A DNA stretch of 64,000 nt, taken from an uncultured Actinomycetota bacterium. Its GTDB lineage: Bacteria; Actinomycetota; Actinomycetes; Propionibacteriales; Propionibacteriaceae. The stretch is taken from positions 260,243 through 324,242 of the forward strand of contig CAVVTA010000009.1 of the NCBI GenBank assembly GCA_963751045.1, in the 5' to 3' direction. Below, piece after piece: positions 1 through 64,000 of the stretch. Numbering within the stretch: the first letter of the stretch is position 1; each line of letters opens with the position of its first letter. A model generated the notes under the pieces. The model worked only from the letters and a program-made list of their open reading frames with translations, was not told the DNA's origin and made no database searches. The translations under genes were made by a program, and so were the position numbers.

Positions 1-476
1 AGCACCGTGTACCCGATGGCCAGACCCAGGACGACGACAGCGGCGACCACACCGATCAGCAGACCGAGCCTCTTCCGTTCCCCCGGCGTGCGCTCGTCGT
101 CGTCGAGCAGGTCTTCCTCGACGCGCTGCACCCGCGAACCGGTCGCGGTCCGGGGCAGGATGGTGGTCGAATCCTCGTCACGGGCGCGCCGGTTGGGCCC
201 GCGGGGTCCGCTCCGAGCCCTCGCGCGGGCCCGGCTGAGGATCTGCGTCTCGTCGTTCGCCCCAGCCGCCCGTACGGTGGTCTCGTCCTTCGGGTCGATC
301 GCCGGCGACCGGGCCTCGTCCCGGTACAGCGGCTTGGGTGCGTCCTCACCGAAGTCGACCGCTGTATCGGGTCCCTGGGGGTCGCCGATGGGCGGTACGG
401 GGGAAGCCTCCGGCTCGGCGGGCTCGTCCCGATTGGCTCGCCGAGGACGGGAGGACCCCTGGTTCTCGTCAACCAT
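1..476 (-). CDS. Partial CDS (N-terminal part, runs off the left edge): membrane-anchored protein with a charged/Pro-rich N-terminus followed by one TM helix
   Basis: Absent from the ORF track because there is no stop in the window. Minus-strand ATG at 476-474 with AGGAG about 11 nt upstream. Own translation: MVDENQGSSRPRRANRDEPAEPEASPVPPIGDP...GERKRLGLLIGVVAAVVVLGLAIGYTV. Divergent from the perM-like gene. Confidence 0.55.
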   Translation of the reverse strand, partial: MVDENQGSSRPRRANRDEPAEPEASPVPPIGDPQGPDTAVDFGEDAPKPLYRDEARSPAIDPKDETTVRAAGANDETQILSRARARARSGPRGPNRRARDEDSTTILPRTATGSRVQRVEEDLLDDDERTPGERKRLGLLIGVVAAVVVLGLAIGYTV

Positions 477-605
477 CGTGCGGGCGCTCCTACTGCTCAG
501 GTCTGCCTTCCGGCGGTGCGGACAGGCACAGACGAGAGATGACTTTACCCGCTTCGGGCGTGTCTGCACGATGCGCGCTGCGGCCCCGGCGAGCATGGAC
601 TGGCC

Positions 606-1871
606 ATGGCTTCCCTGCTCTCACCCCGCCAGATCCGGTCGCGATTGTCCACCCGATTGTCGCTCCGGGCCACCGTGCCCACCGATGATCGCCCCGACCC
701 GGGTCCGGTCGGAGAGCTGCCGGGTTGGAGCTGGTTGTTGGCGGCGGCCGGCGGCGCCGTGGTCACAGCCCTGGCCGGCTGGGTCCTCGTCGCCGGTCTG
801 GCGGTCGTCGGCTGGGTCACCTCCGAACCGGGAACCCTCGGTGAAGCGCTCGGTGTCGGGACTGAGCTGTGGTTACTGGCGAACGGCGGCGGCAGTCAAG
901 TCGGCGGTCTCACGCTGACGCTCGTCCCCTGGGGTTTCGTGCTGGTGATCGGGTTCTTGATCGTTCGTTGTGCCGGCTTCGCGGCTCGGCCCCTCCCGTC
1001 CGGCAGCGGCTCGGCCGTGTTGAGTGTCGCCGTGGTGATGACCGTCGCCTACCTGGCCCCGTTGATGGCCACCGCGTTGCTGCTCGGGCATCCCTTCGCC
1101 GCGGTCCGCAGTGCCGCGGTGATGAGCGCGGTGGTCGCGGCGACGGCGGCTTGGGGAGCCGGTCGCGCCCTGGACTGCCGGCCGCTCGACCGCTGGCCCG
1201 CCTGGTCGAGGACGCTGCCGCGGGCGGTACTGGCCGCCCAGCTGGTGATGGCGTCGGTCGGGGCGGCCGCACTCGTCACCGCCGCCGTCCAGCAGCTCGG
1301 CCGGATCGAACGGCTGGTGCAGACCTTGGACGCGGGATTGGCGGGCAACATCGCCTTGCTGGCCCTGCAGTTGGCGTTCGCCCCCAACCTGATCGTCTGG
1401 GCCGCCTGCTACACCCTCGGCGCCGGCTTCAGCATGGGTCACGCATCGTTGGTCGCCCCGGCCGGCACCGAGGTGGGATTGCTCCCGGCGGTACCGATCT
1501 TCGGCGCCTTACCGGTGGTGGGGCCGGCCGGGTCGGCGGACGGCAGTCACCTGTGGTGGCTGGCGGGGGGAGTGCTCGCCGGTGCGGTAGCCGCGGCCGT
1601 GGTGGTCGTGGGCCGGCGGGCGGCTCGGTTCGACGAAACCAGCTTGGTCGGCGGGTTGGCCGGAGTGCTGGCCGGTGCCACCTTCACCGGACTGGCCTGG
1701 CTCAGCGGCGGTGACCTGGGGATCGCCCGCTTGATCGACCTGGGTCCGCGGATGCTGCCACTGCTCGTGCTGGCGGTCACCACCATGGGACTGTCGGGCA
1801 TGGCAACCGGCCTGGTTCTGGGATTGGTGCGGCTCATCCGACGCCACAGGCAGGCGCGGCGGCGGGCCTGA
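606..1871 (+). CDS. perM: Polytopic integral membrane protein, PerM-like (DUF6350 family)
   Basis: 421-aa ORF with many hydrophobic helices and Gly/Ala-rich segments. It sits directly upstream of purN-purH, as Rv0955 perM does in M. tuberculosis (synteny argument, no search run). Confidence 0.5.
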   Translation: MASLLSPRQIRSRLSTRLSLRATVPTDDRPDPGPVGELPGWSWLLAAAGGAVVTALAGWVLVAGLAVVGWVTSEPGTLGEALGVGTELWLLANGGGSQVGGLTLTLVPWGFVLVIGFLIVRCAGFAARPLPSGSGSAVLSVAVVMTVAYLAPLMATALLLGHPFAAVRSAAVMSAVVAATAAWGAGRALDCRPLDRWPAWSRTLPRAVLAAQLVMASVGAAALVTAAVQQLGRIERLVQTLDAGLAGNIALLALQLAFAPNLIVWAACYTLGAGFSMGHASLVAPAGTEVGLLPAVPIFGALPVVGPAGSADGSHLWWLAGGVLAGAVAAAVVVVGRRAARFDETSLVGGLAGVLAGATFTGLAWLSGGDLGIARLIDLGPRMLPLLVLAVTTMGLSGMATGLVLGLVRLIRRHRQARRRA

Positions 1872-2197
1872 TCGCTCGGCCCAGCGGGTCGGCCGTCGAT
1901 GCATGCGCCTGCCGCCCCGCCGAGCGGTCGGGGATGGGACCCAACATCTCGATGTCGTTCTGCTGGGCCAGTGCCAACACGTCGGCGATGTTCGATCGCC
2001 CTCTGGGGCCAGCGCGACCGCGGCCCGGAGAGTTCTCCATCGGTCCGCCCGGAACCTCGACGACACAAGCACGACGGTCAGCGGGCTGGCCGAGCGGGCT
2101 CAGCTGACCAAGCAAGCCATGGCCGTGTCGGTACGGGCACCTCGAGGTCATCCGCCGCGCGGTCGGATGAGATCGTGGTGCCGGGCACGCGGATAGG

Positions 2198-2887
2198 GTG
2201 GTCGTCGTGCCGGACGCCTCTCTCTCGACGCCGGCACCGACGACCCATTCCGCCCGTCCATCCGTGCACCCGCTGCGATTGGTGGTGTTGATCTCGGGCA
2301 CGGGTACGCTGCTGCAGGCCCTGCTGGACGCGAGCGCCGACGAAAGATACGAAGCCGGATACGGAGCCACCGTGGTCGCGGTCGGCTCCGACCGGGACGG
2401 GATCGCCGGCCTGGAGCGGGCGCGAGCCGTTGGCTTACCGGTCTTCGTGCACCCGGTGGATGCGGTCGCGGATCGCTCGGCGTGGGATCGGCAGCTCGCG
2501 GACGCTGTTGGCGGGCATCAACCAGACCTCGTGATCTGCGCCGGTTTCATGCGGCTGCTCGGACCCGCCTTTCTCGAGCGCTTCGGGGGCCGGACGCTGA
2601 ACACCCACCCGGCCCTGCTGCCTTCCTTCCCCGGCATGCACGGACCCCGCGACGCCCTGGCGTACGGCGTCAAGATCACCGGAGCAACCGTGATCATGGT
2701 CGACGCCGGAGTCGACACCGGGGTGATCATCGACCAGGTGGCCGTGCCGGTCATCGACTCCGACACCGTCGAGGTGCTGCACGAGCGGATCAAGGTCGCC
2801 GAGCGGGAGCTCCTCGTCGCGACCGTCCACCGGCTCGCCACGCATACGTGGCGGGTCATCGACCGAAAGGTGCGCTGGGAATCATGA
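2198..2887 (+). CDS. purN: Phosphoribosylglycinamide formyltransferase
   Basis: [21 protein letters not shown]-terminal motif and the [12 protein letters not shown] formyltransferase motif. The stop overlaps the purH ATG (ATGA at 2884-2887). GTG start at 2198; the true start may lie slightly downstream. Confidence 0.9.
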
Positions 2888-4515
2888 CGGAAGCAGGTAC
2901 GGAGCCGATGACCGAAGCCAGAACCGAACCCGGGCCGGACGCACTCGATGCTGATCTTGGTCGCCGGCGGATCCGGCGGGCGCTGGTCTCGGTGTACGAC
3001 AAGAGCGATCTCACCCAGATCGGTGCGCTGCTGGTCGACGCCGGGGTCGAACTGGTCTCGACCGGATCGACCGCGCGCACCCTGGTCGAGGCCGGACTGC
3101 CGGTGACGCCGGTCGAGCAGGTGACGGGCTTCGCCGAGTGCCTGGACGGGCGGGTCAAGACCCTGCATCCCCACATTCACGCCGGTCTGCTCGCCGACCT
3201 CCGGCTGGACTCGCACGTGGCTCAGCTGAGAGCGCTGGGCATCGGCCCGTTCGAGTTGCTGATCAGCAATCTGTACCCGTTCCGCGACACGGTGGCCTCC
3301 GGGGCCAGCCCCGACGAATGCGTCGATCAGATCGACATCGGCGGGCCGGCGATGGTCCGGGGCGCGGCCAAGAACCACGCCTGCGTCGCGGTCATCACCT
3401 CGCCCGCGCAGTACCCGACGCTGCGCCAGGCGCTCGGCGCCGGCGGCTTCACCCTGGCGGAGCGGCAGGGCTTGGCGGCGACCGCCTTCGCGCACACCGC
3501 CAGTTACGACGTGGCCGTCGCCTCCTGGATGGGACAGGAGCTGACCGACTCGGCGGCGGGCACCGGGCTTCCGGTATGGGCCGGCGCCACCTGGTCACGG
3601 GCGGCGGTGCTGCGCTACGGGGAGAACCCGCACCAGCGGGCGGCGCTGTACCGCGACCAGCAGCAGTCCGATGGCCTGGCCGGCGCGCGGCAAATTCACG
3701 GCAAGGAGATGTCGTACAACAACTACGTCGACGCGGACGCCGCCCGGCGGACGGCGTACGACTTCGACGCGCCCGCGGTCGCGATCATCAAACACGCCAA
3801 CCCGTGCGGGATCGCGATCGGGGCGGACATCGCGGAGGCGCATCGACGGGCGCATGCTTGCGATCCGGTGTCGGCGTTCGGCGGCGTCGTCGCCGCCAAC
3901 CTCCCGGTGAGCGCAGCCATGGCGAGTCAGATCGCCGAGGTCTTCACCGAAGTCGTGGTCGCCCCCGGCTTCGAGGAGGGTGCCGTGGCGATCCTCGCGG
4001 CGAAGAAGAACATCCGGCTGCTCGAGGTGGAACCACCGCGAACCCGCGCTGGACTGGAGATCCGAGCCGTTGACGGGGGCGTCCTGGTCCAGTCCCGCGA
4101 TGTGGTGGGCGCCGACCACGACAGGGCCGCGCACTGGAAGTTGGTCGCCGGCGAACCGGCCGGCACCGAGCAGCTGGCCGACCTCGAATTCGCCTGGGCC
4201 GCCGTACGGGCGGTCAAGTCGAACGCCATCCTGCTGGCCCGGGACGGAGCCTCGGTCGGAGTCGGCATGGGACAGGTGAACCGGGTCGACTCGTGTCGGC
4301 TCGCGGTGTCGAGGGCGGGTGTGCGCGCGGCCGGGTCGGTGGCCGCATCGGATGCGTTCTTCCCGTTCGCCGACGGGCCCGAGCTGTTGATCCACGCCGG
4401 AATAGCGGCGATCGTGCAGCCGGGCGGTTCGGTCCGCGACCCCGAGGTGATCGAGGCGGCAGCGCAGGCGGGCGTCACCATGTACCTGACCGGTGCTCGG
4501 CACTTCTACCACTGA
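2884..4515 (+). CDS. purH: Bifunctional AICAR formyltransferase / IMP cyclohydrolase
   Basis: [13 protein letters not shown]...STGSTA...[15 protein letters not shown] and a C-terminal AICARFT region ending TGARHFYH. The ORF-track ORF 2482-4515 is trimmed to the in-frame ATG at 2884, which overlaps the purN stop. Confidence 0.92.
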
Positions 4516-4533
4516 TTCCCCCAGGAAGAGAAC

Positions 4534-5400
4534 ATGACCGCAAAACTGCTCGACGGCAAGGCGCTCGCTGCGCAGATCAAGGCCGATCTCGCGGAGCGGG
4601 TGAAGGTGTTGGCTGCGGGCGGGATGACCCCGGGCCTGGGGACCGTCCTGGTCGGTGACGATCCCGGCAGCCGGTCGTACGTGGCGGGCAAACACCGGGA
4701 CTGCCAGCAGGTGGGGATCGCCTCCATCCAGGTGGAGCTGCCCGCAGCAACATCACCGGACGACCTGAGGGCCAAGATCGAAGAGCTCAACGCAGACCCG
4801 GCCTGCACCGGCTTCCTCGTGCAGATCCCGTTGCCCGGTCCGCTCGACGACGGCTGGGCCCTGAGCCTGGTCGACCCGGCCAAGGATGCGGACGGCCTGC
4901 ACCCCATGAATCTTGGCCGGCTGGTGCTGGGGGAGCCCGGACCGTTGCCCTGCACGCCACGGGGGCTGGTCGAACTGTTGCGCCGCAACGGGATCGACCT
5001 GGCTGGAAAGGTGGTGTGCGTCATCGGACGCGGCACCACCGTCGGCCGCCCGCTCGGTCTGCTGCTCAGCCGGAAGAGCGAGAACGCGACGGTCATCTTG
5101 TGTCACACCGGCACCGTCGACGTGGCGGCCCACACCCGCCAGGCCGACGTAGTCGTCGCGGCGGCCGGTCGGCCCGGTCTGGTCACCGCCGACATGGTCA
5201 AGCCCGGTGCGGTCTGCGTCGACGTCGGCATCACCCGAACGGAGGACGGCCTGGTCGGAGATCTGGACTCCAGCGTGCACGAGGTGGCCTCGTTCGTCGC
5301 GCCGGTGCCCGGCGGGGTGGGTCCGATGACCCGGGCGATGCTGTTGACGAACGTGGTCGAGCGAGCCGAGGCCGTCATACGGGAGAGGGTGCGGGAGTGA
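4534..5400 (+). CDS. folD: Bifunctional 5,10-methylene-THF dehydrogenase / methenyl-THF cyclohydrolase
   Basis: [19 protein letters not shown]...[13 protein letters not shown]...[10 protein letters not shown]...[10 protein letters not shown] are typical FolD motifs. Confidence 0.93.
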
Positions 5401-5720
5401 CGCCAACTCCGACTCCGCCGACCGGCCTCCCTCCCACACCGGCTCACACCCCACGTACGGGCCGCTGGTGGCCGGTGCTCGTGGTCTGCGCCGGAGTCCT
5501 GCTCGGATTGGTCATCAGTGTCGTCGGTCCGGACAGCTGGCGGTTGGGTGGACTGGTGATCGGCTGCGCCCTGCTCGTGGGTGCGGCGATCCGGATCGTG
5601 CTGCCGGCCCGGGAGGTCGGGCTGCTGCAGGTTCGGAGCCGTGGCTTCGACATCGCGGCGCTGACGATCGGCGGGGTCGCGATCATCGCCCTGGCCATCG
5701 CCATCCCGCCTGGGCGCTGA
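5397..5720 (+). CDS. Small membrane protein, DUF3017-like
   Basis: In-frame GTG at 5397 overlaps the folD stop (GTGA). Two or three TM helices ([54 protein letters not shown]). A small membrane protein follows folD in many actinobacteria. Confidence 0.6.
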
Positions 5721-5729
5721 GCTCAACCG

Positions 5730-6785
5730 ATGAGAGGACCCGCGATGGAGGCACCCCTGGAACTGGGCATCGACACCTTCGGTGACGTCACGGTCGGGCC
5801 GGACGGGGGCCGGCTGAGCCACAGCGAGGTGCTCCGCAACCTGGTCGAACAGGCGGTGGTGGCCGATCGGGTGGGACTGTCGTTCATCGGCGTCGGAGAG
5901 CATCACCGCGAAGATTTCGCGGTCTCCGCGCCGGACGTCGTGCTGGCGGCCATCGCGGGGCGGACGGAGCGGATCCGGCTCGGGTCGGCGGTGACCGTCC
6001 TCAGCTCGGACGACCCGGTTCGTGTGTTCCAACGGTTCGCAACTCTCGACGGCCTCTCCGGCGGTCGGGCCGAGGTGATCCTGGGACGCGGCTCGTTCAC
6101 CGAGTCCTTCCCGCTGTTCGGCTATCAGCTCGCCGACTACGAGGATCTTTTCGCCGAGAAGCTCGACCTGTTCGTGGCGCTGCGCGAGCAGCGACCGGTG
6201 ACCTGGAGTGGCCGGACTCGGGCCGGGCTCGACCAGCAGATGGTCTACCCGCCCGTCGCGAAGCCGCCGCTGAAAACCTGGGTCGGGGTCGGCGGTAGCC
6301 CTCAATCGGTGATCAGAACCGCTCGCTACGGGCTGCCGATGATGTTGGCCATCATCGGTGGGCAGCCGATGGCGTTCGCCCCGTACGTGCAGTTGTTCCA
6401 CGAGGCGCTGACCCAGCTGAAGTTGCCCGCTCAACCGGTCGGCGTGCACTCACCCGGGTACGTCGCCGCCAGCGACGAGCAGGCGATGCACGAACTGTGG
6501 CCGCACTACTCGGTGATGATGACGAGGATCGGCCGCGAGCGGGGCTGGCCGCCGCTGACCCGGGATCAGTTCGAGTTGCAGGCGGGCCCGGACGGATCGC
6601 TGTTCGTGGGTTCCCCGGAAACGGTGGCGACCAAGATCGCAACGGTGGCCCGAGGCCTGGGCCTGGCCCGATTCGACCTCAAATACAGCCACGGCACGTT
6701 GGCCCATGAGCAACTGATGACCTGCATCGAGCTTTACGGGACCGAGGTCGCTCCTCGGGTGCAGACGCTGCTGGCGAGGACCTAG
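5730..6785 (+). CDS. LLM-class (luciferase-like) flavin-dependent oxidoreductase
   Basis: LELGIDTFGD...GLSFIGVGEHH...SGGRAEVILGRGS is typical of this class. An alternative ATG lies at 5745. Confidence 0.8.
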   Translation: MRGPAMEAPLELGIDTFGDVTVGPDGGRLSHSEVLRNLVEQAVVADRVGLSFIGVGEHHREDFAVSAPDVVLAAIAGRTERIRLGSAVTVLSSDDPVRVFQRFATLDGLSGGRAEVILGRGSFTESFPLFGYQLADYEDLFAEKLDLFVALREQRPVTWSGRTRAGLDQQMVYPPVAKPPLKTWVGVGGSPQSVIRTARYGLPMMLAIIGGQPMAFAPYVQLFHEALTQLKLPAQPVGVHSPGYVAASDEQAMHELWPHYSVMMTRIGRERGWPPLTRDQFELQAGPDGSLFVGSPETVATKIATVARGLGLARFDLKYSHGTLAHEQLMTCIELYGTEVAPRVQTLLART

Positions 6786-7177
6786 CCCGCGCTGCTCATG
6801 GCGGCCACCGTCACGATGATCGTGAAGATGAGGAAGAACACGATCGTGACGATTCCGAGGATCGTGAACACCATGCCGAGGATGCGCCCGATGTTGATGT
6901 TCTGCTCGTTGCTGTAATGCTGACCCGAGGCCCGGATCTCCTTCAGCGCCTTGCTGCCGAGATACCAGGCGAAGGGGGCGGCCAGGGTGAAGAAGATGCC
7001 GACGATACCGAGCACCAGCACGGTCGTGCCTTGCGGGTGCTCTTGCGGAGCCATCGGATAACTCTGCCCGTACTGCATCGGAGCGGCGGGCTGGTTCGGT
7101 GCGGTCGGCTGCGACGGCGGCGGCGACGAATAGGGATCGTTCGGCTGCGACGGCGACGGCGAATACGGATCGGTCAT
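6782..7177 (-). CDS. DUF4190-type small membrane protein with Pro-rich N-terminus
   Basis: Pro/Ser/Gln-rich head followed by two TM helices (GTTVLVLGIVGIFFTLAAPFAWYLG...GRILGMVFTILGIVTIVFFLIF). Confidence 0.7.
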   Translation of the reverse strand: MTDPYSPSPSQPNDPYSSPPPSQPTAPNQPAAPMQYGQSYPMAPQEHPQGTTVLVLGIVGIFFTLAAPFAWYLGSKALKEIRASGQHYSNEQNINIGRILGMVFTILGIVTIVFFLIFTIIVTVAAMSSAG

Positions 7178-7247
7178 GGTCGTTCCTCGTCCCTTCGGCC
7201 CTCGACGGATTGTCTGCAGGTGTTCTCAGCAGACTATCGGTCCCGGG

Positions 7248-7949
7248 TCAATTGGAGAATGCTCCGACGGCGACTCCGATAATCACGAATACGACAGCCA
7301 ACACGAGCAACACGACCGAGATGATGCCCAGCACCCACCCGGCGGTGGCCAGTCCACGGCCGCTGTACTGGCCGGGGGCGGCGTCGATCTCCTTCCGCAC
7401 CCGTCCTCCCAGCACAAGGCCGCCGATGCCGACCGGAGTGCAGACCACCATCCCGACCAGGCCCAGCACGAAAGCCGTCACGGCCTGTGGATGGTTGGGC
7501 GGTGGGCCGTACGCGGCGTACCCGGGATAAGCACCTTGGTAGGGGGTCACCTCGTAGGGGTTACTGCCGTAACCGCCGGAGGACGGCGCTTCTGGATGGC
7601 TCTGGGGGGCATCGGCCGACGACGGATAGCTGGAGGAGGATCCGTAGCCCGGCATGGACTGCGGATCGTACGGCTGATACGGCGGCTGGTAGGGCTGCTG
7701 GTAGGGCTGCTGGTAGGGCTGATCCGGCGGCAGCGGGCGCGTCGGCTCCGTCCCGGACGGCGGGTAGCCCGGCCAGTCCGGAGCCGAGGATGCCGACGAG
7801 GGTCCCGCAGCGGTCGAGCCCGAGTCGGAGCTCGGGCGCTCCCAACCGGTCGGCTGCCCTGAAGAGGGGTCGCTCCCCGAGTCGGGGGCCGGCCTGCGGG
7901 GGTCGGTCGGATCGGGTCCGCTGTCAGTCATGGTTCTAGTCTGAGCCAT
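7248..7949 (-). CDS. DUF4190-type membrane protein with a long Pro/Gln/Tyr-rich N-terminus
   Basis: The C-terminus AVTAFVLGLVGMVVCTPVGIGGLVLG...ATAGWVLGIISVVLLVLAVVFVIIG matches the DUF4190 pattern. The head contains QPYQQPYQQPYQPPYQPY. Confidence 0.7.
   Translation of the reverse strand: MAQTRTMTDSGPDPTDPRRPAPDSGSDPSSGQPTGWERPSSDSGSTAAGPSSASSAPDWPGYPPSGTEPTRPLPPDQPYQQPYQQPYQPPYQPYDPQSMPGYGSSSSYPSSADAPQSHPEAPSSGGYGSNPYEVTPYQGAYPGYAAYGPPPNHPQAVTAFVLGLVGMVVCTPVGIGGLVLGGRVRKEIDAAPGQYSGRGLATAGWVLGIISVVLLVLAVVFVIIGVAVGAFSN
7685..7720. repeat. Perfect tandem 12-nt repeat x3 inside the DUF4190 gene
   Basis: GCTGGTAGGGCT x3 on the plus strand, encoding (QPYQ)x3 on the minus strand. Confidence 0.85.
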
Positions 7950-7988
7950 TCCGGGTGTGCCGGGCGCGATTACCCGAACACCGTGTCG

Positions 7989-9443
7989 TCAGCTGCTCGA
8001 CTCCTCAGACCGTGCCGGCAAGATCTCGAGGACCGTCCCGTAATCGGGAACTTTGGGACCTTGTGTAAGGAGCCAGGCCAACGCGTCCGAGGGCCGCTCA
8101 TCGTGTTCCTGACACCGGCGCGCAATCGCCCCACTGATCTGCGGGGTGGCGAATGAGGTACCCGACCAAACCGCCCACGGGTTCTCGCCGGTGAACACGT
8201 CTGGAGCGTGACGATCGATCTCCTTGGTTTCCCGGCCGCGGACGAAGGGGGCCAGCACGCACTCTGCTGTCGTCGAGCAGGTGATCCAGAACCCGCGCGA
8301 GGAGAAGTCGGCCGGCTCCAGATCCACGGACAGGCCGGCCACCGCGACCACCGGGACGCCCAGCTGAGGCATACCGCTGAAGGCGGCCGGAAACACCGGA
8401 CGCGAGGTGGCGTTGTTTCCCGCCGCCGCGACCACGACGACGTCGCGCTCAGAATCAGCGGCGAGCCTCTCGCCGATGATCTCCAGGGCCACCATCGTGG
8501 CCACCGGAGGCTGGTCGTGAGGCGTCTCGGTGCCGAGCGAGAGGTTGATGATGTCCGCGCCGGCGTCGAACGCCTCCAGCATGGCGATGGCCACATCGAC
8601 GTCCACCCCGATGCCGTCCTGGCCGATCGCCCGCCGAACGAGCAGGTCGGCGGTCGGCGCCACCTGCCGCACCACACCCGCGACGAAGGTGCCGTGACCG
8701 GCGCAGTAGTCGAACTCACCCAATCCGTCCTCCCCGGCCCCTACCACCTCGTACAACGGGTCGATGTCGGCTTCGTCAGGTGTGATCCCGTCTAGCCAGC
8801 GGTCACTCCGGGCCTGGGTGCTGAAGCCGGTGTCAATAACCGCCACCTTGATCGGGCGCGTGGGCGACCCTTGCTCGGGTGGGCGCACCGGCCTCCGCTC
8901 CGTGGGCTCGGGTCCGGTCTCCCGCGGATCACCCTTGGTCACGTAAGCCCCCAGCGGCTCGACCTGATTCAGCGAAGCCTGGTAGCCGGCCAACCGAAGC
9001 TCCTCGACCGCGAGTGCCAACTCTCCGGTGGTCAGTTTGGGGTTGGAGAGCAGCGTGACGCGGGCGTCCAGCTGTTCCACCGGGTCCTCGGTGAAGTTGT
9101 AGTTCCGCAAGAGGTCGCGCATGGATGCCACCCGATAAACATCGTCGCGGCCGTCCAGGTCAGCGGTGCGGACGACGATCTCGTCGAGGGTGAGTAGTGG
9201 TTGCCCGGTCTCGTCGATGACCTGCTTCAGGCGTGCCCCGGTCGACTTGAGCAGCCCGCCCGGCCTCAGGCGCCGCTGGATCAGTCTGGTGTTGATCGCC
9301 AGGTGCTTCCTGCGCCGGCTGGACACGCTTCCGAGCAGACCTGATCGCTGCAACTCTGCCGCCGTGCGATCGGCCGGCCTCGGCAGAGGATAGCTGTCCC
9401 CGCCGACCAAGTCGAAGGGTCGTCCGGGTGAGACGTTGGGCAT
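7989..9443 (-). CDS. S8 family serine peptidase (subtilase) without signal peptide, with an approximately 200-aa N-terminal extension
   Basis: Catalytic motifs VAVIDTGF (Asp codon 8832-8834), AGHGTFVAG (His 8694-8696) and SGTSFATP (Ser 8154-8156). GAGAGGA lies 7 nt upstream of the ATG. The N-terminus is hydrophilic. Confidence 0.85.
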   Translation of the reverse strand: MPNVSPGRPFDLVGGDSYPLPRPADRTAAELQRSGLLGSVSSRRRKHLAINTRLIQRRLRPGGLLKSTGARLKQVIDETGQPLLTLDEIVVRTADLDGRDDVYRVASMRDLLRNYNFTEDPVEQLDARVTLLSNPKLTTGELALAVEELRLAGYQASLNQVEPLGAYVTKGDPRETGPEPTERRPVRPPEQGSPTRPIKVAVIDTGFSTQARSDRWLDGITPDEADIDPLYEVVGAGEDGLGEFDYCAGHGTFVAGVVRQVAPTADLLVRRAIGQDGIGVDVDVAIAMLEAFDAGADIINLSLGTETPHDQPPVATMVALEIIGERLAADSERDVVVVAAAGNNATSRPVFPAAFSGMPQLGVPVVAVAGLSVDLEPADFSSRGFWITCSTTAECVLAPFVRGRETKEIDRHAPDVFTGENPWAVWSGTSFATPQISGAIARRCQEHDERPSDALAWLLTQGPKVPDYGTVLEILPARSEESSS

Positions 9444-9479
9444 TCTGCGGTCCTCTCGGTTGGGGAATCGGTCGCCCGG

Positions 9480-12158
9480 TCAGGCGGCACCGTAGGCGTT
9501 GAACGCACACCAATTGACGAATTCACGCTGATCGTCGAGGTCTAGCTCCGCGCGGGCCGCAGACAGCGCTTCCCCGAGGGTTTGTCCAGCACGGACTCGC
9601 TGATGCAGGCCTTGCATCAGCGGCACCGAAGCCGCGTCGGGCACCAACACGACGCTGGCCACCAGACCGCAGGTGCCACGGGCGAGTAAAGCGCTGACGA
9701 AACCCAGCACCTCGTTGCCTTCGTACGCCGTCTCGACCGCCGAATCGCAGGACGCCAAGATCATGCGGTACGGTGCGACGCCTCGGATGCTCATCTCGTG
9801 CAAGGTGAGGAGCCCATCCTGCAGCTGTAGGCCAGAGAAGGCCGGGTTGTCCGCCCGCAGGCGGCCGTGACAGGCGATGTGGGCGACGTCGGCTGTCGCC
9901 AACGGAGGCAGCACCGCTTCGATGGTCGACGCCGGGGGGAGAAGCACCGTCGGGGAGGCGTACAGGTCACGCAGCAGGGTCACTTCCTCGACGGCGCCGG
10001 GCAGGTCCCGCCCGGCCACGAGCAGCACCTCGTCGGTGCTCCTCCGCGGCCGGGACGTGCGTTCCCAGAACGAGGCCGCGGGCACCACGAATACCGGCGC
10101 GCGGTGCAACGCCGACCAGGGCACGCGTCGGAGACTCGTTGTCGGGCTGACCACGACCGGTTGGTCGTCCGCCAGACCCACGGGTCGGAGGAGCTGATCA
10201 TAGAGGGCGACGAGCGCATGGTCCACACTCGCCCGGGCTGCGTCGGCAGCCGCCTGCGACCGGGCGGGGCGGGTCAACCGACGCAAGCCGAACAGCAGCA
10301 CCTCGACGCATCGCCGGACCTCGGCCACGGCTCCGAGCGGTAGCACCCGCGTGCGTTGCCGGTCCAGCACGACGGCGATGACCCGGTCGTCCAGGACGGC
10401 GTACTCGATCAAGACCCGATCACCGAGCTGCCGCCGCAGGTCGGCCATGCTCAGCGGGCGATGCGCCTCGCGCAGATCTCCGGAGCTGCTCCAGGTGCGG
10501 CGCCGGATCTCCTCCTCGATCTTGCGCTGCCGAGCCAGCTGGTCCCAGGAGTCGCCGTCGCCTACGCGTTGCGCCTCGACGATCTCCTCCTGGACGACCC
10601 GGAGTTCGGCGAGTTCGTCGTCGATGCCGACCTCGACCGTCGGCTCGACGGCGACCAGGGCTGCGGCCCGGGTCCGTTCCAGCCAGGCCAGTATCTGGGC
10701 CGGACGCCCGTGCCTCATCAAGGCCTCCAGCCCGAGCTGGCCGAGTTCGGCGCCATGACCGGAGGCGCGGACCCGCAACTCGAGCGAAGCGAAGGCGGCC
10801 CGGTGCTGGGCAAGATCATCGAGGCCGGCCCGACAGTGTCGCAGGCGGGTGCGGTCGGACTCGGCGGTGGCCAGGGAGCGGGCCACATGAGCCTTCAGGC
10901 GGAGCAGGACAGGCGCGGAACGGCCGAGTGCCGCCGCGCGGTTGAGGTTCTCCAGGGCCGGTTTGCGCCGACCCAGCCGGAGGGCGATCCGCCCGGCAAT
11001 CAGATGAGCATCGATTGCGTACGAGGGCAACCGCAGCTGCTCGAGGGTCGCAGCGGCGCGCCGGACGGTCGTCAACGTGGCCGGCGAGGCGTCTCCGGAC
11101 CGGTACTGGACTTCCCCGATGATCACGTCGGCCCGGACGCGCCAGGGGATTCGACGCTGCTGGGTGAAGCGGTCATGTGCGCGCTGCGCGGCACGGGTGG
11201 CGGCCTCGCTCTCGCCCAGCAGCGCGGCCAGCCGCGCCACCCGGAGCAGACCTTCGCCGGTCATCAGGTCGACTCCGTGACGCTCCAGCTCGTCGGCCGC
11301 CTGCACGGCCATCGCGTAGGCCTCCGGCAACAACCGCAGGTCGGTCAGGGCATCGACGTACTCGAGATAGTGCTCGGCGAGCGGTAGACCGGCCACCGTG
11401 TGCAGCCGCGCCGCTTCGTCGAACTCCTCCAGTCCCTGGGTGAGCCGACCCGTCTGGGTGCTGATCCAGGCCCGCGTCGAAGAGAGCACAGCGGTCTGAT
11501 GCGGGCCCACATCGGGGAATGAGGCCCCGAGATCGACCAGCCGAAGTGCGTCATCCGGGTGACCGAGTTGGGACTGAATGATCGCGTAGTTGTTGGCCGC
11601 CTTGGCTTTGACGACCGCGGACGCGCCCGAGTCGTTGATGATGCGTCGGTAGCTGACGCCCGCCCGGGACAGCTGGCCAAGACTCTGGTAGAGCACCGCT
11701 TGTTGGAAGGTCAGTTCGGGAGCCCCGCGACTGGGACTCAGCTTGGCGGCCGCGTCCAGGTCATGCTGGGCGGGGATCAGCCGACCCAGTTCGTGGTTCA
11801 CCGCCGCTCGGGTGAGCAAGACCTCGTGCAACTCGCCGTCCAGATGATGCCGACGAGCGAGGCGGACCGCTTCGTCCAGCAATTCCTTGGCTTGCCGGTT
11901 GTCCAACCGAGACCGTTCGACCCAGGCCTGGGCTCGGAGAGCGGGCACGAGGGCGGTCGGCATGTTCGCCGCTCGGGCCTCCGAGGCGATCTGGGCGGCC
12001 TGCGACCCGAAACCCTGCGGATCGGCCACGACGTGTGCGTAGAGTGCCCGCGCCCGTTCGGTCAGGTCGGGCTGATCCGGGTGCTGGATCAACGCGGTCA
12101 CGGACTCCGTCGGCGCGCGAGGCAGGAGAACAGGCCGCGCGGCGTCCGGTTGATCCAT
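9480..12158 (-). CDS. TPR-repeat / CHAT-domain (caspase-like) protease
   Basis: The N-terminal ~550 aa is helical-repeat (TPR-like) sequence. The C-terminal CHAT signature is VAHIACHG...YRMILASCDS (His codon 9867-9869, Cys codon 9747-9749). GGAGGAA lies 10 nt upstream of the ATG at 12158. Confidence 0.85.
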   Translation of the reverse strand: MDQPDAARPVLLPRAPTESVTALIQHPDQPDLTERARALYAHVVADPQGFGSQAAQIASEARAANMPTALVPALRAQAWVERSRLDNRQAKELLDEAVRLARRHHLDGELHEVLLTRAAVNHELGRLIPAQHDLDAAAKLSPSRGAPELTFQQAVLYQSLGQLSRAGVSYRRIINDSGASAVVKAKAANNYAIIQSQLGHPDDALRLVDLGASFPDVGPHQTAVLSSTRAWISTQTGRLTQGLEEFDEAARLHTVAGLPLAEHYLEYVDALTDLRLLPEAYAMAVQAADELERHGVDLMTGEGLLRVARLAALLGESEAATRAAQRAHDRFTQQRRIPWRVRADVIIGEVQYRSGDASPATLTTVRRAAATLEQLRLPSYAIDAHLIAGRIALRLGRRKPALENLNRAAALGRSAPVLLRLKAHVARSLATAESDRTRLRHCRAGLDDLAQHRAAFASLELRVRASGHGAELGQLGLEALMRHGRPAQILAWLERTRAAALVAVEPTVEVGIDDELAELRVVQEEIVEAQRVGDGDSWDQLARQRKIEEEIRRRTWSSSGDLREAHRPLSMADLRRQLGDRVLIEYAVLDDRVIAVVLDRQRTRVLPLGAVAEVRRCVEVLLFGLRRLTRPARSQAAADAARASVDHALVALYDQLLRPVGLADDQPVVVSPTTSLRRVPWSALHRAPVFVVPAASFWERTSRPRRSTDEVLLVAGRDLPGAVEEVTLLRDLYASPTVLLPPASTIEAVLPPLATADVAHIACHGRLRADNPAFSGLQLQDGLLTLHEMSIRGVAPYRMILASCDSAVETAYEGNEVLGFVSALLARGTCGLVASVVLVPDAASVPLMQGLHQRVRAGQTLGEALSAARAELDLDDQREFVNWCAFNAYGAA

Positions 12159-12192
12159 CTGGCAACGCTTCCTCCGCGTGCGAACCGTGCGC

Positions 12193-12216
12193 GGCAGTCA
12201 ATCCGGCAGTCAATCC
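12193..12216. repeat. Perfect tandem 12-mer x2 (GGCAGTCAATCC on plus; GGATTGACTGCC on the gene-sense strand)
   Basis: Units at 12193-12204 and 12205-12216, 35-58 nt upstream of the CHAT gene ATG at 12158. Confidence 0.8.
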
Positions 12217-12295
12217 CTGATGAGTTTCTGAGGCTATCGCAGTGCGGATCCTTCAGCGGTCCTGGTGGAGGCGGATAGCGGGTCGTCGATCGCGG

Positions 12296-12826
12296 TCAGG
12301 CCGTGATGTTGATCCAGTCGGTGACCGCGGTCGACGCATCGCGGCGCAGCCGGAACCGCAGCGGCCCAGAGCCCGGAGCGTGCAGTGTGAAGGACCCCAG
12401 TTCATCGGTGTGAACCGTGCTGCGCCGGCCGTCCGGCCGCTCGGCCACGACCTCGGCCGGTCCGGGTGGGCTGACCTGACCCACGACCCCGTCGTCGGAG
12501 ATCTCGATCTCGAGCGAGAGGTCGTCCGACTCGAAGGCCAGGGTCCTCGTCGCAATCACCGTCGCCCGACTGGCACTTTCCAGTTTGTCCTCCCAGAGGG
12601 AGTCGAAGACCAGCGCGGCGAGCTCGTCGGTGATGGCGGCGAACGAGAAGGCGTCTTGACCCTTGGCGATCAGCTCGTCCTGCCGGGGATGGCGGGCGCG
12701 GGCGAGGGCCTCACCGAGGGCGGCGAGGAGCGCATCGTCGTTCGCCCGCAACGCGGGATCCAGCGGGGTCGTGTCCATGGCGTTCACCTCCTTGTCCTCG
12801 TTGATTCGGCCATCGTGTTCGGTCAT
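12296..12826 (-). CDS. Hypothetical soluble protein (160-176 aa) at the anti-sigma position
   Basis: The ORF starts 25 nt after the sigma gene stop. It has no Cys and no TM segment. A stronger start is the ATG at 12778, preceded by AAGGAGG 8 nt upstream. Acidic helical N-terminal half and beta-rich C-terminal half. Confidence 0.6.
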   Translation of the reverse strand: MTEHDGRINEDKEVNAMDTTPLDPALRANDDALLAALGEALARARHPRQDELIAKGQDAFSFAAITDELAALVFDSLWEDKLESASRATVIATRTLAFESDDLSLEIEISDDGVVGQVSPPGPAEVVAERPDGRRSTVHTDELGSFTLHAPGSGPLRFRLRRDASTAVTDWINITA

Positions 12827-12851
12827 CGCGATTCTGTTTCTTCCTGTGGTT

Positions 12852-13499
12852 CTAGCCGGGGCTTTCGGCGGTCAAGAGGGCGGCCAAGGACGGACTGCGT
12901 CGAAGCCGTTGCAGCGCGCGGGCCCGGGTGGGTCCGATCGCCCCGACGGGGATTCCCAGTCGGTCGCTGATGTCGGTGTAGCTGACCGGTGGATCCTGCA
13001 GCAGCAGGGTCAACAGCTCTCGATGCCGCGGGTTCAGTTCGGCGAATGCGACCAGCAGAGCCTCATGTCGTTCGTTTCGCATCAGTTCGTCGCCGATGTC
13101 GTTATCTTCAGCGGCCGGCCCTCGACTGCGCGGTGGATCGAGCAACGGATCGAAGGACGCGGTCCGCTGCCGGATCCGCAGCACCCGCAGGCACTCGTTC
13201 CGGGTGGTGGTGACGATCCAGCCAGGCAGCGCGGCCGGTTCGCGCAGCGAGGACAGATGCTGAATAAGACGCAGCCACACGGTCTGTGATACGTCCGCCG
13301 CATCCTGCTCACTCATCCGGTAGCGGGCGGCGACCGACATGACGAGCGGGTTGAAGCGTACGACCAGTTCATCCCAGGCGTCCTTCTCGCCTTGGACTGC
13401 GGCGTGCACCAATTCAGCGATGGTGTGATCGGATGGCTCCACCACTGCGCAAGCAACTCCCAACCGGTATGGGAACTGTAGTAGCTGTGGAGGTGGCAT
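12852..13499 (-). CDS. ECF-type (sigma-70 family) RNA polymerase sigma factor
   Basis: Region 2 (DAWDELVVRFNPLVMSVAARY...DVSQTVWLRL) and region 4 HTH (SYTDISDRLGIPVGAIGPTRARALQRL). The ATG at 13499 lacks an SD. The GTG at 13445 has GGGAG about 9 nt upstream and may be the true start. Confidence 0.85.
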   Translation of the reverse strand: MPPPQLLQFPYRLGVACAVVEPSDHTIAELVHAAVQGEKDAWDELVVRFNPLVMSVAARYRMSEQDAADVSQTVWLRLIQHLSSLREPAALPGWIVTTTRNECLRVLRIRQRTASFDPLLDPPRSRGPAAEDNDIGDELMRNERHEALLVAFAELNPRHRELLTLLLQDPPVSYTDISDRLGIPVGAIGPTRARALQRLRRSPSLAALLTAESPG

Positions 13500-13615
13500 T
13501 TGCTACGTCAGATCCCCGGAACCGTCGCGTGATACCTCGTCACCGGTGCTGTCCCGGTGAAACGGATCGTAGTGGGTCGCGTCCTCGACTTCTCGCAGCG
13601 TGCCTGGGGTGGAAG

Positions 13616-14605
13616 TCAGGCGATCAGGCCGAGGGAGCGCACGGCCTCGCGCTCCTCGTCCAGTTCGGAGGTGCTGGCGTCGATCTTGCCCCGAGAGAAG
13701 TCGTCGATCTCCAGCCCCTGGACGATCTCGTACGACCGGCCGGCCGTCGTACACGGGAAGGAGGAGATGAGTCCCTCCGGCACCCCGTACGAGCCGTCGG
13801 ACGGTACCGACATCGAGACCCAGTCGCCGTCCGGCGTACCGAGCACCCAGTCGCGCATGTGGTCGACGGTGGCGTTGGCGGCACTGGCCGCTGAACTGGC
13901 GCCACGGGCTTCGATGATGGCGGCGCCGCGCTGCTGCACAGTGGGGAGGAAGGTGTCCTCGATCCAGGCCTGGTCGTCGATCAGCTCGGCGGCGTTGCGG
14001 CCCTTCACCTCCGCGTGGAAAAGATCCGGGTACTGAGTAGCGGAGTGGTTGCCCCAGATCGTCATCTTCTTGATGTCGTTCACGCTGCTGTCCGTCTTGG
14101 CCGCGAGCTGGGCGAGGGCGCGGTTGTGGTCGAGCCGGGTCAAGGCGTTGAAGCGCTCGGCCGGAATGTCGGGGGCGTTGCTCTTGGTGATCAAAGCGTT
14201 CGTGTTGGCGGGGTTGCCGGTGATCAGAACGAGCACGTCGTCGGCGGCATGATCGTTCAGCGCGCGACCCTGCGGCTTGAAGATCGCCCCGTTGGCCTCC
14301 AGCAGGTCACCGCGCTCCATGCCCTTGCTCCGGGGACGGGCTCCGACCAGGAGCGCCAGGTTGACGCCGTCGAACACCGTATTCGGGTCGTCGCCGATCT
14401 CGACGCGGCTGAGCAGCGGGAACGCGCAGTCGTCGAGCTCCATCACCACCCCCTCGAGGCTCTTCAGGGCCGGCGTGATTTCCAGCAGGCGGAGCTCCAC
14501 CGGCGTGTCCGGTCCGAGCAGCGACCCACTGGCGATCCGGAACAACAAGCTGTAGCCGATCTGGCCTGCGGCTCCGGTGACGGCGACCTTCACGGGTGTA
14601 CTCAC
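13616..14605 (-). CDS. mdh: Malate dehydrogenase
   Basis: [23 protein letters not shown]...[15 protein letters not shown]...WGNHS. The long ORF 13616-14926 is trimmed to the GTG at 14605, which is preceded by GGAGGAG. Confidence 0.92.
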
Positions 14606-14688
14606 GGCTGTTCTCCTCCGGCGCTGGACGGATCTCAGGAATCCCCTTCGTACGCTGACGCTAGCAAGCGTGCGCCGGGGAGGCTGGA

Positions 14689-15246
14689 GTGGTCGTTGTC
14701 GTATCGCCCGACGAGGCGGTGACCGCCGTTCGGTGCGCCCTCGGTGACCGGGACGGAACTCGGTGGATTGGGATCGACGGTTTCGGGGCCTCCGGCAAGA
14801 CGACGCTGGCTGACAGGATCGCGGCGGTCCTGTCGAGGGCGGTCGTTGTGCACGTCGACGACTTCGCCCGGCCCGATGTGCGGGGGTGGGAGCGGGCCCG
14901 GTTCTCGAGCCAGGTCCTCCAGCCACTGCTGGCCGGTCGTCCAGCTCGATATCAGCGCTGGGACTGGAACAGCAACGCCGGCGCGGAGTGGCACGTGGTT
15001 CCGGTCGGCGTGCCGGTGGTCGTGGAGGGGGTCTCGTCCACCGACGTCCGGATCGGGGTGCCCTGGGATGTCACGGTCTGGGTTGACGTCCCGTACGACG
15101 TTCGGTTGGCCCGGGCGCGGGAACGCGACGGCCCGGACATGCTGGACCGCTGGCTGACCGACTGGATGCCGAGTGAAGAGGCGTACGCCCGGGAGCAACG
15201 TCCGCAGGACCGCGTCGACCTGATCGTGGCGGGCTCGACGCCCTGA
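14689..15246 (+). CDS. P-loop nucleoside/nucleotide kinase family protein (uridine kinase-like)
   Basis: Walker A motif [14 protein letters not shown] and a size of about 185 aa. Confidence 0.65.
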
Positions 15247-15361
15247 GACGGCGGAGTCCCGTCACCTGCCGGACGCCTACGACTTTCTACCCATCCGCGG
15301 AGACCACGATTGGGTATTGCGGCCGACGCGGGGAGGCGCCCCAATTCATAGCGTCGTGATC

Positions 15362-15673
15362 ATGACGATCGGGGCGTTGGCGGTGATCGCGGGGATGGTG
15401 TCCACCACGATCTTCGCGGCGAGCACGCTGCCGATGTTGATCAAGGCGGCGCGGACCCGGGACCTGACGTCCTACAGCCGGGTCAACATCGTGCTGGCCA
15501 ATCTGGGCAACGCCGTGCACAGCGTGTACGTGTTGCAGCTGCCCGCGGGCCCGATCTGGGCCCTACACGCCTTCTACGTCGTGTCCTCGGGGCTGATGTT
15601 GCTTTGGCATCTGCGGTACGCCAAGCCCGTCGCCGTCGAGGACCGCGTAGCGACCAAGAGGAGATTCGCATGA
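15362..15673 (+). CDS. Small 3-TM membrane protein, PQ-loop / SemiSWEET-like
   Basis: About 100 aa with three TM helices. The motif STLPMLIKAARTRDLTSYS resembles the PQ-loop motif with PM in place of PQ. The ORF-track start 15317 is possible; the ATG at 15362 is preferred. The stop overlaps the next ATG (ATGA). Confidence 0.45.
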   Translation: MTIGALAVIAGMVSTTIFAASTLPMLIKAARTRDLTSYSRVNIVLANLGNAVHSVYVLQLPAGPIWALHAFYVVSSGLMLLWHLRYAKPVAVEDRVATKRRFA

Positions 15674-16788
15674 CCGATCAGCGCCTTGCGCCACCCCGCA
15701 CCCGCCCTCGCACCACCCATGTCGAGACCGTGATCATCGGTGCCGGTCAGGCCGGACTAGCCACGGCCTACCACCTGCGGCGGTGCGGGCGGGAGTGCCT
15801 CGTCGTCGACGGCAACACCCGGATCGGGGACAACTGGCGCACCCACTGGGACTCGCTGCGGCTGTACAGCCCGGCCGGCAGTGACGGGTTGCCCGGACTA
15901 CGTTTTCCGGGGCCGAAATGGTCCTACCCGACCAAGGAGGACGTCGCGGACTACCTGCATACGTACGCGGCACGGTTCGACCTGCCGGTACGGATGCGGT
16001 CACGGGTCGAGCGGCTGGAAGCGGTCGGGGACGGTTACCTCCTCCGGCTGGGGGACGAGCGGATCCGGGCCACCAATGTCGTCGTCGCCACGGGGACGTT
16101 CGGACGGACTCCTTACCTGCCCGAGTTCGCCCTGGAGCTCGATCCGGCCATTCGGCAACTGCACTCCAGCGAGTACCAGCGGCCCGACCAGCTCCGGCCC
16201 GGACCGGTGCTCGTCGTCGGCGCCTCTCACTCGGGCACCGACGTAGCCTACGAGCTGGCCGCCACTCATCCGACCATCTTGGCCGGGCGGGAGTTGGGCG
16301 AACTGCCGGTTCGGCTCGACCACTGGAGCGCGCGGCTCTTCTGGCCGGTCTTTCTCTTCCTGGCCAAGCACGTCGTGACCCGACGGACGCCGATCGGGCG
16401 CAAGGAGATGCCTGGGATTCGGTTCCACGGCGGTCCGGCCCTGCGGGTCAAGCCGGCCGACCTCGCCCGTCGCGGCGTCGAGCGGGTGGCCGGTCGGGTG
16501 ACCGGGGTCGCCGGCGGCCGGCCGGTGATCGACGGACGAGGGGCCGTCGAAGTCGCCAACGTCGTCTGGTGTACCGGTTTCCGTCAGGTGTTCGACTGGA
16601 TCGATCTGCCGATCTTCGGGGCCGACGGTTGGCCTCGAGAGATGCGGGGAGTGGTTTCGGAGGCTCCTGGTCTGTTCTTCTGCGGGCTGGCCTTCCAGTA
16701 CGCGTTCAGTTCGATGGTCCTGCCCGGCGTCGGCCGGGATGCCGCGTATATCGTCCGCCAAATCGAACGGCGGGGGCGTAGCCTCTGA
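15670..16788 (+). CDS. FAD/NAD(P)-dependent oxidoreductase, flavin-monooxygenase (CzcO-like) family
   Basis: VIIGAGQAGLATAY dinucleotide fold, a second fold VLVVGASHSGTDVA, and the C-terminal motif VVWCTGF. The ORF is trimmed to the ATG at 15670. Confidence 0.8.
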   Translation: MTDQRLAPPRTRPRTTHVETVIIGAGQAGLATAYHLRRCGRECLVVDGNTRIGDNWRTHWDSLRLYSPAGSDGLPGLRFPGPKWSYPTKEDVADYLHTYAARFDLPVRMRSRVERLEAVGDGYLLRLGDERIRATNVVVATGTFGRTPYLPEFALELDPAIRQLHSSEYQRPDQLRPGPVLVVGASHSGTDVAYELAATHPTILAGRELGELPVRLDHWSARLFWPVFLFLAKHVVTRRTPIGRKEMPGIRFHGGPALRVKPADLARRGVERVAGRVTGVAGGRPVIDGRGAVEVANVVWCTGFRQVFDWIDLPIFGADGWPREMRGVVSEAPGLFFCGLAFQYAFSSMVLPGVGRDAAYIVRQIERRGRSL

Positions 16789-16804
16789 CTCGGGGGTAGG
16801 TGGG

Positions 16805-18439
16805 GTGAGCAGCGAAGCGGTGCTCGATCGGGCGCGGGCGGCGTTCGTACGTCGGGATTGGACGCGGGCAAGTGCCGCGTTGCAGTCGCTCGCCGAGCAG
16901 GGCGAGCTTCCCGCCGCCGACAGCATGGCCCTTGCCACGGCCACCTACCTGACCGGAGACGTCGATGGCGCTGTCCGGGTCTGGCAGGCCGCCTACGCCG
17001 AACGGATCGGAGCCGCCGACGAGTTGGGTGCCGTCCGGGTCGCCTTCTGGCTCGCCTTGGCCTTCACCCTCCGGGGCGAACACGCCGTGGCCGGCGGCTG
17101 GGTCGCCCGCGCTCAGCGATTGCTCGAACGGGAACCGGACGATGTCGTCGAACGGGGTTATCTGCTGATCCACGAGTTCTACGGCCACCTCGGCCGTGGT
17201 GACTTCGGCCGGGCGGCCGCGACCGCCAGCCAGGTCGTCGACGTCGGCCGCCGGTTCGGCAACGCCGACCTGATCGCCCAGGGGCTGATGAGCAAGGGCC
17301 GAATGCTGATCTACGCCGGTCGGGTGGCCGAAGGCCTCGCGCTGCTCGACGAGGCGATGGTCGGTCTCTCGGCCGAGGAGGTCTCCCCGGTCTTTGCCGG
17401 GCTCGTCTACTGCGCGCTGATCGAGGCCTGCCAGGAATTGTCCGATTTCTCACGCGCCGCGGCCTGGACGCAGGCGCTCTCCGTCTGGTGTGACGGTCAG
17501 CCGGGCCTCGTTCCCTTCACCGGTCAATGCTCCGTGCACCGCGGACAAGTGCTGCGGTGGCGCGGGGCCTACGACGATGCCCTGGCCGAGTTCGCGAGGG
17601 CTGAACGCCGGTACGCCGCCGTCCGGCCCGCGACGGTGGCCGCTGGGCTCGCCTTCGCCGAGCGGGGAGAGGTACTCCGGATCCGTGGCGACTTCGATGC
17701 CGCCGCCGCGGCCTACACCCAGGCGGCTGCACTGGGACATGATCCGCAGCCGGGCTTGAGCCTGTTGTGGCTGGCCCAGGGTCGCACGGAGCCGGCCCTT
17801 GCGGCTGTCCGCCGGATGCTCGCCGAGACCCATGACCCCGTGGCCCGGTCAGGTCTGCTCCCCGCCGCCGTCGAGGTTCTCGTCGTGGCCGGGCAGTGGG
17901 ACGAGGCTGGCACGGCTGTCGAGGAGCTGGCCGCGCTCGCCACGGAGTTCGACTCGATTGCTCTTCAGGCGATGGCGGCCTACGCCGCCGCCACCTGTCA
18001 GCTCGGCTCGGGCGAGCCCGAGGACGCTGTCGGGGTCGCCCGCGACGCCTGTCGGCGGTGGCTCGCCCTCGATTGCCCGTACGAGGCTGCTCGGGCCCGG
18101 ATGGTGCTGGCTCGGGGCCTCCGCGCGCTGGACGATCGGGAGTCCGCCGGCGCTGAACTCTTCGCCGCCCGCACCGTTTTCGCCGAGCTGGGCGCCGAAC
18201 CCTCGGTGAGGGAGGCCGACCGCCTCATCGGGCGCCCGGCGCCGGGCGGACTCACCGAGCGGGAGATCGAGGTGCTCGGCCTCGTCGCCGAGGGCCGCAG
18301 CAACGCCGACATCGCCGGCTCGCTCTTCCTGAGCCACAAGACGGTCGCTCGCCACCTGAGCAACATCTTCACCAAACTCGACGTTTCGTCCCGAACCGCT
18401 GCCGTCACGTACGCCCATCGATACGGGCTGATTCCGTAG
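16805..18439 (+). CDS. LuxR-family transcriptional regulator with a large TPR-like N-terminal domain
   Basis: C-terminal HTH: LTEREIEVLGLVAEGRSNADIAGSLFLSHKTVARHLSNIFTKL. Start uncertain (16739 or the GTG at 16805). Confidence 0.8.
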   Translation: MSSEAVLDRARAAFVRRDWTRASAALQSLAEQGELPAADSMALATATYLTGDVDGAVRVWQAAYAERIGAADELGAVRVAFWLALAFTLRGEHAVAGGWVARAQRLLEREPDDVVERGYLLIHEFYGHLGRGDFGRAAATASQVVDVGRRFGNADLIAQGLMSKGRMLIYAGRVAEGLALLDEAMVGLSAEEVSPVFAGLVYCALIEACQELSDFSRAAAWTQALSVWCDGQPGLVPFTGQCSVHRGQVLRWRGAYDDALAEFARAERRYAAVRPATVAAGLAFAERGEVLRIRGDFDAAAAAYTQAAALGHDPQPGLSLLWLAQGRTEPALAAVRRMLAETHDPVARSGLLPAAVEVLVVAGQWDEAGTAVEELAALATEFDSIALQAMAAYAAATCQLGSGEPEDAVGVARDACRRWLALDCPYEAARARMVLARGLRALDDRESAGAELFAARTVFAELGAEPSVREADRLIGRPAPGGLTEREIEVLGLVAEGRSNADIAGSLFLSHKTVARHLSNIFTKLDVSSRTAAVTYAHRYGLIP

Positions 18440-18453
18440 GCCACCGCGCCCAT

Positions 18454-18521
18454 CAGCTGCTCGGGTTCGTCGTTCCTGCTCGACTTGGAAATAGAGCAAG
18501 GAATACGAACTCGAGCAGCTG
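18454..18521. repeat. Long imperfect palindrome (REP-like); probable bidirectional terminator between convergent genes
   Basis: The arms are CAGCTGCTCGGGTTCGTCGTTCCTGCTC and GAGCAAGGAATACGAACTCGAGCAGCTG, around a 12-nt loop. The terminal motif CTCGAGCAGCTG is shared with elements at 24619-24679 and 40205-40272. Confidence 0.6.
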
Positions 18522-18526
18522 GCTGT

Positions 18527-20788
<2,262 letters not shown>

Positions 20789-20916
20789 TCGATGAACGTT
20801 AGCGTGAGGCCTGCCCCCTCGTCGGGCTGCCTTCACCCGTCGCTGTAATGTGCCCGCAACGTTTTACGCCGTAAACTTGCCGCAGAGGTTTTTCGCTCGG
20901 GAAGGAGCGCTGCTCT

Positions 20917-23136
20917 ATGCGGTTGGCCATCGTCTCGACCTACGCACCGAAGGCTTGCGGAATCGCGGTCTTCTCCGGTGATCTCCGTACCGCCATGCTG
21001 GCCGCCAACCGCGGCTGCCGCGTCGACATCGTGGCCATGCTGGACGAGACCGCTCCCGTCCCGACCGCGCCGGAGGTTCTCACCACCATCGCCCGCAACG
21101 ACCCGAGCAGCTACCGGGCCGCCGCAAAGGTCCTGGCCGACGAGGGCGTGGACGTGGTGGTCATCGAGCACGAATTCGGTCTGTTCGGCGGACCGGCCGG
21201 GGAGGCCGTGCTCGAATTCGCGGGAAGCCTCCGCCAGCCCCTGGTGGTCACCTTGCACACCGTGCTCTCCGAACCCTCGGAGGTCCAGTTGTCGGTGCTG
21301 CGCAGGCTCTGCGGCCACGCCGTCCTGACGACGGTTTTCACCCAGACCGCACGGCGGATGATCGTCGCTCAGGGCATCGCGCCCGCCGACCGGGTACGGG
21401 TCGTGCCGCACGGCGCCCCCGACATCCTGCTGGGAACGCCGGCGGGAGAGGAGCACCGCGACCGGACCGTACTGTCGACCTTCGGCCTCATCTCGGCCGG
21501 CAAGGGCATCGAGACCGCCATCGCCGCCCTGCCCAAGATCGTGGCCCTGCATCCTGAGGTGCTCTATCTGGTCGTGGGTCAGACGCACCCGGATGTCGTC
21601 CGGCACGACGGGGAGAGCTATCGGGACGGCCTGGCGCGGCTCGTGTCGGAACTGGATCTGGCTGACCACGTCCAATTCGTCGACCGCTTCGCCGATATCG
21701 CCGAGATCGCGCGCATGTTGGCCGGGACAGACATCTACTTGACGCCGTACCGGTCCCGCGAACAGATCGTTTCCGGCGCCCTCACCTTCGCGGTGGCGGC
21801 CGGTTGTCCGGTCGTGTCCACTCCGTACTTCTACGCGGAAGATCTGCTCGGGTCCGGCGCCGGTGTGCTGGTGCCCTTCGACGATTCCGATGCCTGGTCC
21901 TCGGCCGTGTTGGACCTCCTCGATGATCCGATTCGGCTGGCCGCCGCCCGGAGGGAATCGCGCCGGATCGGTTCCGGCCTGGCCTGGTCGCAGGTCGGCA
22001 TCGACACTCTGGAGGTGATCCGGGAGGCGTACGAGCTCGACGAGCCCGCGTACATCAATCGGACCGGCGCCTGGCCGGTGCCGCGGCTGGACCACCTGCG
22101 GACGCTGGTCGACGAGGTCGGCATCGCCGAGCATGCCACCGGTGCGGTGCCCAACCGTGCCGACGGCTACTGCACCGACGATGTCGCCCGGCTGGCCGTC
22201 GTTTCCTCCGGACTGCTGGAATCGGGAATCCTCGGTCACGACGGTGATCCGGAGTTGCGACGGATGCTCACCCGCGCGCTCGCGTTCTTGTCCCACGCGT
22301 ACGACCCGTCGACCGGCACGATGCACAATCGGCTGGGGTACGACCGGCGCTGGAGCGACATGCCGCACGACGGCGATCACCTCGGTCGTACGGTGTGGGC
22401 GCTCGGCACGGTGCTCGCCGATCAGACTGGTCCCGACTTGAGAACGGTGGCGACGAGACTGCTGACCGAGTTGTCGCCGATCCTGTCGACGTCCACATCG
22501 CCCCGGGCCGTGGCCTACGGTCTGATCGGGCTGGGTCTGCCGGACTCGGACCATCTGCCGGAGGCGGCCAACGCCCTGATCGAACCGCTGGCCGCTCGAC
22601 TTCTCGCGTGGTACGACGACACGAGCCGACCCGACTGGCCGTGGTTCGAGAAGTACCTGACCTACGACAACGCCCGGCTGCCGCAGGCGCTGCTGTTGGC
22701 CGGCCGGCGCACCAACCAACCCCGGTTCACCGAGGTCGGCCTTCGCTCCCTCGACTGGTTCGCCGACCAGTGTGATCTGGAGAGCCAGGCGGTGCGGCTG
22801 GTCGGCAATCGCTGGCGTTCTGTCGCCTTCGAGATCGGCAGCATCGAAGACGAAGGGGACGAGCAGCCGCTCGACGCCGCTGCGCTGACGGAGGCCTTGA
22901 TCACCGCGTACGAGGTCACGGGCGATCCCCGCCACGCCGAACGAGCCCAGTCGGCCTTCGGGTGGTTCATCGGTCGGAACCGGCTGGCACTGATGGTCTA
23001 CGACGAGCAGACCGGTGGCTGCCACGACGGGTTGGGGATCCAGACCATGAATCACAACCAGGGCGCCGAGTCCACACTCGCCTTCTTCCAGGGTTACCTG
23101 GCGGCGCGCCGCGCCCTGCCCGACCGCGATTCCTAG
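20917..23136 (+). CDS. Glycosyltransferase (GT4-like N-terminal half) fused to an approximately 350-aa C-terminal domain of unknown function
   Basis: The N-terminus MRLAIVSTYAPKACGIAVFSGDL...VVVIEHEFGLFGG is typical of GT4/GT-B mannosyltransferase-like enzymes. The C-terminal half (WPWFEKYLTYDNARLPQALL, NHNQGAESTLAFFQGYL) looks like a helical toroid. Confidence 0.7.
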   Translation: MRLAIVSTYAPKACGIAVFSGDLRTAMLAANRGCRVDIVAMLDETAPVPTAPEVLTTIARNDPSSYRAAAKVLADEGVDVVVIEHEFGLFGGPAGEAVLEFAGSLRQPLVVTLHTVLSEPSEVQLSVLRRLCGHAVLTTVFTQTARRMIVAQGIAPADRVRVVPHGAPDILLGTPAGEEHRDRTVLSTFGLISAGKGIETAIAALPKIVALHPEVLYLVVGQTHPDVVRHDGESYRDGLARLVSELDLADHVQFVDRFADIAEIARMLAGTDIYLTPYRSREQIVSGALTFAVAAGCPVVSTPYFYAEDLLGSGAGVLVPFDDSDAWSSAVLDLLDDPIRLAAARRESRRIGSGLAWSQVGIDTLEVIREAYELDEPAYINRTGAWPVPRLDHLRTLVDEVGIAEHATGAVPNRADGYCTDDVARLAVVSSGLLESGILGHDGDPELRRMLTRALAFLSHAYDPSTGTMHNRLGYDRRWSDMPHDGDHLGRTVWALGTVLADQTGPDLRTVATRLLTELSPILSTSTSPRAVAYGLIGLGLPDSDHLPEAANALIEPLAARLLAWYDDTSRPDWPWFEKYLTYDNARLPQALLLAGRRTNQPRFTEVGLRSLDWFADQCDLESQAVRLVGNRWRSVAFEIGSIEDEGDEQPLDAAALTEALITAYEVTGDPRHAERAQSAFGWFIGRNRLALMVYDEQTGGCHDGLGIQTMNHNQGAESTLAFFQGYLAARRALPDRDS

Positions 23137-23236
23137 CCGCTCGGCCACCGTGCGGCGCCGTCTCCGCCGCAGCGACACGCAGCCCGAAGCCGAAGATGTG
23201 ACGGATCGGCGCTGGGTACGGGCTAGTTTGGCGCCC

Positions 23237-24193
23237 ATGACGACGGTCCGGCGGGAGCATCGTCCGCTCTTCACCCGCCATCCGGCCAATCCGCTGCTGA
23301 CCCCGGCTCGATGGCCGTACCCGATCAACGCCGTGCTCAACGCCGGGGCTGCGGAGGTCGACGGTACTACCGTGTTGCTCTGTCGGGTCGAGGACCGGCG
23401 CGGCATCAGCCACCTCGCGGTGGCCCGGTCCAACGACGGGATCTCCAACTGGGTGGTGGACGACGAGCCGCTGCTGCAGCCGGATCCGGCCGCTCCGCAC
23501 GAGGAGTGGGGACTGGAGGATCCGCGGCTGACCTGGGTGCCGGAACTCGAGGCGTGGGCGATCGTCTACACCTCGTTCGGGCCGGGCGGACCGAGCATCT
23601 CCGTGGCCACGACCCGCGACTTCCGCACCGTCGACAAGCTGGGCATGGTGCGGGCGCCCGAGGACAAGAACGGTGCCCTGCTGCCGCGTCGGGTGAACGG
23701 TCGCTACATCCTGCTGCATCGACCGGTGACCGCGCTGACGGCCCGCGCCGACATCTGGCTCTCCCGGTCCACCGACCTGAAGTCCTGGAGCCCGCCCGAG
23801 CCGGTGCTCGAGGCCCGGCCCGGTGGCTGGTGGGACTCGGCGCGGGTCGGGGTAGGAGCTCCGCCGCTGGAGACCGAGACCGGCTGGTTGCTGGTCTACC
23901 ACGGAGTACGACAGACGGTGGCCGGCGCCCTCTACCGAGTCGGTCTGGCGATGCTCGACCTCGACGATCCGACCAAGGTGACCCACCGCTGTGCTGAATG
24001 GGTCCTCGGTCCGGCCGCAACGTACGAGCTGGTGGGCGACGTGCCCGGAGTCGTCTTTCCCTGCGGACTCATCCACGACGCCGAGACGGACGAACTGCGG
24101 CTCTACTACGGCGCCGCGGACACCTGCGTCGCCGTCGCCACCTCGACGCTGTCCAGCGTGCTGGACTACGTCCAGGAGTGCGCCCAACCCTGA
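23237..24193 (+). CDS. GH130-family glycoside phosphorylase / glycosidase-related protein
   Basis: FTRHPANPLL...NAGAAEVDGTTVLLCRVED...WGLEDPRLTW...YTSFG...EDKNGALLPRRVNGRYILLHRP. Trimmed to the ATG at 23237. Confidence 0.75.
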   Translation: MTTVRREHRPLFTRHPANPLLTPARWPYPINAVLNAGAAEVDGTTVLLCRVEDRRGISHLAVARSNDGISNWVVDDEPLLQPDPAAPHEEWGLEDPRLTWVPELEAWAIVYTSFGPGGPSISVATTRDFRTVDKLGMVRAPEDKNGALLPRRVNGRYILLHRPVTALTARADIWLSRSTDLKSWSPPEPVLEARPGGWWDSARVGVGAPPLETETGWLLVYHGVRQTVAGALYRVGLAMLDLDDPTKVTHRCAEWVLGPAATYELVGDVPGVVFPCGLIHDAETDELRLYYGAADTCVAVATSTLSSVLDYVQECAQP

Positions 24194-24198
24194 CTGTT

Positions 24199-24221
24199 CG
24201 CGAGAAGGAGCAGCTGGTCGC
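24199..24221. repeat. 23-nt direct repeat, copy 1 (CGCGAGAAGGAGCAGCTGGTCGC)
   Basis: Identical 23-mer occurs again at 24619-24641. Confidence 0.8.
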
Positions 24222-24618
24222 GATCTCCGCCTCGATGCGACCCCTCGGTGCGTTGCTGATTCGACAGACGATCAGACCGGTCCGCTCGAAGATCTCCTCG
24301 CGCGTTGTCTCCGCGGTGCGGCTCCCTGCCCCCGATGCCCGAGCGTACGCTCGGCGCGCCAGCTGACCCGTCGTATTCGAGTGCCGGGCCGGCCTCGACG
24401 TCGAGGAGGACGCAGAGAGAAGCCGGACGACGCGCGCTCCCAGCGCCGACTCGGAGCGCTCGGGGGGTTGCCCCCTGCGAGCCCCCTGCGCGAGGGGGTC
24501 GCGACGTTGGCCGGCTTGACCGCCTCCCGGCGCTCGTCGGCGAATCTCGACTCGCCGCTCAGCGTCGCCCGTAAAGACGTCTGCGGAACACTTTCCACAG
24601 ACTTGATGTGCCCGTCTA

Positions 24619-24679
24619 CGCGAGAAGGAGCAGCTGGTCGCTCAACGTACTTGTCCGCGACCAACTGCTCCCGCTCGTT
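24619..24679. repeat. 23-nt direct repeat copy 2 plus its imperfect inverted copy (hairpin, REP-like)
   Basis: CGCGAGAAGGAGCAGCTGGTCGC, a 15-nt loop, then GCGACCAACTGCTCCCGCTCG. It lies just 3' of the amylase stop. Confidence 0.65.
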
Positions 24680-24696
24680 GAGCTGAATCGGGCTCG

Positions 24697-26346
24697 TTAC
24701 ACCCGGTCGGTGCGATCGAACGCGACGGCTTCCAGCGCCGGCACGCTCACACTGGCTACGCCTCGGTCGTTGACCAGGATGGTCTCGCCGCCGATCGCGT
24801 CCCGGTACATACCCGGTGCCATCCCGGTCTGCACCCGGATCGTCTTGGCTTTGGCGCCGTTGTTGAACGCCGCCCAGCCGCGATTGCCCTTACTGAAGGC
24901 GATCACATTGAAGTCGTCGGTGTAGAAGTTGGCCCGCTTCGCCGATCCGACGTACTTGTGCCAGCCGATCATGGCCACGATGCCGCGGTCTCGATGGTCA
25001 CACGTCCACTGGCCGTTGCTGCAGTTCGTGTTGGTGATGCGTCCGTTGGCTCTCGAGGGTGGGGACTGGGTCTTCCCGGCCTTGTCCTCTTCCGTGGCGT
25101 TCGCGGGCGGATTCGCCGGCGGGCCCCAGGTGAAGCTCGAGTAGACCTGCGGAGAACCGTAGCCCTCAGCCAGCAGCCACTTGTTGGCCAGCTTGTAGCG
25201 CGCACCATCCTTGTAGGAGAGGTACGGGCCGTTCCGGTCGGTGTCGTGGTTGGTGACGAACGACATGGTGTCCTTGCTGGCGGTCAGGCCGGATTCGGTG
25301 CCGAACACCTCCAGGGTGGCCAAGCTGCCCTCCGCCTCAGTGGTGTAGGACTCGAACGCGTTCTTGATCTGCTCGGCTGCCGGCAGCCCCAAGACGTCGC
25401 CGGACCTGGTGAAGGCGTGCGGGGCGAGGATGCCGGGCCCACCCTGGAACACCTCGAGCGTCCAGTACGGCTTGAGCCCGTCTTTGGTCTTTTTCAGCCG
25501 CGAGTAGATCGCGTCGAGATCGTCCTGGCCGATGTGCTTGGCCGCGTCCACCCGGAAGCCGGAGACCCCGTAGCCGATCAGCTTGTTGAGGTAGGCCGCC
25601 AGCTCCCGCTGCACATCGGACTTGTCGGTGTCGAGGTCCTCCAAGCCGACCAGGTTGCACTTGAACACCTGGTTCTTGTTGTTGAAGTCCTGGATACCAC
25701 CGTCGGAGGAGGAGCACTCGTCGTTCGGGACGTGGAAGTCGTTCGGCACGTAGGGAACGTCGGGGTAGTTGTACGGCCTGTAGTCCTGACCGCCGTAGCT
25801 CGTATTGCCCTGACCCGTCATGTGATTGATCACCGCATCGACGTAGACCTTGACGCCCGCGGACCGGCACGCACGGACCATCCGGCGGAATTGACGCTCA
25901 CTCCCCATTCGGCTGGTCAGGTCGTAGGTCACCGGCTGATAGACCTCCCACCAGGGATGCAGCACCGCGTTGCTGCCGTTGCCGAGGGCGGTCCGCTTCA
26001 CCGAGTTCTGCGGCGGAGCGACCTGCACGCCGTCGTAGCCGCTGCGGGCCAGCCGCGGACACTCCCTGGTGATCGATCTCCAGTTCCACTCCCACAGACT
26101 GGCGGTCACGCCGGGCTCCTGGGATCGGAGACGCGTCGCGGCGGCGGCCGTGACGGGAGCAGCCTTGGGTGCTGCCGTGGGAAGGGTGGCCGGGCCGGCG
26201 TTCGGGCTGGGCGAGGGGGTCGGCGATATGGCGTCGGCGGCGATGGTCGGACTGAGGATCAGGCCGCCGGCCACCACGGCGGCCGAGGCCAGCGCGAGGG
26301 ATCGTCGAAGGCGAGGGGGGCGAGGGGGAAGGCGATCAGGGGACAT
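24697..26346 (-). CDS. Secreted alpha-amylase (GH13)
   Basis: GH13 conserved regions VYVDAVINH, GFRVDAAKHI, TLEVF and FVTNHDTDR. N-terminal signal peptide with RLRRSLALASAAVVAGG (possibly Tat). Start chosen at the ATG at 26346. Confidence 0.88.
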   Translation of the reverse strand: MSPDRLPPRPPRLRRSLALASAAVVAGGLILSPTIAADAISPTPSPSPNAGPATLPTAAPKAAPVTAAAATRLRSQEPGVTASLWEWNWRSITRECPRLARSGYDGVQVAPPQNSVKRTALGNGSNAVLHPWWEVYQPVTYDLTSRMGSERQFRRMVRACRSAGVKVYVDAVINHMTGQGNTSYGGQDYRPYNYPDVPYVPNDFHVPNDECSSSDGGIQDFNNKNQVFKCNLVGLEDLDTDKSDVQRELAAYLNKLIGYGVSGFRVDAAKHIGQDDLDAIYSRLKKTKDGLKPYWTLEVFQGGPGILAPHAFTRSGDVLGLPAAEQIKNAFESYTTEAEGSLATLEVFGTESGLTASKDTMSFVTNHDTDRNGPYLSYKDGARYKLANKWLLAEGYGSPQVYSSFTWGPPANPPANATEEDKAGKTQSPPSRANGRITNTNCSNGQWTCDHRDRGIVAMIGWHKYVGSAKRANFYTDDFNVIAFSKGNRGWAAFNNGAKAKTIRVQTGMAPGMYRDAIGGETILVNDRGVASVSVPALEAVAFDRTDRV

Positions 26347-26463
26347 CTCTCTCCGATGCTCTGGGTGCGCCTCGATGCGCACCGTGAGCATTCTCTGTGA
26401 TCGACATCCCGATCTGGGTGATCGACATCCCGATCTGTCAGGGGTGGTCCGGAACCGGTTCCG

Positions 26464-27780
26464 TCAAAGGCTTGCCGCGCGCCCGATCTGGACGAGTTTC
26501 CAGCCGGCCTCGCGCCAGGCCGGACCGGAGAGCTTCAGCCGTCCGTCGATGATGATCTTGTGCCGCACCAGCACGCCGAGCTGCTCGGGGTCCAGGTAAC
26601 GGAATTCGGGCCACTCGGTGAGGTGCAGGACGATGTCGGCACCGGTCACGGCCTCGACCACCGAGGACACCTGGACGAAGCCGTCGCGGCCCGGCAGCTG
26701 GGCCTGCGGGTCGTAGACGAAAACCTGCGCTCCTCGTGCGTGCAGTTGATCGGCCACCGTGAGGGCCGGCGAATTGCGGGTGTCATCGGTGCCCGGCTTG
26801 AAGGAGGCGCCCAGCACGGCGATCCGCTTGCCGGTGACGTCGCCGCCGGCCTGGGCAATGGTCAGTTCGGTCAGCTCGGCCCGCTGGCCGGCGTTGATCA
26901 TCTCCACCGCCGCGATCAGGTCGGTCAGCCGGTGCACGCCCAATTCATCGGCTCGTACGGCCAGGGCCCGGATGTCCTTCGGCAGGCAGCCGCCGCCGAA
27001 GCCCAGCCCGGCGTTGAGGAACTCCCGGCCGATCCGATGGTCGTAGCCGAGGGCGTCGGCGAGCAGGGTGACGTCGCCGCCCGCGGCCTGGCACATCTGG
27101 GCCATGGCGTTGATGAAGCTGATCTTGGTGGCCAGGAAGGCGTTGGCCGCGGTCTTGATCAACTCCGCGGTGGCCAGGTCGCAGCGGATCACCGGCGTCG
27201 CCTCACTCAGCGGCAGCGCGTACACCTTCTCCAGCCGAGACAGGGCCTTCGCGCTCTGGACACCGAAGACCAGCCGGTCCGGCTGCAGCGTGTCCGCCAC
27301 GGCGTAGCCCTCGCGCAGGAACTCAGGATTCCAGGCCACCTCGACCCCCTCACCCGCCGGCGCCCGCGCCCGGAGTCGATCTTGCAACGCCGCCGCGGTG
27401 CCGACCGGGACCGTGGACTTGCCCACCACGAGTGTGCGCCGCGTGAGCAGTGGAGCCAGGGTGTCGACCGCCGCGTGCAGTTGACTCAGGTCGGCGCCGC
27501 CGCCGGGCTGCATGGGAGTCCCGACGGCCAGGAAATGCACGTCGGCCCAGTCGGCGATCTTGGCGTAGTTGGTGCTGAACCGGAGTCGACCGCTGGCTGT
27601 GTGCTTCTCCAGCAGCGGCTCGAGACCCACTTCGTAGATCGGCGAACGGCCCGCCTTCAGGGTGGCGATCCGCTCGGCGTCGACGTCGACGCCGATCACC
27701 TTGTGGCCGAACTCGGCCATCCCCGCCGCGTGAGTGGCGCCCAGATAGTTGGTGCCGATCACACTGATCTTCAGCGTCAC
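26464..27780 (-). CDS. ugd: UDP-glucose 6-dehydrogenase (UDP-glucose/GDP-mannose dehydrogenase family)
   Basis: KISVIGTNYLGATHAAGMAEFGH Rossmann fold and the catalytic region GFGGGCLPKD. Confidence 0.88.
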   Translation of the reverse strand: MTLKISVIGTNYLGATHAAGMAEFGHKVIGVDVDAERIATLKAGRSPIYEVGLEPLLEKHTASGRLRFSTNYAKIADWADVHFLAVGTPMQPGGGADLSQLHAAVDTLAPLLTRRTLVVGKSTVPVGTAAALQDRLRARAPAGEGVEVAWNPEFLREGYAVADTLQPDRLVFGVQSAKALSRLEKVYALPLSEATPVIRCDLATAELIKTAANAFLATKISFINAMAQMCQAAGGDVTLLADALGYDHRIGREFLNAGLGFGGGCLPKDIRALAVRADELGVHRLTDLIAAVEMINAGQRAELTELTIAQAGGDVTGKRIAVLGASFKPGTDDTRNSPALTVADQLHARGAQVFVYDPQAQLPGRDGFVQVSSVVEAVTGADIVLHLTEWPEFRYLDPEQLGVLVRHKIIIDGRLKLSGPAWREAGWKLVQIGRAASL

Positions 27781-27846
27781 GCCGGTCAGTGTGCCATAGG
27801 GCGGGCGGCGTCCCGGTCCGTGTTCGAGAGATCAAGCCGTCCGGGA

Positions 27847-28989
27847 TCATGGTCGCGCATACGTGACCAGGTCCGCCCGGCTGCCGTCGCCCAACGGCTC
27901 GGCGGCCGGCAGCACTCCCATCAGCCGGTATCCCGCGGCCTCGGCCACCCGCCGAGAGGCGACATTGTCGGTGGCGCAGCGGATGCAAATGGCGTCGACC
28001 AGGTCGGTCTCCTCGGCGTAACCGGTCACCAGCCTCGTCGCCTCCGTGATCACCCCCCGGCGCCGGCTGTCGGGGTGGGTCCAGTACCCGATCTCCGCCC
28101 GACGGTGGTACTCACCGAAGCCGTCCAGACTGATGGCGGCCAGACAGCGGTCATCCTCGCGATCAGCCACGCACCAGACGAGGCTGACGCCTCGGGCCGC
28201 GTCCTCGCGGGCCGTCTCGATGTAGCGCTGGGCGTGCTCCAGCTCGTACGGGGTGGGTAGGGATACCAGCCAGTGCTGGGTGATGGGATCACCGCAGGCT
28301 TGGGCCACCCGCAGATCATCGCGATCGGCGAACGGGCGCAGAACGAGCCGCTCGGTGGTCAGCCGCGGGGGGTCGGTCCAGGACAGGTCGGTCCGCGGGT
28401 CGTCGGCCGTGATGGTCGCGAGCCAGCCGTCCAGCAGGTCACCGCGGTGTACGAGCAGCCGCCGTACGGTCCCGTCGAACCGGAAACCGGCCGCCGCCGC
28501 CACGCGTCGAGACGCCCAGTTGCCGACCGCCGCCCGCCATCGGATCACCTGCAGCCCGAAGACGTCGAAGCCGTGGTCGCGGACCAGCCGCAGGGCGCTG
28601 GTCATGATCGACCGCCCCCGCGCCGCCGGGTGCAGACCGAACCCGACCTCAGCGACCCCCGTTCCATCAGGCCGGAGATCGATGCTGCCGCAGAACCTTC
28701 GCCGCCCGTCGATGTCGGCCTCGATGGCCCAGCCGAACACGGTGCCCTGCTCCCAGCCCGGCCGCACCACGTCCGCGAGGTACTCCTGCGCATTGGTCAG
28801 GGTGTAGCCACCCGGCGGGACGGGCACGGTGGTCCAGCGCATCGTCGACGGGTCGTTGCACTGTTCGACGATGGCCGCCAGGTCGGCCGGGGAGTGTGCT
28901 CGCAGAGTGACGGTCGAGCCTGGATCGACCAGGATCGGAACCACGTCGGGGAAGATGGCGGAGGGACCTGGTCGATGACCGTTCGACAC
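27847..28989 (-). CDS. GNAT-family N-acetyltransferase, two tandem GNAT domains
   Basis: Two RimJ/RimL-like halves (GWAIEADIDGRRRFCGSIDL...; WCVADREDDRCLAAISL...RRRGVITEA). Confidence 0.7.
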   Translation of the reverse strand: MSNGHRPGPSAIFPDVVPILVDPGSTVTLRAHSPADLAAIVEQCNDPSTMRWTTVPVPPGGYTLTNAQEYLADVVRPGWEQGTVFGWAIEADIDGRRRFCGSIDLRPDGTGVAEVGFGLHPAARGRSIMTSALRLVRDHGFDVFGLQVIRWRAAVGNWASRRVAAAAGFRFDGTVRRLLVHRGDLLDGWLATITADDPRTDLSWTDPPRLTTERLVLRPFADRDDLRVAQACGDPITQHWLVSLPTPYELEHAQRYIETAREDAARGVSLVWCVADREDDRCLAAISLDGFGEYHRRAEIGYWTHPDSRRRGVITEATRLVTGYAEETDLVDAICIRCATDNVASRRVAEAAGYRLMGVLPAAEPLGDGSRADLVTYARP

Positions 28990-28994
28990 GTCGC

Positions 28995-30107
28995 TCAGTC
29001 AAGCGTGCGCGCAGCAGATTCGGCAATCGCGGGACTGCGTCGAGCTCGGCCCGGGAGCTCGGGACCACTGCGCCGTGAACGGACCGTGGAACGCCGCACG
29101 ACCAGCTCCGGGGTGAAGCGAACCGCCTGATGCTCGTGGGGTGCGTCCTGGCGCAGGGCCTCGATCTCCTCGAACAGCAGCTCGGCGGCCCTGCGTCCGA
29201 GCTCACGGCGCGGCTGTCGGATCGACGACAGCGGCACCGCGGCGGAAGCCGCATAGGAGACGTCGTCGTAGCCGATGATCGCGATCTCCTCGGGTACCCG
29301 GAATCCTTGGCTCACGAAGCCCTGCAGGACTCCGATCGCGAGCAGATCGTTGGCGGCGAACACCGCGGTGGGCCGCTCAGCGGCCGGCAGAGACAGCAGT
29401 TCCCCCGCCGCCGCGACGCCACTGTCGCTGTCCAGGGCCAGCGTCGAGATGGTCAGGAGGTTGGCCGACCCGGAAGCCGCGGAGCGCGCCAGCTCGGCTC
29501 CAAGCCGTCGATCGCGGACCTGTTGCAGATTACCGGGCCCGCCGACCAGGGCGATGTGTTCGTGGCCCTCCTGGAGTAGGTGCTCGACCGCCAGCCGCCC
29601 GCCCTCGACGTCGTCGACCGACACCGAGCACAGGTCCGCTTCGTCCCGGGCTCGATCAAGGATGACCACCGGGATGCCCCGTCGGCGCAGCTCGTTCACC
29701 CGGGCGTCGAGACCCCAGATCGGCGCGAGCAGCACCCCGCCGACCCGCTGCTGCTCCAACAGCGTCAGGTGTGCCCGTTCGCGGCTCGGCTGCTGAGCGC
29801 TGTTGCTGACCTGTACGGAGAAACCGCGTTCGATCGCGAAGTCCTCGGCGGCGAGCACGAGGTCGGTGAAGAACGGATTGGCGATGTCCAACACGACCAT
29901 GCCGATGGAGCGGCTGCGGCCGGCCCGGAGTTGCCGGGCCGACTCGTTCGGCACCCAACCGAGCTTGGCGATGGCCTCCGCCACGCGTTGCCGGGTCCGT
30001 TCACTGACGATGTCTGGCGTATTCACCACGTTGGAGACCGTGCCCAGCGAGACGCCGGCCAGCGCAGCAACATCCTTCATGCTGACCGACGCCTTGGGAG
30101 TCACCAT
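28995..30107 (-). CDS. LacI-family transcriptional regulator
   Basis: N-terminal HTH MKDVAALAGVSLGTVSNVVN plus a periplasmic-binding-protein-like core. GAGGAG lies 8 nt upstream of the ATG. Confidence 0.88.
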   Translation of the reverse strand: MVTPKASVSMKDVAALAGVSLGTVSNVVNTPDIVSERTRQRVAEAIAKLGWVPNESARQLRAGRSRSIGMVVLDIANPFFTDLVLAAEDFAIERGFSVQVSNSAQQPSRERAHLTLLEQQRVGGVLLAPIWGLDARVNELRRRGIPVVILDRARDEADLCSVSVDDVEGGRLAVEHLLQEGHEHIALVGGPGNLQQVRDRRLGAELARSAASGSANLLTISTLALDSDSGVAAAGELLSLPAAERPTAVFAANDLLAIGVLQGFVSQGFRVPEEIAIIGYDDVSYAASAAVPLSSIRQPRRELGRRAAELLFEEIEALRQDAPHEHQAVRFTPELVVRRSTVRSRRSGPELPGRARRSPAIAESAARTLD

Positions 30108-30139
30108 CGATTCACTCCTCTAACTGCCAGGCTGGCCGA

Positions 30140-30155
30140 GTTGAATCGTTATTCT
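30140..30155. promoter_or_regulatory. Candidate LacI-family operator half-site (reads AACGATTCAAC on the minus strand)
   Basis: 34 nt upstream of the LacI gene start at 30107. It shares AACGnTTCAA with sites at 33503-33518, 37788-37803 and 38970-38985. Confidence 0.3.
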
Positions 30156-30174
30156 ATCGAATTTCCGGTACAAA

Positions 30175-31077
30175 TCAGCCTTTCACCGATCCGGCCGCCA
30201 TGCCTTCCACGATCTTGCGGTTGAAGAAGATGAACATGATCAACGGTGGGATGGTGACGAGCAGGATGGTGGCGAACAGCAGGTTGTATTGGGTGGTGAA
30301 CTGGCTCTGGAAGTTCAGCAGGGTCAGCTGGATGGTGGCGTTCTGGGTCCCGGGCAGGAAGTAGAGCGGGTTCTGGAAGTCGTTGTAGATGAACACCGTC
30401 TGCAGGATGATCACCGTGATCACCACCGATCGCAGGATCGGGAAGATGACCCGGAAGAAGATCTGGAGTGGCCCGGCGCCGTCGACCACGGCGGCCTCGT
30501 CCAACTCGCGGGGCACCGTGGACATGAAGGCGCGGAACAGCAGGATGCAGAAGGGGAGTCCGTAGGCGACCTCGATCAGGATCAGTCCGGGCATCGTCTT
30601 GAACAGTCCCAGCGCCTGCAGCACCCAGATGGTGGGCACGATCGCCGGTGGCACGATCAGTCCGGCCAGGATCAGCATGTTGATCACCGGATTGAGCCGG
30701 CTGGCCCGCCGCTGCCAGACGTAGGCCACCATGGCGCTGAGGATGACCAGGATGGCGACGCTCACCACGGTGAGGATGACGCTGTTGATGAAGGCGATGA
30801 CCATCAGGTAGTCGCGGGCCGCGATCGCCTGGGCGAGGTTGTCGAGCAGGGCGAAGTTCGAGGGCCAGGAGAACTCCAGCGCGTTCGCCTCGACCAGGGG
30901 CTTGGATGCGATGACGAAGACGAACAGGAACGGCACCACGAAGAAGACGGCGGTCACGACGATCGCCGCCAGACCGATGACGACCCCCGCGGGCTTGGGT
31001 TTGTTGCTGGTGTCGGGATTGCGCTTGGCCCTGGTGCTGGTGCGCTTGGTGCTGGTGTTGGTGTTGGTGGTTGCCAT
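30175..31077 (-). CDS. Carbohydrate ABC transporter permease (second permease)
   Basis: The permease EAA-loop region is LDEAAVVDGAGPLQIFFRVIFP. Trimmed to the ATG at 31077, which overlaps the upstream stop (TGATG). Confidence 0.85.
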   Translation of the reverse strand: MATTNTNTSTKRTSTRAKRNPDTSNKPKPAGVVIGLAAIVVTAVFFVVPFLFVFVIASKPLVEANALEFSWPSNFALLDNLAQAIAARDYLMVIAFINSVILTVVSVAILVILSAMVAYVWQRRASRLNPVINMLILAGLIVPPAIVPTIWVLQALGLFKTMPGLILIEVAYGLPFCILLFRAFMSTVPRELDEAAVVDGAGPLQIFFRVIFPILRSVVITVIILQTVFIYNDFQNPLYFLPGTQNATIQLTLLNFQSQFTTQYNLLFATILLVTIPPLIMFIFFNRKIVEGMAAGSVKG

Positions 31078-31997
31078 CAGGCGTCCCCTCCGCGGTTGAG
31101 CCACCGGGTCAGCGGCACGACGATGATGGTGACGACGAGGAACAGCACGACGCTGCCGGCCGTCGACAGGCCGTAGAAGCCGGCCTGGTACTGCTTGTAG
31201 ATCACCGAGGCGATGACGTCGGAGGCGAAGCCGGGTCCGCCCTTGGTCATCACCCAGATCAGGTCGAACGAGCGGAGGCCGCCGATGAGGGAGAGGGTGA
31301 TCACCGTGGCCGTCGCCGGCCGGGCCAGCGGCAGGATGATGCTCCGGAAGATGTCCCACCGGCCGGCGCCGTCGACCGCGGCGGCTTCGTAGTACTCGGC
31401 GGGGATCGAGACCAGGCCGGCGATGAAGATGACCGTGGCCAGCCCGACCCCCTTCCAGATGTCGACCAGGGCGATGGAGATGAGGGCCAGATTCGGGTTG
31501 GTCAGCCAGCCGATGTCGGCACCGCCCAGCATCTGGTTGATCAACCCCTTCTCGGGATTCATCAAGACGGTGAAGGTCAGTCCGATGCCGACGGCGCTGA
31601 CCAGCACCGGGAAGAAGATGACCGACCGCAGATATCCCCGGGCGATGATCTTCGAGGTCAACAGCAGAGCCAGCGCCATGCCGAGGACGACCTTGACCCC
31701 GGAGGTGAGCACCGCATAGATCACCGTGTTCCGCAGGCCGATGACCAGCGCCTGCTCGGCGAAGAAGGTCTGGTAGTTGTCCAGCCCGATCCAGGTCGCG
31801 GTGAACAGGTCCCAGCGGGTGAAGGAGAAGTAGAACGAGGCGATCGTCGGAACGATGAAGAAGATCGTGTAGATCAAGGCGGGGGCAACATAGAACCAGT
31901 ACGGATACGGTCCCGGTCGCTTCTTCCCGCCCCCCTTGACGCCGCGCCGGGCTGGGGCCAGCCGGGTCGCGTCGGTGGTGCTCAGTGTGCTCGCCAT
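31077..31997 (-). CDS. Carbohydrate ABC transporter permease (first permease)
   Basis: YYEAAAVDGAGRWDIFRSIILP EAA motif and six TM helices. Trimmed to the ATG at 31997. Confidence 0.85.
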   Translation of the reverse strand: MASTLSTTDATRLAPARRGVKGGGKKRPGPYPYWFYVAPALIYTIFFIVPTIASFYFSFTRWDLFTATWIGLDNYQTFFAEQALVIGLRNTVIYAVLTSGVKVVLGMALALLLTSKIIARGYLRSVIFFPVLVSAVGIGLTFTVLMNPEKGLINQMLGGADIGWLTNPNLALISIALVDIWKGVGLATVIFIAGLVSIPAEYYEAAAVDGAGRWDIFRSIILPLARPATATVITLSLIGGLRSFDLIWVMTKGGPGFASDVIASVIYKQYQAGFYGLSTAGSVVLFLVVTIIVVPLTRWLNRGGDA

Positions 31998-32106
31998 GGC
32001 GGAGCCCTTTCCAGTGGATCCTGTTGGGGTCCTGCCGCCGGTCCGGACCAGACCGGCGGCAGGCGAAGAAGAGCTAGCTAGCTCGTCGTCCGGTGCGACT
32101 CCGAGG

Positions 32107-33411
32107 TCACTCCCAACCCGGCAAACCGAGTTGCTGCGCTTGCTTCTTGACGTCCTGGTCGTAGAGCTCGGCGCCCTTCTTCCCGTCGACCTGACCGGTG
32201 CCGACCTGGACGCAGATCTGCTCCAACGCCGGACCCTTGACCGGCGACAAGAACTCCAGCGCCGGGCTGGCCTTGCCGGAGTCGAGGTAGGCCTGGGTGT
32301 CCTTGGCGACCTGGGACACCTCGGCCGGCAGCTTGCAGGCCGTGGAGTTGAACGGGCCCTGCGGCGGCGCACCCTCGGCAAGGGCGTCACAGCCATCCTG
32401 GGTGGCCGCAAAGGCGACGAACTTCTTCGCAGCCTCCAGCTTGGCGCCCTCCACCGACTTCGGTATGTAGAGCGCATTCGTGCCCGGCCACACCGTCATG
32501 CCGTTGGTGGCCGCGTCCTTGCCCGGCAGGGCGAAGAAGCCGACGTCGTTCGTCTTTCCCGGTGCGACGTTCTCGATGTTGTTCGCGCTACCGCCGAGCT
32601 GCGGATAGTGCGCCGCGGTCCCGGTGGCGACCGCCTTCATCCCGTCGTTCAGCTTGGCCGAGGCGAAATCCTTGTTGAAGTAGCCGGCCTCCTTGACCTT
32701 CTGGATGTTCTCGAATCCGGCGAGCGCGGCCGGGGTGGTCGCGTACTTGGCCTTGTTGGCGGTGTACTCCTCGACGAAGGTCGGCACGGCGGCCGCGACG
32801 TTGTGGAAGTCGCCCAGGACGAACAACTGCGAGGTCCAGGTCTCGCCGTAGGTCTGCTCCACCGGGGCGGCCTTGCCGTCAGCCTTGATCTTCTCGTTGT
32901 TGGCCATGAACTCGTCCCACGTCTTCGGGACCTGCAGACCCAACCTCTTGTACAGCGGGATGTTGTACAGCACACCGCCGCCGAACGCCGTCCCGTACGG
33001 ACCGCCGTAGAGCTTGCCCTCGGACTTCGAAGACTCGGCGAACAGCGGATCGAGCTGGCTCGCCCACGGCTGATCATCCAACGGGGTGAGATTCTGCGCG
33101 GGTTTGATCGCCTGCAGCAGCGAGCCGTTGTTGTAGACGAAGACATCGGACATGTCCCCGGTCGCCAACCGCGTCTTCACCAGGTTGTCACCCTCCGATC
33201 CCCCGGGGCGGGTCTCCTCCTTGACCGTGATCGTGGGATTGGCTGCCGTGAAGGCCTTCACTAGAGCCTTCGCACTCGCCACATCGGCGGTCTCGGCCCC
33301 GTGGAGCCAGGTGATCTCCACGGCATCGGCGCTGCCGCCGCCGCTACTGCTGCCGAGACTTCCGGGGCTACAGCCGGCGAACAGCAGCATGGCCGCCGTG
33401 CTCGCCGCCAC
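32107..33411 (-). CDS. Extracellular sugar-binding lipoprotein of the ABC transporter
   Basis: Lipobox LLFAGCS and a family-1 solute-binding protein core. The start is problematic (see finding at 33368-33451). Confidence 0.8.
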   Translation of the reverse strand: MAASTAAMLLFAGCSPGSLGSSSGGGSADAVEITWLHGAETADVASAKALVKAFTAANPTITVKEETRPGGSEGDNLVKTRLATGDMSDVFVYNNGSLLQAIKPAQNLTPLDDQPWASQLDPLFAESSKSEGKLYGGPYGTAFGGGVLYNIPLYKRLGLQVPKTWDEFMANNEKIKADGKAAPVEQTYGETWTSQLFVLGDFHNVAAAVPTFVEEYTANKAKYATTPAALAGFENIQKVKEAGYFNKDFASAKLNDGMKAVATGTAAHYPQLGGSANNIENVAPGKTNDVGFFALPGKDAATNGMTVWPGTNALYIPKSVEGAKLEAAKKFVAFAATQDGCDALAEGAPPQGPFNSTACKLPAEVSQVAKDTQAYLDSGKASPALEFLSPVKGPALEQICVQVGTGQVDGKKGAELYDQDVKKQAQQLGLPGWE

Positions 33412-33502
33412 CAGCGCTACGCCGCGCCGGGCCGTCTTGGTCGAATCTCATCGAACCTCCAGAACTTGTGAATGAACGAGAAGGCCGGTTGTCGCGGCGC
33501 TC

Positions 33503-33518
33503 TCTGAAGCGTTTCAAT
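33503..33518. promoter_or_regulatory. Candidate LacI-family operator (TCTGAAGCGTTTCAAT)
   Basis: Near-palindrome TGAAGCGTTTCA centred on CG, in the divergent promoter region between the binding-protein gene and the GH78-like gene. Confidence 0.4.
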
Positions 33519-33692
33519 GGGAAAGCTAACGCATCGCTCCGTGGGTCGTCAACTGTCCGGCCCTGATTGTGATAAAACGTCCGGATCCGGAGGCCGTATC
33601 GCTTCGGTGCTGCGACTTTTCCATCGCGAATCTGCGCGCCGGGCGGCGAACACTCCGTCCCCGGCCTGGCCAACCACCGTGGGTGGATCGTT

Positions 33693-35336
33693 TTGATGAA
33701 CTCTCGAGGGGTGACGTGGATGGCTCGATCGGGTGCGGACCTGCTGCGCTTGGCCCGACTCGTCAGCCCTGATCCCTTCGCCGACGCGGTCAGCCGCGTC
33801 AGTCGCTCCGTTTGGTGGCTATACGGCCCGGAGCAGTACGAACTCGGTGTCCTCGAGCGGCTGGTGAGCACCGGGTTCGCGGCGAATCGGTTCGTCCACT
33901 ATGCCGCCAACTTCGGCCGGGCCGAGAATACCGTTCACTTCCGGCTTGCGGTGCCGGCTGCGGTCGTACCGCTGCGGCTGCGTGTCGCCGACGATCTCGA
34001 GGTCACCATCGGTCAGCAGCCGGTGACCACCGTCCGCGACGACGAGGGCTGGTGGATGGTTCAGCTACCGCCGGTCGAGGCCTGTGCCGACTTTCGGGTG
34101 ACGGCACAATCCGGACCCGTCACGATCGGGGTACCAGCCGACGCTGGTCCCAACCTTGCTCTTTGGCTGGTCCAGTCCGAGGAGGGCTGGTCGATCCCAG
34201 GCGTACGGACCGGGGCGCTGGAACCTCCGCATCGGGTGGGTGAACCCGTCCAACCGCTCGCTGCGCGCCGGTTCAGGGACGGGCTTTACGGCTTGCCTGC
34301 GCCAGCCTTGGGCCATCTGCTCATCCACTCCGCCTCCAAGCCGGCACTCAGAACCGGGGAGTCGGTGGACGAGGCGCAGAGCGGGCTCCAGGCGGAGAGT
34401 CGAGAGGACCTGGAGCCCCTCGGTCATGATCGTTGGCGGTCGCGCCACCCGTTGGGCCTGCGCTACCTCACGGTCGGGGAGGCCGAACCGACCGGCGTGG
34501 TGATCGAAGCGGAGATCCGGTCCGCACCGCGCCGCGGGGCGTTCGCGTGCTCGGACGAGCTGCTCAACCGGATCTGGGTGGTCAGCGCCTACACCCTGCG
34601 GCTGTGCATGCAGCGACTCATGATCGACGGCATCAAGAGGGACCGGATGGCGTGGGCGGGCGATCAGGCCCTGAGCACACTCGCCAACGCGTACGCCTTC
34701 GGGGACGAGACCATCGCCATCGACAGTTCGGTGGCCAGCGGCCGGCCGCGGCACGGATACATCAACGGCATCTCCGACTACTCGCTCTGGTGGGTGATCA
34801 ACAACGGTCTCCTCGCTCGCTACTTCGGGAGCGACAGCGAAACCTTCACTCGTCGAGCGCGAAGCGTGCAGCGGTTCCTGGAAGACCTGACGCGGTACGT
34901 CGGCGACGACAGCGTCTTCCGACCTCAGATCGAGGCCGACGGCTTCGGAACGAGTGCGGGATCGGTCTTCCTGGACTTCTGGGAAGAGTTCACCACCTCG
35001 AGCACAGGAGCCGCCGGCGACCACTACGCGATGTACGGACGACCCTTCGGTCGCAGCCTGTGCCACGCGTGGAACGCCGGACCGGCAGCCCTGCTGCCGG
35101 AACTGGTACTCGGCGTCCGTCCCCTCTCCGACGGCTGGTCCCGATTCGCGGTCGCCCCCGATCTCGGTGATCTCGAGTGGGCCGGCGCCGTGGTCCCGGT
35201 GCCCGGTGGTGGGACGATCGTGGCCTCCGCCGACCGAGGCGAGGTCAGCGTGGATGGACCGGCCGGGCTGGTGCTCGAACGTCCGGACGGGGCCCAAGTC
35301 GCGGGTCCGGGTCAGTCCACCTGGACGATCGGCTGA
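33693..35336 (+). CDS. GH78-related (alpha-L-rhamnosidase-like) protein, divergent paralogue
   Basis: AFACSDELLNRIWVVSAYTLRLCMQRLMIDGIKRDRMAWAGD aligns by eye with FECSDELLNQLHRNVVWGTLGNFLDVPTDCPQRDERLGWTGD of the neighbouring rhamnosidase. Start uncertain (TTG 33693, ATG 33696 or ATG 33720). Confidence 0.6.
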   Translation: MMNSRGVTWMARSGADLLRLARLVSPDPFADAVSRVSRSVWWLYGPEQYELGVLERLVSTGFAANRFVHYAANFGRAENTVHFRLAVPAAVVPLRLRVADDLEVTIGQQPVTTVRDDEGWWMVQLPPVEACADFRVTAQSGPVTIGVPADAGPNLALWLVQSEEGWSIPGVRTGALEPPHRVGEPVQPLAARRFRDGLYGLPAPALGHLLIHSASKPALRTGESVDEAQSGLQAESREDLEPLGHDRWRSRHPLGLRYLTVGEAEPTGVVIEAEIRSAPRRGAFACSDELLNRIWVVSAYTLRLCMQRLMIDGIKRDRMAWAGDQALSTLANAYAFGDETIAIDSSVASGRPRHGYINGISDYSLWWVINNGLLARYFGSDSETFTRRARSVQRFLEDLTRYVGDDSVFRPQIEADGFGTSAGSVFLDFWEEFTTSSTGAAGDHYAMYGRPFGRSLCHAWNAGPAALLPELVLGVRPLSDGWSRFAVAPDLGDLEWAGAVVPVPGGGTIVASADRGEVSVDGPAGLVLERPDGAQVAGPGQSTWTIG

Positions 35337-35352
35337 GACCGCCGGCGCATAC

Positions 35353-35372
35353 GCGAGCGTCCACGCGCTCGC
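35353..35372. terminator. Weak hairpin between convergent genes
   Basis: GCGAGCG, a 6-nt loop, then CGCTCGC. There is no clear U-tract. Confidence 0.2.
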
Positions 35373-35469
35373 TTCCCATCTCGAGTGCGGTAACGCGCCG
35401 CGATCACGGCTGAGTGGGCGTGTCGTCCGACCCGAGATGGATAACGGTCGCCGGTGGGGCAGCGCTGGC

Positions 35470-37740
35470 TCAGGCCGGAGTGGAGACCCGGTGTGAGCCG
35501 CCGGTCACCCGCTGCTCCGTACCATCGGGCAGGCGGACGACGGCCGTCACTCCGTCGGGGATGATCACCTCGAGGTCGAGCGCACCCGAGGGTCGCCGGT
35601 CCCAGGAGACGGCGAGGCGGCCGTGCCGGGTCTCCAGCGACGCGCGAGACCAGGTGATGCCGCCGCCGGGCTGAGGTGCGATCAAGACTTCCGAATAGCC
35701 GGGCGAGAGGGGCGCGATGCCGCCGATAACCCGATGCATCCAGTCGGCCACGGCTCCCAGCGCGTAGTGGTTGAAGCTCGTCATCTGGCCTGGATTGATG
35801 GTGCCGTCGGGCAGCATCGAATCCCAGCGCTCCCAGATCGTCGTGGCCCCCATCGTGACCGAGTAGAGCCACGACGGGTTCTCCCGCTGCAGAAGCAGCT
35901 GGTACGCGTCGTCGAGATGACCGGTGCTCGTCAGGGCGTCGGTCACGAACGGGGTGCCCGCGAAGCCGGTCTGGATGCGATACCCACCGTCGGCGACGAG
36001 CTTCGCCAGCCGCTCGCCGGCCAGCCGTGCCGCCTCCTCGTCGAGCAGGCCGAAGGTGATGGCCAGCGCGTACACGGTCGCTGCATCACTGAGGATCGTG
36101 CCGTCCGACTCGACGTAGTGCTCGAGGAACGCCGCCCGGGTGCGGTCGGCGAGATTGCCGAAGTGCTCGGCGTCGTCGGGCCGGCCCACGATCGCGGCCG
36201 CCTCGGCGACGATGCGCGCGCTGCGGTAGAGGCAGGCGGTCGCCACCACCCCCTTGTCGGCCTTCGCGTCGGCCGGCCGGTCCGGGGGAGCGGTCGGATC
36301 AAGCCAGTCGCCGAACTGGAACCCGGTGTCCCACAGGCCGGTCGGGGCCAGCTTGGACTCCACCCGACGAACGTGAGCGCTCATCGAGTCGTATTGGTCG
36401 ACCAGGACCTGGGCGTCCCCGTAGGCCTGCCACAGCGCCCACGGCACCCACGCCGCGGCGTCGCTCCAGACCGCCGTACTGTCCGGCGTCGGGAACGACG
36501 TCGGATGCTTCACGTACTTCAAGACGTCGGGGATGACGTAGCCGACCATGCCGTCGGCGGCCGACTGTTCGGCGGCCAGATCGCGCAACCAGTCGCGGAG
36601 GAAGCCGTCGACGTCGAACAGGTACGCGGCGGTGGGCGCGAAGGCGGCGATGTCACCGGTCCAGCCCAGGCGCTCATCGCGTTGGGGGCAATCGGTGGGG
36701 ACATCGAGGAAGTTGCCGAGCGTGCCCCAGACGACGTTGCGGTGCAGCTGGTTGAGCAATTCGTCGGAGCACTCGAATTCTCCGATCCGGCGCAGATCGG
36801 AGGAGACCACGACCGCCCGGAAGGCGTCCTGGGCCTGTCGAAGGGACTCGATGCCTCCGGGCCAGCCCTCGACCTCGACATAGCGGAAGCCGTGGAACGT
36901 GAGGGTCGGCTCAAAGCGGTCGCGGTCGCCGCTCAGGATGAACCGGTCCGTCGCCGCCGCGGTGCGCAGCGGACGCACACCGAGCTCTTCGTGCTCGAGC
37001 ACCTCGGCGTGCCGCAGGGTGATCTCGGTACCGGCCGGTCCCTGGACCTCGATGCGTACCCAGCCCACGAGGTTCTGGCCGAAGTCGACCAGAGTCTTGC
37101 CGGCAGGGGTGGTCCACATCTTTTCCGGCGCCAGCTCCGTGAGCCGGCGAGTCGGCGGCCCGATGTACGGAGTCAGGGTGTTGAGGTCCAGATCGGCCGC
37201 ATGTACGCCGACCCAGCCCTCCCCCGGGAAACCGTGGTCCAACCAGGCGCTGGACCGCAACCGTGCATCGATGCTCTGGCCGTCGTACAGATCGTTCTCG
37301 GTCACCGCTGACGGTCCGGCTGTCCAGCTCTCGTCGGTGACCACCGTCTGGACGTGACCGTCGGCGAACTCGATCTCGAGCTGACCCAGGAAACTCAGCT
37401 CGTCGCCGTAGTGAGCCCGGCCGCCGCCCCACCCGAGCCGTCCGCGGAACCACCCGTTCCCCAGCGCGACCCCTAGAACCGATGCCGGTTGAAGCAGGGA
37501 GGTGACGTCGTAGCTGCGGTACCGCAGTCGCCACTCGTAGCTGGTCCAACCCGGAGCGAGGACGTCATCGGAGACCGGCCGACCGTTGAGGTAGGCCTCG
37601 AAGACTCCCTGGGCCGTCGCGTGCAGGGTCGCTCGGACGGCGGATCCGTGTCCCTCGTCGAGTCGGAATTCGTGGCGGAGCAGGGGGGCTCCGGCGAAGT
37701 CCTCGTTCGGGGAAACGGCTAGTGCGCGCCAGTCAGGCAT
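35470..37740 (-). CDS. Alpha-L-rhamnosidase (GH78)
   Basis: 756 aa with the canonical DVPTDCPQRDERLGWTGD motif and N-terminal rhamnosidase domains (FEAYLNGRPVSDDVLAPGWTSY). Confidence 0.9.
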   Translation of the reverse strand: MPDWRALAVSPNEDFAGAPLLRHEFRLDEGHGSAVRATLHATAQGVFEAYLNGRPVSDDVLAPGWTSYEWRLRYRSYDVTSLLQPASVLGVALGNGWFRGRLGWGGGRAHYGDELSFLGQLEIEFADGHVQTVVTDESWTAGPSAVTENDLYDGQSIDARLRSSAWLDHGFPGEGWVGVHAADLDLNTLTPYIGPPTRRLTELAPEKMWTTPAGKTLVDFGQNLVGWVRIEVQGPAGTEITLRHAEVLEHEELGVRPLRTAAATDRFILSGDRDRFEPTLTFHGFRYVEVEGWPGGIESLRQAQDAFRAVVVSSDLRRIGEFECSDELLNQLHRNVVWGTLGNFLDVPTDCPQRDERLGWTGDIAAFAPTAAYLFDVDGFLRDWLRDLAAEQSAADGMVGYVIPDVLKYVKHPTSFPTPDSTAVWSDAAAWVPWALWQAYGDAQVLVDQYDSMSAHVRRVESKLAPTGLWDTGFQFGDWLDPTAPPDRPADAKADKGVVATACLYRSARIVAEAAAIVGRPDDAEHFGNLADRTRAAFLEHYVESDGTILSDAATVYALAITFGLLDEEAARLAGERLAKLVADGGYRIQTGFAGTPFVTDALTSTGHLDDAYQLLLQRENPSWLYSVTMGATTIWERWDSMLPDGTINPGQMTSFNHYALGAVADWMHRVIGGIAPLSPGYSEVLIAPQPGGGITWSRASLETRHGRLAVSWDRRPSGALDLEVIIPDGVTAVVRLPDGTEQRVTGGSHRVSTPA

Positions 37741-37787
37741 GGGTCTCTCTCTTTCCGCCGCGGAGGCGAAGGGTCGGTCGCTAGACT

Positions 37788-37803
37788 GGTGAAACGATAC
37801 AAC
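37788..37803. promoter_or_regulatory. Candidate LacI-family operator (GGTGAAACGATACAAC)
   Basis: About 50 nt upstream of the rhamnosidase start at 37740. 11 of 16 positions are identical to the site at 38970-38985. Confidence 0.35.
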
Positions 37804-37843
37804 ACCTCCGACGTCCCTCTGGGCCTGCCCACGATGTGAGTGG

Positions 37844-38887
37844 CTAGCGACCGGCGGTGCTCTCCCGCACGACCAGCTCCGGCTGCAGCGTCACGATCTG
37901 GTGGACGTGTGCTTCGGGCCCGAGACGGATCTCCTCCAGGAGGAGCTGCACGGCCCGTTCGCCGAGCTCCTCGCCTCGCATCCTCACCGAGGAGAGCGGA
38001 ATGGCCCCGCCCCAGGCCGAAGAGTTGTGGTCGCAGCCCATGACGGCCACGTCGCCAGGTACGGCGAGTCGGGCGCCGATCAGCTGACCGATGACCGCCA
38101 TGGCGAGCATGTCCGTGACCGCCAGCACGGCATCGGCCCGTTGCCGGCCCTGGGCGATGATGCGCCGACCCGCCGTGGCGCCATCGGGAGCATCGAGCTC
38201 ATCGACCGTGATCTCCTGCAACTCGACCCGTCCACCGGTCTCCGCTACAGCACGGCGGGCTCCCGTGCGCCGCAGGCCCACCGGTTGGAGGTCGTAGCGG
38301 CCGGCCACGAAGGCAATGCGCCTGCGTCCGAGCTCGATGAGGTGCCGCGCGGCCAGATAACCGGCGTGCTCGTTGTCGATCACGACCGTACATATGTCGT
38401 CCTTCTCGGAGAGGTAGTTGAGGACGACGACCGGACGCCCGTGCCGGCGCAGACGTTCGATGCCGACGTGGGCATCCTGCATCGGAGCCAGGAGAAGGGC
38501 CGAAACGCGCGCCCCGTCGAGGAAATCCAAGTGCGCGTCTTGCTGTTCCTCATCACTGTCGGAACTGGCCAGCTGGAGGATGAGGCCGTTCGCCTTCGCG
38601 GCCCGCTGCGCCCCCTCGGCCACGTCCACGAACAGGGAGTTCCGCAGCGTCGGGACCACCAACCCGACCGTTCGCGTGTGGCCGGACGCCAAAGCGCTCG
38701 CCATGCTGTTGCGGGAGAAGCCGAGTTCGGCGATCGCCGCCAGCACTCTTTCCCGCGTCCCCTCTGATACTCGATCCGGGTGGTTCAGAACGTGGGACAC
38801 CGTCCCCACCGAGACGCCGGCTCTGGCCGCAACGTCGGGAAGGGTAGGACGGGAGGAACTCTTTCTCCCGTTTCCGGCGGCTGACAC
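37844..38887 (-). CDS. LacI-family transcriptional regulator (likely rhamnose regulator)
   Basis: HTH LPDVAARAGVSVGTVSHVLN. Divergent from rhaI. Confidence 0.85.
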   Translation of the reverse strand: MSAAGNGRKSSSRPTLPDVAARAGVSVGTVSHVLNHPDRVSEGTRERVLAAIAELGFSRNSMASALASGHTRTVGLVVPTLRNSLFVDVAEGAQRAAKANGLILQLASSDSDEEQQDAHLDFLDGARVSALLLAPMQDAHVGIERLRRHGRPVVVLNYLSEKDDICTVVIDNEHAGYLAARHLIELGRRRIAFVAGRYDLQPVGLRRTGARRAVAETGGRVELQEITVDELDAPDGATAGRRIIAQGRQRADAVLAVTDMLAMAVIGQLIGARLAVPGDVAVMGCDHNSSAWGGAIPLSSVRMRGEELGERAVQLLLEEIRLGPEAHVHQIVTLQPELVVRESTAGR

Positions 38888-38969
38888 GGGGGAACTCTAC
38901 TGACCTGAGCCCCGACCCGAAGCGCAGAAGTCTTGACACGCACACGGCGATAGGATAATTTTTCCCTGT

Positions 38970-38985
38970 GTTAGAACGTTTCAAC
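38970..38985. promoter_or_regulatory. Candidate LacI-family operator (GTTAGAACGTTTCAAC)
   Basis: 16-nt near-palindrome (GTTnnAACGTTnnAAC) 34 nt upstream of the rhaI ATG, in the divergent LacI/rhaI promoter region. Confidence 0.45.
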
Positions 38986-39018
38986 CAGTCGTCGTCTCAT
39001 GCACCCGAGGAGTGATAC

Positions 39019-40185
39019 ATGACGGGGTTCGCCTCCATCGCCGACCAATTGGCCCACCAGGCCATCGAGCTGCCCTCCTGGGCCTTCGGCAACTCCGGCA
39101 CCCGGTTCAAGGTCTTCTCGACCTCGGGCACCCCGCGGACCGTCCAGGAGAAGCTGGCCGATGCCGCCAAGGTCCACGAACACACCGGGCTGGCCCCGAA
39201 GGTCGCCTTGCACATCCCGTGGGACAAGGTCGACGACTACGCGGCGCTGCGGTCCTATGCCGCGGAACTGGGGGTCGAGCTGGGCACGATCAACTCCAAC
39301 ACCTTCCAAGACGACATCTACAAGTTCGGCAGCCTCACCCACGTCGATGAATCCGTCCGGCGCAAGGCCATCGAGCACCACTTCGAGTGCATCGAGATCA
39401 TGAACCTGACCGGCTCCCGAGATCTGAAGATCTGGCTGGCCGACGGCACCAACTATCCCGGTCAGGGCGATATCCGCGGGCGGCAGGACCGGCTGGCTGA
39501 CAGCCTGGCCCAGATCTACGCGAAAATCGGGCCCGAGCAGCGCCTGGTGCTGGAGTACAAGTTCTTCGAGCCGGCGTTCTACCACACTGACGTTCCCGAC
39601 TGGGGCACGTCGTACGCTCAGGTGCTCGCCCTTGGAGAGCGCGCGATGGTCTGTCTCGACACCGGCCACCATGCCCCCGGCACCAACATCGAGTTCATCG
39701 TCGCCCAGCTGCTGCGGCTCGGAAAGCTCGGTTCCTTCGACTTCAACTCCCGGTTCTACGCCGACGACGACCTCATCGTCGGAGCGGCGGACCCGTTCCA
39801 GCTCTTCCGGATCCTGTTCGAGGTGATCCGGGGCGGCGGCTACGGGCCGGATTCGGGAGTCGCCTTCATGCTCGACCAGTGCCACAACGTCGAGGACAAG
39901 ATTCCCGGACAGATCCGCTCCGTGCTGAACGTCCAGGAGATGACGGCCCGCGCCCTGCTGGTCGACACCGATGCGCTCGCCGCTGCTCAGCAGGCCGGTG
40001 ACGTGCTCGGCGCCAACGCCGTGATGATGGACGCCTTCTACACCGACGTACGGCCGGAACTGGCCGTATGGCGGGAGACGCGGGGACTGCCCGCCGACCC
40101 GGTGCGGGCGTATGCCGACTCCGGCTACCAGAAGCAGATCGAAGCCGACCGCGTCGGCGGCCAACAAGCCGGCTGGGGCGCATAG
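39019..40185 (+). CDS. rhaI: L-rhamnose isomerase (actinobacterial / P. stutzeri type)
   Basis: ELPSWAFGNSGTRFKVF...HIPWD...DTGHHAPGTNIE. A strong SD (GAGGAG) precedes the ATG. Confidence 0.88.
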   Translation: MTGFASIADQLAHQAIELPSWAFGNSGTRFKVFSTSGTPRTVQEKLADAAKVHEHTGLAPKVALHIPWDKVDDYAALRSYAAELGVELGTINSNTFQDDIYKFGSLTHVDESVRRKAIEHHFECIEIMNLTGSRDLKIWLADGTNYPGQGDIRGRQDRLADSLAQIYAKIGPEQRLVLEYKFFEPAFYHTDVPDWGTSYAQVLALGERAMVCLDTGHHAPGTNIEFIVAQLLRLGKLGSFDFNSRFYADDDLIVGAADPFQLFRILFEVIRGGGYGPDSGVAFMLDQCHNVEDKIPGQIRSVLNVQEMTARALLVDTDALAAAQQAGDVLGANAVMMDAFYTDVRPELAVWRETRGLPADPVRAYADSGYQKQIEADRVGGQQAGWGA

Positions 40186-40204
40186 GGAGGTACGGGCCAA
40201 TTCA

Positions 40205-40272
40205 CAGCTGCTCGAGTTCCACGCTCCCGCTCGAGTTGCAACTCGAGCAGGAGCGTGCAACCCGAGCACCTC
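40205..40272. repeat. 68-nt imperfect palindrome (REP-like) inside the rhaI-rhaEW intergenic region
   Basis: The arms are centred on GTTGCAAC at 40235-40242. The left arm is CAGCTGCTCGAGTTCCACGCTCCCGCTCGAGTTGC and the right arm is GCAACTCGAGCAGGAGCGTGCAACCCGAGCACCTC. Confidence 0.65.
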
Positions 40273-40294
40273 GTGCGATGAAGAACCGAAGGAA

Positions 40295-42334
40295 ATGATG
40301 ACCAATCAGGCAGTGACCGAACTGATCGACCGGAGCAACCGGCTGGGATCGGACCCGAAGAACACCAATTACGCCGGCGGGAACACCTCCGCCAAGGGCA
40401 CCGAGACCGATCCGGTGACCGGCGAGCCCGTCGAGCTGCTGTGGGTCAAGGGCTCCGGCGGTGACTTGGGCACGCTGAAGGAGTCCGGGCTGGCAGTGCT
40501 GCGGCTGGACCGGATGCGGGCCCTGGTCGACGTCTATCCCGGGCTCGCACGCGAGGACGAGATGGTCGCCGCCTTCGACTTCTGTCTGCACGGCAAGGGC
40601 GGCGCGGCGCCGTCGATCGACACCGCCATGCACGGTCTGGTCGACGCCCCGCACGTTGATCATCTCCATCCCGATTCCGGCATCGCCGTCGCCACCGCCG
40701 CGGACGGGGAGGCGTTGACCAAGGAGATCTTCGGCGAGAAGGTGGTCTGGGTGCCGTGGCGCCGACCCGGTTTCCAACTCGGCCTGGACATCGCCAAGAT
40801 CAAGAGCGAGAACCCGCAGGCGGTCGGCTGCATCCTCGGCGGTCACGGCATCACCGCCTGGGGGGCCACATCGGAGGAGTCCGAACGCAACTCGCTGTGG
40901 ATCATCGACACCGCCGCCCAGTTCATCGCCGCGAATTCCCGGCCCGAACCCTTCGGTCCGGCGCTCGAGGGCTATGCCGCCTTGCCGGAAGCGGAGCGGC
41001 GGGCCCGGGCGGCCGCGTTGGCGCCGACCCTGCGGTCGATCGCCTCGACCGACAAGGCGATGGTCGGCCACTACACCGATGCCGACGTGGTCCTGGATTT
41101 CCTGGCCGCCGCGGAGCATCCACGGCTGGCTGCGCTGGGTACGAGCTGTCCGGATCATTTCCTTCGCACCAAGGTGAAGCCGCTGGTGCTGGACCTGCCC
41201 GCGACCGCTTCCGTGGAGGATTCGATCACTCGGCTGCGCGAGTTGCACGAGAGCTACCGCGCCGACTACCAGGCCTACTACGACCGACACGCCACCGCCG
41301 ACTCGCCGGCCATCCGCGGCGCCGACCCGCTCATCGTTCTCATCCCAGGCGTCGGTATGTTCTCCTACGGCAAAGACGCCCAGACCGCCCGGGTCGCCGG
41401 AGAGTTCTACGTCAATGCGATCAATGTGATGCGCGGCGCCGAGGGGCTCTCCACGTACGCACCGATCGACGAGGCCGAGAAGTTCAACATCGAATACTGG
41501 GCTCTGGAAGAGGCCAAGCTGCAGCGGATGCCCAAGCCCAAGCCGCTGGCCTCCCGGATCGCACTGGTCACCGGCGCCGCCTCGGGCATCGGCAAGGCCA
41601 TCGCCACCCGACTCGCCGCCGAAGGCGCCTGCGTGGTGATCGCCGACCTGGACGCCGAGAAGGCGGCCGCGGCGGCGGCCGAGCTGGGCAACGGCGACGT
41701 GGCGATCGGCATCGCGGCGAACGTGACCGACGAGGCAGCGGTGCAGGCCGCCGTCGACGCCGCACTGTTGGCCTTCGGCGGGCTGGATCTGGTGATCAAC
41801 AACGCCGGGCTCTCGTTGTCCAAGGCGTTGCTCGACACCACCGTGGCGGACTGGGATCTGCAACACAACGTGATGGCCAAGGGCTCGTTCCTGGTCTCCC
41901 GGGCAGCGGCGAAGGTGCTGATCGAACAGCGGTTGGGCGGCGACATCGTCTACATCTCCAGCAAGAATTCGATCTTCGCCGGCCCCAACAACATCGCCTA
42001 CTCCGCCACCAAGGCCGACCAGGCCCACCAGGTCCGCCTGCTCGCCGCCGAGCTGGGAGAGCACGGTGTCAAGGTGAACGGCATCAATCCCGACGGCGTG
42101 GTCCGGGGCTCCGGGATCTTCGCCGGTGGCTGGGGCGCCAAGCGGGCGGCCGTCTACGGCGTCGACGAGGAGGATCTCGGCAAGTACTACGCCCAGCGCA
42201 CCCTGCTCAAGCGTGAGGTGTTGCCGGAGAACGTGGCCAACGCCGTCTTCGTCCTCTGCTCCGACGATCTCAGCCACACCACCGGCCTGCATGTTCCGGT
42301 GGATGCCGGGGTGGCCGCGGCGTTCCTGCGCTGA
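40295..42334 (+). CDS. rhaEW: Bifunctional rhamnulose-1-phosphate aldolase / short-chain dehydrogenase (lactaldehyde dehydrogenase)
   Basis: N-terminal class II aldolase-like region (NYAGGNTSAKG...WVKGSGGDLG) plus a C-terminal SDR (VTGAASGIGKA...YSATKAD). Trimmed to the ATG at 40295 after GAAGGAAA. Confidence 0.85.
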   Translation: MMTNQAVTELIDRSNRLGSDPKNTNYAGGNTSAKGTETDPVTGEPVELLWVKGSGGDLGTLKESGLAVLRLDRMRALVDVYPGLAREDEMVAAFDFCLHGKGGAAPSIDTAMHGLVDAPHVDHLHPDSGIAVATAADGEALTKEIFGEKVVWVPWRRPGFQLGLDIAKIKSENPQAVGCILGGHGITAWGATSEESERNSLWIIDTAAQFIAANSRPEPFGPALEGYAALPEAERRARAAALAPTLRSIASTDKAMVGHYTDADVVLDFLAAAEHPRLAALGTSCPDHFLRTKVKPLVLDLPATASVEDSITRLRELHESYRADYQAYYDRHATADSPAIRGADPLIVLIPGVGMFSYGKDAQTARVAGEFYVNAINVMRGAEGLSTYAPIDEAEKFNIEYWALEEAKLQRMPKPKPLASRIALVTGAASGIGKAIATRLAAEGACVVIADLDAEKAAAAAAELGNGDVAIGIAANVTDEAAVQAAVDAALLAFGGLDLVINNAGLSLSKALLDTTVADWDLQHNVMAKGSFLVSRAAAKVLIEQRLGGDIVYISSKNSIFAGPNNIAYSATKADQAHQVRLLAAELGEHGVKVNGINPDGVVRGSGIFAGGWGAKRAAVYGVDEEDLGKYYAQRTLLKREVLPENVANAVFVLCSDDLSHTTGLHVPVDAGVAAAFLR

Positions 42335-43806
42335 TGGCTCAGCAGGTGTACGCGGCCATCGACATCGGTGCGTCCGGCGGCCGGGTCATGGCCGGCATCG
42401 TGGGGCCTTCGACCGGCCTGGGGCACGACAAGGGCTTGGGACGCGTTTCGCTCGAGTCGGTCCATCGATTCCCCAACGGCGTCCGGGAGATCGACGGCCA
42501 GCTGCGCTGGGACCTCGAAGGGCTGTACGAGCAGGTGCTGGTCGGACTCGGCGAACTGGCCAAGCGCCACCACGAGGTGCGCAGCATCGGCATCGACACC
42601 TGGGCTGTGGACTACGGCCTGCTCGATCAGCATGGCCGGCTGTTGGCCCCGCCGATCGCCTACCGTGACAGCCGCACCGACCGGGTGATCGACACCGTGC
42701 ACAAGATCATCGGTCCGGCCGAGCTGTACGCGATCAACGGTCTGCAGTTCCTCCCCTTCAACACGATCTACCAGCTTGCGGCCGAACAGCACTCGCCGCT
42801 CTGGCCGGAGGCCGCCAAGATCGTGTTGTTGCCCGATCTGCTCGCCTACTGGTTGACCGGACAGTTGCGGGCCGAGATCACCAACGCCTCGACGACGGGC
42901 TTGCTGGACGCCGCAGGCCGAACCTGGTCTGACGCGATCTTGGGCCGCCTGCGGATCCCGGCCGACCGGCTGCCCGAGCTGGTGGAGCCGGGTCAGGTGA
43001 CGGGACGGTTGCGAGCCGAAGTGGCCGAGCGGACGGGGTTGAGCCCGGAGGTGACCGTGGTGGCCGTCGGGTCGCACGACACCGCCTCCGCGGTGGTGGC
43101 CGTACCCACCACGGGCAGTGACTTCGCCTACGTGTCCTCCGGGACCTGGTCGCTGGTCGGCCTGGAACTCGACGAACCGGTGCTGACCGAGGCGAGCCGA
43201 GCGGCGAACTTCACCAACGAAGGCGGCGTCGACGGTCGGATTCGTTTCCTCCGCAATGTCGGCGGCCTGTGGCTGTTGCAGGAATCCATGCGGATCTGGG
43301 CGGAGGCGGGCCAGGCCTTCGAACTGACCGATCTGTTGGACCAGGCCGCCGGCTGTCCACCCGGTGGGCCGACCGTCGACGTCGACGCCGAGGTGTTCCT
43401 GCCCCCCGGGGACATGCCGGAGCGCATCCGTCGCTCCTGCCGGGACCGTGGCAAGCCGGAGCCACAGTCGGCAGCCGAAGTGGTGCGCTGCATTCTCGAC
43501 TCGCTGGCCCTCGCCTACGCTCAGACCGTGGACGTCGCCGAGAAACTCTCCGGTCGGCGAGCCGCCGTGATTCACATCGTCGGTGGGGGATCGCAGAACG
43601 CCCTGCTGTGCCAATTGACCGCCGACCTCTCGGACCGGCCGGTGATCGCCGGTCCGGTCGAGGCCACCGCGCTGGGGAACGTACTCGTCCAGGCCCGGGC
43701 CTCCGGGGCCGCGCCGGCCACCTTGGAGGAGCTCCGCTCGATGGTCGCCGCATCCAGCGCGGTGCAGCACTATTGCCCGTCGACCGGCTCAGGGTCCGAA
43801 CGGTGA
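42334..43806 (+). CDS. rhaB: Rhamnulokinase
   Basis: FGGY kinase motifs AAIDIGASGGRVMAG and IGIDTWAVDYGLLD. The ATG overlaps the rhaEW stop (TGATG). Confidence 0.85.
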   Translation: MAQQVYAAIDIGASGGRVMAGIVGPSTGLGHDKGLGRVSLESVHRFPNGVREIDGQLRWDLEGLYEQVLVGLGELAKRHHEVRSIGIDTWAVDYGLLDQHGRLLAPPIAYRDSRTDRVIDTVHKIIGPAELYAINGLQFLPFNTIYQLAAEQHSPLWPEAAKIVLLPDLLAYWLTGQLRAEITNASTTGLLDAAGRTWSDAILGRLRIPADRLPELVEPGQVTGRLRAEVAERTGLSPEVTVVAVGSHDTASAVVAVPTTGSDFAYVSSGTWSLVGLELDEPVLTEASRAANFTNEGGVDGRIRFLRNVGGLWLLQESMRIWAEAGQAFELTDLLDQAAGCPPGGPTVDVDAEVFLPPGDMPERIRRSCRDRGKPEPQSAAEVVRCILDSLALAYAQTVDVAEKLSGRRAAVIHIVGGGSQNALLCQLTADLSDRPVIAGPVEATALGNVLVQARASGAAPATLEELRSMVAASSAVQHYCPSTGSGSER

Positions 43807-44600
43807 AAATCGGGCTCTTCATCACCTGCCTGGCCGACGCGATGTTCCCGGACGTCGGCCGGGCCACCGTGACCGTGCTCGAACGGCTCGGGCACGACGT
43901 CGACCTTCCCCTACGGCAGACCTGCTGCGGACAGATGCACGTCAACACCGGCTATCAGCGGCTGGCGCTGCCGATGGTGGAGAACTTCGCGGAGACCTTC
44001 GCCCCCTACGACGCGGTCGTCGCCCCGTCCGGCTCCTGCGTCGGCTCGGTCCGCCACCAGCACGCCCTGATCGCCCGGCGCTTCGGCACGGCGAGGCTGG
44101 TCGAGCAGGTCGAGGTGGTGGCGGCGAAGACGTACGAGTTGTCCGAACTGCTCGTGGATGTGCTGGGCGTCACCGACCTCGGGGCCTATTTCCCGCACCG
44201 GGTGACTTACCACCCCACCTGCCACTCGCTGCGGATGTTGCGGGTCGGCGACAAGCCCCTCACCCTGCTCCGGGCGGTCGAGGCGCTCGAGCTGGTGGAG
44301 CTGCCCGCGGCCGAAGAGTGTTGCGGCTTCGGCGGCACCTTCGCGATCAAGAACTCCGACACGTCGACCGCGATGCTGGCCGACAAGATGCGGCACGTGG
44401 TCGACACCGGGGCCGAGATCTGCACCGCCGGAGACAGTTCCTGCCTGATGCACATCGGCGGTGGGCTGTCCCGGTTGCGGGCGGGAGCGAAGACCGTCCA
44501 CCTGGCCCAGATCCTGGCTGCGACCCGGGAACAACCGATGGTGCTGGCCGCCGGCGGGCGGGACCGCGGCGTGCACGCCGGTCCGGAGGCCATCTCGTGA
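43803..44600 (+). CDS. lutA: L-lactate utilisation protein LutA ((Fe-S)-binding, CCG-domain protein)
   Basis: VKIGLFITCLADAMFPDVG...CCGQMH...CCGFGGTFAIKN. The GTG at 43803 overlaps the rhaB stop (GTGA). Confidence 0.85.
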   Translation: MKIGLFITCLADAMFPDVGRATVTVLERLGHDVDLPLRQTCCGQMHVNTGYQRLALPMVENFAETFAPYDAVVAPSGSCVGSVRHQHALIARRFGTARLVEQVEVVAAKTYELSELLVDVLGVTDLGAYFPHRVTYHPTCHSLRMLRVGDKPLTLLRAVEALELVELPAAEECCGFGGTFAIKNSDTSTAMLADKMRHVVDTGAEICTAGDSSCLMHIGGGLSRLRAGAKTVHLAQILAATREQPMVLAAGGRDRGVHAGPEAIS

Positions 44601-46108
44601 AAGACCGCTTGCGGGGCCGCGGCCAGCCAGTCCTGCTGGGCCTGCCCGCGCTGCCCACGTCACCCCGCGGGGTGGGCCAGCTGCGCGGCGACCAGTCGTT
44701 CCCCGCCGCGGCCCGCGGCGCCCTGGCGGACACCCAGCTGCGCCGCAACCTCGGCAAGGCGACCGGCACGATCCGGGCCAAACGGGCCGAGGTGGTCGCC
44801 GAGCTGCCCGACTGGGAGGAGCTGCGGGAGGCCGGTCGGCAACTCAAGGTGCACACGATGGCGCGGTTGCCGGAGTACCTGAGCCAGTTCGAAGCGGCGG
44901 TGCAGGCCCGGGGCGGGGTGGTGCACTGGGCCCGCGACGCGGTGGAGGCCAACCAGATCGTCATCGACCTGGTCCGCGCGACGGGAACCGATGAAGTGGT
45001 CAAGGTGAAGTCCATGGCCACCCAGGAGATCGGGCTGAACGAGGCCCTGGAGGCCACCGGCATCGCGGCCCTGGAGACCGATCTGGCCGAGTTGATCGTG
45101 CAACTCGGACAGGACAGGCCGTCGCACATCCTGGTGCCCGCCATCCATCGCAACCGCGCCGAGATCCGGGAGATCTTCCTGCGGGAGATGGCCGATGTCG
45201 ACCCCGAGCTGAGTGATGAGCCGGCAGCGCTGGCCGCGGCGGCCCGCAGGCACCTGCGGCGCAAGTTCCTGTCCGCGCGGGTGGCCATCAGCGGGGCCAA
45301 CTTCGGGATAGCCGAGACCGGAACGCTGTCGGTGGTGGAGTCCGAGGGCAACGGGCGGATGTGCCTCACCCTGCCGCAGACCTTGATCACGGTGCTGGGG
45401 ATCGAGAAGCTGGTTCCCCGCGCGCGGGATCTCGAGGTGTTCCTCCAACTGCTGCCGCGCAGCTCGACCGGGGAGCGGATGAACCCGTACACCTCGCTGT
45501 GGACCGGCGTCACCCCCGGCGACGGCCCGCAGGACGTGCACGTGATCCTGCTCGACAACGGTCGCACGGCGGTGCTGTCCGACGAGCACGGCCGGGATGC
45601 GCTGAACTGCATCCGCTGCAGCGCCTGCCTGAACGTGTGTCCGGTCTACGAGCGGGTCGGCGGGCATGCGTACGGCTCGGTATATCCCGGGCCGATCGGG
45701 GCGATCCTGTCCCCGCAGCTGACCGGGATCGAGGACAACGCCTCCCTGCCGTACGCGTCGTCGCTGTGCGGGGCGTGCTACGACGTCTGCCCGGTCAAGA
45801 TCGATATTCCGTCCATCCTGGTGCACCTGCGGAACGAGCACACCGAGGCGTACGCCACGGAGCACACGGTGCCGAGCGCCGAGGCCACCGCCATGAAGGC
45901 GGCCGCCTGGGTGATGAGCAACCCGACCCGGTGGACACTCGCGTTGCGGGGCGGTCGACTGGGCCGGATCCTCGGCCGCAAGCGAGGCGTCATCGGTGAC
46001 GTGCCGCTTCCGATCGCCGGCCAGTGGACCGAAGCACGGGACCTGCCGCGACCGCCGAAACAGACCTTCCGCGACTGGTGGGCCGCCGAGCACGAGGCCG
46101 GCTCGTGA
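44597..46108 (+). CDS. lutB: L-lactate utilisation iron-sulfur protein LutB
   Basis: FPAAARGALADTQLRRNL..., ferredoxin-type CIRCSACLNVCPVY and CGACYDVCPVKI. The GTG at 44597 overlaps the lutA stop. Confidence 0.88.
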   Translation: MKDRLRGRGQPVLLGLPALPTSPRGVGQLRGDQSFPAAARGALADTQLRRNLGKATGTIRAKRAEVVAELPDWEELREAGRQLKVHTMARLPEYLSQFEAAVQARGGVVHWARDAVEANQIVIDLVRATGTDEVVKVKSMATQEIGLNEALEATGIAALETDLAELIVQLGQDRPSHILVPAIHRNRAEIREIFLREMADVDPELSDEPAALAAAARRHLRRKFLSARVAISGANFGIAETGTLSVVESEGNGRMCLTLPQTLITVLGIEKLVPRARDLEVFLQLLPRSSTGERMNPYTSLWTGVTPGDGPQDVHVILLDNGRTAVLSDEHGRDALNCIRCSACLNVCPVYERVGGHAYGSVYPGPIGAILSPQLTGIEDNASLPYASSLCGACYDVCPVKIDIPSILVHLRNEHTEAYATEHTVPSAEATAMKAAAWVMSNPTRWTLALRGGRLGRILGRKRGVIGDVPLPIAGQWTEARDLPRPPKQTFRDWWAAEHEAGS

Positions 46109-46758
46109 GTGCCCGCGACGAGGTGCTGGCGCGGATCGGCCGAGCACATCAGGCCGCCCCCCCGCCCGACCTGGATTACGCCGACATCGCCCGGGACTAC
46201 CGGACCTCCTCGGCGGCGACGACCGCCGATCTGGCGGAGCGATTGGTTGATCGGCTGCTCGACTACAAGGCGCTGGTGCGGCGGTGTGGCCCGAACCAGG
46301 TGGCCGCCGAGGTGGCGGCGGCGATGGCCGACCGGGGGGCCCAGCGGGTGGTCCTCCCGGACGGCCTGGACCGTAGCTGGCTGGCGCAGACCGAGATCGC
46401 CTGGCTGGAGGACCGCCCCGACTCCCCGCTCAGCATCGAGAGCCTGGACGGCAGCGACGGCGTGGTCACCGGCTGCGCGACCGCCATCGCCGAGACCGGC
46501 ACGTTGATCTTGGACGGTACGGCGGGAATGGGCCGTCGGGTGCTCAGCCTGATCCCGGACTATCACCTGTGCGTGGTCTGGCCGGAACAGATTTGCGCCG
46601 ACGTCCCGCAGGGCATCGCCCGGATCGACATCACCCGACCCTTGACCATGATCAGCGGTCCCAGCGCCACCAGCGACATCGAACTCAACCGGGTCGAGGG
46701 TGTCCACGGGCCGCGGACACTGGAAGTGATCCTGGTCGCCGAGGCGGGCTCGGGCTGA
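46105..46758 (+). CDS. lutC: L-lactate utilisation protein LutC
   Basis: LUD-domain pattern (AIAETGTLILDG...ISGPSATSDIE). The GTG at 46105 overlaps the lutB stop. Confidence 0.8.
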   Translation: MSARDEVLARIGRAHQAAPPPDLDYADIARDYRTSSAATTADLAERLVDRLLDYKALVRRCGPNQVAAEVAAAMADRGAQRVVLPDGLDRSWLAQTEIAWLEDRPDSPLSIESLDGSDGVVTGCATAIAETGTLILDGTAGMGRRVLSLIPDYHLCVVWPEQICADVPQGIARIDITRPLTMISGPSATSDIELNRVEGVHGPRTLEVILVAEAGSG

Positions 46759-46827
46759 TCGGGCCCTTCGACAGGCTCAGGGCGCGAACAACCCGTTGGT
46801 CACTACGCTTGCGCACGTGACCGGCTC

Positions 46828-49378
<2,551 letters not shown>

Positions 49379-49398
49379 TCTTCACTCCCGGTGCGCGG

Positions 49399-51279
49399 TC
49401 AGCCGATCCGTTCGTCGACGTAGCACCAGCGCCAGTCCTCACCAGGCTCGAAGGACCGCATCACCACGTGCCCGGACTGGCGAAAGTGCCGTTCGGCGTG
49501 CCGTCCGACGGAGGAATCGCAGCAGCTCACCTTGGCGCAGCTCAGGCAGATCCGCAAGTGGACCGGCCGGGTGCCTTCCCGGGCGCAGTCGTCGCAGCCG
49601 GTGGCGCCGTTGCTGGCGACGTCGGCCGGGGCCGCCTCCAGGTGTCCGCACAGGCCCTCCGCCGCGGTCGGCGTGGCCACCGGTTGCTCAGAGAGTTCCT
49701 CGGACCGCTCGTTCGCCAGATCCAGCATGGACTCCTCGATGTCCAGCATGGCCAGGACCTGTTCGACCACGTCCGCTTCGACCGTGCCGGCTCGCCGGAT
49801 CCGCAGTACCTCCTCACGTTCCGCCTGCAGAGTCACCAGCCGGAGCCGGCGGTACTGCTCCGCCGGGGTCTCCCGATCCCGGGCCCCGAGCTTCTCCCAC
49901 ATCGCATGCGGCCGGGAGGCGATCCGGTCGCGTACGGACCGCACCGTGTCGCTGTCGTGCTCGTCGCGAGCGATCTCGTCGAGCTTCGCGAGGGCCACCC
50001 GGGTCGTCGACTCAAGCACCGTGGCGCCCTGCAGCGCGTCGGAACGAGGATCGGGTCCGCGCAGACCGAGCCGCCGCACCAGAGCCGGCAGGGTTCCGCC
50101 CTGCAGCATCAAGGTTCCGGCTACCACGACCAACGCGGCCAGGACGAGGACGGTGTAGTACGGCACGTCGGACGGGATCAGGAAGGCCGCGGCCAGCGTG
50201 ACAACGCCGCGCAGCCCGGCCCAGCCGACCACGAGCACGTACTGCCACGGAGTGCGGATGCCGTCCCGGTCGCGGTCACGCCGGAACAGGACGAACTGGG
50301 TGGCGAACACCCATACCAGCCGCAGGACGATGACGGCGCCCAACACGGCGGCACAGAAGCCGATGACGTGGAGTGTGGAGAGATCTGAGGCGCCGACGTC
50401 GGTGAAGATCCGCCGGGCCTGCAGGCCGATCAGCAAGAAGACGGCGTTCTCCAGCAGGAAGACGATGGTCGCCCAGTTCACCCGCTCACTGAGCCGCGAT
50501 CGCCCGGACTGGAAGGAAGGTGACTTCGTGCCCAGCACGAGCCCCGCGACCACCACGGCGATCACCCCGGAGCCGTGGGAGCCGTTGAACTCGATCGCCT
50601 CCGCCGGCAGGTACGCCGCAAACGGAACCAGCAAGGAGATCGCGGTGTCGAAGACCGGTTCGTGCAGCCGCTTCCGGACCGCGATCGCCACGGCGGCCAC
50701 GATCAGCCCGACCACGAGCCCGCCGACTGCGGCGATGAGGAAGCTGACGGTCACCCCCAGTACGGTCACGGCGCTCGACATGGCCACGATCGCGACCCGT
50801 AGACAGGTGATCGCTGTGGCGTCATTGACCAGCGACTCGCCCTCCAGAATGGTCACCAGGCGCCGGGGCATGCCGACCCGGCGGGCGATGGAGGTGGCCG
50901 CGACCGCATCGGGCGGCGCCACCACGGCTCCCAGGGCGAACGCGACGGCGAACGGGATCGGCAGGATCAGCCACGCGACCAGGCCGACCCCCAGCGCCGT
51001 GAAGATCACCAGTCCCACCGACAAGAAGCCGATCGAGCGTCGGTTCGCCCGGAGATCGAGGACTGAGGTTCGCAGCGCCGCCGAGTAGAGGAGCGGGGGC
51101 AGCAGGCCGAACAGCACGATGTCGGCCTCCAGCGCCGGCTCACGGACGAACGGCACGAACGACGCGACGATGCCCACCGCCACCAGCAGCAACGGCGCGG
51201 AGAGCCGCAGCCGCTCCGCCACGGCGGTCACCGCGATCACCGTCGCAGCAATGGCCAGGATCGCGAATGCCACCTCCAC
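49399..51279 (-). CDS. Na+/H+ antiporter (CPA1 family) with a C-terminal UBP-type zinc-finger domain
   Basis: Polytopic N-terminal part with the EGESLVNDATAI motif. The C-terminal ~85 aa are CDDCAREGTRPVHLRICLSCAKVSCCDSSVGRHAERHFRQSGHVVMRSFEPGEDWRWCYVDE. The long ORF is trimmed to the GTG at 51279. Confidence 0.8.
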   Translation of the reverse strand: MEVAFAILAIAATVIAVTAVAERLRLSAPLLLVAVGIVASFVPFVREPALEADIVLFGLLPPLLYSAALRTSVLDLRANRRSIGFLSVGLVIFTALGVGLVAWLILPIPFAVAFALGAVVAPPDAVAATSIARRVGMPRRLVTILEGESLVNDATAITCLRVAIVAMSSAVTVLGVTVSFLIAAVGGLVVGLIVAAVAIAVRKRLHEPVFDTAISLLVPFAAYLPAEAIEFNGSHGSGVIAVVVAGLVLGTKSPSFQSGRSRLSERVNWATIVFLLENAVFLLIGLQARRIFTDVGASDLSTLHVIGFCAAVLGAVIVLRLVWVFATQFVLFRRDRDRDGIRTPWQYVLVVGWAGLRGVVTLAAAFLIPSDVPYYTVLVLAALVVVAGTLMLQGGTLPALVRRLGLRGPDPRSDALQGATVLESTTRVALAKLDEIARDEHDSDTVRSVRDRIASRPHAMWEKLGARDRETPAEQYRRLRLVTLQAEREEVLRIRRAGTVEADVVEQVLAMLDIEESMLDLANERSEELSEQPVATPTAAEGLCGHLEAAPADVASNGATGCDDCAREGTRPVHLRICLSCAKVSCCDSSVGRHAERHFRQSGHVVMRSFEPGEDWRWCYVDERIG

Positions 51280-51392
51280 GGACCCATCGTTCCAGAGCCC
51301 GATGGACACCCGCGGAGCCGTCCCGTTCGTGCTCTGCGCCGGTCGCGGGATCGGATGGGAGGATTCAAGCGCAGGCAGGATGGGTCGCGCCG

Positions 51393-52664
51393 ATGCCGGA
51401 GGAGGTGGGCGAGACGTTTCAGGACGATCCGTACGTGCCCGGCGAGCCGGATGCCGACGGCTCGCACTTGCTGTCCTCGGGTCAGGTCCATGACCTCCTG
51501 AGGGCGGCGGTCGGACACGGCGGCGGGCGGCTGGCGTCGTGGCGACTCGACCACATCGACGCCCAGCCCGGTCATGCCACCACGGCCACCTACGCTGCCG
51601 TGGTCGACTGGCCGTTCGGGCGGCGCGAGGAGCTGCTCGGCGCCAGTGCCCGGGCGGGGCGGCGATCCGACACCGACGAACGAGCGGTGATCTTCGCCGA
51701 TGGCAGCCGGGAGGTCGCGGTCTGGCTGTACCCCAACGATCCGGACCTCCCGGGCCTGGCCCGGGTCGCTTCATCGTCGGCGGTCGCCGGCCTCATCAGC
51801 GAGTTCAACATCCTGAACCGGACCGTGACCGCCGAGGACGTCGGGTTGGAGATTGTCGGCTACCGCCCCCGCCGCCGGGCCGTCCTCCGGGCGACGGTGC
51901 GCACCCCAACCGGCCGCGTGGTGCTCTACGTCAAGGTGTTGCGCGAGGAGGCGTTCGCCGCCACCGTGCGTCGCCACGAGATGTTGCTCGGAGCCGGTCT
52001 CCCAGCGCCGCCGATCGCGGCCGCGACGCCCGACTTCGTGCTGGTTCTCCGAGAATTACCCGGCCGTCCGTTGGCCGCCGCGATGTTCGACGCCGTACCG
52101 CCTTGTCGAGCCGAGGACCTGATCGACTTGCTGGACGCGATGCCGCCAGAGATCGCGACGCTGCCGCGCCGGGCGCCCTGGGTGGAGGCGCTGCACCAGT
52201 ACGCCGCGATGGTGGCGGCCGCGCTGCCCGAGGTGGTTCCGCGGCTCGGCGAGCTGGTCGCCCAGATCGATGCCGGTTTGGTCTCCACTCCCGGGCGGGA
52301 GGCGACCCACGGAGACTTCCACGAAGGTCAGCTGCTGGTGATCGGTGGCGCCGTCTCCGGACTGCTGGACATCGACACGGTCGGCCCGGGACAACGGGTG
52401 GATGACCTGGCCTGCCTGGTGGCCCATCTGTCGACCGTGCAGCGGATGAACACCCGCCAGGCGGCGCGGGTACAACGTCTGGTGCGGACCTGGATGCCTG
52501 TCTTCGACGCGCGCGTCGATCCGGTCGAGCTCCGGTTGCGGGCCGCCGGCGTGATCATTTCGCTGGCGACCGGTCCTTACCGCAGTCAGGAGCCGGGCTG
52601 GCGGCAGGAGACGATGGCCATCGTGGACGCGGCCGAGCGGCTAGTCCGCGGCGTCCGGGCCTGA
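51393..52664 (+). CDS. Phosphotransferase (aminoglycoside phosphotransferase / protein-kinase-like fold) family protein
   Basis: Catalytic-loop motif [12 protein letters not shown] followed by LLDIDTVG. Trimmed to the ATG at 51393. Confidence 0.65.
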
Positions 52665-52671
52665 CAGGAAG

Positions 52672-54261
52672 GTGAAGCTCGAAGTGGGTCACACGGAGTC
52701 CGGCCTTCCGTTCCAGCCGGTGTACTCGGCCAAAGATCTTGCCGGCTTCGACCCGGCGACCGCACTGGGCGAGCCCGGCGAGTTCCCCTACACGCGAGGG
52801 GTCTACCCGGGCATGTACACGGGACGGCCGTGGACCATGCGGCAGTATGCGGGCTTCGGGACCGCCGCAGAGTCCAACGCGCGCTACCGGGAACTGATCA
52901 CGCACGGCACGACCGGACTCTCGGTCGCGTTCGACCTGCCGACGCAGATGGGTCTCGACTCTGATGCACCGATCGCCGCCGGCGAGGTCGGGAAGGTCGG
53001 GGTGGCGATCGACTCGATCGACGACATGCGGGTGCTGCTCGACGGCCTGCCGCTGGCCGAGATCTCCACGTCGATGACCATCAACGCGCCGGCTGCGGTC
53101 CTGTTGCTGCTGTACCAACTGGTGGCCGAGGAGCAGGGGGTCGACCCGGCCCGGCTGACCGGCACCATCCAGAACGACGTGCTCAAGGAGTACATCGCGC
53201 GGGGCACCTACATTTTCCCGCCGGTCGCCTCGCTGCGGCTGGTCAGCGACACCTTCGGCTACTGCCGGGAGCACCTGCCGCGGTGGAACTCGATCTCCAT
53301 CTCCGGTTACCACATGGCCGAGGCGGGCGCCACGCCCGCGCAGGAGTTGGCCTTCACCCTGGCCAACGGGATCGCCTACGTCGAGGCCGCCTTGGCCGCC
53401 GGGATGTCGGTGGACCAGATCGCTCCGCGGCTGTCATTCTTCTTCGTCTCCCGCACCACGTTGCTGGAGGAGGTGGCGAAGTTCCGTGCGGCTCGGCGGA
53501 TCTGGGCCCATCTGATGCGGGAGCGTTTCGGGGCCCAGGACCCGCGGTCGGGAATGCTGCGGTTCCACACCCAGACCGCCGGTGTCCAACTGACCGCGCA
53601 GCAACCGGAGGTGAATCTGGTCCGGGTCACCGTGCAGGCATTGGCCGCGGTGCTGGGCGGCACTCAGTCGCTGCACACCAACGCCTTCGACGAGGCGCTC
53701 GCGCTGCCGACCGCGAAGTCGGCGCGGCTGGCGCTGCGGACCCAGCAGGTGTTGGCCCACGAGACCGATCTGACCGAGACGGTGGACCCGTTCGCCGGCT
53801 CGTACGTAGTGGAGTCGTTGACCGACGACCTCGAGGCCGAGGTGCTGCGGCAGATGTCGGAGATCGCGGAGCAGGGCGGTGCGGTGGCGGCCATCGAGGA
53901 GGGCTACCAGAAGACGGAGATCGAACGGTCCGCGTATGAGATCGCGGGCCAGATCGACAGCGGCGAACGGGTCGTGGTCGGGGTCAACCGTTTCCGGATC
54001 GACGGGGAGGAAGACTACGTTCCCCTGGTTCCGGATCCGGCCATCGAACAGGCCCAGGGCGAGCGCCTCCGCCGCCTGCGCGCCGAGCGCGACGGTGCGG
54101 CGGTCGACAAGTGTCTCGGCGAACTTCGAGGCGTGGCCGCCGGTACCGGCAACGTCCTGCCGGTGCTCAAGCGGGCCCTGGCCACGCGGGCCACAATCGG
54201 TGAGGTCTGCGACGCGCTCCGGGATGTGTGGGGCACCTATACCCCGACCGAGCGGTTCTGA
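52672..54261 (+). CDS. Acyl-CoA mutase large (substrate-binding) subunit, methylmalonyl-CoA mutase family, no B12-binding domain
   Basis: [35 protein letters not shown]...[11 protein letters not shown]. At 529 aa it ends before any B12-binding domain. Confidence 0.85.
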
Positions 54262-54290
54262 TCCCGTTCCCTGGAAGGCCCAGAGAAGGG

Positions 54291-55184
54291 CTAGAGCCCG
54301 GCCTTCTCCAACGCGTCGTCGTAGAGCTCGAGCGCGTCGCCCTCCGAGCGGCCCTGGGCCAGCGCCGACGCGTAGATGCCTTCGAGCCGTTCGCCGATGG
54401 TGGAGTATCGGGCCATCCACTGCTCCTGCTTGACTCGCCAGTAGCCCAGGATCGTGAACCGGTCGGCGGACCAGCCCCACTCGTGCCGCAAGAACTTGCG
54501 CACCGCCCGGGACTCGGCGGCATCGCCGGCGAACCACAGGTAGCCGGGCCCGCTCGGCAACGTCAGCTCGCGGAGAGCGTCCAGCAGTCGGCTGGCCCCG
54601 ATCCCGTTGCCGGTGCCGCGGAGCCAGCTGATGGAGGTCTGCGCCGGAAGTCGGAGACGCTGTTCATCGGCGGGCTCGATCACTTCGGCGATGGCATGGG
54701 TGGCCATCGCCGAGGTCGGGTTCTCCACGATGCGTCCGAGCGCGGGCAGGCCGGTCAGATCGGCCAGCAGGACCTGCCACTGAGCGTCCGCGGCCGGGGC
54801 GTACCAGCCACCCGCCTCGGTCAGGTAGACGACGTCGCCCGGCCGCGCCCGCACCGCCCACGGGGAGGCGACGCCGCCGGGATGGAGCACGAAGTCGATG
54901 GTCATCTCGCCGCGCATCGGCTCCCAGTCCCGCACGGTGTAGCTGCGCATCGGCGGACACGTCGCGCGGTCCGGGTAGTCGAGGGTCCCGTCGGGCATCC
55001 GTGCCGGGGGCGGTGGCTCGGCCGCGCCCACGGGCGGGAAGACGACCATCAGGCGCTCATCCCCGACCCCGGTGCTGCGGAACCGCTCCAGGTCTCCACC
55101 GCCGAACACGATGCGCAGCATGTGCGGGGTCAGCCGCTCCGCCGCGAGCACCTCGGCCCGGTAGTAGTCCTGGTAGTACGCCAC
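54291..55184 (-). CDS. Siderophore-interacting protein (FAD-binding ferric-siderophore reductase family)
   Basis: RAEVLAAERLTPHMLRIVFGG...YTVR...GDAAESRAVRKFLRHEWG. Trimmed to the GTG at 55184, which has GGAGGA 8 nt upstream. Confidence 0.8.
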   Translation of the reverse strand: MAYYQDYYRAEVLAAERLTPHMLRIVFGGGDLERFRSTGVGDERLMVVFPPVGAAEPPPPARMPDGTLDYPDRATCPPMRSYTVRDWEPMRGEMTIDFVLHPGGVASPWAVRARPGDVVYLTEAGGWYAPAADAQWQVLLADLTGLPALGRIVENPTSAMATHAIAEVIEPADEQRLRLPAQTSISWLRGTGNGIGASRLLDALRELTLPSGPGYLWFAGDAAESRAVRKFLRHEWGWSADRFTILGYWRVKQEQWMARYSTIGERLEGIYASALAQGRSEGDALELYDDALEKAGL

Positions 55185-55218
55185 AGCGCTTGTCCTCCGC
55201 CCGATCTGACACAACTGG

Positions 55219-55237
55219 TAAGGCGAGCCTACCCTAT
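55219..55237. promoter_or_regulatory. Candidate IdeR/DtxR-type iron box
   Basis: The gene-sense strand reads ATAGGGTAGGCTCGCCTTA. This matches the mycobacterial IdeR consensus TTAGGTTAGGCTAACCTAA at 14 of 19 positions (hand count). It lies 35 nt upstream of the siderophore-interacting protein start. Confidence 0.45.
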
Positions 55238-55391
55238 ACATCCAGACATGTGCACGGACGAGCGCACCGGTCGCGCTCCAGGAAGCAGCTCGCGGCGGAT
55301 GAAGGCTCCGGGTGTCGGCCGCCGACCCGGATCGCCGAGGGACGCACCCGGGACATGCGGTTCGCGTACGGGATGGTCACCGGCGGCGCTC

Positions 55392-56075
55392 CTAGACCTC
55401 GAAGGCCAGCGAGGTCGGCTGTCCGTCCCGCAGCCGTTCGACGTGCTCGCGGTAGTTCAGCAGGTCGAACAACGACGTACCGCCCTCGATCGCGACTCGG
55501 ATCGCGGCTTCTCGATCCTGGATCGATGTCGCGACCGTCAGCGCGCGCTCCAGTTCCTCGTCGCTGGCGACCACGATCCCGTCATCGTCCCCGACCAGAA
55601 TGTCGCCGGGCCGGACATCGACGTCTCCCAGCCGGATCGGCCGCGAAACGGAGGGGAGTGTGCTCGCGCCATGGGCCCGTGGCGTCGACCCGAGCGCATA
55701 GATCGGCAGCGGCAGTTCGGCCAGAGTCGCCGTGTCGCGGCAGAGTCCGTAGACCACGATGCCCGCCAGACCCCGTCGGATGGCCTCACTGGCGAACAGC
55801 TCGCCGAGGACGGCATGGCTCGTGCTTCCGGCGTCCACCACCAAGACCTCTCCGGAGCCGGCCTGCTGGAGGCCGGCCAGGACGGGGATCAGATCGCCTC
55901 TGGCCTCGACCGTGACGGCTCGGCCGATCATCTTCACGCCGTGGGTGAACGGGCGGAGTTCGCGGGGCAGCACGCGGAGCGTCTTGTCGGCGTCGGACAG
56001 ACTGGCGGCGTCGAGCCGCTCGACCTGCGTCGGGATCGGGCGCTCGGCGCCGGGCTCTCCGGCGGCGTCGGTCAT
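55392..56075 (-). CDS. RraA-family protein (RNase E inhibitor / HMG-CHA aldolase-like)
   Basis: GRAVTVEA...GEVLVVDAGS...AVLGELFASEAIRRGLAGIVVYGLCRD. Confidence 0.75.
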   Translation of the reverse strand: MTDAAGEPGAERPIPTQVERLDAASLSDADKTLRVLPRELRPFTHGVKMIGRAVTVEARGDLIPVLAGLQQAGSGEVLVVDAGSTSHAVLGELFASEAIRRGLAGIVVYGLCRDTATLAELPLPIYALGSTPRAHGASTLPSVSRPIRLGDVDVRPGDILVGDDDGIVVASDEELERALTVATSIQDREAAIRVAIEGGTSLFDLLNYREHVERLRDGQPTSLAFEV

Positions 56076-56206
56076 CGCTCTCCCTTCGTCCGGTTCGGGA
56101 CGCTGACCGGCAGCCTGGGGAGCCGAGCCGCTCAGCGGGCGGAGTCTATCCGCTCGAAATCGTGCCGCTGGAAGGTCGCTTCGGGCCGCCGTGAGAAACT
56201 GACGCG

Positions 56207-57418
56207 GTGTCCGTCGGATCCGCTGAGACCGACCGTCCCGCCCTGATCGCGGCGGAGACGGATCGGTTGTTCGGCCGCCTGGTGGAGTTGCGGCGGGATC
56301 TGCACGCCCATCCGGAGATCGGCAACCAGGAGTTCCGGACCACTCAGCTCATCGTCGACACGCTCGGCGAGGCGGGCTTGACCGCCAAGGTGTTGGACAT
56401 CGGTACGGGGGCGGTTTGCGACCTGCTCCCAGACGACTACGACCCGGGGAGGGGCCTGGTGGGCTTGCGGGGGGACATCGACGGCCTGCCGATCCAGGAC
56501 GGCAAGACCGTTCCGTACCGGTCCCGGCTGGACGGCTTCTGCCACGCCTGCGGGCACGATGTACACACCACGGTCGTGCTGGGGGCCGGTTTGGTGCTGG
56601 CCCGGCTCCGGGAGCGGGGGCAGCTCCACCGCGGTGTCCGGCTGATCTTCCAGCCGGCCGAGGAGCTGAGCCCCGGTGGAGCGGTCGACGCCATCGCCTG
56701 CGGCGCGATCGACGGCCTGTCTGAGGTGTACGCCATGCACTGCGATCCCCGGACCGACGCCGGTCGGCTGGCCCTGAAGACGGGAGCCATCACCTCCGCC
56801 GTCGACCGGGTCCTGGTCACCGTACGGGGGCCGGGCGGGCACACGTCCCGGCCGCAGCTGAGCGGTGACCTGATCGGGGCCCTGGGGGCGGTGGCGACCA
56901 CGGCGCAGTTGGTGCTCTCCCGGCGGGTCGACCCGCGCAGCGGGGTGTCGCTGATGTGGGGCAAGATCGCTGCCGGCTCGGTGGCCAACGCCATCCCGGG
57001 GGTCGGCACCATCGAAGGCACCCTCCGAGCCCTGGACGAGAGTGGCTGGCGGCTGGCGCAGCAGCTGATTCCGGAGCTGGTCCGCCAGATCGTCTCGCCG
57101 TTCAGTGTCGAGGTGGACGTGGATGTGACCAAGGGCGTGCCGCCGGCGGTCAATCACGCAATCGGCGTGGAACACTTTTCCCACGCGGTCCGCACCATGC
57201 TGGGCGGCTCCGCTCTGACCAGGACGGAACAATCCCTGGGCGGCGAGGACTTTGCCTGGATGCTCCAGCAGGTTCCGGGGGCCATGGGCCGACTCGGGGT
57301 CCGACGCCCGGGTGAGCCGGCACCTGACATCCACCAGCCCACCTTCGACGTCGACGAGCGGTGCATCTCCGTCGGCGTCAAGGTCTTGTGCGAACTCGCC
57401 GCCGGTCGGCGGAGCTGA
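56207..57418 (+). CDS. M20-family amidohydrolase (N-acyl-L-amino-acid amidohydrolase-like)
   Basis: LHAHPEIGNQEFRT...CHACGHDVHT...FQPAEE...SLGGEDFAW. Confidence 0.82.
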   Translation: MSVGSAETDRPALIAAETDRLFGRLVELRRDLHAHPEIGNQEFRTTQLIVDTLGEAGLTAKVLDIGTGAVCDLLPDDYDPGRGLVGLRGDIDGLPIQDGKTVPYRSRLDGFCHACGHDVHTTVVLGAGLVLARLRERGQLHRGVRLIFQPAEELSPGGAVDAIACGAIDGLSEVYAMHCDPRTDAGRLALKTGAITSAVDRVLVTVRGPGGHTSRPQLSGDLIGALGAVATTAQLVLSRRVDPRSGVSLMWGKIAAGSVANAIPGVGTIEGTLRALDESGWRLAQQLIPELVRQIVSPFSVEVDVDVTKGVPPAVNHAIGVEHFSHAVRTMLGGSALTRTEQSLGGEDFAWMLQQVPGAMGRLGVRRPGEPAPDIHQPTFDVDERCISVGVKVLCELAAGRRS

Positions 57419-57475
57419 GCGGTCCCCCGCCGCGGTATAGTCCCCTTGGGACCAGCTAGCGAGCAAGGACTGCGG

Positions 57476-58183
57476 ATGGACAATGTTGAGCAGAGCCTGG
57501 ACCAGAAGTCGCTCGAGCAAGCTGGACTGACGCCGACCTCGTACGCCATCCTCGGTCTGCTCGGCATCAAACCGTGGACCACGTACGAGCTGGCGAAGCA
57601 GATGGATCGAACGCTCAACCGTTTTTGGCCCCGCGCCAGGAGCAAGCTCTACGAAGAGCCGAAGAAGCTCGTGAGGATGGGGCTGGCCGTGGCCACGCCC
57701 GGCGCTCACGGTCGCCGTCCCCGGACGGTCTACTCCATCACCTCCAGCGGTCGCCAAGCCCTCGCCGCCTGGCTGTCCGCCGACAGCAGCGAGCCCGTTT
57801 TCGAGTCTGAGCACATCCTCAAGGTGTTCTACGCGCGGAACGGAACCAGCGACGATCTCCTGACCACCTTGGCCCGGCTTCGGGCCTGGACTCACGATTT
57901 GACGCTACGCAACATCGAGGTCGGCACCGACTATCTCCAAGGCGCCGGACCCTACCCGGAGCGACTCGCCACGCTGGTGCTCACCGGGCGGTTCCTGGAC
58001 GATTACCTCGAGATGATCGAGCGCTGGACCAGCTGGGCCAGCGACATCGTTGCCGATTGGCCGGCCGACCCCTCCGAGGCCACTCCCGATCTTGAGGCAC
58101 TCGCCGCCACCGTACGGCAAGCGACGGCTCGAGCCGAGCGCTCGAACTCGAGCACGGCCGCATCGTGTGACCTCACGCGCTGA
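57476..58183 (+). CDS. PadR-family transcriptional regulator
   Basis: Winged HTH: LTPTSYAILGLLGIKPWTTYELAKQMDRTLNRFWPRARSKLYEEPKKLVRMGL. The ATG at 57476 follows AAGGA. The ORF-track TTG at 57446 is possible. Confidence 0.8.
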   Translation: MDNVEQSLDQKSLEQAGLTPTSYAILGLLGIKPWTTYELAKQMDRTLNRFWPRARSKLYEEPKKLVRMGLAVATPGAHGRRPRTVYSITSSGRQALAAWLSADSSEPVFESEHILKVFYARNGTSDDLLTTLARLRAWTHDLTLRNIEVGTDYLQGAGPYPERLATLVLTGRFLDDYLEMIERWTSWASDIVADWPADPSEATPDLEALAATVRQATARAERSNSSTAASCDLTR

Positions 58184-59072
58184 GGGACGTCGCCACGGAA
58201 TTCCGGAAGACGGAGGCGTGGTCCCGGGCGTACGTGGCGAAGGATCGCGCTGGCTGCCCGGTGATGAGCTCGACGGTGGGAGTGGTCTGTGCCTGACCGC
58301 CGTCGCGCAGCGTCTCATAAACCTTGACGATCTGGGCCGCGGCGAACGGCGGGACGCCGGCCTGCGCGAGTCCGGACACCGCCACTTCCGGCGCGATGTC
58401 GACGTAGCCCACGGGCTGGCCGGTGGCCGCGGACAGGTCGGCGGCCACCTGGGCGTAGGTGATGGCCGCCGGACCGGTCAGCACAAGTGAGCTCCCTTCA
58501 TGACCGTCCTCGGTCAGGGCCACGACCGCCACCGCCGCGACGTCGGCTGGGTGGACCATGGCGATGCGGGCCGCTGCCGCCGGCGCAAAGAGCATGCCGA
58601 GATGGCGGACCTGGTCGGCGGCTCCCAGGAGGTTGGTCATCGAGAACGTCGGCTGGAGCGTCACGGCGGGAACACCCGATGCTCGGAGGTGCTGCTCGAT
58701 CACCCCGTGCCAACGCCAGAAGGCGACCGGGGCATCGAGGTCCGCCCCTCGGGCCGACAACTTGACGATGCGACGCACACCCGCGCGTGCGGCCTCGTCG
58801 ATCGCCCGACACTCGTACTTCACCTGGTCGGCGACGTTCCCGCACGCAAGAAAGAGTGTCTCTGCCCCCGTCATGGCCGCACGGATGGATCCGGTGTCAC
58901 CGAAATCGCCAACGGCTAGTCCCACGCCGTCACCCAGGATCTCGGTCGCCCGGCGGGGGTCGCGTACCAGGCCGCGGACGTGGCTCCCGCGCTCCCGCAG
59001 GAGGGTCACGAGATGTGCCCCGACGCTGCTGGTCGCTCCGGTGACCAGAACTGTGCTCACGGTGGTTCTCAC
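58173..59072 (-). CDS. NmrA-like / atypical SDR NAD(P)H-binding protein
   Basis: VLVTGATSSVGAHLVTLLRERGSHVRGLVRD. The GTG start overlaps the upstream stop (GTGA). Confidence 0.75.
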   Translation of the reverse strand: MRTTVSTVLVTGATSSVGAHLVTLLRERGSHVRGLVRDPRRATEILGDGVGLAVGDFGDTGSIRAAMTGAETLFLACGNVADQVKYECRAIDEAARAGVRRIVKLSARGADLDAPVAFWRWHGVIEQHLRASGVPAVTLQPTFSMTNLLGAADQVRHLGMLFAPAAAARIAMVHPADVAAVAVVALTEDGHEGSSLVLTGPAAITYAQVAADLSAATGQPVGYVDIAPEVAVSGLAQAGVPPFAAAQIVKVYETLRDGGQAQTTPTVELITGQPARSFATYARDHASVFRNSVATSLSA

Positions 59073-60484
59073 TTTCTCGACTGCGGGTTGGGCGGGACGT
59101 TGCGGTTGAAGCGGAAGACGTTGTGTGGGTCGTAACGAGATTTGAGTCGACGAAGACGGGCCCAGTCCAGGTGCGAATACGCCGCAGCAATCCGTTGTGG
59201 CGTCGCTCCGTCGAGGTCGAGGAAGTTGAGGTAGGTCTCGCCGGTGACGTGTGGTCGCATGCGTTCCTCGACCTTGTGCAAGTGCGCCCGTACGGCGGCG
59301 GCACGCTCCGGGGTGGGGGTGACGCCGACGGCGTTGAGGCTGTACGCCGCCTCGGTGTGGGCCATCGGAGAGAGGGCATCCGCGGGTCCCGGCAAGGCAC
59401 CGCCGAGCTGTCGCAGCTCCAGCATGACCAGCGGGGAACCGGAGTCCGGGCCGACCAGTCCCACCAGGTCGTCGATCGCGGCGGGCGTGAGGTCGCGGAT
59501 CAGCTCGGTGTGGTTCAGGAAGCCGAGCGGGTCGACCGGATCGAGGCTGATCGTGGCCAGGGCGGCGGCCGGCATGGCGGTGAACGTGTCGACCGCCGCG
59601 GGGCCGAGCGCAGCCCGGGCCCGGTCGATCAGCGCCCGGCCGTCGGGCACATCACCGCAGTAGCACCCCCGCAGCGCCACCAGCGTCCGGCCACGCAGCG
59701 GCTCGGAGATCGTGGGCAGCGGTGGAAAGGTGCGGAAGGTGACCGCTGCGGTCAATTCCACGGGCGCCGAGCGGCTCCAGTCGGTGAAGAAGCGCAACAC
59801 GTCACCGGCTCGTTCGAGCTCGTAGTAGAGATTGCCGCCATACACCTCGCGCACGGAATGCAGCGTGAACTCCAGTGCGGTGACGATGCCGAGATTCCCG
59901 GTGCTGCCTCGCAGTCCCCAGAAGAGGTCGGGGTGCTCGGTGGCGCTGGCGGTGAGGCACTCGCCGTCCGCCGTCACCACCTCGGCTCGTGTGACCGAGT
60001 GCACCGCCAGGCCGTACCGGCGGCCGAGCCAACCGAAGCCGCCACCGAGGGTGGAGCCGACCACGCCGACCTTGGTGCTCGATCCCGGTAACCCGGCCAG
60101 TCCGTGCGCCGCCGCAGCCTCGACCACGTCCTCCCACACTGCTCCGGCGGCCACCCGGGCCACCCGGGCCACCGGGTCGACCCGAACGTCGCGCATCGCC
60201 GACGTGTTGATCATCAGGCCGCCATTGCAGAGCGTGCCGGTGCCGTGGCCGGTGGCCAGCAGTCCGACGCCCAAGCCCGCCTTCCGCGCGAAGCGCATGG
60301 CGGTGGCGATGTCGGACGCGCTCTCAGCCCGCACGACGAGAGCGGGCCGGTGCTCGGCGTTGAGGTTTCGTGCGCGCCGCGCCGTGGCGTAACCCTCATC
60401 GCCCGGCGCGAAGACGGTGCCGCGAAGCCCGGCGCGCAAGTCCTGCAGTAGATCCGCACTTCGGTCAGGTGTTGTGGCCGTCAT
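59069..60484 (-). CDS. FAD-binding oxidoreductase (FAD_binding_4 with a BBE-like C-terminus)
   Basis: PALVVRAESASDIATAMRFA...GTGHG...VGVVGSTLGGGFGWLGRRYG, and the C-terminal motif YDPHNVFRFNRNV. The ATG at 60484 follows GAGGAGG. Confidence 0.82.
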   Translation of the reverse strand: MTATTPDRSADLLQDLRAGLRGTVFAPGDEGYATARRARNLNAEHRPALVVRAESASDIATAMRFARKAGLGVGLLATGHGTGTLCNGGLMINTSAMRDVRVDPVARVARVAAGAVWEDVVEAAAAHGLAGLPGSSTKVGVVGSTLGGGFGWLGRRYGLAVHSVTRAEVVTADGECLTASATEHPDLFWGLRGSTGNLGIVTALEFTLHSVREVYGGNLYYELERAGDVLRFFTDWSRSAPVELTAAVTFRTFPPLPTISEPLRGRTLVALRGCYCGDVPDGRALIDRARAALGPAAVDTFTAMPAAALATISLDPVDPLGFLNHTELIRDLTPAAIDDLVGLVGPDSGSPLVMLELRQLGGALPGPADALSPMAHTEAAYSLNAVGVTPTPERAAAVRAHLHKVEERMRPHVTGETYLNFLDLDGATPQRIAAAYSHLDWARLRRLKSRYDPHNVFRFNRNVPPNPQSRK

Positions 60485-60523
60485 GGTGACCTCCTCGAGA
60501 GTTTGCATCCGGTCTCACGCTGA

Positions 60524-60544
60524 ATTAGTCCCCTATGGACTAAT
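60524..60544. promoter_or_regulatory. Perfect palindromic operator candidate (ATTAGTCC-N5-GGACTAAT)
   Basis: 8-nt perfect inverted arms in an AT-rich patch, 40 nt upstream of the FAD oxidoreductase start. Confidence 0.5.
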
Positions 60545-60550
60545 GTGAAT

Positions 60551-60571
60551 ATTAGTCCCAAGGGGAGTAAG
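60551..60571. promoter_or_regulatory. Second, imperfect copy of the same operator (ATTAGTCC-N5-GGAGTAAG)
   Basis: Same left arm and same 5-nt spacer; the right arm matches at 6 of 8 positions. Its start is 27 nt from the start of the first site. Confidence 0.4.
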
Positions 60572-60592
60572 TGTCAACCTTCGGGGACCCGG

Positions 60593-61774
60593 TTAATTCC
60601 CTCGGGCGTCCGCGAGATCACAGGACCAGAGCCGAGTCCGCTCGCCGTCCTCGACCACGACATAGATCCTGTTGCCAACGGCGGCCGCGGGCCCGACGGT
60701 GCCAGCCGGAGTGCTGAACAGTCGCCAGCCACGGTCGGTCTGTAGGAGCAGGCGCCCATCGACACCATCGGAGAAGACGGCGCCGACGTGACCTGAGACG
60801 CGGAAGGCGGCCGCGCCGTCGCTGGTCCGCAAACTTGATACCGGCAGATCCGCCACTCGGCGGCGACCCGCGGAGTCGGTCGTCCACGCGGCGGCTCGAT
60901 CGTCCACCTGGCCGAACACCCAGCACGTCTCGGCGTGGCAGCTCGCGGCGAGGGCCTCACTGCGGCGTCCGGCGTCTGGCAACAAGCCCCGCGCCCACTG
61001 CTCGTTCCGCGACGGCCAGGTCCAGGCGGTGGCCACTTGCCGAATGTCGGGGCCCAGCTCCAACACCGAGCCGAGCACGACCACTCGTGAGCCGTCGCTG
61101 ATAGCGGTGCGGGGCGAGTTCTGCTCGGTGGCGCTGCTGGCCAGCACCGTGCCGGACGCCGGTTGCCGCTCAAAGCGGTCGCCGCGTCGGATCCAGGCCG
61201 CAGCGTCCAACCCGTGCCGGGATGACCAGGTGCCCACGATCACCGGGCCGGCGTCCGGAGTGGTGTCCGGGTGGACGATGCCCACCAGGTCACCGGCCTC
61301 AGGTCCCCCGAAGGTGTTGAAGCCCTGCGGAAACTCCCGCAGTGCACGGGCGGTCCCCGACCAGACCGACCAGCGCACATTCGAGTGGGCGCCGTCCCGG
61401 ACCCCACCGAGCGCCGAGACCTCGTCGCCGCGAACCGCCAGCGAGACCAGCTCGGCGTTCTTCGCGTACGGGCTGACCGGCCGCAGCGGGACGGCCTGCG
61501 CCCGCGGCCGGTCGGAATCGGCGGCGTCCAGCCGAGCCAACCGCGGCTCACGGGGGTCGACGGTCCGTCCGCCGACCCACACAGCCGTCTGGTCTGCCGT
61601 CAGCGATACGGGCCAAAAATCCTCCGGGAGCTCGACGGCGAGCCATCCGGTCAGCTCGGTCACCTGTGGGCCGGCTTCCACGGGCGGGGGCGAGCAGGCC
61701 GCGAGCAGTCCCGCGGGCAGCGCAGCGAGCAGGACACCGAGGGTCAGCACCCGAAGCCGCCGCTTCCGCCGCAT
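60593..61774 (-). CDS. Hypothetical lipoprotein (possibly beta-propeller-like)
   Basis: Signal peptide MRRKRRLRVLTLGVLLAALPAGLLAAC with a lipobox. Repetitive Trp/Gly/Val-rich strands. No family recognised. Confidence 0.6.
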   Translation of the reverse strand: MRRKRRLRVLTLGVLLAALPAGLLAACSPPPVEAGPQVTELTGWLAVELPEDFWPVSLTADQTAVWVGGRTVDPREPRLARLDAADSDRPRAQAVPLRPVSPYAKNAELVSLAVRGDEVSALGGVRDGAHSNVRWSVWSGTARALREFPQGFNTFGGPEAGDLVGIVHPDTTPDAGPVIVGTWSSRHGLDAAAWIRRGDRFERQPASGTVLASSATEQNSPRTAISDGSRVVVLGSVLELGPDIRQVATAWTWPSRNEQWARGLLPDAGRRSEALAASCHAETCWVFGQVDDRAAAWTTDSAGRRRVADLPVSSLRTSDGAAAFRVSGHVGAVFSDGVDGRLLLQTDRGWRLFSTPAGTVGPAAAVGNRIYVVVEDGERTRLWSCDLADARGN

Positions 61775-61940
61775 GATTCGACCTTAGGCGCCAGCTCGTC
61801 GCGGCCGGCGTACCCGGATTGTTACCCAGCGGTAAGACGCAGCGGCCAATCTTGATTAGAGTGGCGGCGACCGGGCCAGAACTAGCTGTCACTATGCCCC
61901 GGACGCGAATAAATTTGCAATCCTGCCTAGGAGGCCGTAG

Positions 61941-63062
61941 GTGAAAAAGTCTCTGCTCACAGTCCCGGCGATGCTCGGGGCGACCGTGCTGGCCCTGGCC
62001 AGCTGCGCTCAGCCACCGGGCACGACCACCCCGTCGGCAGAGCCCGGTGGGAGCGCCAGCGCCTCGGCCTCCGGTGGCGCCTTCAAAGCCTGCATGGTGT
62101 CGGACTCCGGCGGTTTCGACGACAAGTCCTTCAACCAGACGTCCTACAAGGGCATGACCGACGCCAAGACCGAACTGGGGATCGAAACGGGCGAGGTCGA
62201 GTCGTCGACGGCCGCGGACTTCGCCAAGAACATCCAGTCCATGGTCGACGCGGACTGCAACATCATCGTCACCGTCGGCTTCCTGCTCAGCGACGACACC
62301 TTGGCCGCGGCCAAGAAGAACAAGGACATCAAGTTCGCCATCGTCGACAACAACGATCCCAAGACCTACCCGGCGGCCACCAACCTCAAGCCGCTGGTCT
62401 TCAACACCGCCGAGTCGAGCTTCATGGCCGGCTACCTGGCGGCGGGCATGTCCAAGACCAAGAAGGTCGGCACCTTCGGTGGCGCCAAGATCCCGACCGT
62501 GACGATCTTCATGGACGGCTTCTCCCAGGGTGTGGAGTACTACAACAAGCAGAAGAGCGGCTCGGTGCAGGTGCTGGGCTGGGACGCGGCCAAGCAGGAC
62601 GGCCAGTTCGTCCCCGGCGACAAGCCGTTCGAGAACAAGAGCGGCGGTCAGAGTGTGGCCCAGGGCCTGTCCAGTCAGGGAGCCGACATCATCCTGCCGG
62701 TGGCCGGTCCGGCGGGTGAAGGCGCCCTGCAGGTGGCCAAGGCCAGCGGTGGCAAGGTGAACGCGATCTGGGTCGACACCGACGGCTGTGTCAGCGCCGA
62801 GTCCTACTGCCCGCAGATCATGACCAGCGTCTACAAGGGCCTCGACGTGGCGGTGACTGACGCCATCAAGGCGGCCAAGGACGGCAGCTTCTCCCAAGAG
62901 CCGTACGTCGGCACCTTGGAGAACGAGGGCACCGGGTTGTCGCCCTACCACGACTTCGACTCCAAGATCCCGGCGGAGCTGAAGGCCGAGGTCGACAAGA
63001 TCAAGGCCGACATCATCGCCGGCACGATCAAGATCACGTCCAAGTCGCAACCGAGTTCGTGA
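61941..63062 (+). CDS. BMP-family (PnrA-like) ABC transporter substrate-binding lipoprotein
   Basis: Lipobox LALASC, then SDSGGFDDKSFNQTSYKG and TVGFLL. TAGGAGG lies 6 nt upstream of the GTG at 61941. Confidence 0.85.
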   Translation: MKKSLLTVPAMLGATVLALASCAQPPGTTTPSAEPGGSASASASGGAFKACMVSDSGGFDDKSFNQTSYKGMTDAKTELGIETGEVESSTAADFAKNIQSMVDADCNIIVTVGFLLSDDTLAAAKKNKDIKFAIVDNNDPKTYPAATNLKPLVFNTAESSFMAGYLAAGMSKTKKVGTFGGAKIPTVTIFMDGFSQGVEYYNKQKSGSVQVLGWDAAKQDGQFVPGDKPFENKSGGQSVAQGLSSQGADIILPVAGPAGEGALQVAKASGGKVNAIWVDTDGCVSAESYCPQIMTSVYKGLDVAVTDAIKAAKDGSFSQEPYVGTLENEGTGLSPYHDFDSKIPAELKAEVDKIKADIIAGTIKITSKSQPSS

Positions 63063-63072
63063 TTCGCAGGTC

Positions 63073-64000
63073 ATGACGACACAGCAGAGGGAGGCCTCCG
63101 GGCCCCCCTCCGCCCAGGCCGCTACCGGCCTGCAGTTGCGCGGCATCACCAAGCGGTTCGGTTCCCTGGTCGCCAACGACAGCATCGATCTCGACATCCT
63201 GCCGGGCGAGATCCACTGCCTGCTCGGGGAGAACGGCGCCGGCAAGTCCACGCTGATGAACGTCTTGTACGGGTTGTTGCAACCCGACGACGGCGAGATC
63301 CTCATCGACGGGGTTCGGCACGTCAGCAAGAACCCCAAGGAGGCCATGGCCGCCGGAATCGGCATGGTGCACCAGCACTTCATGCTGGTCGAGGTGTTCA
63401 CCGTGGCCGAGAACCTCATCCTGGGTCGGGAGAAGGCCGCGGCTGGGGTGTTGAACATGAACGCAGCCCGGCAGACCGTCCGCGAACTGTCGGACCGGTA
63501 CCGGCTCGCCGTGGATCCCGACGCCTTGATCGAGGACCTCCCGGTCGGGGTCCAGCAGCGGGTGGAGATCCTCAAGGCCCTGGCCGGCGGCGCGACCTAT
63601 CTGATCTTCGACGAGCCGACCGCGGTGCTCACCCCGCAGGAGATCGACGAGCTGATGGAGGTGATGCGGTCGCTGCGGGACGAGGGCAAGGCCATCGTTT
63701 TCATCACCCACAAGCTCCGCGAGGTCCGGGCCATCGCCGACCGGATCACCGTGATCCGACGCGGCAAGGTGGTCGGCGAGGCGCAGCCGGAGGACTCCGA
63801 GGCGCATTTGGCCGAAATGATGGTCGGTCGGGCCGTGAGTCTCCGGGTCGAGAAGGCGCCGGCGTCGCCGAGCGAGCAGCCGCGGCTGGTGCTGGAGAAC
63901 GTCGGCATCGCCAGCGGCTCCGGAGCCCTGGTGGTCGATAACTGCGATCTGGAGGTGTTCGGCGGCGAGATCCTCTGTGTCGCCGGAGTGCAGGGCAACG
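63073..64000 (+). CDS. ABC transporter ATP-binding protein (partial, runs off the right edge)
   Basis: Not in the ORF track because there is no stop. Own translation from the ATG at 63073: ...LRGITKRFGSLVANDSIDLDILPGEIHCLLGENGAGKSTLMNVLYG...GMVHQHFMLV... It has Walker A and typical nucleoside/sugar ABC features, and follows the BMP binding protein. Confidence 0.85.
   Translation, partial: MTTQQREASGPPSAQAATGLQLRGITKRFGSLVANDSIDLDILPGEIHCLLGENGAGKSTLMNVLYGLLQPDDGEILIDGVRHVSKNPKEAMAAGIGMVHQHFMLVEVFTVAENLILGREKAAAGVLNMNAARQTVRELSDRYRLAVDPDALIEDLPVGVQQRVEILKALAGGATYLIFDEPTAVLTPQEIDELMEVMRSLRDEGKAIVFITHKLREVRAIADRITVIRRGKVVGEAQPEDSEAHLAEMMVGRAVSLRVEKAPASPSEQPRLVLENVGIASGSGALVVDNCDLEVFGGEILCVAGVQGN

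Follow-up and report, generated by a model that had tools for sequence, protein, structure and literature searches.

An ECF54-like sigma factor cluster with a TPR-CHAT protease and an S8 subtilase in an uncultured actinobacterium

Described systems closest to the cluster

The ECF54 group of sigma factors was delineated by comparative genomics (Huang, Pinto, Fritz & Mascher 2015; Casas-Pastor et al. 2021, ECF Hub), and the group description lists these sigma factors for Actinobacteria only. The conserved neighbourhood given there, published in 2015 and again in 2021, comprises a carboxypeptidase-regulatory-like protein at position +1, a subtilase (typically at +2/-1) and a TPR-CHAT protein (typically at +3/-2). 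The promoter predicted for the group is GTATCAG-Xn-CTCC, with GTATCAG as the -35 and CTCC as the -10 element. The literature entry states 'no putative anti-sigma factor' and allows the proteases to act in 'regulation or response'; protease-based regulation has already been proposed. In a review of non-canonical ECF sigma factors (PMC8999054), the ECF54 proteases are proposed to act on the sigma factor directly. The literature treats the members of this group by comparative genomics only and reports no interaction or cleavage for any of them.

Several other systems link a sigma factor to proteolysis. In the type III-E CASP/Craspase system (PMC10028731), Cas7-11-Csx29 cleaves Csx30, and CASP-sigma is released. 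The type III-B cascade of Haliangium ochraceum consists of SAVED-CHAT, PCaspase, PCc-sigma and PCi, and its CHAT protein activates a second protease (bioRxiv 10.1101/2023.06.23.546230). Myxococcus xanthus possesses the DdvS-DdvA pair, an ECF sigma factor with a transmembrane anti-sigma factor bearing a periplasmic TPR-CHAT domain; release of the sigma factor is thought to need RseP (PMC11506125). In CalpL-CalpT-CalpS, the SAVED-Lon protease CalpL cleaves the anti-sigma factor CalpT and thereby releases the sigma factor CalpS.

Composition of the cluster and its place among these systems

The window, i.e., the whole 64-kb stretch of DNA analysed here, contains four minus-strand genes in the order sigma, partner, CHAT and S8. 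The coordinates and strand of these open reading frames in an earlier note on this DNA were borne out, with gaps of 25, 137 and 36 nt. The Pfam families which that note proposed to search for (CHAT, TPR, Peptidase_S8 and Sigma70_r2/r4) were all matched. The flanking genes are also as it described them, with an mdh ORF at 13616-14926 (Ldh_1_N/Ldh_1_C) on one side and two DUF4190 ORFs (7248-7949 and 6782-7177) on the other. The same note called the subtilase cytoplasmic; none of the four proteins (0/4) carries a signal-like segment at its N-terminus or one of transmembrane-grade hydrophobicity, and therefore this description holds.

The ECF54-like sigma factor (12852-13499, minus strand, 215 aa) consists of the sigma2 and sigma4 regions (Sigma70_r2, 9.5e-14; Sigma70_r4, 6.3e-07) and no other domain. 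In NCBIfam, which has no ECF54-specific model, it matches TIGR02937 sigma70-ECF (3e-22) and reaches no specific equivalog. Translation probably includes the N-terminal extension, since synonymous changes and in-frame indels are seen in the alignment of the upstream part. An alternative start, GTG at 13445 behind GGGAG, is less likely, as the upstream 54 nt evolve like coding sequence.

The next gene (12296-12826, minus strand) encodes the sigma partner protein of 176 aa, a candidate soluble anti-sigma factor and protease substrate. It is composed of an N-terminal two-helix region (~24-85), a flexible linker (~76-93) preceded by an invariant Asp75-Ser76, and a C-terminal carboxypeptidase-regulatory-like beta-sandwich (94-174). 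In the AF2 model the beta-sandwich has a pLDDT of >90 and the linker of <50. The partner family comprises 2527 representatives at 50% identity. CarboxypepD_reg (PF13620) is matched by 28 of 49 family members (best 2e-06), and the copy in the window has no Pfam match above threshold (CarboxypepD_reg score 0.055). Anti-sigma Pfam families were matched by 0/49 members even at E<=1. A search of the partner profile against the PDB yielded neither Csx30 (8eey) nor any other anti-sigma chain at E<=10, and the fold search returned generic Ig-like or carboxypeptidase-regulatory-like beta-sandwiches and no solved anti-sigma or Csx30 fold. Comparison with CI-2 and other inhibitor families gave no similarity.

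The TPR-CHAT caspase-like protease (9480-12158, minus strand, 892 aa; Pfam CHAT, 1.1e-31, plus TPR_2) is built of ~13 TPR-like helical hairpins (~30-560) followed by the CHAT domain (~580-892). The His/Cys dyad that had been assigned to H764 and C804 lies at exactly these positions and is invariant in 20/20 CHAT relatives. A Foldseek search with the AF2 model (pLDDT 82.7, pTM 0.74) placed the fold in the separase/Csx29/DdvA type; separase (E value 2e-13), DdvA (1.2e-12) and Csx29 (8eey_B, 1.4e-12) matched at TM-scores of 0.24-0.46. The best PDB match by sequence was DdvA (8ROT, 1.3e-06), the match to Csx29 being marginal (E 0.0075). The last gene (7989-9443, minus strand) encodes the cytoplasmic S8 subtilase of 484 aa (Peptidase_S8, 3.9e-22). 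Its catalytic triad, D204/H250/S430, was also correctly located and is conserved in 75-77 of 77 S8 relatives. The N-terminal region of ~195 aa has no match in Pfam.

In composition the cluster corresponds to ECF54: the same sigma type, the +1 partner, the subtilase and the TPR-CHAT protein are present, and there is no recognisable anti-sigma factor. Thus the earlier statement that no system of this composition was known does not stand, since such a composition has been published from comparative genomics. The gene positions differ, with CHAT at +2 and S8 at +3 in the window as against the typical +3/-2 and +2/-1. In the predicted promoter, the -35 element agrees in 6/7 positions, and the -10 element is similar (ATCT here vs. 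CTCC). The cluster matches the ECF54 type by neighbourhood and predicted promoter motif.

The absence of a CRISPR context was confirmed more widely: no Cas Pfam family (0) was found within +/-7-8 kb of nine annotated loci, and no CRISPR-like array was found in the 64-kb window. In PADLOC-DB 2.0, the CHAT, sigma and partner proteins had no match, S8 had weak generic subtilase matches only (7.8e-06 and 9e-04), and no defence system was recognised. No relatives were located on viral contigs. Defence and phage readings were rejected on the lack of a PADLOC system, viral contig, CRISPR array or Rfam element and on the housekeeping-type flanks (mdh, DUF4190). The best explanation of the locus is an ECF54-type sigma module on the chromosome of an uncultured actinobacterium.

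The cluster has in common with CASP/Craspase a TPR-CHAT protein of the same overall fold and an ECF-type sigma factor, although separase and DdvA match the window CHAT as well as Csx29 does. The likeness would extend to the logic of that system (PMC10028731), in which a partner binds sigma through its N-terminal part and has a further domain at the C-terminus, and proteolysis frees an autoregulating sigma factor. Unlike CASP, the cluster has no Cas7-11, crRNA or CRISPR array, and therefore no RNA-guided activation. The partner differs from Csx30 in size (176 vs. 565 aa) and has no sequence or fold match to it; Csx31 is lacking, and an extra S8 protease is present. As in the SAVED-CHAT/PCaspase system, two proteases are encoded together with a sigma factor and a small protein. 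The sensor of the latter system is, however, a cA3-binding SAVED domain and its second protease a C14 caspase, in place of which the window has a TPR array and an S8 subtilase; PCi inhibits a protease, whereas the small protein here tracks sigma and not a protease. In DdvS-DdvA, too, an ECF sigma factor is tied to a separase/craspase-type TPR-CHAT module, but CHAT is fused to the anti-sigma factor, periplasmic and equipped with an incomplete His-Cys site. The CHAT protein of the cluster, by contrast, stands alone, is soluble and has a complete invariant dyad, and the putative anti-sigma factor is a small protein in its own right. CalpL and the DegS/RseP-RseA-RpoE pathway use other protease families (Lon; S1/M50) and other signals (cyclic oligoadenylate; envelope stress); their anti-sigma factors are membrane-bound or CRISPR-linked, and neither a subtilase nor a carboxypeptidase-regulatory-like partner is involved.

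Conservation, promoters and co-variation

Co-conservation of the four genes, on which the earlier interpretation depended, was found: the module recurs across many actinobacteria belonging to several orders. All 80 related loci from a scan of GTDB species representatives are from Actinomycetota (80/80). The GC content is 65-72%. Among 57 species-level actinobacterial loci with full flanks, S8 adjoins CHAT in 56, and the sigma/partner pair is found in 38, both genes being together in 38/38. The remaining 19, one third, contain CHAT-S8 without sigma or partner within 7 kb; no third conserved component was found in these beyond local synteny. At least 10 different gene arrangements occur among the 57 loci, and the flanking genes are unrelated. 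The co-directional order of the window (sigma, partner, CHAT, S8) is a minority arrangement (4/57). Sampling from the partner side revealed sigma plus CHAT and/or S8 nearby in 4/4 loci. The linkage of the four genes is far beyond chance, because they recur in different orders and flanking contexts, and CHAT-S8 is the tighter pair of the module. Within the window's own clade, gene order and flanks (mdh, DUF4190) are syntenic.

The small protein had been assigned to the anti-sigma position, and the wider sample agrees with this: partner follows sigma on the same strand in 49 of 51 loci. The sigma stop is separated from the first aligned partner residue by a median of 5 nt, and partner overlaps the sigma stop codon in 22/49. 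Two apparent sigma-partner fusions were considered as Rosetta-stone evidence. One (P0154) is a frameshift artefact with region 4 out of frame; the other (P0265) looks genuine and, as a single case, was not relied on.

Partial correlations of pairwise distances in 46 loci form a chain, with 0.49 for sigma-partner, 0.48 for partner-CHAT and 0.52 for CHAT-S8 against 0.22 for CHAT-sigma, 0.15 for sigma-S8 and 0.00 for S8-partner, although mirror-tree correlations of this kind are confounded by the common history of adjacent genes. A length-equalised rerun kept the pattern (sigma-partner 0.58, partner-CHAT 0.37, CHAT-S8 0.39). In position, gene coupling and co-variation with sigma, the partner is anti-sigma-like.

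A family-wide promoter consensus, GTATCA-N16/17-CTCT, was obtained de novo and independently of the published ECF54 motif, with which it agrees. In the window, the predicted ECF54-type promoter (13508-13535, minus strand) reads GTATCAC-N15-ATCTGA upstream of sigma, i.e., GTATCA at 13535-13530, a 16-nt spacer and ATCTGA at 13513-13508. It is the only minus-strand match of the motif in the 64-kb window and is conserved in four orthologous loci (L006, L007, L010, L013). About 9 nt separate the end of the promoter from the sigma ATG (13499), and therefore the sigma mRNA would be leaderless or have a very short leader.

Across the 80 loci, the motif is enriched upstream of the sigma and S8 genes. 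The GTATCA hexamer, expected in 1.7% of 240-nt windows, precedes S8 in 46/77 cases, sigma in 21/51 and CHAT in 2/78; it also lies upstream of S8 in 14 of the 19 CHAT-S8 loci lacking sigma. Strict motif matches number 100 in 2.36 Mb, of which 59 fall within these upstream windows, none of them upstream of CHAT (0/78). As a general rule, ECF sigma factors autoregulate, and recognition of GTATCA/CTCT by this sigma factor is deduced from that rule. S8 looks like a sigma-dependent output and not an equal co-sensor, which refines the earlier picture. Two words enriched upstream of CHAT, TAGGAT and GGATAGTC, were rejected as promoter elements; they are the antisense of a conserved S8 N-terminal coding motif, GGDxYP.

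The 137-nt spacer between partner and CHAT (12159-12295, minus strand) contains neither a terminator nor an Rfam match. Alignment with L010, L013, L006 and L007 revealed in it a clade-conserved block, CTGCGATAGCCTCAG (12242-12228), in which TAGCCT resembles TANNNT. The spacer also has a 12-nt sequence, GGATTGACTGCC, duplicated in tandem (x2, 12216-12193). Related blocks occur in L008 and L011. The spacer may hold an internal promoter for CHAT-S8. The clade-specific block CTGCGATAGCCT is the one remaining candidate for a CHAT promoter, and a weak one.

Proposed mechanism and its alternatives

In the best reading of the module, for which we infer the protein-protein steps, a soluble, anti-sigma-like partner is the target of CHAT as the sensing protease, and sigma induces a second protease, S8. 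The partner would be co-translated with sigma and would keep it inactive through its N-terminal helices, in the role of a soluble anti-sigma factor. TPR-CHAT would be made independently of sigma in most genomes. Upon sensing of a cytoplasmic cue by the TPR array, CHAT would cleave the partner, the likely site being the flexible linker after the invariant Asp75-Ser76. The freed sigma factor would then use the GTATCA/CTCT promoter to transcribe its own operon; in the window, one sigma promoter could drive all four genes. Sigma would thereby induce S8, which would serve in a second tier as effector or reset; CHAT may in turn process S8.

The conservation of the module, the anti-sigma-like placement of the partner, the promoter logic, the co-evolution and the intact active sites all count for this model. 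The succession of helices, low-confidence linker and beta-sandwich in the partner also counts for it, as it is reminiscent of Csx30, in which cleavage takes place in a flexible loop (PMC10028731). So do the precedents of protease-released sigma factors with CHAT (Csx29-Csx30-CASP-sigma, SAVED-CHAT/PCaspase/PCc-sigma, DdvA-DdvS). The tight CHAT-S8 pairing (56/57, partial r 0.52) fits a protease cascade such as SAVED-CHAT/PCaspase. Against the model, neither sequence nor fold relates the partner to a known anti-sigma family, and the ECF54 entry in the literature lists no such factor; the link between the proteases and sigma is not a strict one, because one third of the CHAT-S8 pairs have neither sigma nor partner within 7 kb; and the sigma-type promoter of S8 is equally well explained if the proteases are outputs only. 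As a whole, the model of a partner-held sigma factor freed by CHAT, with S8 as the sigma-induced second tier, is put forward tentatively, at slightly less than an even chance.

The proteases may instead be outputs of an ordinary sigma/anti-sigma pair responding to a non-proteolytic cue. Sigma would then turn on S8, and in the window also CHAT, while the CHAT-S8 pair would act on other cellular or foreign proteins, e.g., in developmental proteolysis, dormancy or cell death. The sigma-type promoter at S8 in 46/77 loci, including 14/19 without a nearby sigma, is in agreement with this, as are the very tight CHAT-S8 pair (56/57) occurring without sigma in 19/57 loci, the position of all four genes in the window behind one sigma promoter, uninterrupted by terminators, and the 'regulation or response' permitted by the ECF54 literature. 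However, CHAT genes have no sigma-type promoter (strict motif 0/78, hexamer 2/78), and hence CHAT is not a sigma target in most genomes. Moreover, CHAT co-varies with the partner (0.48), whereas S8 does not (0.00), and no other conserved sensing component is present in the loci. These observations make the outputs-only explanation rather unlikely, if still worth weighing.

Direct action of the proteases on sigma, as suggested for ECF54 in PMC8999054, would dispense with an anti-sigma factor altogether: CHAT and/or S8 would degrade sigma, and the small protein would be an adaptor, protector or decoy. There is a precedent in the SAVED-CHAT/PCaspase system, in which the second protease cleaves sigma itself, and a sigma-induced S8 would provide negative feedback. 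Yet the co-variation of sigma with CHAT (0.22) and S8 (0.15) is weak beside that with the partner (0.49). Strict coupling of sigma and partner in this order, with gene overlap, is the hallmark of a protein that binds sigma stoichiometrically, and the ECF54 sigma factor consists of sigma2 and sigma4 only, with no obvious degron domain. Direct action is accordingly judged improbable.

A PCi-like role of the small protein, i.e., inhibition of S8 or CHAT with no binding to sigma, would account for the same set of parts as in the Haliangium cluster (CHAT, second protease, sigma and small protein), and beta-sandwich domains can serve as protease-binding modules. It is a very unlikely explanation, given that the small protein accompanies sigma in 38/38 loci, is missing from the 19 loci having S8 and CHAT, has a partial correlation of 0.00 with S8 and is unlike CI-2 or other inhibitor families. 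Finally, the synteny of order and flanks in the window's own clade, taken alone, could be simple inheritance, but a chance or merely local adjacency of the genes is refuted by the neighbourhood analysis and has practically no probability left, as the four families recur in unrelated flanks and rearranged orders in several actinobacterial orders and have the promoter motif in common.

The model of partner cleavage by CHAT can be carried further to the whole group. ECF54 might constitute a CRISPR-independent, fully cytoplasmic caspase-like cascade, in which TPR-CHAT is constitutive and responds to an intracellular cue, the partner, with its two helices and beta-sandwich, represents a new type of soluble anti-sigma factor, and S8 forms the second tier executing the response; the targets of sigma would be almost exclusively S8 and, in Micromonosporaceae, also a class III nucleotide cyclase. 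This wider proposal is a speculative one, possible and open to considerable doubt. If true, the Craspase-sigma and SAVED-CHAT/PCaspase circuits would have their free-standing evolutionary counterpart in ECF54.

ECF54 is among the few ECF groups without a known regulator or a studied member. Its association with proteases has been known since 2015/2021; the addition of the present analysis is an ordered, testable model, in which a vague published suggestion about proteases is given a promoter, catalytic residues and a candidate cleavage linker. Confirmation would define a new family of soluble anti-sigma factors with >2500 sequence clusters. The control of sigma factors by TPR-CHAT proteins would then be a free-standing bacterial signalling design and not an accessory invention of CRISPR systems.

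Composition of the locus and its probable assignment to ECF54

The four genes of the locus all lie on the minus strand and encode an ECF sigma factor (12852-13499), a small partner protein of 176 aa (12296-12826), an 892-aa TPR-CHAT protease (CHAT, 9480-12158) and a 484-aa subtilase (S8, 7989-9443). The gaps between them are 25, 137 and 36 nt, exactly as the earlier note described, and the flanking mdh and two DUF4190 genes are also as claimed there. Pfam confirmed the identities proposed for three of the four products: Sigma70_r2 (9.5e-14) and Sigma70_r4 (6.3e-07) in the sigma factor, CHAT (1.1e-31) with TPR in the CHAT protein and Peptidase_S8 (3.9e-22) in the subtilase. The partner had no Pfam family above threshold. 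In NCBIfam, the sigma factor reached only the generic ECF superfamily (3e-22) and no named equivalog. The catalytic residues of both proteases, among them those named previously, are present and conserved, the CHAT dyad H764/C804 being invariant in 20 of 20 relatives and the S8 triad D204/H250/S430 being kept in 75-77 of 77. No signal peptide or membrane-grade hydrophobic segment was found in any of the four proteins; judged by their sequences, all are cytoplasmic.

The gene composition of this module is already published. According to the supplement of the ECF reclassification preprint (10.1101/2019.12.11.873521), group ECF54 is 100% actinobacterial, always has a carboxypeptidase-regulatory-like protein at +1, carries a subtilase at +2/-1 and CHAT at +3/-2, is listed without a putative anti-sigma factor and has the predicted promoter GTATCAG...CTCC, a prediction that agrees with Huang et al. 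2015. The motif and neighbourhood statistics derived independently here reproduce these features. By five of the six defining features, the module probably belongs to this known, bioinformatically defined and experimentally uncharacterised group, so that the novelty ascribed to a system of such composition was overstated. A literature search found no experimental study of any ECF54 member. The main text of PMC7826278 places ECF54 near a 4Fe-4S protein, whereas the preprint supplementary table assigns 4Fe-4S/DUF3470 to ECF58 and subtilase, CarboxypepD_reg and CHAT to ECF54; the former statement looks like a slip that could mislead annotation.

Two coding features were observed besides. A GGDxYP(E/L) motif near the S8 N-terminus (window ~9380-9410, residues 12-21, LVGGDSYPLP) recurs across distant loci including Micromonosporaceae, within an N-terminal region of 195 aa that otherwise shows little conservation and matches no Pfam family. 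The motif may serve for processing or docking. A k-mer enrichment "upstream of CHAT" proved to be the antisense of this coding motif and was rejected as a promoter. A 12-nt tandem repeat, GCTGGTAGGGCT, occurs in 4.1 copies at 7673-7721 within a DUF4190 ORF (7248-7949), where its minus-strand product is probably a short peptide repeat rich in Pro, Ser, Tyr and Gln.

Distribution among Actinomycetota

The four-gene module is real and widespread. On annotated contigs with relatives of the partner or CHAT, the same four families occur together in varying orders and between unrelated flanks. A CHAT-alignment scan of one genome per GTDB species gave 182 matching stretches, from which 80 loci were kept, all from Actinomycetota (Micromonosporaceae, Pseudonocardiaceae, Geodermatophilaceae, Nakamurella, Jiangellaceae, Kineosporiaceae, Streptosporangiaceae, Frankiales and others). 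The nearest of them comes from an uncultured soil MAG, at 91% identity. Of the 57 loci whose flanks reach 5 kb or more on each side, 56 have S8 next to CHAT; 38 carry the sigma/partner pair, always both genes together (38/38), and 19 have CHAT-S8 only, with no further conserved gene found in them. Divergent S8 and CHAT with sigma-partner behind S8 is the most frequent layout, and the co-directional order of the window is a minority one (4 loci). In reverse sampling from four diverse partner proteins, an ECF sigma plus CHAT and/or S8 was adjacent in all four. One locus, L086 (4392-7471), has sigma-partner beside a truncated CHAT (418 aa) and no S8 within 7 kb, and may be a degenerate or minimal variant.

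The placement of the small protein at the anti-sigma position holds generally: it follows sigma on the same strand in 49 of 51 loci. The median distance from the sigma stop to the conserved region of the partner is 5 nt, with overlap in 22 of the 49. A sigma gene first, with its partner tightly coupled or overlapping, is the typical geometry of sigma/anti-sigma pairs.

Promoter and regulatory DNA

A k-mer count flagged GTATCA in the upstream regions; the aligned motif reads GTATCA, 16-17 nt, CTCT (sometimes ATCT), often followed by G/T and A. The hexamer, expected in 1.7% of 240-nt windows, was seen upstream of S8 in 46/77 cases, sigma in 21/51 and CHAT in 2/78. A strict two-box pattern occurs 100 times in 2.36 Mb; 59 of these occurrences are within the upstream windows, and none is upstream of CHAT. 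Where no sigma lies nearby (19 loci), GTATCA still precedes S8 in 14, so that these genomes should have a cognate sigma at another site.

The sole minus-strand match in the window, the predicted promoter GTATCACGCGACGGTTCCGGGGATCT (13535-13510, then GA at 13509-13508), ends ~9 nt before the sigma ATG and is kept in orthologous loci. ATG 13499 is probably the true start, since orthologues differ over the next 54 nt by synonymous changes and in-frame indels, and the transcript would be leaderless or nearly so. As no terminator-like sites were found between the four genes (nor Rfam elements or CRISPR-like arrays), this promoter could drive all four. The 137-nt partner-CHAT spacer contains a clade-conserved block, CTGCGATAGCCTCAG, which may perhaps serve CHAT-S8 as an internal promoter. 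In the same spacer (12193-12216, minus strand), the 12-mer GGATTGACTGCC stands twice in exact tandem, and both copies include TTGACT, similar to a -35 element; in L010, the closest relative, there is only one copy, and it has diverged. The predicted -35 is closely preceded, on the minus strand, by a clade-conserved block, CCACTACGATCCGTT (13575-13561), and by the inverted repeat CACCGG...CCGGTG (13559-13554/13546-13541). Block and repeat may jointly act as an operator or hairpin; the spacing of this region (13541-13575) to the promoter varies among orthologues.

In a Micromonosporaceae subclade, a class III adenylate/guanylate cyclase gene (190-230 aa, Guanylate_cyc 1.1e-15), absent from the window, lies directly downstream of CHAT (L021, L044, L045, L050, L056, L060, L061, L067 and L085, ~9620-10370, + strand; weaker in L032). 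Because the same motif, GTATCA-N16-CTCTGA, precedes it, the gene is predicted to be a further member of the regulon.

The partner, the Craspase parallel and the proposed switch

An AlphaFold2 model of the partner built from 18 homologues has two N-terminal helices (24-43 and 49-85, moderate confidence), a low-confidence linker (76-90) and a C-terminal beta-sandwich (94-174, pLDDT >90). In a diverse alignment, 28 of 49 family members match the carboxypeptidase-regulatory-like domain PF13620 (best 2e-06, window copy 0.055) and none an anti-sigma family; sequence and fold searches of the PDB returned generic beta-sandwiches only. A full HMMER search (E<=1e-3) gave 2527 representative clusters at 50% identity, nearly all of 145-180 aa. 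Conserved positions are D30 and L37 in helix 1, A70/L72/D75/S76 ("ALV[FY]DS") at the end of helix 2, and VGQ..P, G.F and W in the beta-sandwich. One protein from the search for representative proteins, P0265 (301 aa), reads as a continuous fusion of region 2, region 4 and partner, a single Rosetta-stone case that hints weakly at sigma-partner interaction. Another, P0154 (350 aa), is an artefact of a frameshift, which puts region 4 in the wrong frame.

The parallel drawn with Craspase stands in part. The CHAT protein (model pLDDT 82.7, pTM 0.74) is in the same architectural class as Csx29 and is not specifically its relative, since its best fold matches are shared among separase (2e-13), the anti-sigma DdvA (1.2e-12) and Csx29 (1.4e-12), and by sequence DdvA (8ROT, 1.3e-06) is the top match of solved structure, ahead of Csx29 (0.0075). 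The partner is unrelated to Csx30. As had been stated, no Cas gene or CRISPR context was found, nor any PADLOC system, viral copy or mobile context; the neighbours of the locus in the window's clade are housekeeping genes. The SAVED-CHAT to PCaspase cascade is likewise encoded with a sigma and a small protein, and CalpL/T/S is a further useful precedent. In DdvS-DdvA, the anti-sigma factor itself contains a TPR-CHAT module.

What stands firm is which parts there are and that they are conserved, that both active sites are intact, that the proteins are cytoplasmic and how the promoter motif is distributed. A proteolysis-gated switch is an attractive hypothesis, and its preferred form has, in our estimate, slightly less than an even chance. 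Sigma would be bound and inhibited by the partner. CHAT, expressed independently of sigma in most genomes, would sense a cue via its TPR array and cleave the partner; the cut would probably fall in the flexible linker that follows the invariant D75-S76. Sigma would then switch on its own operon and the S8 gene, and S8 would act as an induced second-tier protease, possibly processed by CHAT. Partial correlations of pairwise sequence distances in 46 complete loci form a chain (sigma-partner 0.49, partner-CHAT 0.48, CHAT-S8 0.52) still seen with CHAT subsampled to partner length, with lower values for the remaining pairs (S8-partner 0.00, S8-sigma 0.15, CHAT-sigma 0.22). The pattern is only suggestive, being confounded by the shared history of neighbouring genes. 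The main rival, that CHAT and S8 are outputs only, appears less likely than the preferred form. Direct degradation of sigma by the proteases, an idea from the literature, is improbable. That the partner is a PCi-like inhibitor is very improbable.

The analysis sharpens the switch hypothesis on three points: S8 becomes a putative target of sigma, CHAT a gene independent of it, and the partner a protein tied to it.
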